From: a virus
Strand: one strand, 5' to 3'
Virus genome (UHGV): UHGV-0057520
Length of the DNA stretch: 30,871 bases
In this document: positions 1 to 30,871 of the stretch, piece by piece
Position numbering within the stretch: the stretch's first letter is position 1
Layout of the letters: every line of letters starts with the position of its first letter
Notes under the pieces: generated by a model
What the model was told of the DNA's origin: nothing
What the model saw: the letters and a program-made list of their open reading frames with translations, nothing else
Database searches by the model: none
Position numbers and translations under genes: made by a program

Positions 1-471
1 CTAATAAAATACCCAATTTTCTGTTTCTTGGTTGTGTCCAAAGTTATATTCAATATCTGGTGTTGATGTATCAATATTCTTCATCCCATCAACAAGAGTT
101 GATACAACAGCCAAATCTTGTTTGATTCTCATTAAATGGTATTTCTTCCGGCGCAATAAACTTTCAATGGCAAGTTTCTTCGTTGGGAATGCAAAAGATC
201 TTTCTGCATTTTTTGCTACTTTCTTAATTGCATATCTATTTCTCTTTTGTTTCCATTCCTGTAACCACTGATTTGGTGCTGGTTTAAAATTAACAATCCA
301 ATGCGCAGGAACCAACCATGCATAATGCTCTGTCTGATGAAAAGCTATATATTGAAGTGCGAATATTTTGATTCCATCTTCTTCAACTGTCGCCTGGAAT
401 CTCCAGAAAACAGGCATTCCATCATGTTCAGTTTCTGATTCAGGAAAAGGTACGCTCCATGATATTGTCAT
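1..471 (-). CDS. hypothetical soluble protein, 156 aa, AT-rich accessory gene at the distal end of the pL operon
   Basis: Complete ORF with ATG at 469-471 and stop at 1-3; GAGGTGA ribosome-binding site just upstream on the minus strand; much more AT-rich than neighbouring genes; no hydrophobic segments; no family recognised. Confidence 0.5.
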   Translation of the reverse strand: MTISWSVPFPESETEHDGMPVFWRFQATVEEDGIKIFALQYIAFHQTEHYAWLVPAHWIVNFKPAPNQWLQEWKQKRNRYAIKKVAKNAERSFAFPTKKLAIESLLRRKKYHLMRIKQDLAVVSTLVDGMKNIDTSTPDIEYNFGHNQETENWVFY

Positions 472-533
472 ATCTCACCTCAAATAAGTGGTTTGCTGCC
501 AAAACAATGAACCATCCGGAAATTCCAGATAGT

Positions 534-758
534 TCATAATTCACTCTTCAATACTTCCAACTTACTAATCGCCGATAGATATCCGCGCTGATAGGGCATC
601 ATCATTCCTTCGAGCTTGCCACTTCTTAACTCCTCCCTGAGCAATTGTATTGCTTGATCAATAACCTCTGCCTTAGCGCCCTTTATGGCTTGCTTGCGGG
701 GCTTTGCTTTCTGCTTTGGCAGATTTCTCAAGCATGATGGAATGTATGTCTGATTCAT
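534..758 (-). CDS. small basic hypothetical protein directly downstream of N
   Basis: ORF track 534..761 begins on GTG; the first ATG is at 756-758 (MNQTY...); abuts the N stop codon; Lys/Arg-rich; no family recognised. Confidence 0.4.
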   Translation of the reverse strand: MNQTYIPSCLRNLPKQKAKPRKQAIKGAKAEVIDQAIQLLREELRSGKLEGMMMPYQRGYLSAISKLEVLKSEL

Positions 759-761
759 CAC

Positions 762-1034
762 TTACCTCGCCGTCAGTTGTTTTGATTTCCGGTAGCCTGC
801 CGAGTAAATGGCTACGTTTGGCAGGCAAATACTTCCACTGCATTCATCTGCCTTCTTGCTGAGAAGGCTGCCAAGTGATGCTGCTTTGTCTGCTCTGACG
901 CAACCAGAGAGCTTTAGCGCAATTTTTCGCGCCAGTCGCTGCTCTTGCATTGCCTGTTCACGTTGAGCCTGTCTGCGTGCTCTGCGGCGATTTCTGGCGT
1001 TATCGTCAGCCAGATATGTAATGACTACTGTCAT
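762..1034 (-). CDS. N: antitermination protein N (P22 gene 24-like)
   Basis: 90 aa; begins MTV(V)ITY and ends YRKSKQLTAR, matching my recollection of P22 gp24; arginine-rich RNA-binding motif (ARNRRRARRQAQREQ) near the N-terminus; sits downstream of oL/nutL. Confidence 0.8.
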   Translation of the reverse strand: MTVVITYLADDNARNRRRARRQAQREQAMQEQRLARKIALKLSGCVRADKAASLGSLLSKKADECSGSICLPNVAIYSAGYRKSKQLTAR

Positions 1035-1141
1035 GTTGACCTCCGATGATTGACTTTGGCGGTGACGCGCCGGGTGCTTATCTTCCGGTTGCCGTCGTGC
1101 AGCTGCACTTCACATCACCCCAAAGCCAACTACTCTTTGGT

Positions 1142-1182
1142 TCCCGCATTTCGGCGGGACAATCCCATCAATGTTAAAGAGC
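1142..1182 (-). promoter_or_regulatory. nutL: boxB hairpin (1142-1159) and boxA-like element (1172-1182)
   Basis: Minus-strand sequence TCCCGCCGAAATGCGGGA is a 6-bp stem with 6-nt loop, identical to the hairpin after cro at 2839-2856; GCTCTTTAACA lies just upstream on the transcribed strand. Confidence 0.6.
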
Positions 1183-1230
1183 CTGCCAATCTGTTCCGTT
1201 TGGCTACCAGCGTCCTGCTGATGGCTAAAG

Positions 1231-1271
1231 AATACTGTAGGTATTTTATTGTGTAAATACCCAAGGTATTT
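1231..1271. promoter_or_regulatory. oL operator pair with pL
   Basis: Two palindromes of form AATAC-N5-GTATT (AATACTGTAGGTATT at 1231-1245; AAATACCCAAGGTATTT at 1255-1271), same half-sites as the cI-cro intergenic operators. Confidence 0.55.
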
Positions 1272-1402
1272 ATTTTTGATGAAATAATGATAAGCAAATG
1301 AATACAAAGGATATTTATTTTTTTCGGTGTCTACTTGTTCAGTGCTTTTTATGCGGGATATGTGAAGTGGATCCCGATAGCTATTGCTGCCGGGATTATA
1401 GG

Positions 1403-1771
1403 TTAGTCAGCGAAGGTTAAGACGAGAATTACCTTAATGATGTCTGCTACAACAGACACGGCCATAGATAAACCAAAGACGATCCAAGCCACAGTGATGT
1501 CTTCACTACCATCGTATAGAGTTCCGTAATCACTGGTGTAAGGCGTAAATGTCGCGCCTTGATACAATAGGTATAAGCTTGATCCATAGAGGATAAATGC
1601 AGATATCCCTTGTATTGCTATGATCACAAGAATCATGAAACGAGCTGATCTATGCGCCCAAGCCTGGCTTATTTTTTCTGATAGAGATTTCGCAATAAAA
1701 GCATGCGCTAAGCCGTAAATTGTCGAGATTGCCAACATCCCAAAAAAGCTTGCTATAGCGGTTCCAACCAT
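1403..1771 (-). CDS. small multi-pass membrane protein co-transcribed with cI (candidate lysogen-expressed exclusion protein)
   Basis: ORF track 1403..1792 begins on TTG overlapping the cI stop; first ATG at 1769-1771 preceded by a GGGG ribosome-binding site; about 122 aa with three to four hydrophobic helices; occupies the position rexA/rexB hold in lambda. Confidence 0.6.
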   Translation of the reverse strand: MVGTAIASFFGMLAISTIYGLAHAFIAKSLSEKISQAWAHRSARFMILVIIAIQGISAFILYGSSLYLLYQGATFTPYTSDYGTLYDGSEDITVAWIVFGLSMAVSVVADIIKVILVLTFAD

Positions 1772-1788
1772 AAGCGCCCCTTGCGTGA

Positions 1789-2505
1789 TCAAACCAGCCT
1801 TAGTTTTGTCTCAATTGCAACGCCTATAATCTTGCAGTTTCCATTGATTGGCACGAGAGGCCATGCAGGATTAAGTCCCTTGAGGTATTTATTTCCGCCG
1901 TCGATTATCAGCTTCTTGAATGTTGCTTCGTTAGAGTCAGAAAGTTTTGCTATGACCAAGCTGCCGTTGATCGCCTCCCTTCCGGTATCGAAAAGAACGA
2001 ATGTTCCCTCTGGAATGCTTAACCCAACCGGTGCCGTCATTGAATCACCTTCCACTTTAAGCCAGAACGCATTACCTTGAATATGCGCGTCAGACTCAAG
2101 CCAAACATCTATGTCTTTAATGGTGTATGGTTCGCATGCTTCACACCACGAGCCAGCCTGGATACTGCTTAACACCGGATACCTCTTTCCTGCTCTGTAT
2201 TCCCCTGCATACCTTACGTTGGCATCGCTCTTAAGGCTTTCTGCCTGTTCTGCAACCTTGGCAGCAATTGACTGGCTAAAATCAGCAATTGAGACTTGCA
2301 ACAATCGTGCAAAACCAGATGCAACCTCAACGTTTAGCGCGTTTCTGCCATTAAGATAATGCCCTACCGCTCCTTGGGTGATACCCAGTTCATCAGCGAT
2401 TGAGTATTGGGTTATTCCCAATTCTTTCTTTTTTGACTCATACAAAGCCTTAAGCCGCTTAGCGTCTTCGAGCTGTTCTGTCGTCAGTGATTTTTTATTT
2501 TCCAT
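1789..2505 (-). CDS. cI: cI-type prophage repressor (HTH N-terminal domain, LexA/S24-like C-terminal autocleavage domain)
   Basis: 238 aa; N-terminus LTTEQLEDAKRLKALYESKKKELGITQ and C-terminus FWLKVEGDSMTAP...TFKKLI closely parallel lambda cI as I recall it; divergent from cro across an operator region. Confidence 0.9.
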   Translation of the reverse strand: MENKKSLTTEQLEDAKRLKALYESKKKELGITQYSIADELGITQGAVGHYLNGRNALNVEVASGFARLLQVSIADFSQSIAAKVAEQAESLKSDANVRYAGEYRAGKRYPVLSSIQAGSWCEACEPYTIKDIDVWLESDAHIQGNAFWLKVEGDSMTAPVGLSIPEGTFVLFDTGREAINGSLVIAKLSDSNEATFKKLIIDGGNKYLKGLNPAWPLVPINGNCKIIGVAIETKLRLV

Positions 2506-2540
2506 AGCTTAATTCTAATAGCTAAGGTACTTAAACTAAA

Positions 2541-2581
2541 AATACCCTGAGTATTGATTGCTTTGAATACCTGTAGTATTC
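2541..2581. promoter_or_regulatory. oR operators with divergent pRM/pR
   Basis: AATACCCTGAGTATT (2541-2555) and GAATACCTGTAGTATTC (2565-2581); candidate pR -35 TTGATT (2554-2559) and -10 TATTCT (2577-2582) with 17-bp spacer. Confidence 0.55.
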
Positions 2582-2611
2582 TTTGTTCATGGTTAATAAC
2601 GGAGAGTGCAT

Positions 2612-2806
2612 ATGATTCGAATGACACTTGCCGATTACGCCAAAATCCATGGACAGGCTAAAGCAGCCAGTGACTTTGGTGTAATCCAGTGCGCTATCAG
2701 CAAGGCCATTCTGGCAGGCCGTAACATCATGGTTACGGTAAAGCCTGATGGCAGTGTGATTGGAGAGGAAGTTCGTCCTTTCCCAAGCAACAAGAAAAAC
2801 AAATAG
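2612..2806 (+). CDS. cro: Cro repressor
   Basis: ORF track starts on GTG at 2606; ATG at 2612 with GGAGAG ribosome-binding site; [20 protein letters not shown]...[11 protein letters not shown] parallels lambda Cro. Confidence 0.85.
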
Positions 2807-2812
2807 TAACAC

Positions 2813-2856
2813 CGCTCTTTAACAGTCATGGTCCTCATTCCCGCCGAAATGCGGGA
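2813..2856 (+). promoter_or_regulatory. nutR: boxA (CGCTCTTTAA, 2813-2822) and boxB hairpin (2839-2856)
   Basis: boxA closely matches the lambda consensus CGCTCTTA; boxB TCCCGCCGAAATGCGGGA is identical to the nutL hairpin. Confidence 0.65.
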
Positions 2857-2914
2857 ATACAACGCGCATAAGTTGATGCGCATAACTTCTTATTAGTTAA
2901 GGAAATACTTACAT

Positions 2915-3193
2915 ATGCAACTTACAAGTACTCGCAAGAAAGCGAATGCAATTACAAGCAACATCCTGAATCGAATTGCTGTACGTGGTCAGCGAAAGGT
3001 TGCCGACGCGTTAGGGATTAATGAATCGCAAATTTCGCGATGGAAAGACAGCTTCATCCCAAAAATGGGAATGCTTCTGGCTGTTCTTGAATGGGGTGTT
3101 GAAGACGAGGAGTTGGCGGAACTGGCTAAGAAAGTAGCCAGAATGCTGACAAAAGAAAAAGCCCCGAAGAACGGCGAATTCTTCGAGGCCTGA
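2915..3193 (+). CDS. cII: cII transcriptional activator
   Basis: 92 aa; ESQISRWKDSFIPKMGMLLAVLEWGVEDEE is near-identical to the lambda cII core as I recall it. Confidence 0.85.
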   Translation: MQLTSTRKKANAITSNILNRIAVRGQRKVADALGINESQISRWKDSFIPKMGMLLAVLEWGVEDEELAELAKKVARMLTKEKAPKNGEFFEA

Positions 3194-3227
3194 TGTAGAA
3201 AGACTGGATCAATCCACAGGAGTAATT

Positions 3228-3389
3228 ATGACAAAACGTCGTAAGAAATACCAGGAAAAAGAAGAGATTCGACACCCTGATTCACCTGAGGGATTAGTGG
3301 TAGCCGCAGCAAATAACAGGGCGTTCGCAGAGCGCCTTGTTGGTGTTTACAGACTAGCCAAAGCAGGAGTGAAACATGGGCGTCGTTAA
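3228..3389 (+). CDS. possible small basic protein, 53 aa, between cII and the replication initiator
   Basis: ATG at 3228 with AGGAG 6 nt upstream; absent from the ORF track (under 60 aa); overlaps the initiator start by 14 nt in another frame. Confidence 0.3.
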   Translation: MTKRRKKYQEKEEIRHPDSPEGLVVAAANNRAFAERLVGVYRLAKAGVKHGRR

Positions 3390-4266
3390 GTTAGCTGATT
3401 ACAGGCATAACCCTGTACAACATCAGGAGGCATCCAGTATGGGGTATGTCTCTATACACCGCCAGTTTATGGACAGCAGGCTCTATAAGGACTCTCAGGC
3501 AGTACATCTTTGGCTTCACTTAATTCTCAAGGCTAATCACGAATCTACTGTCGTCAATACGGATATCGGGCCGATAACTGTTGATCGCGGTCAGATGATA
3601 ACTGGACGCCCGTCGCTGGTCAGAGAAACATTCATCCCCGACAACAAAGTTCGGAGCTTATTACGGACTTTTGAGTCGAAAGGGATGCTTAATATTTGCT
3701 CGATGGGGAAGAAATTTAGCCTGTTTACAATCGTTAAATATGACGATTTTCAGGCAAAAAATTGTCCAACGGTTGTCCAACGGTTGTCCAACGCAAACAC
3801 CAGTAATGGCGCGGCTCTCAGCGGAGATTGTCCAACGGTTGTCCAACAGTTGTCCATAAACAATAATATAAATAATATCTCTAATACTGACGTATTAGAG
3901 AGTGCCACAGCAGACAAAAAGTCTGACAAGAAAAAACCTTCCGTTAGCTGTCAGGATGTTGTCGATGCTTACCACGAAATCCTTCCTGAAGCGCCAAGAA
4001 TCCGCGCACTGAATGACAAGCGTAAAAACCAGATCCGAACGTTCTGGCGCAAAGCCGGAGTGATAACCCGCCAGCTTGACGGGCATGGGTTCACGATGCA
4101 GGACTGGAGAAATTATTTGAGCTACGTAGGCGAAAATTGCCGATGGATGTTCGAAGAACGCCCAAACCATCAACGCGGAACCGTCTGGCACAAAAAGGGA
4201 TTTGATTTCCTGCTTAACGACAATACCTACCTGAAAGTTCGTGAGGGTGAACACGATGACCGATAA
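3376..4266 (+). CDS. replication initiation protein (lambda O / P22 gene 18 analogue)
   Basis: 296 aa directly upstream of the helicase gene; contains the origin iteron array inside its coding sequence, as lambda O does; AGGAG ribosome-binding site before 3376. Confidence 0.7.
   Translation: MGVVKLADYRHNPVQHQEASSMGYVSIHRQFMDSRLYKDSQAVHLWLHLILKANHESTVVNTDIGPITVDRGQMITGRPSLVRETFIPDNKVRSLLRTFESKGMLNICSMGKKFSLFTIVKYDDFQAKNCPTVVQRLSNANTSNGAALSGDCPTVVQQLSINNNINNISNTDVLESATADKKSDKKKPSVSCQDVVDAYHEILPEAPRIRALNDKRKNQIRTFWRKAGVITRQLDGHGFTMQDWRNYLSYVGENCRWMFEERPNHQRGTVWHKKGFDFLLNDNTYLKVREGEHDDR
3762..3900 (+). repeat. replication origin: six direct iterons (TTGTCCAACGG-like) plus adjacent AT-rich segment
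   Basis: Copies at 3762, 3773, 3784, 3827, 3838 and 3849 (last truncated), followed by AAACAATAATATAAATAATATCTCTAATACT; translated as the repeated CPTVVQRLSN peptide. Confidence 0.7.
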
Positions 4267-5692
4267 TTTTTATGCGCCGCCCCATAGCATCGAGGCAGAG
4301 CAGGCGGTGATTGGTGGATTGCTTCTGGATGATGACAGCAGTGAGCGCGTCCAGAAAGTTCTGGCGATGCTGAAGCCTGATTCATTTTACAGCCGACCAC
4401 ACAAAATCCTTTTCGAAGAAATAACCAGAATGCACCGGGAGCAAAAGCCAGTAGATGGCCTGACGCTTTTCGATGAACTGGAGCGTAAATCGTTAACGGC
4501 GTCTGTTGGCGGTTTTGCTTATATCGCTGAGATCGCAAAGAACACGCCAAGCGCAGCAAACATCGTTGCCTATGCAATGCAGGTTCGCGAAACCGCAATG
4601 GAACGCTATGCCATCAACCGCATGACTGAAGCGACGGAATTGCTCTATTCCCGCAACGGAATGACTGCAACGCAGAAGTACGAAGCTATTCAGGCGATTT
4701 TCACGCAACTGACAGACCATGCAAAAACCGGATCGCGTCGCGGCCTTCGCTCATTTGGTGAGGTCATGGAAGACTGGGTTAGCGACCTTGAGAAGCGATT
4801 TGACCCGTCAGGCGAACAACGAGGAATGAGCACAGGGATCCCATCTCTGGACAGGATGCTGTCACCGAAAGGTCTGGTGAAAGGCTCTCTGTTCGTCATT
4901 GGCGCTCGCCCTAAGATGGGGAAAACGACGCTATACAGCCAGATGGCAATCAACTGCGCAGTGCATGAGAAAAAGCCCGCTCTGATGTTCAGCCTTGAAA
5001 TGCCAGGTGATCAGATACTTGAAAAACTGGTAGGACAGAAGTCAGGTGTTAACCCAAATATTTTTTACCTTCCGGCGACAAATGACGCCGATGACGGCTA
5101 TCAGGGTGATTACGATGGTGACTTCAACAGGGCGATCGAAACAGCTAATCGCTTGAGTGAAATCGACATGCTTTACATCGACGACACGCCGGGATTATCT
5201 CTGGCTCAAATCGTCAGCGAAAGCCGTCGAATCAAGCGAGAAAAAGGATGTGTTGGCATGATTCTGGTCGATTACCTGACACTAATGACCGCTGAGAAGG
5301 CCGATCGCAACGACCTTGCTTACGGCATGATCACCAAAGGACTGAAGAACCTTGCCAAAGAGCTTGATTGCGTTGTTGCGCTTCTGACGCAGCTTAACCG
5401 CGCATTGGAAAGCCGAACCAATAAACGCCCATTACCAAGTGACTCGCGCGATACAGGACAGATTGAACAGGATTGCGATTATTGGGTGGGGATCCATCGT
5501 GAAGGTGCTTTTGATGACAGTGTTCCACCTGGTGAAACCGAACTAATCCTTCGTCTCAATCGTCATGGCAATACCGGCACGGTGTATTGCATTCAGGCAA
5601 ATGGCGCTATTTATGACACAGACCAACAGTCTGCTGAAATGCGCCGCCGTGAACGCGAGGAACCGCAGTCCAAGAAGAAAGGAGGATTCTGA
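4256..5692 (+). CDS. DnaB-family replicative helicase (P22 gene 12 analogue)
   Basis: ORF track starts on GTG at 4241; ATG at 4256 with GAGGGTG upstream; DnaB-like N-terminus (HSIEAEQAVIGGLLLD) and Walker A (GARPKMGKTT). Confidence 0.85.
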   Translation: MTDNFYAPPHSIEAEQAVIGGLLLDDDSSERVQKVLAMLKPDSFYSRPHKILFEEITRMHREQKPVDGLTLFDELERKSLTASVGGFAYIAEIAKNTPSAANIVAYAMQVRETAMERYAINRMTEATELLYSRNGMTATQKYEAIQAIFTQLTDHAKTGSRRGLRSFGEVMEDWVSDLEKRFDPSGEQRGMSTGIPSLDRMLSPKGLVKGSLFVIGARPKMGKTTLYSQMAINCAVHEKKPALMFSLEMPGDQILEKLVGQKSGVNPNIFYLPATNDADDGYQGDYDGDFNRAIETANRLSEIDMLYIDDTPGLSLAQIVSESRRIKREKGCVGMILVDYLTLMTAEKADRNDLAYGMITKGLKNLAKELDCVVALLTQLNRALESRTNKRPLPSDSRDTGQIEQDCDYWVGIHREGAFDDSVPPGETELILRLNRHGNTGTVYCIQANGAIYDTDQQSAEMRRREREEPQSKKKGGF

Positions 5693-5784
5693 TGACCATC
5701 TACATCACTGAGCTAATAACAGGCCTGCTGGTAATCGCAGGCCTTTTAATATGGGGGAGAGTAATTGGAGGATTTAAGAAATGA
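5692..5784 (+). CDS. possible 30-aa hydrophobic peptide translationally coupled to the helicase
   Basis: ATG overlaps the helicase stop (TGATG); encodes MTIYITELITGLLVIAGLLIWGRVIGGFKK; its stop overlaps the next ATG at 5781. Confidence 0.25.
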   Translation: MTIYITELITGLLVIAGLLIWGRVIGGFKK

Positions 5785-5996
5785 GTACGATAGCTGAGCT
5801 TGTCAGGGCTAATTTTCGTGAAGAGTTGGTGCGTTGGTATCGGTATCGTTCATCGTCAAGTTTGCCGCTTGATGAGTTGTATGAGCATTCACCTGCCGCA
5901 CGACGCTATCCGCGTGACCGTGTTCTTCGACGGTTGTTCAAACTCAACAATGAGTTTCAGCGCAACAGAATAATCCGGAGTCTGGATTTAAAGTGA
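5781..5996 (+). CDS. hypothetical protein, 71 aa
   Basis: ATG at 5781 with GGAGGA 8 nt upstream; Arg-rich; no family recognised. Confidence 0.45.
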   Translation: MSTIAELVRANFREELVRWYRYRSSSSLPLDELYEHSPAARRYPRDRVLRRLFKLNNEFQRNRIIRSLDLK

Positions 5997-6006
5997 AGGA
6001 GTGAGC

Positions 6007-6192
6007 ATGAGTCGACGAAGTAGCTTTTTGGGGTTTGTAATATTCCTGTTCTGCACTGGTTACATCGTAATCTGGTCAATTTCGAACATTGACCGTGGCG
6101 GGGAATATCTCATTGTAATGTTCTTTCCTTTGTTTCTTGGGTGGTACGCCGCAAGGTTGCTGGAAGAATGGGGTTACAGGCATAAAAAATAA
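6007..6192 (+). CDS. small membrane protein, about 61 aa, two predicted helices
   Basis: ORF track starts on GTG at 6001; ATG at 6007 with AAGGAG upstream; hydrophobic stretches FLGFVIFLFCTGYIVIW and LIVMFFPLFLGWYAA. Confidence 0.45.
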   Translation: MSRRSSFLGFVIFLFCTGYIVIWSISNIDRGGEYLIVMFFPLFLGWYAARLLEEWGYRHKK

Positions 6193-6251
6193 AGGAGTGT
6201 TCAGTGACGCAAACCATTTTTTATTGGATTAAGAGCGAGTGGTAAGTACCG

Positions 6252-6434
6252 ATGGTAAATGCATTTATTTGTAGTTTATTTCTTGTCGCGATTTTTCATG
6301 GATTCCTTTTGATGATGAGTTTTGTTCTCTGGAATAATGGATATCGCATATTGGGAGTAGGTTTTGTTTTACGGTTTTCAGTTCTCTGCGCGTTGCTACC
6401 GATAATTATGGCGACTATCAAATATTATTGGTAA
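6252..6434 (+). CDS. small hydrophobic membrane protein, 60 aa, AT-rich
   Basis: Almost entirely hydrophobic (two helices); weak ribosome-binding site, so coding status is uncertain. Confidence 0.35.
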   Translation: MVNAFICSLFLVAIFHGFLLMMSFVLWNNGYRILGVGFVLRFSVLCALLPIIMATIKYYW

Positions 6435-6449
6435 CCCAAAAAATCATCG

Positions 6450-6818
6450 ATGGAGAGTGATATGGACGAATCAAGAAAGCAGTTTGAGGAATACGTTGCC
6501 AAAAAATTGAGATTACCATTCGAGATGATAACCGAGGCAAGAAATGGTGATAGGTACTTCGCATTTTCAAGCATGGATATTCGTCACTCCTTAAATGAGT
6601 GGTGGACTTTATGGCAGGCATCGCGAGCAGCTATTGAACTGGATATCGACTGGCCAGAATCGAATGACGACTTTTGGAAAGATGGTGAAGAAGGTGCTTA
6701 TGCGATGGGTTATGAGGATGGGCGTGACAAAACGGTAATTGCAGTAATGAAAGCTATCAGAGCCGCTGGAATTAAAGAGAAGAATTTCGATGAAGCAAAC
6801 AATCTTCCTCCGAAGTAA
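6450..6818 (+). CDS. hypothetical acidic protein (nin-region)
   Basis: ORF track start 6450; an alternative ATG at 6462 has a better GGAGAG ribosome-binding site; no family recognised. Confidence 0.45.
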   Translation: MESDMDESRKQFEEYVAKKLRLPFEMITEARNGDRYFAFSSMDIRHSLNEWWTLWQASRAAIELDIDWPESNDDFWKDGEEGAYAMGYEDGRDKTVIAVMKAIRAAGIKEKNFDEANNLPPK

Positions 6819-7200
6819 GCAACAACAGCAAGCCGCAATCAACGCCATCCTCGCAACACCACTCGATAAAGACAAGCCAGTTACCATCCGCATTACTGAC
6901 TACAAGCGCAACCTTGACCAGAACGCAAAATTTCACGCGATGCTGGCGGATATCGCACGTCAGGTTCAATGGTGCGGAAAATGGTTAAAACCGGAACAAT
7001 GGAAGGTTTTGTTGATCAGCGGTCATGCAGTGGCAACAAAACAGGAAGCTGATGTTTTGCCCGGGCTTGAAGGCGAATACGTCAACATTCGCGAAAGTAG
7101 CGCGCAGATGAGTGTGAAGCGTATGGCAAGTCTGATTGAGTACACGACAGCATGGGCTATTGGTCAGGGTGTCAGATTTACCGACAGGAGGTACGAATGA
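6790..7200 (+). CDS. ninB: NinB (Orf-family recombination mediator)
   Basis: 136 aa; [32 protein letters not shown] parallels lambda NinB (SLDQN...W.GRWL) as I recall it. Confidence 0.75.
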
Positions 7201-7373
7201 GACGACAGCGACGAAGTATCACCGACATCATCTGCGAAAACTGCAAATACCTTCCAACGAAACGCACCAGAAATAAACGCAAGCCAATCCCGAAAGAATC
7301 TGACGTAAAAACCTTCAACTACACGGCTCACCTGTGGGATATCCGGTGGCTAAGACATCGTGCGAGGAAATGA
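7197..7373 (+). CDS. small basic Cys-containing protein (NinD/NinE-like)
   Basis: ATG at 7197 overlaps the ninB stop (ATGA) with GGAGG upstream; 58 aa; the ORF track extends it upstream in the same frame from 7152. Confidence 0.4.
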
Positions 7374-7735
7374 CAATGGATTATTCACAGTTAAGTGATT
7401 TTGAAATTAACGTGGCGGTATTCGAAGCCATTCATAACGGATCACCGGATTACAAAGAAGGTGAGAATGGCGATATGGTGTTTGTCTCATTTGAGGGAGA
7501 CATTGTAAACGGAGACGCAGTTGAAGTAGAGGTTGAGCGCGGATCCTTTAACCCATGCGCAAACCCAGCAGACGCATGGCCGATTATTGAAAAATACAGG
7601 ATTAGCATTATCAATCTCGATGAAGACGAGTGGGGTGCACGCGGTGTGGCCTACTGTAAATCTAAGCGAGCTATACATGAAAATCCCCTCCGCGCCGCCA
7701 TGATTGTCTTTCTCATGATGCAGAGAATCCAATAA
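7370..7735 (+). CDS. hypothetical protein (nin-region)
   Basis: ATG at 7370 overlaps the previous stop, with GAGGAA upstream; acidic, about 121 aa; ORF track start 7334. Confidence 0.45.
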
Positions 7736-7920
7736 TGCTTAGCCCATCCCAATCCCTTCAATACCAGAAAGAAAGCGTCGAGCGAGCTTTAACGTGCGCT
7801 AACTGCGGTCAGAAGCTGCATGTGCTGGAAGTTCACGTGTGTGAGCGTTGTATATATGAATGCTTAAATATGGTGGAACATAATGAGAAATATAAGCAAC
7901 ATAGACGAATTAAGAAATAA
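7735..7920 (+). CDS. small Cys-rich protein (NinF-like zinc ribbon)
   Basis: 61 aa with a CxxC...CxxC pattern; its 3' end runs into the AT-rich HNH gene. Confidence 0.4.
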   Translation: MLSPSQSLQYQKESVERALTCANCGQKLHVLEVHVCERCIYECLNMVEHNEKYKQHRRIKK

Positions 7921-8389
7921 ATTATCATATGATGATGTTTTAGGTGTACTTAGATGGAAAGTGTCTCCTTCTAATAATGTTAAGGTTGGCAGTGTTGCTG
8001 GTTACATTAGGAGTGATGGTTATAGGATGTTAACTATCGATGGTGTAATTACTTATGCTCACCACGTTATATGGATGATAAATAATGGTGAGATTCCATT
8101 AGGGTATAAAATTGATCATATAAATGGAGTAAGGTCAGATAATAGGCTATCTAATCTTCGATTGGTTACACACCAACAGAATGCACAGAACCAAAAGAGA
8201 AAAATAACCAATTCGTCAGGAGTGACTGGAGTATATTTCAATAAAGAGAGATGTAAGTGGATTGCGAATATATGCGTAGATGGGCGCACCAAATATCTTG
8301 GAATATTTGCTAGCATCATTGACGCTATTGCAGAAAGGAAGAGGGCAGAAAAAGAACTGGGTTTTCATGAAAACCATGGCAGACCATAA
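7883..8389 (+). CDS. HNH homing endonuclease with AP2-like DNA-binding domain
   Basis: 168 aa; HNH motif IDHINGVRSDNRLSNLRLVTHQQNAQN; C-terminal SGVTGVYFNKERCKWIANICVDGRTKYLGIF resembles an AP2 domain; markedly AT-rich. Confidence 0.75.
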   Translation: MRNISNIDELRNKLSYDDVLGVLRWKVSPSNNVKVGSVAGYIRSDGYRMLTIDGVITYAHHVIWMINNGEIPLGYKIDHINGVRSDNRLSNLRLVTHQQNAQNQKRKITNSSGVTGVYFNKERCKWIANICVDGRTKYLGIFASIIDAIAERKRAEKELGFHENHGRP

Positions 8390-8442
8390 CTGCGCAGAAC
8401 TGATGAGCGATCCGAATAGCTCGATGCACGAGGAAGAAGACG

Positions 8443-8655
8443 ATGAGTGATTACCTGAAATGGTATCTCTGCCACCGCTGGTTAATTAAGTTTGCTGTAA
8501 AAGACTGGATGACAGCGGATGCCAACAAGCTTAAGCAAAGAAAGGACTATTACTACGCCAGAATGAAGGAAAACTACTGCTCAATTCGCACTCGCATATT
8601 TATTAAAAAAGACCTTCAGTCAATTCTTCAATTGCGAGGGAAGGTAAATGGCTAA
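8443..8655 (+). CDS. hypothetical protein, 70 aa
   Basis: ATG with GAGGAAGAAG upstream; no family recognised. Confidence 0.4.
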   Translation: MSDYLKWYLCHRWLIKFAVKDWMTADANKLKQRKDYYYARMKENYCSIRTRIFIKKDLQSILQLRGKVNG

Positions 8656-8938
8656 CCTACGCAAAGAAGCGCGCGGCAGAGAATGCCAGGTACGTATTTA
8701 CGGCGTATGCAATGGTAATCCTGAAACTACAGTTCTGGCACATTACCGGATGGCTGGAATTTGCGGAACGGGAATGAAGCCTGACGACCTGATCGGCGCA
8801 TGGGCTTGTAGCGCGTGTCACGATGAAATCGACCGACGCACCCATAATCTCGACAACAAAGACGCCAGACTTTACCACCTCGAAGGCGTGATCAGGACGC
8901 AGGCGATACTGCTGAAGGAGGGAAAGATTAAGCCATGA
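8648..8938 (+). CDS. ybcO: YbcO-like protein (DUF1364, putative nuclease of DLP12-type nin regions)
   Basis: RECQVRIYGVCNGNPETTVLAH...CSACHDEIDRRTH closely matches my recollection of E. coli YbcO. Confidence 0.7.
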   Translation: MANLRKEARGRECQVRIYGVCNGNPETTVLAHYRMAGICGTGMKPDDLIGAWACSACHDEIDRRTHNLDNKDARLYHLEGVIRTQAILLKEGKIKP

Positions 8939-9297
8939 ACGAATATCAGTTTGTGCTTCCATACCCGCCGTCGGTGAATACCTACTGGCGAAGACGAGGA
9001 AGCCAATACTACATCAGCGATAAAGGCCAGAAATACCGAAAAGACGTTCAGCAAATCATCCGCCAACTTAAGTTAGACATTTTCACCAAATCACGACTCC
9101 GCATCAAAGTAATCGCAGACGTTCCAGACTCCCGCCGCCGCGACCTCGATAACATCCTGAAAGGTTTACTCGACTCCCTTATCCACGCCGGATTTGCGGA
9201 AGACGACGAGCAATTCGATGACATTCGCGTAATTCGTGGTGTGAAAGTACCAGGCGGACGGCTTGGAATAAAAATCACCGAACTGGAGAACGTATGA
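8935..9297 (+). CDS. rusA: RusA-family Holliday junction resolvase
   Basis: 120 aa; LPYPPSVN, DSRRRDLDNILKGLLDSL and GGRLGIKITE motifs are typical of RusA. Confidence 0.85.
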   Translation: MNEYQFVLPYPPSVNTYWRRRGSQYYISDKGQKYRKDVQQIIRQLKLDIFTKSRLRIKVIADVPDSRRRDLDNILKGLLDSLIHAGFAEDDEQFDDIRVIRGVKVPGGRLGIKITELENV

Positions 9298-9482
9298 ACG
9301 CCACAATTCAAACGATACCAGAGCTTCTTATCCAGACACGAGGCAATCAGACCGAAGTGGCGAGGATGCTTTCCTGCGCAAGAGGAACAGTGCTCAAGTA
9401 CAACCGAGACAGCAAAGGTGAGCGTCACGTAATAGTTAACGGCGTCCTGATGGTCAAACAAGGCAAGAGGGGAAGACGATGA
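9294..9482 (+). CDS. NinH-like protein
   Basis: TIPELLIQTRGNQTEVARML.C.RGTV.KY parallels lambda NinH (TIPDMLVEAYGNQTEVARRLKCSRGTVRKY). Confidence 0.65.
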   Translation: MNATIQTIPELLIQTRGNQTEVARMLSCARGTVLKYNRDSKGERHVIVNGVLMVKQGKRGRR

Positions 9483-9997
9483 GCATAAGAGAACTAAACC
9501 TCACCAAAGAGCAGCACGAGTGGCTGAATGGCTGGCTTGAACTGTGGGGCGCATGGGTTTATTCAGGTCGTCTGGAAAAGCGCATGAGCAGCGTAATAGC
9601 GAAGTTCATGGAGAGCGTAGAGCCGGGAAGAGTTATGACAAGGCCAATGTGTAATGATGATGATGGAATGTTGATTTCTCAGGTCGTCGATTCCGTCATG
9701 TGCATTGACAAGAAAGCCTTTGGAATCCTCCTCAGCTACTACGCTCATGGTTCATCTAAGCGAGCAATTGCATCCTACTATCACGCGACTGCAAAGCCAC
9801 GCAAGATGTGTGGACGTGGTGGCGAGGGATGGAGAAAGCCTTCACTGGCAACCTGTAGAAACGAAATTGACGACATCCTGAAAGCGTCGTTATTTGTTTT
9901 GTACCAACCAATGCAAAATGCTTTCAAAATGCGTAAACGTGTTGAGAAAGTTAAGCATGTTGCTGTTAAAAGCCTTGACATGCAATTAGCCATTTAG
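9479..9997 (+). CDS. Q: late-gene antiterminator Q
   Basis: 172 aa, last gene before pR'; N-terminal WLELWGAWV motif resembles DLP12-type Q (QuuD) proteins; conserved position upstream of the lysis genes. Confidence 0.75.
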   Translation: MSIRELNLTKEQHEWLNGWLELWGAWVYSGRLEKRMSSVIAKFMESVEPGRVMTRPMCNDDDGMLISQVVDSVMCIDKKAFGILLSYYAHGSSKRAIASYYHATAKPRKMCGRGGEGWRKPSLATCRNEIDDILKASLFVLYQPMQNAFKMRKRVEKVKHVAVKSLDMQLAI

Positions 9998-10004
9998 CCA
10001 TAAT
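9975..10004 (+). promoter_or_regulatory. late promoter pR' candidate
   Basis: -35 TTGACA (9975-9980), 18-bp spacer, -10 CATAAT (9999-10004), overlapping the end of Q. Confidence 0.55.
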
Positions 10005-10014
10005 TAGAGGGTAA

Positions 10015-10056
10015 GCTGCCGTTAGTGACTCTTAAGTTGCAACGGTGGCTTTTTTT
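10015..10056 (+). terminator. stem-loop plus U-run just downstream of pR' (tR'-like)
   Basis: GCTGCCGTT...AACGGTGGC forms a 9-bp stem (two G-U pairs) with a 17-nt loop, followed by TTTTTTTATTT. Confidence 0.45.
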
Positions 10057-10060
10057 ATTT

Positions 10061-10135
10061 GGGTCAGTCGTATAAAGGTCATTACGGAAGGCTGTTAACC
10101 TTCTTATCGTGGTTCGAGTCCACGCTGTCCCGCCA
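10061..10135 (+). tRNA. tRNA-like gene, anticodon GUU (Asn), non-canonical D-arm and one acceptor-stem mismatch
   Basis: Manual fold: acceptor 6 of 7 bp, perfect anticodon stem GAAGG/CCTTC with loop CTGTTAA, T-arm CGTGG-TTCGAGT-CCACG, 3' GCCA. Confidence 0.5.
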
Positions 10136-10140
10136 AATAT

Positions 10141-10216
10141 GCTGGTTTAGCTCCAATGGTAGAGCAGTCGCCTTGTAAGCGAATGGGTAGCGGTTCAAGT
10201 CCGTTAACCAGCACCA
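10141..10216 (+). tRNA. tRNA-Thr (anticodon UGU)
   Basis: Manual fold: perfect acceptor stem GCTGGTT/AACCAGC, D-arm GCTC-CAATGGTA-GAGC, anticodon loop CTTGTAA, T-loop TTCAAGT, discriminator A and CCA; 5 nt after the first tRNA. Confidence 0.7.
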
Positions 10217-10458
10217 TAACTGAGCCGTAGCCACTGGCTATCCTGGATTCATCAGTGATAGTTACGCTGCGGCCTTCTACACATGACCTTCGTGAAAGCG
10301 GGTGGCAAGAGGTTGCGCTAACAACCTCCTGCCGTTTTGCCCGTGCATATCGGTCACGAACAAATCTGATTACTAAACACAGTAGCCTGGATTTGTTCTA
10401 TCAGTAATCGACCTTATTCCTAATTAAATAGAGCAAATCCCCTTATTGGGGGTAAGAC

Positions 10459-10782
10459 ATGAAGATGCCAGAAAAACATGACCTGTTAGCCGCCATTCTC
10501 GCGGCAAAGGAACAAGGCATCGGGGCAATCCTTGCGTTTGCAATGGCGTACCTTCGCGGCAGATATAATGGCGGTGCGTTTACAAAAACAGTAATCGACG
10601 CAACGATGTGCGCCATTATCGCCTGGTTCATTCGTGACCTTCTCGACTTCGCCGGACTAAGTAGCAATCTCGCTTATATAACAAGCGTGTTCATCGGCTA
10701 CATCGGTACTGACTCGATTGGTTCGCTTATCAAACGCTTCGCTGCTAAAAAAGCCGGAGTAGAAGATGGTGGAAATCAATAA
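10459..10782 (+). CDS. S: class I holin S (dual-start holin/antiholin)
   Basis: 107 aa, essentially identical to my recollection of lambda S, including the MKM dual-start motif. Confidence 0.9.
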
Positions 10783-11242
10783 TCAACGTAAGGCGTTCCT
10801 CGATATGCTGGCGTGGTCAGAAGGAACAGATAACGGACGGCAGAAAACCAGAAATCACGGTTATGATGTTATTGTCGGTGGCGAGCTGTTCACTGATTAC
10901 TCCGATCACCCCCGCAAACTTGTCACGCTAAATCCGAAACTCAAATCAACAGCCGCCGGACGTTACCAGCTTCTTTCCCGTTGGTGGGATGCCTATCGTA
11001 AGCAGCTTGGCCTGAAAGACTTCTCTCCGAAAAGCCAGGACGCTGTGGCACTGCAACAGATTAAAGAGCGTGGCGCTTTACCGATGATTGATCGCGGTGA
11101 TATTCGTCAGGCTATCGACCGTTGCAGCAATATCTGGGCTTCACTGCCTGGCGCTGGTTATGGTCAGTTCGAGCATAAGGCTGACAGCCTGATTGCAAAA
11201 TTCAAAGAGGCTGGCGGAACGGTCAGAGAGATTGAGGTATGA
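10766..11242 (+). CDS. R: endolysin R (lytic transglycosylase)
   Basis: 158 aa, very close to lambda R as recalled; overlaps the holin 3' end as in lambda. Confidence 0.9.
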
Positions 11243-11676
11243 GCAGAGTCGCCGCGATTATTTATGCTCTGGTTATCTGCATCATCGTCTGCCTGTCATG
11301 GGCTGTTAATCATTACCGTGATAACGCCACCGCCTACAAAGAGCAGCGCGATAAAGCCATATCCATCATCGCTGATATGCAGAAGCGGCAACGTGATGTA
11401 GCAGAACTCGACGCCAGATACACAAAGGAGCTTGCTGATGCTAACGCGACTATCGAAAGTCTCCGTGCTGATGTTTCTGCTGGGCGTAAGCGCCTGCAAG
11501 TCGCCGCCACCTGTGCAAAGTCAACGACCGGAGCCAGCGGCATGGGCGATGGAGAAAGCCCAAGACTTACAGCAGATGCTGAACTCAATTATTACCGTCT
11601 CCGAAGTGGAATCGACAAGATAACCGCGCAGGTTAACTACCTGCAGGAGTACATCAGGACGCAATGCCTGAAATAA
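11239..11676 (+). CDS. Rz: spanin inner-membrane subunit Rz
   Basis: N-terminal [30 protein letters not shown] is near-identical to lambda Rz; coiled-coil periplasmic domain. Confidence 0.85.
11438..11623 (+). CDS. Rz1: spanin outer-membrane lipoprotein Rz1 (embedded in Rz, +1 frame)
   Basis: ATG at 11438 with GGAG upstream; signal peptide and lipobox (LLGVSAC) followed by a proline-rich segment. Confidence 0.7.
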
Positions 11677-11708
11677 TTTTTTTGCAAATCACAAAGTCAA
11701 TTTAATGA

Positions 11709-11731
11709 GCCTCGCGATGCGGGGCTTTTTT
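11709..11731 (+). terminator. rho-independent terminator after the lysis cassette
   Basis: GCCTCGC-GAT-GCGGGGC hairpin (7 bp, one G-U pair) followed by TTTTTT. Confidence 0.6.
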
Positions 11732-11878
11732 ATGTCCGCAGTAAACGCGCTTCACACGCGCGACTTATGAACACAGAACCTTTCAGGATGACCCTTGAGG
11801 ATGCCGGTTTGGTGATCGGTGCCTTTCTGTGGGCCGGAATCCTGTGTGACAAGGTTCATCACTAAAAGGTGAACACTG

Positions 11879-12421
11879 ATGAATTATCCAACTATCGTTA
11901 ACGGCATCGATTTCCGAGATCTGATTTTTGTGGCAAACAACGATCCGGTTACAGATTCTTTTATGGTGGCAAAAGCATTTGGAAAGCTGCCGAAGAACGT
12001 GGTTCGTGACATTGAACGAACCATAGAAGCTTGCCCTCCTGAGTTTGATACAAAGCTCAACTTTGAGCTTTGCTATAAAAACAATGAGTTACAGAATGGT
12101 AAGCCGCAAAAATTCTACCGTCTCCGCAAGGATGGGTTGATGCTTTTGGTTATGTCCTACACCAAAAAAGAAGCAATGCGTATCAAAATTGCTTACATCA
12201 ACGCATTCAACTGGATGTACGCCATGCTTCAGGTTGGTCATCGTCAATTTGAAGAAGAGAGAAATGCCGTAATGCTGGAGTACATGAAAGAGAAGGATGT
12301 TGCCAGCATGTCAGGCCGCCTGCTTAATCGCTGGGGAAAAATTAAGAAGCCTCAGCTACTGGCGAGAATTGAACGCCTTGAACAGCACGGGCAAACCGTA
12401 ATCCCCGGACTCACCAATTAA
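11879..12421 (+). CDS. rha: Rha-family phage regulatory protein
   Basis: 180 aa; N-terminal region resembles the Rha domain and sits between lysis and terminase genes, as in P22-like genomes. Confidence 0.6.
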   Translation: MNYPTIVNGIDFRDLIFVANNDPVTDSFMVAKAFGKLPKNVVRDIERTIEACPPEFDTKLNFELCYKNNELQNGKPQKFYRLRKDGLMLLVMSYTKKEAMRIKIAYINAFNWMYAMLQVGHRQFEEERNAVMLEYMKEKDVASMSGRLLNRWGKIKKPQLLARIERLEQHGQTVIPGLTN

Positions 12422-12648
12422 CGGCAGTACAGCGAAACAACCCAAGCCAGAAAGTGGGGAAATAACACTGGCAGCCACTGAAAGATGAACCTCCTGCCTT
12501 ATGGCAAGAAAGATTCTTTGTGGTGGCGGACTGATGGAAAGACATCGGTTATTGCAGAGGTCATTCAATGAGTGGTCTCGACAATGGCTTATACCCTACA
12601 CGGGATAACTTAACTGATATCCCTTTTAACGGATAAACGGAGCCAACA

Positions 12649-12891
12649 ATGGCAGAGATTATTCCCATGACTGAAGAACAGAAATTCCAGTTAGAGATTT
12701 ACAAGCTGGTCATGAACCAGAACGCAGCCGCAGAAGAAGCATTTCAATTCATTGGCACTGACGAGCTGAAGCTTGAGCTATTCAAAATTCACTTCCAGTC
12801 AGGCGGCGCTAATTCAGATATCACGACCCGCACTATCGAAGCGGTACGTAAATCGAAGGAGGCGTTAGACCTGTTCACTACCGGAGCATAA
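12649..12891 (+). CDS. hypothetical protein, 80 aa, upstream of terminase
   Basis: GGAG ribosome-binding site; no family recognised. Confidence 0.45.
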   Translation: MAEIIPMTEEQKFQLEIYKLVMNQNAAAEEAFQFIGTDELKLELFKIHFQSGGANSDITTRTIEAVRKSKEALDLFTTGA

Positions 12892-12893
12892 AC

Positions 12894-13334
12894 ATGGCGC
12901 GCCCAACAAAGTATCAAGAGGCGTATGCCGAACAGGCACGCAAACTGTGCTTGCTGGGCTACACCGATGCAGAGCTTGCTGATTTCTTCGAAGTCAGTGA
13001 GTCAACTATTAACAAGTGGAAGCTTGATTATCCTGAGTTTTCGGAGTCCATAAAAAAGGGTAAGGCCGTCGCTGATGCAGAAGTTAGTGATCGTCTTTAT
13101 CAACGCGCTATGGGCTTCGTGGCTCCAGACATCGATATTCGTGTTATTGAAAACAGAATTGTCGAAACTCCGCTTGAGAAGTATTACCCGCCTGATACAA
13201 CCGCCGCCATCTTCTGGCTTAAGAACCGACAGAAGGATAAATGGCGCGATAAGGTTGATCACGAGCTAACAGGCAAAGACGGCGGCGCAATCCAGATTGA
13301 AACATCACCGATGAGCACTCTATTCGGAAAATGA
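12894..13334 (+). CDS. terminase small subunit
   Basis: 146 aa directly upstream of and overlapping the large terminase; HTH-like N-terminus (YTDAELADFFEVSESTINKWK). Confidence 0.75.
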   Translation: MARPTKYQEAYAEQARKLCLLGYTDAELADFFEVSESTINKWKLDYPEFSESIKKGKAVADAEVSDRLYQRAMGFVAPDIDIRVIENRIVETPLEKYYPPDTTAAIFWLKNRQKDKWRDKVDHELTGKDGGAIQIETSPMSTLFGK

Positions 13335-14746
13335 CCTCGATTAATCCTATCTTTGAACCGTTCATTGAGGCGCATCGCTATAAAGTCGCCAAAGGCGGTC
13401 GAGGTAGCGGTAAGTCATGGGCAATCGCGAGGCTGCTTGTTGAAGCGGCGCGTCGGCAGCCGGTGCGTATTCTCTGCGCTCGTGAACTGCAAAACAGTAT
13501 CAGCGATTCGGTAATCCGGTTGCTTGAAGACACCATAGAGCGGGAAGGGTATTCGGCTGAGTTTGAAATTCAGCGTTCAATGATTCGTCATCTCGGAACG
13601 AATGCTGAGTTCATGTTCTACGGCATCAAAAACAACCCGACGAAGATTAAATCGCTCGAAGGCATTGATATCTGCTGGGTGGAGGAAGCGGAAGCGGTAA
13701 CGAAGGAATCATGGGATATCCTGATACCAACCATCCGCAAGCCATTTTCCGAAATATGGGTGAGCTTCAACCCGAAAAACATCCTCGACGATACCTATCA
13801 GCGATTCGTAGTAAACCCTCCCGATGATATTTGTCTGCTGACGGTGAACTACACCGACAACCCGCACTTTCCTGAAGTTCTCCGTCTGGAGATGGAAGAG
13901 TGCAAACGCAGAAATCCGACACTGTATCGTCACATCTGGCTTGGTGAGCCGGTAAGCGCAAGTGATATGGCAATCATCAAACGTGAATGGCTTGAAGCCG
14001 CAACCGATGCGCACAAGAAACTCGGATGGAAAGCGAAAGGTGCGGTTGTTTCTGCGCATGACCCGTCAGATACAGGGCCAGATGCTAAAGGTTACGCATC
14101 GCGTCACGGTTCGGTGGTTAAGCGCATTGCCGAAGGTCTGCTGATGGACATCAACGAGGGTGCTGACTGGGCTACTTCGCTGGCGATTGAAGACAGCGCT
14201 GACCATTACCTGTGGGATGGTGATGGCGTCGGTGCGGGGCTACGCAGACAGACAACGGAAGCATTCTCCGGTAAGAAAATCACCGCCACGATGTTCAAGG
14301 GCAGTGAATCGCCATTCGATGAAGATGCGCCGTATCAGGCCGGAGCATGGGCTGATGAAGTCGTACAGGGCGACAACGTTCGCACTATTGGTGATGTGTT
14401 CCGCAATAAGCGAGCGCAATTCTATTACGCGCTGGCTGACAGGCTGTATCTGACATATCGGGCGGTTGTCCACGGTGAGTATGCAGACCCCGACGACATG
14501 CTGAGCTTCGACAAAGAAGCGATAGGCGAGAAGATGCTGGAGAGGCTGTTTGCAGAACTGACGCAGATTCAGCGCAAATTCAATAATAACGGGAAGCTGG
14601 AGCTTATGACTAAGGTCGAAATGAAGCAGAAGCTCGGTATCCCATCTCCTAACCTGGCTGATGCGCTGATGATGTGTATGCATTGCCCGGAGTCGGCTGC
14701 GCAACCCGACTATTCCAGTTACTCAATTCCTTGTGGTGTAGGTTGA
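13331..14746 (+). CDS. terminase large subunit (ATPase/nuclease)
   Basis: 471 aa; Walker A VAKGGRGSGKS near the N-terminus; size and position match P22/Sf6-type large terminases. Confidence 0.9.
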   Translation: MTSINPIFEPFIEAHRYKVAKGGRGSGKSWAIARLLVEAARRQPVRILCARELQNSISDSVIRLLEDTIEREGYSAEFEIQRSMIRHLGTNAEFMFYGIKNNPTKIKSLEGIDICWVEEAEAVTKESWDILIPTIRKPFSEIWVSFNPKNILDDTYQRFVVNPPDDICLLTVNYTDNPHFPEVLRLEMEECKRRNPTLYRHIWLGEPVSASDMAIIKREWLEAATDAHKKLGWKAKGAVVSAHDPSDTGPDAKGYASRHGSVVKRIAEGLLMDINEGADWATSLAIEDSADHYLWDGDGVGAGLRRQTTEAFSGKKITATMFKGSESPFDEDAPYQAGAWADEVVQGDNVRTIGDVFRNKRAQFYYALADRLYLTYRAVVHGEYADPDDMLSFDKEAIGEKMLERLFAELTQIQRKFNNNGKLELMTKVEMKQKLGIPSPNLADALMMCMHCPESAAQPDYSSYSIPCGVG

Positions 14747-14747
14747 T

Positions 14748-16946
14748 ATGGCAGAAAAAAAGATGACTGACTGGCATCGCAAGGTGCTGTGCAACTTTGA
14801 TAATGCCTGGTCAGCAACGCAGGATATGCGTGAGCAGATTATTGAGGCTCAACGTTTCGTCCGGGTGTCCGGCGCACAGTGGGAAGGCAGCACAAACGCT
14901 GGTTACTCATTTGATGAAGGCAGGTTTGAGCATTACCCGCGCTTTGAACTGAATAAGATTGCCCGTGAATGTGATCGCATCATTGGCGAGTATCGACAGA
15001 ATCGCATCAGCGTTAAATTCAGGCCGAAGGACGATAAGGCATCGGAAGCGTTAGCCGAAAAGATGAACGGCAAATTCCGCGCTGACTATCAGGAAACATC
15101 CGGTGGCGAAGCGTGTGATAACGCATTTGATGATGCTGTAACGGGCGGATTCGGTTGTTTCCGCATGTGTGCCGATTACGAAGATGAAATGGATCCGAGT
15201 AACGAGCAGCGCCGCATCAGACTTCTTCCTGTTTACGACCCAGCGACATGCGTCTTCTTCGATCAGGACAGCAAGCAATATGACCGTTCTGATGCTATGT
15301 GGGCTATGGAAATGTTCTCCATGACGCCTAAAGCGTTCGAGACTGAATACCCTGATTCCATCGCGGCAAGCCTTTCTCGTGATGACACTGGCACTCAGTA
15401 TGACTGGTCAACGCCCGATGCCATCTATGTTGGACGCTACTACGAAGTTCGCATAGAGAAGGTGAAGCTCACGGCGTGGCGCAACCCTGTTAGCGGAGAA
15501 ACGGCAATCTATGATGAAGAGCAAATCAAAGATATTGTTGACGAGCTGACCGATGGCGCATTCGAACTGATTGGCGAGCGGACAGTGAAGAAACGCCGCG
15601 TTTATTGCGGCCTTCTGTCTGGCGCTGAATGGCTGGAAGAACCGAAGCGTATTCCGGGCGAACATATTCCTCTCATCCCGGTATATGGGCGTCGCTCATT
15701 TGTTGATAATCAGGAGCGAATCGAAGGCCACGCTGCAAAAGCGATGGATGCACAGCGTCTTGAGAACCTGATGGTTTCCATGATTGCAGATAACGCTACT
15801 CAGGCTGGCGGTGATGGCATTCCTATCGTGGATGTTGATTTCATTCCCGGTCCATTAATGAATCACTGGGCAGAGAGGAATAAGAAAAGACCAGCAGTTC
15901 TTCCCATGACCAGCAAGAAGGACAAAAACGGAACGGTCATTTCAGAGGCTCAGGTTGCTGGCTGGACGCCTCCGACACAAATGCCTCCAGCTCTTGCCGG
16001 GCTATTGCAGTACACCGGAACGGCTATTCAGCAAATTACAGGTGCTTCGCAGCTTGAGAACATGCCGAGCAACGTCGCCACCGATACCGTTGATAGCATT
16101 TTTAACCGGATGGACACGCAGTCCTATATCTACATGGACAACATGGCTAAATCCATGCGTCGCGCTGGCGTTGTGTGGCTTTCTATGGCGCGTGAAGTCT
16201 ATGGCAGCGATACGCCGATGCGTATCGTTAATGAGGACGGCAGCGATGACGTGGCGCTGATGACTGGTGAAGTGGTTGACCGTCAGACAGGGCAGGTTAT
16301 CGCGCTTAACGACCTTTCGCAGGGTAACTATGAAGTGACTGTCGATGTCGGTCAGTCGTTCGCTACTCGCCGTGATGCAACGGTTAAGTCGTTACTTTCC
16401 ATGCTGGCACTTATCCCGCCAGGAACGCCGAAGCATGACCTTGTATCGTCGATGATTCTCGACAATATGGACGGCGAAGGGATGGACGACCTGAAAGAAT
16501 ACAACCGCAATCAGTTGCTTCTGTCTGGCGTTATCAAGCCGAGAACGCCTGAAGAACAGCAAATGGTTGAGCAGGCGAAACAACAACAGGCCAGTCAGCC
16601 AGATCCGGCTATGGTTGCTGCGCAAGGTCAGCTTCTTGCTGGTCAGGCTGAATTGCAGAAAGCGCAGAACGAACAAGCAGCCATTCAGGTTAAAGCATTC
16701 CAGGCACAGACGGATGCTCAGGTTGCTGCGGCAAATGTTGTGAAAATCCTCGCATCTGCCGATAGCCAGCAAAAATCTGATATCCGTGAGGCGCTGAAAC
16801 TGCTCGGACAGTTCCAGCAACAGCAAGGAGATAATGCCCGTGCTGATGCAGAGCTTGTCCTGAAGAGTCAGGCGCAGGGCCATGCGCAGCGCATGGACAT
16901 CAACAGCATCCTGCAAAAATCAACTCAGCAACAACCACAGCAGTAA
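14748..16946 (+). CDS. portal protein
   Basis: 732 aa immediately after terminase; Gln/Ala-rich C-terminal helical extension as in the P22 portal. Confidence 0.85.
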   Translation: MAEKKMTDWHRKVLCNFDNAWSATQDMREQIIEAQRFVRVSGAQWEGSTNAGYSFDEGRFEHYPRFELNKIARECDRIIGEYRQNRISVKFRPKDDKASEALAEKMNGKFRADYQETSGGEACDNAFDDAVTGGFGCFRMCADYEDEMDPSNEQRRIRLLPVYDPATCVFFDQDSKQYDRSDAMWAMEMFSMTPKAFETEYPDSIAASLSRDDTGTQYDWSTPDAIYVGRYYEVRIEKVKLTAWRNPVSGETAIYDEEQIKDIVDELTDGAFELIGERTVKKRRVYCGLLSGAEWLEEPKRIPGEHIPLIPVYGRRSFVDNQERIEGHAAKAMDAQRLENLMVSMIADNATQAGGDGIPIVDVDFIPGPLMNHWAERNKKRPAVLPMTSKKDKNGTVISEAQVAGWTPPTQMPPALAGLLQYTGTAIQQITGASQLENMPSNVATDTVDSIFNRMDTQSYIYMDNMAKSMRRAGVVWLSMAREVYGSDTPMRIVNEDGSDDVALMTGEVVDRQTGQVIALNDLSQGNYEVTVDVGQSFATRRDATVKSLLSMLALIPPGTPKHDLVSSMILDNMDGEGMDDLKEYNRNQLLLSGVIKPRTPEEQQMVEQAKQQQASQPDPAMVAAQGQLLAGQAELQKAQNEQAAIQVKAFQAQTDAQVAAANVVKILASADSQQKSDIREALKLLGQFQQQQGDNARADAELVLKSQAQGHAQRMDINSILQKSTQQQPQQ

Positions 16947-17036
16947 TTAACCCATAACGTGCAATGGCTGTCTTTATGAGGCCTGGCACCCTATTGCCTT
17001 CCGATGGGCTGAACATCGAGTAAACAGGGGTAAAAA

Positions 17037-17930
17037 ATGGACCAGATGGCAGAAAACACACCAGAAGTTGAAATCGAAACCGACGCGTCAGAGCAGATTC
17101 CTGATGATGTCGAACTGGCTGAAGAAGTCGAAACAGCAGATGGCAGTGAGTCCTCAGGAAATGATGCAGAGGAAGCTACTGACACTGATGACGACGAATC
17201 AGAACAGGAATTCTACTTTGGTGACGAAAAGCTGGATTCGCCAACCAGCGAAGATGGAGCTGAGCATGGACTGGTAAAACACTTGCGCAAGACGATTAAA
17301 GAGAAAGACCGCGAGCTGAAAGAGCTGATGCGTCAGTCTCAGAAACCCGTCGAGCAGCAGCCGGTAATCACTCAACCACCGCGAATGCCAAAACTGGACG
17401 ATGAGGACATCGGTTTCGATGAAGAAATCTACCAGCAACGCATGGCTAAGTGGGCAGAGGATAACGGCAAATACCAGGAGCAAGTACGAGAGCGGAAACG
17501 AGAGGAAGAGGCGCGTACCGCAACGCTTCAGCAGAAAGCAGCCAATTACATGCAGAGAGTAAAAGCACTGAAAGTGGCTGGCTACCAGGATGCAGAGCAG
17601 GCTGTACGCGAAGATGTTCCTGTTCATATTCAGGACATGATCCTTCTTGAGTCAGAGAAGCCGGAAATCGTTGTTCTGGCGCTCGGTCGCAACGCTGAAC
17701 TGCGCAAGCAACTGGCAGAAGCTACCAACCCCGTAGCAATTGGTCGTCTGCTGGAACGTATCGAATCGAAGGCCAGAATCATGCCAAAAGCAAAAACCAC
17801 GGCAGCCACAACCCCGACAGTTAAGGGGAGCAACGGCGCAGTAATCAACAACCTCGACAAATTGAAAGCCAAGGCGCTGGAAACTGGTGACTGGACGCCG
17901 TATTTCGCCGCTAAAAAGGCAAAAAAATAA
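17037..17930 (+). CDS. scaffolding protein
   Basis: 297 aa, highly acidic N-terminus, charged helical C-terminus, between portal and coat genes. Confidence 0.8.
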   Translation: MDQMAENTPEVEIETDASEQIPDDVELAEEVETADGSESSGNDAEEATDTDDDESEQEFYFGDEKLDSPTSEDGAEHGLVKHLRKTIKEKDRELKELMRQSQKPVEQQPVITQPPRMPKLDDEDIGFDEEIYQQRMAKWAEDNGKYQEQVRERKREEEARTATLQQKAANYMQRVKALKVAGYQDAEQAVREDVPVHIQDMILLESEKPEIVVLALGRNAELRKQLAEATNPVAIGRLLERIESKARIMPKAKTTAATTPTVKGSNGAVINNLDKLKAKALETGDWTPYFAAKKAKK

Positions 17931-17948
17931 CCTATCGGAGCATTAAGC

Positions 17949-19238
17949 ATGGCTAACCAATTAGCAAAAGACCTTGAAATCATGTTCGAAAACTACGTTG
18001 AAGGCTTTGAGGCCGCCTGCGTAGTTTCCCATAACGCTAAAAAATTCCGTCCCGGTGATACAGCAATGCAGCGAGCAGGTGATGTTCTGTATCGTCCGCA
18101 GCATTACCACATGAACATTGAGGAAGGCCTCGATCTCAGCAGCAAAACGCCTACAGCACTGGTTCAGCGCCTTGTTCCTTCTGTGTTCAAGGAGCCGAAA
18201 AACATTCTGTACACTCTGGATGCGCGTGAAATGCGTGACCCTGAGCATAAAACTGAAGCTGGTCGCGCCGCAGGTATGCGCCTTGCTGCACAGATTGACT
18301 CTGACCTGATTTCCATGGTTACGCAGCGTGCTACTAACGTGATCACAATGTCTGACTCAACCACAGGTACACAGGGCCGTGATTTGTGGAACTGTGCGGC
18401 AGGTACACAGGGCCGTGATTTGTGGAACTGTGCGGCAGGTATTGATGCCACCATGACGGCGATTGGTGTACCGCAGGGTATCAACCGTCGCTCTTTCTGG
18501 AACCCCTTCAACTACAAAGACCTTGCTGGCGAGCTTGGTCACCGTGCCTACGCTCAGGGCGCAACCCTGACAGCATACGAAAAAGCGCAGATCCCTCCGG
18601 TTGCTTCCTTTGATAGCTACAAGACCGATATTTCTGGTCGATTACCGAAAGGAAGCGCTGAATCCTTGACAGTATCAGACCAACCTGAACACAAGGTTGA
18701 AGCGAAAGATTCAAATGGTATGCCAGTTGATAACCGACAGGGGACTATTACGGTATCTGCATCTGGCTTGCAGGTTGGTGATGCGTTCACCATTGCCGGT
18801 GTGAATTCCGTACACCAGATCACAAAAGATACCACCGGGCAACCGCAGGTATTCCGTGTTCTGGCTGTTAGCGGAACTACCGTAACAATCTCTCCAAAGA
18901 TTCTCCCTGTTGAAAATACCGATGTTGCGAGTCGTCCATATGCAAACGTCGATGCCAAACCGGCAGAATCAGCAGCAATCACCATTCTCAACAAGAACGC
19001 AGCACCTGCTAACCTGTTCTGGGCTGATGGTTCTGTTGAGCTGATGTACGGCAAACTAGCGTTCCCGACTGGTCAGGGTCCACAGGTAATGACAGCAACC
19101 ACCGAGCAGGGCGCTACGCTGATCATGTCTTACGCCTTCGACCACATCAAAGGCGTAACCACTGCTCGTTTCACCACTCTGTACGGTTGCTCTGTACTTG
19201 TTCCTGAATATACGGGCATCGTTATTGCCGGGCAGTAA
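17949..19238 (+). CDS. major coat protein (P22 gp5-like)
   Basis: 429 aa; several blocks parallel P22 gp5 as recalled (FRVLAVSGTTVTISPK, RPYANV, LFWADGSVEL); contains the tandem duplication at 18365-18436. Confidence 0.85.
   Translation: MANQLAKDLEIMFENYVEGFEAACVVSHNAKKFRPGDTAMQRAGDVLYRPQHYHMNIEEGLDLSSKTPTALVQRLVPSVFKEPKNILYTLDAREMRDPEHKTEAGRAAGMRLAAQIDSDLISMVTQRATNVITMSDSTTGTQGRDLWNCAAGTQGRDLWNCAAGIDATMTAIGVPQGINRRSFWNPFNYKDLAGELGHRAYAQGATLTAYEKAQIPPVASFDSYKTDISGRLPKGSAESLTVSDQPEHKVEAKDSNGMPVDNRQGTITVSASGLQVGDAFTIAGVNSVHQITKDTTGQPQVFRVLAVSGTTVTISPKILPVENTDVASRPYANVDAKPAESAAITILNKNAAPANLFWADGSVELMYGKLAFPTGQGPQVMTATTEQGATLIMSYAFDHIKGVTTARFTTLYGCSVLVPEYTGIVIAGQ
18365..18436 (+). repeat. perfect 36-bp tandem duplication inside the coat gene, in frame
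   Basis: AGGTACACAGGGCCGTGATTTGTGGAACTGTGCGGC occurs twice back to back, encoding two copies of a 12-residue unit (cyclic form TQGRDLWNCAAG). Confidence 0.9.
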
Positions 19239-19245
19239 TTTTGGT

Positions 19246-19266
19246 GGGGCTTCGGCCCCATTTTTA
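19246..19266 (+). terminator. rho-independent terminator or attenuator after the coat gene
   Basis: GGGGC-TTCG-GCCCC hairpin followed by ATTTTTATT. Confidence 0.6.
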
Positions 19267-19279
19267 TTGGGAGAAGACA

Positions 19280-19468
19280 ATGGCACGAACAATGCTCTAT
19301 AAGCCTGGCAACATGATCACCTGTGGTCAGTTTGCTGTCGATTACATCATTGTTGATGACGAAGAAGTTAAATCTCACCTGAAAAAAGGTTGGGTAAAAA
19401 CTCCTGAAGAAACCGCAACGAAGCAAAAAGTGGCTAAGGCGGAAGAAGATGGCGAAAACGAAGGGTGA
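19280..19468 (+). CDS. small hypothetical protein, 62 aa
   Basis: ATG at 19280 with GGGAGAAG upstream (ORF track starts at 19241); acidic C-terminus; overlaps the next gene start. Confidence 0.45.
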   Translation: MARTMLYKPGNMITCGQFAVDYIIVDDEEVKSHLKKGWVKTPEETATKQKVAKAEEDGENEG

Positions 19469-19910
19469 TCTCGTTCTAAAGGCTTTACGAAAAGCCGGGC
19501 TGTATTCCAATGCCACGTTGACAGATGCCGACCCTCAGGCAATTGAAGATGCCATTAATGACCTTGAAGACATGATGGCAGCATGGCAGGCGAAAGGTAT
19601 CGAGCTTGGATATCAGTTTGCGGATACAGAAAACGGCATCATGCCGTTACCTGACGATGATTCAGGTATCCCTGCATGGGCAAATGATGGCGTCGCTTTG
19701 AAGCTCGCTGTGCAAGTGTGCATGGATAACGTCATTCAGCCGTCGGATGCTCTCCTGACCGCTGCTGACAGTGCATATCAGACAATCTGTATCGCTTTAA
19801 CAAAAATACCACCACTTGAGCGGCGAAATGACATGCCTCGCGGTAGTGGTAACAAAAGCGCGTTTACGTGGAATCGGTTTTACATCGAGAAAGATGATCC
19901 GAGTACGTGA
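19449..19910 (+). CDS. tail accessory / head-completion protein (P22 gp4-like)
   Basis: KTKGDLV...LTD..PQ...DA..DLE.MMA.W and PRGSGN motifs parallel P22 gp4 as recalled. Confidence 0.75.
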   Translation: MAKTKGDLVLKALRKAGLYSNATLTDADPQAIEDAINDLEDMMAAWQAKGIELGYQFADTENGIMPLPDDDSGIPAWANDGVALKLAVQVCMDNVIQPSDALLTAADSAYQTICIALTKIPPLERRNDMPRGSGNKSAFTWNRFYIEKDDPST

Positions 19911-19919
19911 GGTGAATAA

Positions 19920-21338
19920 ATGCCGATTCAGCAACTTCCGCTCATGAAAGGTGTCGGCAAAGACTTCCGAAATGCCGACTATATCGACTATCTACCAGTG
20001 AATATGTTGGCTACACCCAAAGAAATCCTTAACAGCAGCGGATATCTTCGCTCATTCCCGGGCATTGCCAAACGCTCTGATGTAAACGGTGTATCGCGCG
20101 GAGTCGAGTACAACATGGCGCAGAATGCTGTTTATCGCGTGTGTGGTGGGAAGCTTTACAAAGGCGAAAGCGAAGTCGGTGACGTCGCCGGAAGTGGTCG
20201 CGTATCAATGGCGCATGGTCGGACATCTCAGGCTGTAGGTGTTAATGGTCAACTGGTCGAGTATCGCTATGATGGCACGGTTAAAACCGTCTCAAACTGG
20301 CCTACAGACAGCGGATTCACACAGTACGAGTTAGGTTCAGTTCGCGACATTACGCGCTTACGTGGGCGTTATGCGTGGTCAAAAGACGGAACTGATTCAT
20401 GGTTTATCACTGACCCTGAAGACGAATCGCACCCTGACCGATACAGTGCACAATATCGTGCCGAGTCTCAGCCTGACGGTATTATCGGCATCGGAACATG
20501 GCGAGACTTCATCGTCTGCTTTGGTTCATCGACGATTGAATATTTCTCCCTGACTGGTGCAACCACAGTTGGTGCTGCTTTGTATGTCGCACAGCCATCG
20601 CTGATGGTGCAAAAAGGCATCGCCGGGACTTACTGCAAAACGCCGTTTGCTGATTCCTATGCGTTTATCAGCAATCCGGCAACAGGTGCGCCGTCTGTGT
20701 ACATCATCGGTTCCGGGCAGGTGTCACCAATCGCCAGCGCGAGCATTGAGAAAATCCTCCGCTCCTACACTGCTGATGAACTGGCTGATGGCGTGATGGA
20801 GTCTCTGCGATTTGATGCTCATGAGTTGCTGATTATCCACCTTCCGCGTCATGTCCTCGTGTACGACGCATCTTCAAGCGCCAATGGCCCGCAATGGTGT
20901 GTGTTGAAAACTGGCTTGTATGACGATGTGTACCGCGCTATCGACTTCATTTACGAAGGCAATCAGATAACGTGCGGCGATAAGCTGGAGTCCGTGACCG
21001 GGAAATTGCAGTTCGATATCAGCAGTCAGTATGGTCTTCAACAGGAACACCTGCTGTTTACTCCGTTGTTCAAAGCGGATAACGCCAGAGTGTTCGACCT
21101 TGAGGTTGAGTCGTCAACTGGCGTTGCGCAGTATGCTGACCGCCTTTTTCTCTCTGCAACCACTGACGGCATCAATTACGGGCGTGAGCAGATGATTGAG
21201 CAGAATGAACCGTTCGTTTACGACAAACGTGTTTTGTGGAAGCGAGTAGGGCGCATCAGGAAAAATGTCGGCTTCAAATTGCGCGTTATCACGAAGTCAC
21301 CTGTCACTCTGTCTGGTGCTCAGATAAGGATTGAGTAA
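19920..21338 (+). CDS. tail accessory protein (P22 gp10-like)
   Basis: 472 aa; N-terminus [49 protein letters not shown] is nearly identical to P22 gp10 as recalled. Confidence 0.85.
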
Positions 21339-22186
21339 TGGCGGATTCGAATCTCAATACACCTGTTATTGTTCAGGCGACGCGGCTCGATACATCAATC
21401 CTTCCACGCAATATCTTCTCGCAGTCATATCTGCTGTACGTTATCGCACAGGGTACTGATGTTGGTAACGTGGCGAACAAGGCCAACGATGCCGGACAGG
21501 GCGCTTATGATGCACAGGTCAGGAACGATGAGCAGGATGTAATACTGGTCGATCACGAAATTCGACTGGCATCGGCCGAAGCGAAGATACAGGACCACGA
21601 AACAAGGATCACTAACGCAGAAGCGGCGATAGTCGGCCTTGATTCGCGATTAACGACAGCAGAAAACGATATTGATTATCTGACTGATGAAGTTGTCGCC
21701 ATACAAAACACGCTTTCAGACCATGAAACGCGCATCGATGCTCTGGAGTATGCCACCACGCGCAAGAAATCAGAGGTTGTTTACTCAGGAGTATCGATAA
21801 CCATTCCGACAGCGCCGACCAACCTTGTTAGCTTGCTGAAAACGCTCACGCCGTCATCCGGCACGTTGGCACCATTCTTCGACACCGTTAACAACAAGAT
21901 GGTTGTGTTCAACGAGAACAAAACCCTGTTCTTCAAGCTGTCGATTGTCGGGACGTGGCCCAGCGGAACCGCCAACAGGTCAATGCAGCTAACTTTTTCC
22001 GGCTCTGTTCCTGACACACTGGTAAGCAGTCGCAACTCGGCGACAACAACCGACAACATCCTGTTAGCTACGTTCTTTAGCGTTGATAAAGACGGCTTTC
22101 TTGCCACAAATGGCAGCACGTTAACCATTCAGTCGAATGGTGCGTCGTTTACTGCCACAATCATCAAAATCATTGCGGAGCAGTGA
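21338..22186 (+). CDS. tail needle protein (gp26-like N-terminus with a different C-terminal domain)
   Basis: First ~60 residues match P22 gp26 as recalled; followed by coiled-coil heptads and a ~140-residue C-terminal domain not found in P22 gp26. Confidence 0.75.
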
Positions 22187-22665
22187 TGGAAATAAAGCTC
22201 ATCGATAATCCGGTGAAGCTTGCAGAATTCCTCAACAACCCGGCAAACACAGGAAATATCGTAGACAGTGGAGATAAATACTACATCAAGCCTGATGCGG
22301 TATACCTCGGCATCTACGAAGGATTAGTGCTGGCTGGCGTTCATGAAGTGCGTAACTTCTGGCATAGCGTTGTTGAATGCCATGCGGTGTACGACCCCGG
22401 ATTCCGTGGTGAATATGCACTGCAAGGGCATCGATTATTCTGCAAATGGCTTCTCGAAAACTCACCATTCCTTAACAGCATCACCATGGTTCCTGACACC
22501 ACCAAATACGGACGGGCAATTATCCGTTTGCTTGGCGCTACCCGTGTTGGTCACCTTGATGATGCTTATACCAGCAATGGAAAGCCTGTAGGCATCACGA
22601 TTTATCAGTTACCGCGCTCAAAATACGAGGAGCTAAAGAATGTTAATTTCCCAGATTGCCAATAA
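22183..22665 (+). CDS. head/ejection accessory protein (P22 gene 14 position)
   Basis: 160 aa between the needle and the first ejection protein; assigned by synteny only. Confidence 0.5.
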
Positions 22666-23314
22666 GCACCTCAGCAAAGCTGTTTACTGCAAAGGTGGCA
22701 GTGATGGCGGTTCAAAGGCACAGGCACGCGCAACTGAAAAGGGCATCGAATTGCAGCGCGAAATGTGGCAAACGAACATGCAAAACCTTGCACCGTTCAC
22801 GCCACTTGCTCAGCAGTACGTATCACAGTTGCAGAATCTTTCCTCTCTTCAGGGGCAAGGTCAGGCGCTTAACCAGTATTACAACTCCCAGCAGTACAAA
22901 GACCTTGCTGGACAGGCGCGTTACCAGAGTCTGGCAGCAGCAGAGGCAACGGGTGGATTAGGCTCTACAGCAACAGGAAACCAGTTAGCAGCAATCGCAC
23001 CTACACTCGGTCAAAACTGGCTGTCAGGTCAGATGAACAACTACAACAATCTGGCAAACATTGGCCTTGGTGCTCTTACAGGTCAGGCAAACGCCGGGCA
23101 GAACTACGCTAACAACGTCAGCCAATTGTATCAACAGCAGGCGGCGGCATCTGCGGCTAATGCTAACCGACCATCAGGACTGCAATCAGCCTTGGGAGGT
23201 GCCATGAGCGGTGCTGCATCAGGGGCGATGATTGGCTCTGTGGTGCCAGGAATAGGTACGGCTGTTGGCGCTATTGGTGGCGGCATTATCGGTGGGCTTG
23301 GATCATTGTTTTAA
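22640..23314 (+). CDS. ejection (internal virion) protein, gp7-like
   Basis: 224 aa, Gln/Ala/Gly-rich with a glycine-rich hydrophobic C-terminus; position and size match P22 gp7. Confidence 0.65.
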   Translation: MLISQIANKHLSKAVYCKGGSDGGSKAQARATEKGIELQREMWQTNMQNLAPFTPLAQQYVSQLQNLSSLQGQGQALNQYYNSQQYKDLAGQARYQSLAAAEATGGLGSTATGNQLAAIAPTLGQNWLSGQMNNYNNLANIGLGALTGQANAGQNYANNVSQLYQQQAAASAANANRPSGLQSALGGAMSGAASGAMIGSVVPGIGTAVGAIGGGIIGGLGSLF

Positions 23315-23323
23315 GGTGGGAAT

Positions 23324-24736
23324 ATGGCTACTTGGCAACAAGGAATCAACTCAGGCGGTTTTCTTGCTGGTATCGGTGGGCAAAACTCAAATGCGCCAAA
23401 GGCAAGTGATGTAAGTGAGGCGTTGGCCTATATTCGCCAGAACAACGAAATGGAGCGTTCAGGTCGCAATAACATCGGCCTTCAGGCGTTGCAGGGACTT
23501 GGTAGTGTCGCTCAAACATATCAAGCCGCAAAGCAACAGGAAGCGGATGCTGCATTCCAAAAAGAATATGCGGCAGCCATCCAGTCAGGCGATCGACAGC
23601 AGGTGCGAGATTTGATGACCAAATATCCTGGTCAATTAGAGAAGATTCAGTCTGGCATGAAGTGGGCAGACGAAGACCAGCGCAACTCTATCGGCACCTT
23701 AGCGGCTGGCGCTCGCCTTGCGGCATCGTCTCCAGAAGCAATGCAATCATGGCTACAAAACAACGCCAAGGAACTGACTCGCGTCGGTGTTGACCCTAAT
23801 AACGTTGCTCAGATGTATCAGCAGAACCCTTCAGGATTTGGTGAGTTTGTTGATCACCTTGGGATGGCTGCGCTTGGTCCGATTGATTACTTCAATGTTC
23901 AGGACAAGATGGCTGGTCGTGAGATTGACCGAGGCGGGCTGGCAGAGACAATCCGCAGCAATCAGGCTGGTGAAGCACTTCAGGCGAGAGGGCAAAACCT
24001 TTCCTATCAGTCAGCAATGACTGGGCACAATATCGCAGCACAACGCTTGGCTCTGGATCAGCAAGAGTTCGGGTTTAAGATGCAGCAAGCGCAGGAAAAG
24101 GCTCAGCAGTTGATTAGCGAAGCACCTAAGCTGTCAGTAAACATGGAAAAAGGCATCGAGACGGCTGTAAACAATGCCACAGCATCATCAAACTCAGCCA
24201 ATTCCATGAGTGCGCTTGCTCAACAGTTCAGAGCAGAAAAACCAACGACCGGCTTGTTCGGTAACGCACAGAACATGTTCGCAAAACTTACCGGAAGCGA
24301 TACGACATTGCGTGATTTGCGCATTCGCCAAAATGCCCTTGTTAACAGTCAGGTTCTTAAATTCCTACCTCCCGGCCCAGCAACGGATAAAGACGTTGAG
24401 ATCGTTCGACAGGGTGCGCCAACTGACATGGATAACCCTGAGACGGTCGCAAGATGGCTTGATGCAATGGCAAACCTTGAGCGACGAAACGCGCAGTTTA
24501 ATGAGTTTAAAGCTGAGTGGATGAGCGCGAATGGCAACCCTGGACAATCGCGTAATGGCGGTCAGATATTGGGGTTGGATGTTAAAAAAGGTGAATCATT
24601 GGGGAGTGCCGTTAAGCGGTATATGTCAATGAATACTGACGCAGCGCCAGCACAAGATTCGACACCTTCAGGAGAACCACGGAATCAGGTTGGATCATAT
24701 ACCTCAAAATCAGGCATTCAATTTACGGTGGAATGA
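23324..24736 (+). CDS. ejection protein, gp20-like
   Basis: 470 aa (P22 gp20 is about 471 aa); assigned by synteny and size. Confidence 0.7.
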
Positions 24737-26580
24737 TGAAAGTAACTGCAAACGGTAAGACATTTACCTTTCCTGATGGTACGAGCACCGAAGATATTGG
24801 CACCGCCATTGATGAGTATTTTGCTGGTCAGGCTGTTCAGCAACAAACAGTTAATCAGGCCAATAATGCACCAACACGGGAAGAACCATCATTGATGCAA
24901 CAAGCTGGCGATTGGCTCACTGGTGGTCAAAGTGCAGGGCAAATTGCGGAACAGGCTGGTCGTGGTCTGGTAAACATACCATTTGACGTATTGCAGGGCG
25001 GCGCAAGTCTGATTAATGCAATCAGCCAGGGGCTTGGTGGCCCCAAGGTTTTGGACGATGTCTATCGTCCAGTCGATCGACCAACAGACCCTTATGCGCA
25101 AGCTGGAGAAACAATTGGCGGGTATTTAGTTCCAGGAGTTGGAACGGCAGGAAGCATGGCTATTGGATCACTGGCAGAGGCCGCAAATCAGAAAGGCGAT
25201 TTCGCACAAAATGCAGCTAAAAATGCCGGAGTTAACCTTGCCGCTCAGGGGGTTCTTTCCGCAGCAGCAAAGGGAATAGGGCGTGGAATAACGGCTATAA
25301 AAGGTGATATTGCGCCAGAAGTGGCGAAGAAAATTGCCACATCAGAATCGATGGGCGTGACACCAATGACATCTGATGTTATCACGCCGAAAAATGCTTT
25401 CACTCGCGGCCTAACTCAGGATGCCGAGGGGGCTTTGCTCGGGACAGGCTCAAAGCGAGCGGAGCAATATGCAACGCGTAGTAAGCTGGTAAGTAATTAT
25501 TTTGACCGTTTTGGTGAGTACAACCCTGATGATGTGGTGAAATCTCTTACCACCACGTTAAGGGGGCGGAAGGATGCCGCTGGCGCTGTTATCAATGACG
25601 TCACCAATAAAATGGGTAATGCCGCAGTTGATACCACAAATACCATGAATGCTCTGAATACAGCGATCGCAAGACAGGAACGGCTTGGGACGTCTGCCAA
25701 TCAAAGCCTGCTTACATCCTTGCGTAACCTACGTGAAGAATTAGCAAACCCTGCAACTGATTTGGATGTTACGTTTGATCTCTTGCGTCAGCACAGAACA
25801 GCATTTAGATCTAATGTTCAGGGAGATGCTATGGTCTTCCCAAACCAGGCAAAAGCAGCTACCAATATGGTAGAGAATGCAATGTCAAAAGATCTTCGTA
25901 ACGCAGTTGCAAAAAACCTCGGTGCATCAGACGCAGCAAAATACCTTAAAGCAAATTCCGATTATGCAAACGTTTATAATAAGGTGCTTAATAAAAACAT
26001 TGCTAACAAGCTCAACAAGGCAAGCAGTGAAGCCAGTCCTGAACTTATAAATACCGTTGTATTAAGCAGAAAACCATCTGACGTGAAACGAATCTGGAGC
26101 GCATTGGATAATAAAGGGAAAGATGCTATGCGTGCAGCTTATGTCAGCAAAATAGCGGAAAAGGCCGGTGACTCTCCAGCCAAGTTCATCACTGAAGTTA
26201 ATAAGCTGAAATCTCAGTCAGGCGGTGAAATTTACAACACTATTTTTTCTGGAAAGCACATGAAAGAGCTTGATTCTCTTCATGAAGTTCTACAGCAAAC
26301 AGCAAGGTCAGACACCGCAAATGTAGTAACTCAGACGGGGCAATCGCAAGCCAACAGGATAAGGACGATTGGCGCAACTGCGACTCTTGGCGTATCAATG
26401 GGGCTTGAGGCTGGTTTCGGTGCAATGATGCGCTTGTATGAGTCAAAAGCAGCAAGGAATGCTCTCTTACGTTTGGCAAACACCAAAGCAGGAACACCAG
26501 CCTATGAAAGAGCGCTAAATAATGCTGCAAATGCGATACGCCCTATACTTTCAAGCCAAATTACAGCAGAACAGCAATAA
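24733..26580 (+). CDS. ejection protein, gp16-like
   Basis: 615 aa (P22 gp16 is about 609 aa); assigned by synteny and size. Confidence 0.7.
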
Positions 26581-26593
26581 AAATAAGATATAA

Positions 26594-27078
26594 CTATCTG
26601 ATATTACTGCTACTGTTGCATGTTACCGTGTTTCCAAATCCTGAATTGCAGTTTGTATATGTGTCAACGCGTGTTGGGTAAGGTTGAGTTATAACAGGCT
26701 GGCGCGCTTTTTGCTCGATCGCTTGCATTGTGTTTACAGCCTGATAATTCAATAAAGCCTGCTGGAATGCTTGGCTTTGTGCTATTTGTTGTGCTTGTTC
26801 TTGGCTTTGTAATTGAACATAAAGATTCTGAAGTTCAAGTCTTGCCTGTGTGTCACTTATCTTGCCTTCATCGACACCTTGCCCGAGCATCTTCGCAGCA
26901 AGGACATACAGCTTAGGTGTTGGTGCTGATGCCATGCGAGAGTCGTTCTTCAAGCTGGCATCAAGGCAATTAGCCATATCGCTAAGCTTTGGATAGCGTT
27001 GCTCGCAACTTGCCTGATAGTCGCTTACTTTTGCGCACCCAGCCAGCAGAAGCGGGATAATTAACAGTGATTTTTTCA
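26594..27078 (-). CDS. lipoprotein, about 161 aa mature-region Gln-rich (candidate exclusion or conversion factor)
   Basis: ORF track 26594..27130; likely start is the ATG at 27076-27078 giving MKKSLLIIPLLLAGC (signal peptide and lipobox); opposite strand to the flanking late genes; Gln-rich helical segment then Cys-containing C-terminus. Confidence 0.6.
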
Positions 27079-27113
27079 TATAATTAACTCTCCTTAGTTT
27101 TGCGCAGGATACC

Positions 27114-27479
27114 ATGAAAAAAGTTAACATTGGAAACGTACCAAAGATGCTCGTTCCGCTCTTTGAGAGCGGTACAATTGTGTTTTGTAGAGACTTTCCA
27201 GAATGGCAACGCCTGCATCAAAAACTTGGCGTTGACGTGCATGACTCGGACGCCAACGGAGCGTCTCATACAATGAGTAGCGAGAATGGTGTTTTGCATG
27301 TGATAGGCGTGTTCAATGGCAAACTATCTACTATTGCCCATGAGTGCGCTCACATGGCATTCGATATCTGCTCAAGGGTAGGTGTTGATGTTGAACCAGG
27401 AAGAGCCAACGAGACTTACTGCTACTTAATGAGCAGGCTTGTTGAGTTCTGCGAGCGACATATCAAAAAGCCGGAGTGA
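27114..27479 (+). CDS. small HExxH protein, possibly ImmA/IrrE-like (M78) zinc metallopeptidase
   Basis: 121 aa; HECAH motif followed about 15 residues later by RANETYCYLM, resembling the HExxH...E.EAN.FA signature of ImmA/IrrE domains as I recall them. Confidence 0.5.
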   Translation: MKKVNIGNVPKMLVPLFESGTIVFCRDFPEWQRLHQKLGVDVHDSDANGASHTMSSENGVLHVIGVFNGKLSTIAHECAHMAFDICSRVGVDVEPGRANETYCYLMSRLVEFCERHIKKPE

Positions 27480-27492
27480 CCCGGCTTGATTA

Positions 27493-27687
27493 TTACTTTT
27501 TGCTGTCTGGAGTTCGCTTATCCAATACCCAGCCATGACCTGGCTTTGTTGTTGGTGGAAGCCTTTCGTTGTCCTTGACGGTTGCAAAATTGTCTTTCTT
27601 ACCGCCGCGTGGGCCAACTTCTTGGTATATTCCGCCGTTTTTTCCTGTGTTTTCACCTGGTTTTTTCGCCATGATATACCTCAACAT
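27493..27687 (-). CDS. small basic Gly/Lys/Pro-rich hypothetical protein, 64 aa
   Basis: ORF downstream of the mnt terminator on the minus strand; low-complexity; no family recognised. Confidence 0.35.
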   Translation of the reverse strand: MLRYIMAKKPGENTGKNGGIYQEVGPRGGKKDNFATVKDNERLPPTTKPGHGWVLDKRTPDSKK

Positions 27688-27763
27688 ACACCCGTTATTG
27701 GGCGATTAAATATTGATCTCATTTTATAAGTAGTCAATATGGCCCAGGTAAATGCAAAAATTA

Positions 27764-27786
27764 ACCCACCTTCAGGTGGGTTTTTT
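27764..27786. terminator. bidirectional rho-independent terminator at the 3' end of mnt
   Basis: ACCCACC-TTCA-GGTGGGT hairpin flanked by AAAAATT upstream and TTTTTTG downstream. Confidence 0.7.
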
Positions 27787-28023
27787 GTACAAATCCTTCA
27801 GCGTATCAAACACCATCTTCTTAACAAGCTCTGACTGCTCATCAGCGATGCGTTCCGCATCGTCTCGATAGCCTGAAATTTTGGATGGCTTTGATACAGC
27901 ATCAGTCACTATCTGAACTAATTCTGAATTAAGAGAGCGGCCATTGGATTTGGCTCGCTGTTTTAGTTTTTCCTTTAATTCGTAAGGTAGCCGCAGATTA
28001 AATTGCGGGTCATCTCTTCCCAT
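27772..28023 (-). CDS. mnt: Mnt repressor (ribbon-helix-helix, P22 immI-type)
   Basis: 83 aa; NGRS.NSEL.QIV.DA.SKPS...GYR.DAER.ADEQSELVKKMVFDTLKDLYKK is near-identical to P22 Mnt as recalled. Confidence 0.85.
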   Translation of the reverse strand: MGRDDPQFNLRLPYELKEKLKQRAKSNGRSLNSELVQIVTDAVSKPSKISGYRDDAERIADEQSELVKKMVFDTLKDLYKKPT

Positions 28024-28087
28024 TCTTGATGCCTCGCTTTTGTGAGTGGATCGGCATCTTATTATCTGCTGATTGCATCCTCAATAA

Positions 28088-28100
28088 GACCACGGTGGTC
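28088..28100. promoter_or_regulatory. Mnt operator-like palindrome (O_mnt), likely overlapping a rightward promoter
   Basis: GACCACGGTGGTC is a perfect 13-bp palindrome sharing the CCACGGTGG core of the P22 mnt operator as recalled; lies between mnt and the tailspike start. Confidence 0.55.
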
Positions 28101-28170
28101 GTATTTTTTTGATTAATAATGCATCACTGCGGCAATGCTGCGGCGATTCCTTGTATCTGGAGCAAATTAA

Positions 28171-30162
28171 ATGACAGACATTACAGCCAATGTTGTAGTG
28201 AGCATGCCTTCGCAACTCTTCACTATGGCGCGTTCTTTTAAAGCCGTAGCTAATGGCAAAATTTATATCGGTAAAATTGACACTGACCCGGTAAATCCTG
28301 ATAACCAGATTCAGGTCTATGTTGAGAACGAAGATGGTTCTCACGTTCCTGTTGCACAGCCAATCGTCATCAATGCCGCTGGGTATCCAGTATATAACGG
28401 ACAGATTGCCAAATTCGTAACTGTGCAAGGCCATTCTATGGCTGTTTATGATGCATGTGGTGCGCAGCAGTTCTATTTTCCAAATGTGCTGAAGTATGAC
28501 CCGGATCAGTTAAGGCAGGAGTTAGCAAGTTCAGGTGATGATCTTGGAGATGCATTAATAGCAGTAAAACAACCATTCACCTTGTCAATAAGAAGGACGC
28601 AGCATCAAAAAAATGCCGAGCACATTAGTGTTAGTGATTTTGGTGCAAAAGGAGACGGCATAACAGATGATACTGTAGCAATTCAAAATGCTATTAATGC
28701 AGTACCAGAAGGGGCTATACTTGGATTTTATGGTGGTGAATTTGTTTTTGATAAGGTTGAATTGCTTAAGCCAATAACATTGGTTGGTGATGCAACGTTA
28801 ATTCACAACGGATTTAGAATAAAATCTAGCAGAATACGATCACTTTTATCTGGTGTTCAGAAATGCAAGGATTACTCCGAGTCTTCAAGAGCATTTTATT
28901 GCTATGCAAATGAAGACCAAAGAGATTATGACGATATTCAGATTTTGTTTAATAGATTTGAAGGTTTCTTTTACTCTACGACATTTGTTGCAAAAAACTA
29001 TTATTTGGAGAATGACCCTAATTCAAGAACTGTCAAAAATACAAAAGTAATAGGATGTACATCAGTTGCTCCTGATTCTGTAAATGCCGGTCATTTTCAA
29101 CATATAGGCGTTACAAATGCTGAAACATCACATAACTCAACTTATGGCGGACAAAATGCAACATCATACAACTTCATTAACCAGAATGGATTTGTAAGGA
29201 TTATAGGAAATTATGACCATAACAATAACTATGGTTCATGTGAGCTTGAGAACTCAATGGTGAGTAACTCAGTCATATCATGTAATACGTTTTCGTCATA
29301 TTTATGGGTGGATGATACAAGCAATGTTACTATTTCTGGAAATACAGTTTCATCAAGGATCAAAGTAACATCGCAAACTGACGATGTTCATAATATAACC
29401 ATATCAGCAAATACCACAAAACGGATTACTATAGAGCAATTTGGAGAATCTCCGACAGGTCTGGTATATGGTGCATTAATTTCCTGTAACACTATTACTG
29501 GCGACAGTGATGGAAGTTCAGACATTTTATGTACGTCACTTGTTACAGGTGAAATTTCATCAAATTATTGTCATGGATCAGAAAAAAATATATCAATTGT
29601 CCGCCTGGATTCTTCTGATATAACTGTTAGAAACAATAAAGGAAACAAAGGATTACTTACAATAAGTAACGATGGTGGGAGGATAATTGAATATGGCAAT
29701 GATTCTATGGTTCTGTCTGGAAGCATAGATAGCAGACATATACATAATTTATTACAACCAGACACATCGTATTTAGATCTACCGGGGAAATATCTGCACG
29801 GAACTAAATATACTGGCAGTATCCCCCCCGGTTCCACAGGAACTGTATCACTTCAAATACCATCAGGGGCAAGCCTTGTTTTCAGGGGTGTTTCTATATG
29901 GGTTCTAATTAGAGATGTTAGCAATAACAATATATCGTCATTCAGAATTGATGGTTCATATAGAGTTGTTGGTGGAAGTGTTGGTCTTAGTTTTGCTGAT
30001 GCTTATTCGAAACTCGGGGTGGATGCAAACTCTATAACAGTGTCAAACAATAACAGCACTTCTGACAATATCAGCATAGCAATTAAAAACACAGATTCAT
30101 CAAAAACCCTTCAGGTTACTGTTATGCCGGAGGTTTCAAGCAGGTTAGGTATTGAGGAATAG
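28171..30162 (+). CDS. tailspike: P22-type head-binding N-terminal domain fused to a different, AT-rich receptor-binding domain
   Basis: 663 aa; first ~110 residues ([11 protein letters not shown]...[20 protein letters not shown]...VLKYDPDQ) match P22 gp9; the rest carries beta-helix/pectate-lyase-like signatures ([18 protein letters not shown]) and is Asn/Ser-rich. Confidence 0.85.
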
Positions 30163-30190
30163 CATCATATATAATTATTTTAATGTTAAT

Positions 30191-30217
30191 GCCGCCTTCT
30201 TGTTGGCGGCTTATTTG
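30191..30217 (+). terminator. rho-independent terminator after the tailspike
   Basis: GCCGCC-TTCTTGTT-GGCGGC hairpin followed by TTATTTGT. Confidence 0.6.
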
Positions 30218-30238
30218 TGAAAATCGAATGAGTTATTT

Positions 30239-30541
30239 ATGATGAATATAGAAGTTGATATAACACCAATTCTTCACGCACTTTGCGCTGTTGTCGCACA
30301 AGTTCTGGTTGGTCTTTTTACCGGAAACTGGGCTTACGGTGCGATAGCCGGTTGTACGTTCTTCATTGCGCGTGAACACACCCAGGCAGAATATCGCTGG
30401 ATTGAAATGTTCGGGCATGGCAAGCGTATGAATATGCCGTGGTGGGGTGGTTTTGATCCACGCGTGTGGGATGTAGGAAGCCTTATGGATTTTTCTTTCC
30501 CAATTATCGGATGCTTATTGGTATGGATTCTTGCATCGTAG
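30239..30541 (+). CDS. small membrane protein, 100 aa, downstream of the tailspike
   Basis: Two hydrophobic helices flank a Trp/His-rich loop (EYRWIEMFGHGKRMNMPWWGGFDPRVWD); no family recognised. Confidence 0.45.
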   Translation: MMNIEVDITPILHALCAVVAQVLVGLFTGNWAYGAIAGCTFFIAREHTQAEYRWIEMFGHGKRMNMPWWGGFDPRVWDVGSLMDFSFPIIGCLLVWILAS

Positions 30542-30871
30542 CGAACACATAATTACCGATGAAACAAAACTGAGACACACAAAGCTTTGCACTGGATTGC
30601 AAGGCTTTGTGATCTTCGATAGTGGTTAAGGTGGATCACTCCACCTTTTCATCAAGCCAATCCGCCCACCACTGCATCATTTCTCTGCGCTTAACGTAGT
30701 TGATGCATCACTATCACCCTGTAATGGCTTATTACTGGTTTGCAGACAGGTAGGCATGAACATATGCCTGCGCATGAAGATGGAACTAGTCCGGATGCGA
30801 TATTTTTGGTGATCACGTACATCATCAACGAAGTGCGTTATGGTGAGTTTGATGACTACCCGCTGAAGTGA

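Follow-up and report, generated by a model that had tools for sequence, protein, structure and literature searches.

A P22-like Escherichia coli prophage tailspike built by cassette exchange, with a K7/K106-type capsule as its probable substrate

The viral sequence UHGV-0057520, analysed here over the whole of its 30,871 nt (hereafter the window), contains a gene at positions 28171 to 30162 (plus strand, ATG start, 663 amino acids) whose product is, by homology, the tailspike of a P22-like (Lederbergvirus-type) E. coli prophage. We find that this tailspike was evidently assembled by cassette exchange, a P22/Sf6-type anchor having been joined to a swapped-in beta-helix module, and we consider a K7/K106-type capsule, not an O-antigen, to be the most likely and a probable substrate of the resulting protein. 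The modularity of tailspikes is textbook knowledge and the exact protein is already catalogued in databases; what is new here is a testable assignment of the receptor to the K7/K106 capsule and a precise map of the cassette boundaries.

The window is 95 to 96% identical across long stretches to the P22-like coliphages CUS-3, HK620, 720R6 and Kapi1, and is collinear with the first three of these, with a gene order of DNA-transfer proteins, Mnt-family repressor and tailspike. The tailspike gene occupies the place expected of it in a P22-like genome, where it closes the virion-gene block and follows the genes for the ejection proteins and the immI (mnt) region. Its upstream neighbours are the ejection-protein genes, a trio of small ORFs whose function is unknown, and a Mnt/Arc-family repressor gene (27772 to 28023, minus strand; PF03869 Arc, E=3e-22; PF11423 Repressor_Mnt, E=2e-18) that lies directly upstream, is divergently oriented and falls outside the exchanged module. 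The family phrog_20231, labelled 'tail protein', matches the tailspike end to end (E=3e-255), and NCBI gives the name 'phage tailspike protein' to proteins that are identical to it or nearly so. Downstream, a terminator-like hairpin (30191 to 30210, plus strand; GCCGCC-loop-GGCGGC followed by TTATTTGTG) lies 3' of the tailspike stop codon and within the cassette, and is followed by the gene for a 100-residue membrane protein (30239 to 30541, plus strand; phrog_1443, function unknown), which forms the right-hand flank where the cassette ends. A promoter scan gave fewer matches than shuffled sequence and was uninformative. The genome of Ecol_881 has a prophage inserted between sbcB and dacD, the integrase of which lies ~17 kb away from gnd and the O-antigen cluster; the tailspike gene of this prophage is 99.9% identical to the one described here, and over the final 7.2 kb of the window the identity is 99.8%.

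The tailspike has three parts, namely an anchor, a neck (residues 114 to 150) and a beta-helix with a C-terminal domain. The anchor is the head-binding domain (residues 1 to 113; 28171 to 28509, plus strand), at the end of which stands the motif KYDPDQ (residues 108 to 113; 28492 to 28509). Pfam PF09008 (Head_binding) matches residues 1 to 113 over positions 1 to 113 of its 113-position profile (E=4.4e-66; 220.7 bits, cut-off 24), and residues 2 to 113 are 75.9% identical to P22 and 91.1% identical to Sf6, which bears out a prior sequence-only reading that had equated the first ~110 residues with the head-binding domain of P22 gp9. At the nucleotide level this domain is 88 to 92% identical to its counterparts in HK620, Sf6, CUS-3 and Gally, and similarity of the gene to P22-like phages, at 86 to 92% identity, is confined to nt 1 to ~340-406. 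The divergence noticed earlier after the KYDPDQ linker is equally clear, as P22 gp9 chains (PDB sequences) align up to residue ~116 and then stop; in the same sequence comparison with solved structures Sf6 gp14 aligns up to residue 218 (E=4e-82). The neck (28510 to 28620, plus strand), which lies between the anchor and the beta-helix, is identical from residue ~118 in P0101, a metagenomic protein with a PF18668 anchor, is about half kept in Sf6 gp14, and shows conservation only at the level of motifs in the epsilon15-anchored form discussed below. It is modelled by AlphaFold2 as helical or disordered, at low confidence.

The receptor-binding part is predicted to fold as a right-handed parallel beta-helix, as in P22-like tailspikes. 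An AlphaFold2 model of the monomer, covering residues 110 to 663 and built on 30 relatives, has a mean pLDDT of 89.8 and a pTM of 0.79, and consists of the poorly ordered neck, a long beta-helix (residues 151 to 516; 28621 to 29718, plus strand) that begins with the cap motif, and a C-terminal beta-sandwich (residues ~534 to 656; 29770 to 30138, plus strand; all-beta model residues ~425 to 547, pLDDT mostly >90), the last belonging to the module common to phiv142-3. Domain-wise searches and structure prediction, which had been proposed as a check on the two halves of the protein, returned the PF09008 anchor on the one hand and the beta-helix and beta-sandwich model on the other, and the beta-helix signatures first recognised by eye correspond to a confidently modelled beta-helix. 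Fold matches were to beta-helix tailspikes and glycanases; Foldseek retrieved generic tailspikes at 10 to 15% identity, including those of Acinetobacter phages, Sf6 and HK620 as well as CBA120 TSP2 and the phi92 colanidase. The P22 endorhamnosidase gave no sequence alignment past residue 116 and was absent among the top fold matches; alignment of the C-terminal region along its length, which had been named beforehand as the finding that would speak against a distinct receptor-binding domain, was seen in neither the sequence nor the fold search.

Similarity to characterised families is concentrated at the start of the beta-helix. The pectate-lyase-like family PF12708 matches residues 152 to 209 only (profile positions 2 to 63 of 213; 43.3 bits, cut-off 27), a family profile searched against PDB sequences aligned the N-terminal cap motif and nothing further, and NCBIfam gave nothing past the cap, its rhamnogalacturonidase model scoring 19 bits against a cut-off of 500. 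Among phage protein families, phrog_13893, which represents the phiv142-3-type receptor-binding domain, matches residues 140 to 632 (E=8.5e-140), and the protein P0113 is 98% identical with 100% of the query covered. An alignment of 30 relatives at 22 to 60% identity (numbering offset +109) contains a family-invariant acidic cluster of D349, E358, E360, D381 and D382 (29215 to 29316, plus strand; NYD...YGSCELEN...WVDD), and on the strength of this conservation we propose that these residues may line a candidate active site. On the model of the P22 and Sf6 spikes, the protein would trimerise and dock on the tail via the N-terminal domain, and the beta-helix would bind and cleave surface polysaccharide, letting the particle reach the outer membrane.

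The origin of this module is apparent from comparison with epsilon15-like (Uetakevirus) prophages, with which the window has a cassette in common at 28623 to 30483 (plus strand). In an ungapped alignment to phiv142-3, identity leaps from ~0.4 to 0.95-1.0 at position 28623 (residue 151), within ISV|SDFGAKGDG and ~115 nt downstream of KYDPDQ. From there to 30402 we count 23 mismatches (98.7% identity), followed by 13 in the next 81 nt (~84%) to 30483, beyond which there is no similarity. Taken as a whole, 28623 to 30483 is 98% identical to both phiv142-3 and EC.W1-9 with abrupt junctions, and within the gene nt 448/453 to 1992 are 98.4 to 98.6% identical to these two Escherichia phages, which have an epsilon15-type anchor. 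Since identity persists to 30483, the cassette extends over the stop codon and the terminator and covers most of the gene for the 100-residue membrane protein, whose C-terminal ~18 residues are unlike those of the phiv142-3 copy. Many lambdoid and P22-like phages whose receptor-binding domains are different encode a homologue of this membrane protein (80 to 88% amino-acid identity) 3' of their tail-fibre or tailspike genes, and the possibility that it is a domain-specific partner was rejected because it is so widespread in such company.

The same module also occurs on a third anchor, the PF18668 (TSP1/Gp66-N) domain of P0101, at 98 to 99% nucleotide identity. As the part shared with P0101 begins at residue ~118 and that shared with phiv142-3 at residue 151, two left junctions are in use. 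More distant relatives, at 34 to 62% identity, have T7-tail-fibre, tail-collar or TSP1/Gp66 anchors, or a C-terminal S74 chaperone. The modular exchange of the receptor-binding domain that had been suspected from the letters alone is therefore substantiated by the recurrence of one module, at 98 to 99% identity, behind epsilon15-type and PF18668 anchors. The left junction is thus found either directly behind the head-binding domain or at the conserved cap motif ISV-x-DFGAKGDG, and the right one inside the small membrane-protein gene, which we take to be the right-hand homology arm. The conserved flanks may be the homology used by recombination, and co-resident prophages with both anchor types may supply the opportunity for exchange. 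The allele of SFAD3 is a block mosaic of the P22-anchored and epsilon15-anchored forms, which points to repeated recombination. Between the two copies resident in Ecol_881 there are 19 differences in 1,540 sites, the level typical of the two forms, and recent gene conversion was not seen.

Composition gives a further view of the exchanged part. Asparagine and serine together make up 22.2% of residues 151 to 663 as against 11.5% of residues 1 to 113, and 7 to 17% across 13 further large ORFs in the window, in keeping with the earlier description of the C-terminal part as Asn/Ser-rich. The best-fitting low-GC block, 28660 to 30275, has a GC content of 35.2% compared to 44.1% in its flanks and is the lowest-GC 1.5-kb stretch in the whole window (mean 47.3%, sd 3.7%), a shift far beyond chance. 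An AT-rich shift at the very point of divergence had been claimed; the shift is real, but its placing at KYDPDQ is right only approximately, because the drop is graded, from 44.2% in nt 1 to 339 of the gene through 39.8% in nt 340 to 447 to 35.9% in nt 448 to 1992.

The exact chimera is common, being represented by more than 100 protein clusters at 98 to 100% identity, all from E. coli and one of them present on 202 contigs. Among 5,426 complete E. coli genomes the domain was found in 37, with the P22 anchor in 10 of these hosts, the epsilon15 anchor in 32 and both in five. The epsilon15-anchored form is present in 5 of the 10 P22-anchored genomes versus 32 of 5,426 overall, a co-residence well beyond what would be expected (P~1e-9, with relatedness ignored), and IS1 interrupts the tailspike gene in 3 of the same 10. 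The P22-anchored hosts are distributed over four or more integration sites and differ markedly in backbone; in gal-tol, for example, IR53017 is 98.4% identical to VTB96816v. Some capsule-positive hosts are related: 500111 is 99.75% identical to LD67-1 across gsp-kps, and SCZE5 and XH993 are one clone.

Host genomes associate the domain with a particular capsule locus. In LD67-1, region 2 of the group 2 capsule (kps) locus encodes a DUF6270 protein, a 920-residue glycosyltransferase, wecC, wecB and two more transferases, and its gene order and gene lengths fit K7/K106 in the kTYPr catalogue (PMC13171606 supplement), these two types differing only in the 920-residue transferase, at 90.8% identity (PMC13171606). 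Region 2 of this type is rare (56 of 5,426 complete genomes), and is present in all 10 P22-anchored hosts, spanning O1, O83 and O2/O50, in 11 of the 27 epsilon15-only hosts and hence in 21 of the 37 domain hosts overall. Among the 5,426 genomes the association between domain and region 2 has an odds ratio of ~200 (hypergeometric P=3e-34), a figure that ignores kinship and overstates independence, and the underlying counts are of prophage carriage in complete genomes as opposed to host range. As the domain follows the K7/K106 locus and not one O-serogroup, the capsule is the likely receptor, although this assignment is correlative. The substrate would be the group 2 capsule made by the K7 or K106 kps locus, whose genes include those for UDP-ManNAcA synthesis. 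The sequence-only reading had anticipated a polysaccharide receptor probably different from that of P22, an expectation that host genomics supports, with the K7/K106-type capsule as the best candidate. On balance we lean towards seeing the module as a depolymerase of the K7 (or K7-like K106) capsule that moves as a recombination cassette among at least three podovirus anchor types.

The association has exceptions, as K7/K106 region 2 is absent from 16 of the 27 epsilon15-only hosts. Both of the exceptions that were inspected have other capsule clusters: RS571 has another, IS5-flanked one beside a truncated kpsM remnant, suggesting that its capsule locus has been replaced, and KN13-4 has another group 2 region 2. 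Replacement by a single locus in all capsule-negative hosts was rejected as a general account, the RS571-type cluster being present in 17 genomes, of which only RS571 has the domain. A K1 capsule as the common receptor was likewise rejected, since the kps locus of LD67-1 is without neu genes and the 'K1 genes' assayed in strain DE142 were kpsF, kpsE, kpsC and kpsM only, which are common to all group 2 capsules. These exceptions, together with the relatedness of hosts and the use of carriage data, leave an O1-specific reading and a lineage artefact as rivals to be weighed.

According to the first of these, the domain would be an O1-specific O-antigen depolymerase, perhaps tolerating the related O2/O50 antigen as well, hosts of other O-types would have changed their O-antigen once lysogenic, and the link with the capsule would be a by-product of lineage. 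O-types were read from PGAP wzx/wzy names, and O1 is indeed enriched, accounting for at least 13 of the 37 domain hosts versus 92 of 5,426 genomes (1.7%), and of the 16 capsule-negative hosts 7 are O1. Both rfbBDAC and a DUF1972 transferase are shared by the O1 and O2/O50 clusters, the tailspikes of Lederbergvirus and Uetakevirus are generally O-antigen specific (PMC10408124), and the sbcB-dacD prophage is only ~17 kb from gnd, in a recombination-prone region. However, the tailspike genes of Ecol_881, which is O1, and LD67-1, which is O83, are identical over all 1,992 nt, even though the prophage flanks of these hosts differ on both sides, by 0.7 to 0.9% on the dacD side, and differ in gene content beyond tmaR. 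A single clone that switched its O-antigen is unsupported for this pair, since the tailspike genes are the same and the flanks on either side are not. In addition, the O83 cluster is without the rhamnose genes rfbBDAC, all three O83 hosts among the 37 are K7/K106-positive as is the O2/O50 host (SFAD3), and the 10 P22-anchored hosts are without exception K-positive with only three found to be O1. Prophages of O5, O51 and O102 strains, as well as O1, were previously reported to encode the phiv142-3 receptor-binding protein at 95% identity or more, leading the authors to deem its serogroup unassignable and to guess at a shared K-antigen (PMC10408124). The domain would therefore seem not to follow a single O-serogroup, and we regard O1 specificity as rather unlikely.

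A second alternative, which we judge improbable, is that the receptor is some other glycan common to the host lineages, such as LPS core, enterobacterial common antigen or colanic acid, the serotype links then reflecting shared ancestry. Such a receptor would accommodate the lack of any serotype marker in all 37 hosts and the relatedness of several of them, and might be hinted at by the match of phrog_8280 ('colanic acid degradation') to residues 1 to 427 and by the weak effect of phage St11Ph5 on rough mutants of E. coli 4s (PMC6393563). A ubiquitous receptor would not, however, lead one to expect a single rare capsule locus to be enriched 200-fold, or to be present in 10 of 10 P22-anchored hosts that differ in backbone and use four or more integration sites. 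Colanic acid itself, as suggested by the phrog_8280 label, was set aside as a substrate because the tailspike has no similarity to the host colanic-acid protein WcaM and the phi92 colanidase is a mid-ranking fold match and not among the top ones.

That the gene is mainly a lysogen fitness factor and not a virion receptor-binding protein, as claimed for phiv142-3 orf6 on the grounds that its transcription rises in serum and that its deletion in APEC DE142 lowered serum and iron-limited growth and iutA transcription (PMC7724020), is in our view highly improbable given a complete virion-anchor domain with a tailspike fold, a tailspike position in the late operon, passage between phage lineages as a receptor-binding cassette, IS1 disruption in three genomes and a reported phenotype that comes without a mechanism and could be indirect. 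The iron-uptake claim for orf6 (PMC7724020) is in any case compatible with a virion role.

If the K7/K106 capsule is the substrate, the module would be a sequence-defined K7-type depolymerase of use in capsule typing, phage-host prediction and the engineering of anti-capsule enzymes and phages. A search for a sequence-defined K7 depolymerase returned nothing relevant in the searchable literature, within which no K7-type capsule depolymerase would have been defined by sequence before this one. The assignment would also account for the failure of a 2023 study to find an O-serogroup for the phiv142-3 receptor-binding protein (PMC10408124). K7/K106 is one rare ExPEC capsule type, and the prediction is cheap to test. 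The exchange itself is a well-resolved case, with both junctions mapped to the base.

Among known systems, the closest counterpart of the module is Orf6 of the Uetakevirus phiv142-3 (QGF19612.1), in which the region from residue 151 to the C-terminus is 98.7% identical at the nucleotide level and is accompanied by the terminator and most of the membrane-protein gene; the 'eliminase' of EC.W1-9 and prophage entries named 'glycosyl hydrolase family 28-related protein' group with it. Orf6 differs in its N-terminal ~197 residues, which form an epsilon15-type anchor instead of a P22 head-binding domain and Sf6-like neck, and across the 37 genomes the epsilon15-anchored form is found in hosts of several capsule types, whereas the P22-anchored chimera is found only in K7/K106-type hosts. 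Related along their whole length are the tail protein of St11Ph5 (45.7%), a G7C-like phage of E. coli up11 (O5), and the fBC-Eco01 tailspike (52%), which belong to lytic phages and have other anchors, and whose specificity may differ at such divergence. The LPS profile of St11Ph5-resistant host mutants is unchanged (PMC6393563), which fits a receptor other than O-antigen. Outside phages, the A-module of the mannuronan C5-epimerase AlgE4 (PDB 2PYG) is similar in sequence in the N-terminal cap only. P22 gp9 has a 75.9% identical head-binding domain with the same KYDPDQ end and the same genome position, but does not align past residue 116, and its endorhamnosidase is not among the top fold matches. 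The tailspike of Sf6 is an O-antigen endorhamnosidase. Sf6 gp14 (PDB 7SG7, 2VBK) resembles the tailspike described here in its 91% identical head-binding domain, in a neck and beta-helix cap that are homologous up to residue ~218 and in the trimeric architecture expected of both, but the body of its beta-helix is unrelated in sequence (15% identity by Foldseek). CUS-3 is likewise a P22-like E. coli prophage in which a head-binding domain (90% nucleotide identity, nt 1 to 359) is combined with a capsule-specific module, in that case a K1-specific endosialidase acting on polysialic acid, in contrast to the pectate-lyase-like beta-helix found here and to an inspected host capsule locus without neu genes. 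Should the K7/K106 assignment hold, the tailspike described here would be the second case of capsule targeting by a P22-like coliphage, after that of K1-specific CUS-3.

Residue 353 of the chimeric tailspike (window 29227-29229) is Asn in the window and Ser in the P22-anchored copy of E. coli Ecol_881 and in the related proteins P0075, P0101 and P0113; Asn353 adjoins the nearly invariant Tyr354 of the putative active-site motif. The same sequences also carry Ala at residue 271 (28981-28983), which is Thr in the window. In three complete genomes, SCZE5, ECJXMCRH7 and XH993 (NZ_CP051222, NZ_CP067342 and NZ_CP019361, respectively), the chimeric tailspike gene contains an IS1A element, and SCZE5 and XH993 represent one clone; the prophage is therefore decaying in these genomes. 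The tailspike homologue of phage EC.W1-9, which carries the same receptor-binding module (locus L001, 3418-5546), has a 1-base indel that divides the gene into two CDSs, one annotated "eliminase" and the other, a short one, "hypothetical protein"; the indel is a sequencing error or else a frameshift that inactivates the gene.

Directly 3' of the tailspike gene lies a plus-strand gene for a predicted membrane protein of 100 amino acids (phrog_1443; window 30239-30541). In many coliphages of the lambdoid and P22-like groups, homologues with 80-88% identity occupy the same place 3' of a tailspike or tail-fibre gene, independently of the type of receptor-binding domain. The right end of the recombination tract falls within this gene.

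One version of the prophage is inserted between sbcB and dacD in Ecol_881 (L003/L004), LD67-1 (L012) and SFAD3 (L013), where gnd and the O-antigen cluster are just ~17 kb away. Flanking host DNA at this site differs by 0.7-3.5% between strains on both sides, and the prophage end is identical. In strain RS571, which retains an epsilon15-anchored prophage, a truncated, frameshifted kpsM-like remnant adjoins an IS5 (L017 13371-14725). Beyond it, the yghD-side position normally taken by kps holds a capsule cluster of another kind with IS5 on its flanks; the pattern looks like IS-mediated replacement of the capsule locus.

Upstream of the tailspike gene, a minus-strand ORF of 178 amino acids (phrog_6067; window 26594-27130) occupies the interval that separates the immI-like region from the ejection-protein genes, in which accessory or exclusion genes are frequent in P22-like phages. 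Its product resembles a lipoprotein at its N-terminus (LLAGC), is rich in Gln in its central part, and gave no matches to Pfam or NCBIfam. A second minus-strand ORF, of 117 amino acids (28081-28434), runs antisense across the start of the tailspike gene and is most likely spurious. Immediately 5' of the tailspike gene and divergent from it is a gene for a Mnt/Arc-family repressor (27772-28023, minus strand), and the window holds no arc or ant gene between the two. This arrangement differs from the classical P22 immI region, where arc and ant are present between the repressor gene and the tailspike. A small gene in divergent orientation is likewise found at the corresponding place in the epsilon15-like relatives.

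What the first reader, a model, noticed from the sequence alone, without database searches (positions are those of the whole stretch)
30239..30541. Small membrane protein immediately after the tailspike terminator
A 100-aa protein with two hydrophobic helices and a Trp/His-rich loop follows the tailspike terminator. The post-tailspike position in P22-like prophages often carries lysogenic conversion genes; the product does not resemble the O-antigen glucosylation proteins I can recall.
Basis: inference. Interest (0 to 1): 0.4.

Follow-up and report, generated by a model that had tools for sequence, protein, structure and literature searches.

The report
Conserved phage membrane protein after tailspike
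This is a real, strongly conserved 100-residue membrane protein of unknown function that many kinds of phage carry directly behind their receptor-binding (tailspike or tail-fibre) gene; here it looks like the last gene of the late operon, not an O-antigen conversion gene.

Summary
The ORF at 30239-30541 (+) is real. It follows a terminator hairpin after the tailspike gene and is under purifying selection (median dN/dS 0.13). AlphaFold2 models three helices around a Trp-rich, charged loop (pLDDT 88.5). It belongs to an uncharacterised family (PHROG 1443, sometimes named "Ybl63"). It has no significant match in Pfam, NCBIfam, PADLOC or PDB, no fold match, and no literature.

The main finding is context. 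In P22-like, lambda-like and P2-like prophages, and in 78 of 80 environmental viral contigs, the gene sits on the same strand directly behind the receptor-binding-protein gene. It is often translationally coupled to that gene. Homology between phages begins at codon 7, so each upstream module supplies its own start.

Intact copies also occur in an Aeromonas jumbo phage and in non-phage chromosomal sites in Aeromonas. About 35% of complete E. coli genomes carry it.

In this window there is no room for a promoter between the terminator and the start codon. The prophage encodes a Q-like antiterminator and a complete lysis cassette. No partner genes follow; host dacD is next.

I read it as a late-expressed accessory inner-membrane protein. 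Lysogenic conversion is not supported, but not excluded. The biochemical role remains unknown.

The parts
9479..9997 (+). Q-like late antiterminator of the prophage. It is the basis for expecting read-through of the tailspike terminator during lytic growth.
   Evidence: PHROG 943, anti-termination protein Q-like, E = 3.6e-93.
10459..11676 (+). The prophage's own complete lysis cassette: holin 10459-10782, endolysin 10766-11242, Rz-like spanin 11239-11676. Context only; it shows the small gene is not needed as the holin.
   Evidence: PHROG 126 holin/antiholin E = 1e-40; PHROG 90 endolysin E = 1.6e-63; PHROG 13 Rz-like spanin E = 3.4e-71.
28171..30162 (+). Tailspike (receptor-binding protein) gene with a P22-type N-terminal head-binding domain. 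The small gene is attached to its 3' end.
   Evidence: PHROG 20231 E = 3.3e-255 and many tailspike families. Annotated as phage tailspike protein in the identical E. coli record.
30191..30219 (+). Intrinsic-terminator-like hairpin (GCCGCC-8 nt-GGCGGC) plus a T-rich tail, between the tailspike gene and the small gene.
   Evidence: Terminator scan. The RNA fold of 30160-30245 has z = -3.69.
30239..30541 (+). Small membrane protein gene of the PHROG 1443 / 'Ybl63' family. 100 aa from 30239, or 99 aa from 30242. The only Shine-Dalgarno-like element is a weak GAG at 30230-30232.
30257..30541 (+). Conserved core of the gene. Homology with copies behind other tailspikes and tail fibres starts exactly at codon D7. 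The first six codons (MMNIEV) belong to the tailspike-side module.
   Evidence: Junction alignment A6. The lambdoid prophage at the same locus matches from window 30257 onward (H4).
30578..30647 (+). Two hairpins after the stop codon: a 14-bp stem at 30578-30611, and an 8-bp stem at 30628-30647 followed by U-rich sequence. This is probably the end of the late transcription unit. It travels with the gene.
   Evidence: Fold of 30536-30700, z = -3.57. It lies inside the block 30100-30696 shared at 98.8% with a P22-like prophage at a different locus, argW/intS (H7).

Best explanation
The ORF encodes a conserved three-helix inner-membrane protein that is the terminal gene of the tailspike / receptor-binding-protein (RBP) transcription unit.

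**Expression in this prophage.** It has no promoter of its own and lies behind the tailspike terminator. It is therefore most likely made during lytic growth, when Q-modified RNA polymerase reads through that terminator. Transcription probably ends at the hairpins at 30578-30647.

**Likely action.** The protein inserts into the cytoplasmic membrane. Its invariant polar and aromatic loop (R45-E46, Q49-A50-E51, R63, W77, D84), together with H13 in helix 1, probably faces the cytoplasm. I infer that it binds or acts on a conserved component of the proteobacterial envelope in the infected cell.

**Favoured specific role (inferred, about 25-30%).** A non-essential factor at the exit stage, for example modulating lysis timing alongside the phage's own holin, endolysin and spanin. 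A late block of further DNA entry is nearly as likely.

**What it is not.** It is not a glycan-modifying conversion enzyme.

**Why it is so widespread.** It flanks the most frequently exchanged phage gene, the RBP gene, and moves with RBP cassettes.

**Shown versus inferred.**
- Shown: it is a coding gene under purifying selection; the fold model; the conserved motif; RBP adjacency in three phage morphotypes; the junction at codon 7; no promoter-sized gap; the Q gene and lysis cassette are present.
- Inferred: late expression, membrane topology, existence of a host target, and any specific role.
For: **RBP adjacency, same strand.**
- P22-like: this window and L003; JEP4, where the gene overlaps the tailspike stop as ATGA.
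- Lambda-like: L002; phage 21; Citrobacter, behind a pectate-lyase tailspike; Comamonas, behind gpJ and a 72-aa ORF.
- P2-like: Leclercia, 0-nt gap behind a 939-aa fibre.
- 87 of 88 Escherichia-type loci have a same-strand upstream ORF ending within 500 nt, and 34 of these overlap it or lie within 10 nt. The same holds for 78 of 80 distant IMG/VR loci, with 45 overlapping or within 10 nt.
- The upstream proteins are dominated by tailspike and tail-fibre PHROGs.

**Mosaic junction.** Homology begins at codon D7, and each upstream module brings its own ribosome-binding site and start codon.

**Expression signals.** No usable promoter. Terminator upstream. Q-like antiterminator in the same prophage.

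**Not confined to prophages.** An intact copy in Aeromonas jumbo phage AVP1, and a frameshifted remnant behind the tail fibre of coliphage HC6.

**Constraint and structure.** dN/dS 0.13. AlphaFold2 pLDDT 88.5 with three helices. Family-wide invariant residues H13, R45, E46, Q49, A50, E51, R63, W77, P88. The loop carries 5.45 Lys+Arg per sequence, against 0.07-0.53 in the other extramembrane segments.
Against: - There are no expression data of any kind. Late expression rests on the absence of a promoter and the presence of a terminator and a Q gene.
- A gene in the late operon can still be expressed in lysogens; from my own knowledge, cor of phi80/N15 behaves this way.
- The gene is kept intact in a degraded Rac remnant of E. 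coli B. It is present in 1904 of 5426 complete E. coli genomes, with a median of 2 copies. Both facts would fit a benefit to the host.
- Strong conservation of a polar motif across alpha-, beta- and gamma-proteobacteria, and core-genome copies in Aeromonas, are unusual for holin-like or exclusion proteins. They suggest an enzyme-like or regulator-like activity that I cannot name.
- The topology call is ambiguous. The phage 21 annotators report a different prediction, 2 TMDs with N-in and C-in.
Confidence: 0.5

Rival explanations
1. It is a prophage-expressed moron: a lysogenic-conversion or superinfection-exclusion protein made in the lysogen. It would alter the envelope or block DNA entry of incoming phages.
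For: - The position after the RBP gene is where gtrABC sits in P22-like phages (PMC2629481). From my own knowledge, oac, cor and P2 Z/fun occupy comparable positions.
- The gene has its own downstream hairpins and is insulated upstream by a terminator.
- It is very common in E. coli genomes and is kept intact in a cryptic Rac remnant.
- It is under purifying selection.
- 33 of 79 IMG/VR prophage contigs end within 400 nt of it, so it is often the last prophage gene.
Against: - There is no promoter-sized space and no credible promoter.
- In most phages it is translationally coupled to, or within 40 nt of, a late structural gene whose 3' end differs from phage to phage. A conserved internal promoter is therefore unlikely.
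- There is no match to any defence model in PADLOC.
- Members occur in a jumbo Aeromonas phage, and in environmental contigs between structural and lysis genes.
- The protein is conserved while the adjacent RBPs differ, so it cannot be receptor-specific.
- No Gtr- or Oac-like partner gene is present.
Confidence: 0.2
2. It is a holin, or a partner of a holin (antiholin or second holin component): a small late membrane protein that times or executes permeabilisation of the inner membrane.
For: - About 100 aa with three transmembrane helices, the same size and helix count as class I holins.
- It is the last late gene behind the RBP gene. From my own knowledge, T7 gp17.5 and T4 t sit in the same place.
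- In some environmental contigs it directly abuts lysis genes. In L227 it overlaps a 72-aa two-TMD ORF that is followed by an endolysin. In L160 it is followed by an endolysin and a GTA_holin_3TM holin.
Against: - This prophage, phage 21 and the contigs examined all have separate holin candidates.
- There is no homology to the prophage's own holin (hhalign probability 1.3%) or to a set of membrane proteins that includes the Pfam-confirmed GTA_holin_3TM protein of L160 (16%).
- The C-terminal tail is nearly absent and weakly charged: 3.5 residues and 0.53 Lys+Arg on average. Holins typically have a charged C-terminal tail.
- Deep conservation of a polar loop, and core chromosomal copies in Aeromonas, are not holin-like.
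- Lysis genes are the immediate downstream neighbour in only a minority of loci. Others have head scaffold, DGR Avd or tail genes.
Confidence: 0.15
3. It is mainly a hitch-hiker: a host-derived small membrane protein gene that persists because it flanks RBP cassettes and offers a conserved recombination anchor. It would have little or no phage-specific function.
For: - The homology block starts exactly at codon 7 behind unrelated RBP 3' ends.
- A decayed remnant was carried into phage HC6 behind its tail fibre.
- The same gene plus about 155 nt occurs behind different RBPs, in different prophage types and at different integration sites.
- Chromosomal homologues exist.
Against: - dN/dS of 0.13 among phage-borne alleles, together with retention of every family-wide invariant residue, shows that the protein itself is under selection in phages.
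- Adjacency to the RBP gene is kept down to 35-45% identity in unrelated environmental phages. A purely neutral anchor would not persist that far.
Confidence: 0.1

Closest known systems
gtrABC (P22, epsilon34) and oac (Sf6): O-antigen conversion genes located after the tailspike gene
   Same: They occupy the same slot, between the tailspike gene and the attachment-site end of P22-like prophages. They encode membrane proteins.
   Different: - There is no sequence similarity: no significant Pfam or NCBIfam match.
- It is a single 100-aa, three-helix protein with no partner genes.
- It is co-directional with, and in other phages translationally coupled to, the tailspike gene.
- No promoter is evident.
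- It is conserved while tailspike specificity varies.
Cor (phi80, N15, T1) and Llp (T5): envelope proteins encoded next to receptor-binding genes that block the phage's own receptor
   Same: A small envelope protein gene physically linked to the RBP or tail-fibre genes, at the end of the tail region.
   Different: - From my own knowledge, Cor and Llp are outer-membrane lipoproteins specific for FhuA. This protein has no lipobox and is a polytopic inner-membrane protein.
- There is no homology.
- It is not matched to any particular RBP.
T7 gp17.5 and T4 t holins; class I holins such as lambda S and P22 gp13
   Same: A small late membrane protein. It is the last gene behind the tail-fibre gene (T7, T4), with three helices and about 100 aa (class I).
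   Different: - No homology to holin profiles.
- No charged C-terminal tail.
- It coexists with a complete lysis cassette.
- It has a deeply conserved polar motif and chromosomal orthologues.
Inner-membrane superinfection-exclusion proteins: P22 SieA, T4 Imm, HK97 gp15
   Same: Small, phage-encoded, polytopic inner-membrane proteins with no enzymatic domains. They are encoded within or next to tail or late regions as accessory genes.
   Different: - There is no sequence relationship.
- Those proteins are expressed from prophage or early promoters and have narrow distributions.
- This family spans alpha-, beta- and gamma-proteobacteria and Desulfovibrio, and here it lacks a promoter.

Membership tests
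PHROG 1443 / 'Ybl63' family of small phage membrane proteins (uncharacterised) | Full-length match to the family profile | tested here: met
   E = 2.7e-55, residues 6-99 on profile positions 1-94 of 97. 558 homologous clusters. Some source records name members Ybl63.
PHROG 1443 / 'Ybl63' family of small phage membrane proteins (uncharacterised) | About 95-105 aa, stand-alone, three hydrophobic helices | tested here: met
   AlphaFold2 helices at 9-28, 31-57 and 79-99, pLDDT 88.5. The 150 best of 427 representative hits are 57-146 aa, with no fusions.
PHROG 1443 / 'Ybl63' family of small phage membrane proteins (uncharacterised) | Invariant motif H13 ... R45-E46-x-x-Q49-A50-E51 ... R63 ... W77 ... 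D84 ... P88 | tested here: met
   All are present in the window protein. Conservation across 262 family members is 88-99%.
PHROG 1443 / 'Ybl63' family of small phage membrane proteins (uncharacterised) | Location directly downstream of, and co-oriented with, the receptor-binding-protein gene | tested here: met
   In the window it lies 76 nt after the tailspike stop codon. The same arrangement is seen in P22-like, lambda-like and P2-like prophages and in environmental viral contigs.
GtrA/GtrB/Gtr(type) O-antigen glucosylation system | Homology to the GtrA-like flippase, GtrB glycosyltransferase or a serotype-specific Gtr | tested here: not met
   No Pfam or NCBIfam family reaches its threshold. 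The best Pfam hit is PhoR at E = 0.07, 14 bits against a 27.1-bit cut-off.
GtrA/GtrB/Gtr(type) O-antigen glucosylation system | Three-gene cluster adjacent to the tailspike gene or attachment site | tested here: not met
   In the identical E. coli record, the gene is followed by an unannotated 674-nt stretch and then host dacD. That stretch corresponds to a UmuD-like pseudogene fragment in a related record.
Holins (class I type) | Small protein with three transmembrane domains | tested here: met
Holins (class I type) | Encoded next to an endolysin gene | tested here: not met
   The endolysin is 19 kb upstream, alongside its own holin. Lysis genes lie downstream of family members in only a minority of environmental contigs, and where examined those contigs have other holin candidates.
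Holins (class I type) | Highly charged hydrophilic C-terminal tail | tested here: not met
   The family C-tail averages 3.5 residues with 0.53 Lys+Arg. The window protein ends ...WILAS.
Holins (class I type) | Sequence or profile relationship to a known holin family | tested here: not met
   No Pfam or PHROG lysis family matched. hhalign probability is 1.3% against the prophage's own holin, and 16% against a set that includes a GTA_holin_3TM protein.
Holins (class I type) | Causes membrane permeabilisation or lysis when expressed | not testable with these tools
   This needs an experiment.
Moron (independently expressed insert in a phage operon) | Own promoter upstream | tested here: not met
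   There are 19 nt between the terminator tail and the ATG. The only promoter-like hit overlaps the start codon.
Moron (independently expressed insert in a phage operon) | Own terminator downstream | tested here: met
   Hairpins at 30578-30611 and 30628-30647 travel with the gene.
Moron (independently expressed insert in a phage operon) | Present in some and absent from other related phages | tested here: met
   Only 66 of 50,697 phage records carry a match. In E. coli genomes, 1904 of 5426 do.
Known anti-phage defence / superinfection-exclusion proteins | Match to a described defence protein model | tested here: not met
   PADLOC-DB returned 0 families at E <= 10.
Known anti-phage defence / superinfection-exclusion proteins | Confers resistance to infection when expressed | not testable with these tools
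   This needs plating assays.

The most novel reading that the evidence does not exclude
The family could be a previously unrecognised, host-derived class of phage late membrane factor with an enzyme-like or regulator-like invariant site (His in helix 1; Arg-Glu, Gln-Ala-Glu, Arg and Asp around the loop). Phages of all three tail morphologies would carry it as part of the receptor-binding-protein cassette, to act on one conserved inner-membrane process of Proteobacteria. Candidate roles are a generic block of DNA entry or a new lysis-control step. About a third of complete E. coli genomes would then carry it as a functional prophage gene.
Probability: 0.22. Interest if true: 0.6.

Novelty: new member of a known kind. 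Interest (0 to 1): 0.35.

Why it matters
If the inferred role is right, this is one more accessory small membrane protein of temperate phages, and the window copy is ordinary. Identical copies are already in public E. coli genomes, annotated as hypothetical proteins.

The family as a whole is more interesting, for four reasons:
- It has no Pfam model and no literature.
- It occurs in about 35% of complete E. coli genomes, often in several copies.
- It keeps an invariant polar motif across alpha-, beta- and gamma-proteobacteria.
- It is tied to the receptor-binding-protein gene in podo-, sipho- and myovirus-type prophages.

That linkage makes the gene a useful landmark for the downstream boundary of swapped host-range cassettes. 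It also gives a compact, testable candidate for an unknown late or exclusion function.

Tried and rejected
**Homology and fold searches that found nothing**
- Pfam, NCBIfam and PADLOC scans of the protein: nothing significant.
- PDB profile search by sequence: nothing.
- Exhaustive profile search of 1.84 billion representatives, looking for fusions to informative domains: all listed hits are stand-alone proteins of 57-146 aa.
- A second homologue search with a distant-member profile, looking for source annotations: every named hit is 'hypothetical' or 'uncharacterised'.

**Literature**
- Searches for Ybl63, phrog_1443 and several descriptions of the gene's context found nothing relevant.

**Holin hypothesis**
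- I tested downstream neighbours for endolysins. They are present in only a minority of loci, and the two lysis-adjacent contigs examined have their own holin candidates.
- Profile-profile comparison with two holin types was negative.

**LPS link through the Aeromonas neighbourhood**
- The convergent 286-aa neighbour is a genuine RIO-type kinase, not a Kdo kinase. I dropped the idea.

**Resident-remnant idea**
- I considered that the gene might be a leftover at the dacD locus rather than part of this prophage. I rejected this because the same tailspike-terminator-gene block occurs in a P22-like prophage at argW/intS.

**Own promoter**
- The scan found only one weak match, and it overlaps the start codon.

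Full report
**1.

The ORF at 30239-30541 (+) encodes 100 aa. RefSeq annotates the identical sequence in E. coli Ecol_881 from the second ATG at 30242, as WP_039052559.1, a hypothetical protein.

The preceding 663-aa ORF (28171-30162) is a P22-type tailspike. Between the two genes is a G+C-rich hairpin at 30191-30210 with a T-rich tail. The terminator scan picks it up, and the region folds better than every shuffle.

The window as a whole is a P22-like prophage. It has a Q-like antiterminator (9479-9997), a holin, an endolysin, an Rz-like spanin (10459-11676), DNA-transfer (ejection) proteins and an Arc/Mnt-like repressor.

The gene is coding. Fifty distinct Escherichia alleles give a median dN/dS of 0.135 at a median dS of 0.36.

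AlphaFold2, run with a 30-sequence alignment, gives a confident model (pLDDT 88.5). It has three helices at 9-28, 31-57 and 79-99. The loop at 45-78 has four Trp and two His.

**2. What family it belongs to**

Pfam, NCBIfam and PADLOC return nothing significant. The protein matches PHROG 1443, function unknown, at E = 2.7e-55.

The homologue searches give:
- 558 clusters with the single sequence;
- 1118 clusters with a distant-member profile;
- 427 representatives in an exhaustive search of 1.84 billion proteins.

None of the homologues listed in the two cluster searches has a precomputed Pfam domain. The 150 best hits of the exhaustive search are 57-146 aa, so none is a fusion. Every name that a source gives is "hypothetical", "uncharacterised" or occasionally "Ybl63".

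No paper in the held library mentions the family. There is no sequence relative in the PDB and no meaningful fold match.

The invariant positions across 262 members are H13 in helix 1, R45-E46 and Q49-A50-E51 at the end of helix 2, R63, W77, D84 and P88.

The loop carries 5.45 Lys+Arg per sequence. The N-tail carries 0.29, the hairpin turn 0.07 and the C-tail 0.53. By the positive-inside rule the loop should face the cytoplasm. The annotators of phage 21 report a different TMHMM prediction, so topology is inferred and not settled.

**3. The informative result is the genomic context**

The gene always follows the receptor-binding-protein (RBP) gene on the same strand.

| Phage type | Example | Arrangement |
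|---|---|---|
| P22-like | this window; a prophage at argW/intS | 76-nt spacer containing the terminator |
| P22-like | phage JEP4 | overlaps the tailspike stop (ATGA) |
| Lambda-like | prophage at dacD | 25 nt after a tail-fibre gene |
| Lambda-like | phage 21 | after the side tail fibre and a 92-aa ORF |
| Lambda-like | Citrobacter prophage | 14 nt after a pectate-lyase tailspike |
| Lambda-like | Comamonas prophage | after gpJ and a 72-aa ORF |
| P2-like | Leclercia prophage | 0 nt after a 939-aa fibre with an S74 chaperone domain |

Across 88 Escherichia-type loci, 87 have a same-strand upstream ORF ending within 500 nt. Of these, 34 overlap it or lie within 10 nt.

Among 80 environmental IMG/VR contigs carrying members only 35-55% identical to one another, 78 have such an ORF, and 45 overlap it or lie within 10 nt. 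Those upstream proteins are dominated by tailspike and tail-fibre PHROGs.

What lies downstream is variable: endolysins, a DGR Avd gene, head scaffold, minor tail proteins and unknowns.

An alignment of six junction types shows that homology begins exactly at the GAT codon for D7. Each upstream module supplies its own ribosome-binding site and start codon. In the window that module contributes six extra N-terminal codons and only a weak GAG Shine-Dalgarno element.

**4. It belongs to this phage**

The block 30100-30696 covers the tailspike 3' end, the terminator, the gene and the two downstream hairpins. It recurs at 98.8% identity in a P22-like prophage integrated at argW (H7).

The block 30257-30871 recurs in a lambdoid prophage at the same dacD locus (H4).

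Beyond the window there is no partner gene. There is only an unannotated 674-nt stretch that includes a UmuD/HumD-like pseudogene fragment, and then host dacD-sbmC.

**5. It is neither restricted to prophages nor to phages**

- An intact 87-aa member sits in the 234-kb Aeromonas phage AVP1.
- Coliphage HC6, isolated from sewage, carries a frameshifted remnant immediately behind its 859-aa tail fibre. This indicates that the gene travels with RBP modules.
- Five Aeromonas genomes carry a syntenic chromosomal copy between pirin and a RIO-type kinase, with no phage genes nearby.
- In three or four of the other GTDB loci the upstream ORF is an NAD-dependent DNA ligase rather than a phage gene.
- Among complete E. 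coli genomes, 1904 of 5426 have a megablast-level copy, with a median of two and up to seven copies. This includes an intact copy in the degraded Rac remnant of E. coli B.

**6. How it most likely works**

Only 19 nt separate the terminator's T-tract from the ATG. The sole promoter-like match places its -10 hexamer over the start codon. In most phages there is no spacer at all. Expression must therefore come from the RBP transcript.

In this prophage that means Q-antiterminated late transcription reading through the tailspike terminator (the Q gene is shown). The hairpins at 30578-30647 probably end that unit.

I conclude that the protein is a late-made accessory inner-membrane protein (confidence about 0.5). 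The invariant polar loop and the chromosomal orthologues suggest that it recognises a conserved envelope component.

Which component, and to what end, I cannot determine. My favoured guess is an exit or lysis-timing role. A late block of DNA entry is close behind.

**7. Rivals**

- **Prophage-expressed conversion or exclusion protein (0.2).** This fits the location, the gene's abundance and its retention in cryptic prophages. It lacks a promoter and any defence-model match, and it conflicts with the translational coupling to late genes.
- **Holin or holin partner (0.15).** This fits the size, the helix count and the position. Against it: the prophage has its own lysis cassette; the two lysis-adjacent contigs I examined have other holin candidates; there is no charged C-tail; and profile comparisons with two holin types are negative.
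- **Pure hitch-hiker or recombination anchor (0.1).** This explains the spread, but not the purifying selection or the deep synteny.
- **O-antigen glucosylation.** This is excluded as far as homology and gene content can exclude it.

**8. Verdict**

The conversion reading is not supported, although the negative statement that the protein is not Gtr-like is correct.

The window copy is an ordinary member of an already catalogued but wholly uncharacterised family. The family's consistent linkage to receptor-binding genes across phage morphotypes is the point worth following up experimentally.

Noticed in passing
window 26594-27130 (-): A lipoprotein-like ORF (161-178 aa, MKKSLLIIPLLLAGC lipobox), PHROG 6067, function unknown. 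It lies between the last DNA-transfer gene and the Arc/Mnt-like gene, in the 'ant moron' slot where P22 carries sieA. It is a candidate exclusion or conversion lipoprotein.
   Followed up: no
window 27114-27479 (+): A 121-aa ORF (PHROG 1365, function unknown) with an HECAH (HExxH-like) motif. Its start overlaps the start of the lipoprotein ORF on the other strand.
   Followed up: no
window about 30687-30871 (+): A C-terminal fragment of an S24 / UmuD (HumD)-like peptidase, annotated as a frameshifted pseudogene in a related record. It is shared with lambdoid prophages at the dacD locus. The 772-bp query that included it matched 3620 of 5426 E. coli genomes, against 1904 for the small gene alone.
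   Followed up: partly
window 30578-30611 and 30628-30647: Two stable hairpins just after the small gene (a 14-bp stem and an 8-bp stem). They move with the gene between prophages. The simple terminator scan did not call them.
   Followed up: partly
L244 3965-4120 (Escherichia phage HC6): An unannotated, frameshifted remnant of the family (…RRRANIPWWGGFDWRAWDLPSLLD) directly after the 859-aa tail-fibre gene. It looks like a footprint of RBP-module exchange with prophages.
   Followed up: partly
L245 4998-5291 (E. coli B strain C3029, Rac remnant): An intact family member (WP_000355360.1) lies between ORFs annotated as hypothetical and a truncated tfa, next to pinR.
   Followed up: no
window 28650-30150: The receptor-binding part of the tailspike gene is only 33-39% G+C, against 42-47% for the head-binding N-terminus and the flanks. 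This is typical of a recently swapped specificity module.
   Followed up: no
L187, L196, L197, L212, L220, L236 (IMG/VR contigs), ORF immediately downstream of the family member: A conserved 160-166-aa membrane protein (PHROG 1544, function unknown) overlaps the stop codon of the family member in six contigs. By eye it resembles GTA-type 3TM holins, but Pfam did not confirm this.
   Followed up: partly
window 27763-27782: A perfect 8-bp hairpin flanked by T-runs on both strands. It looks like a bidirectional terminator and lies at the 3' end of the Arc-like gene, between it and the upstream small ORFs.
   Followed up: no
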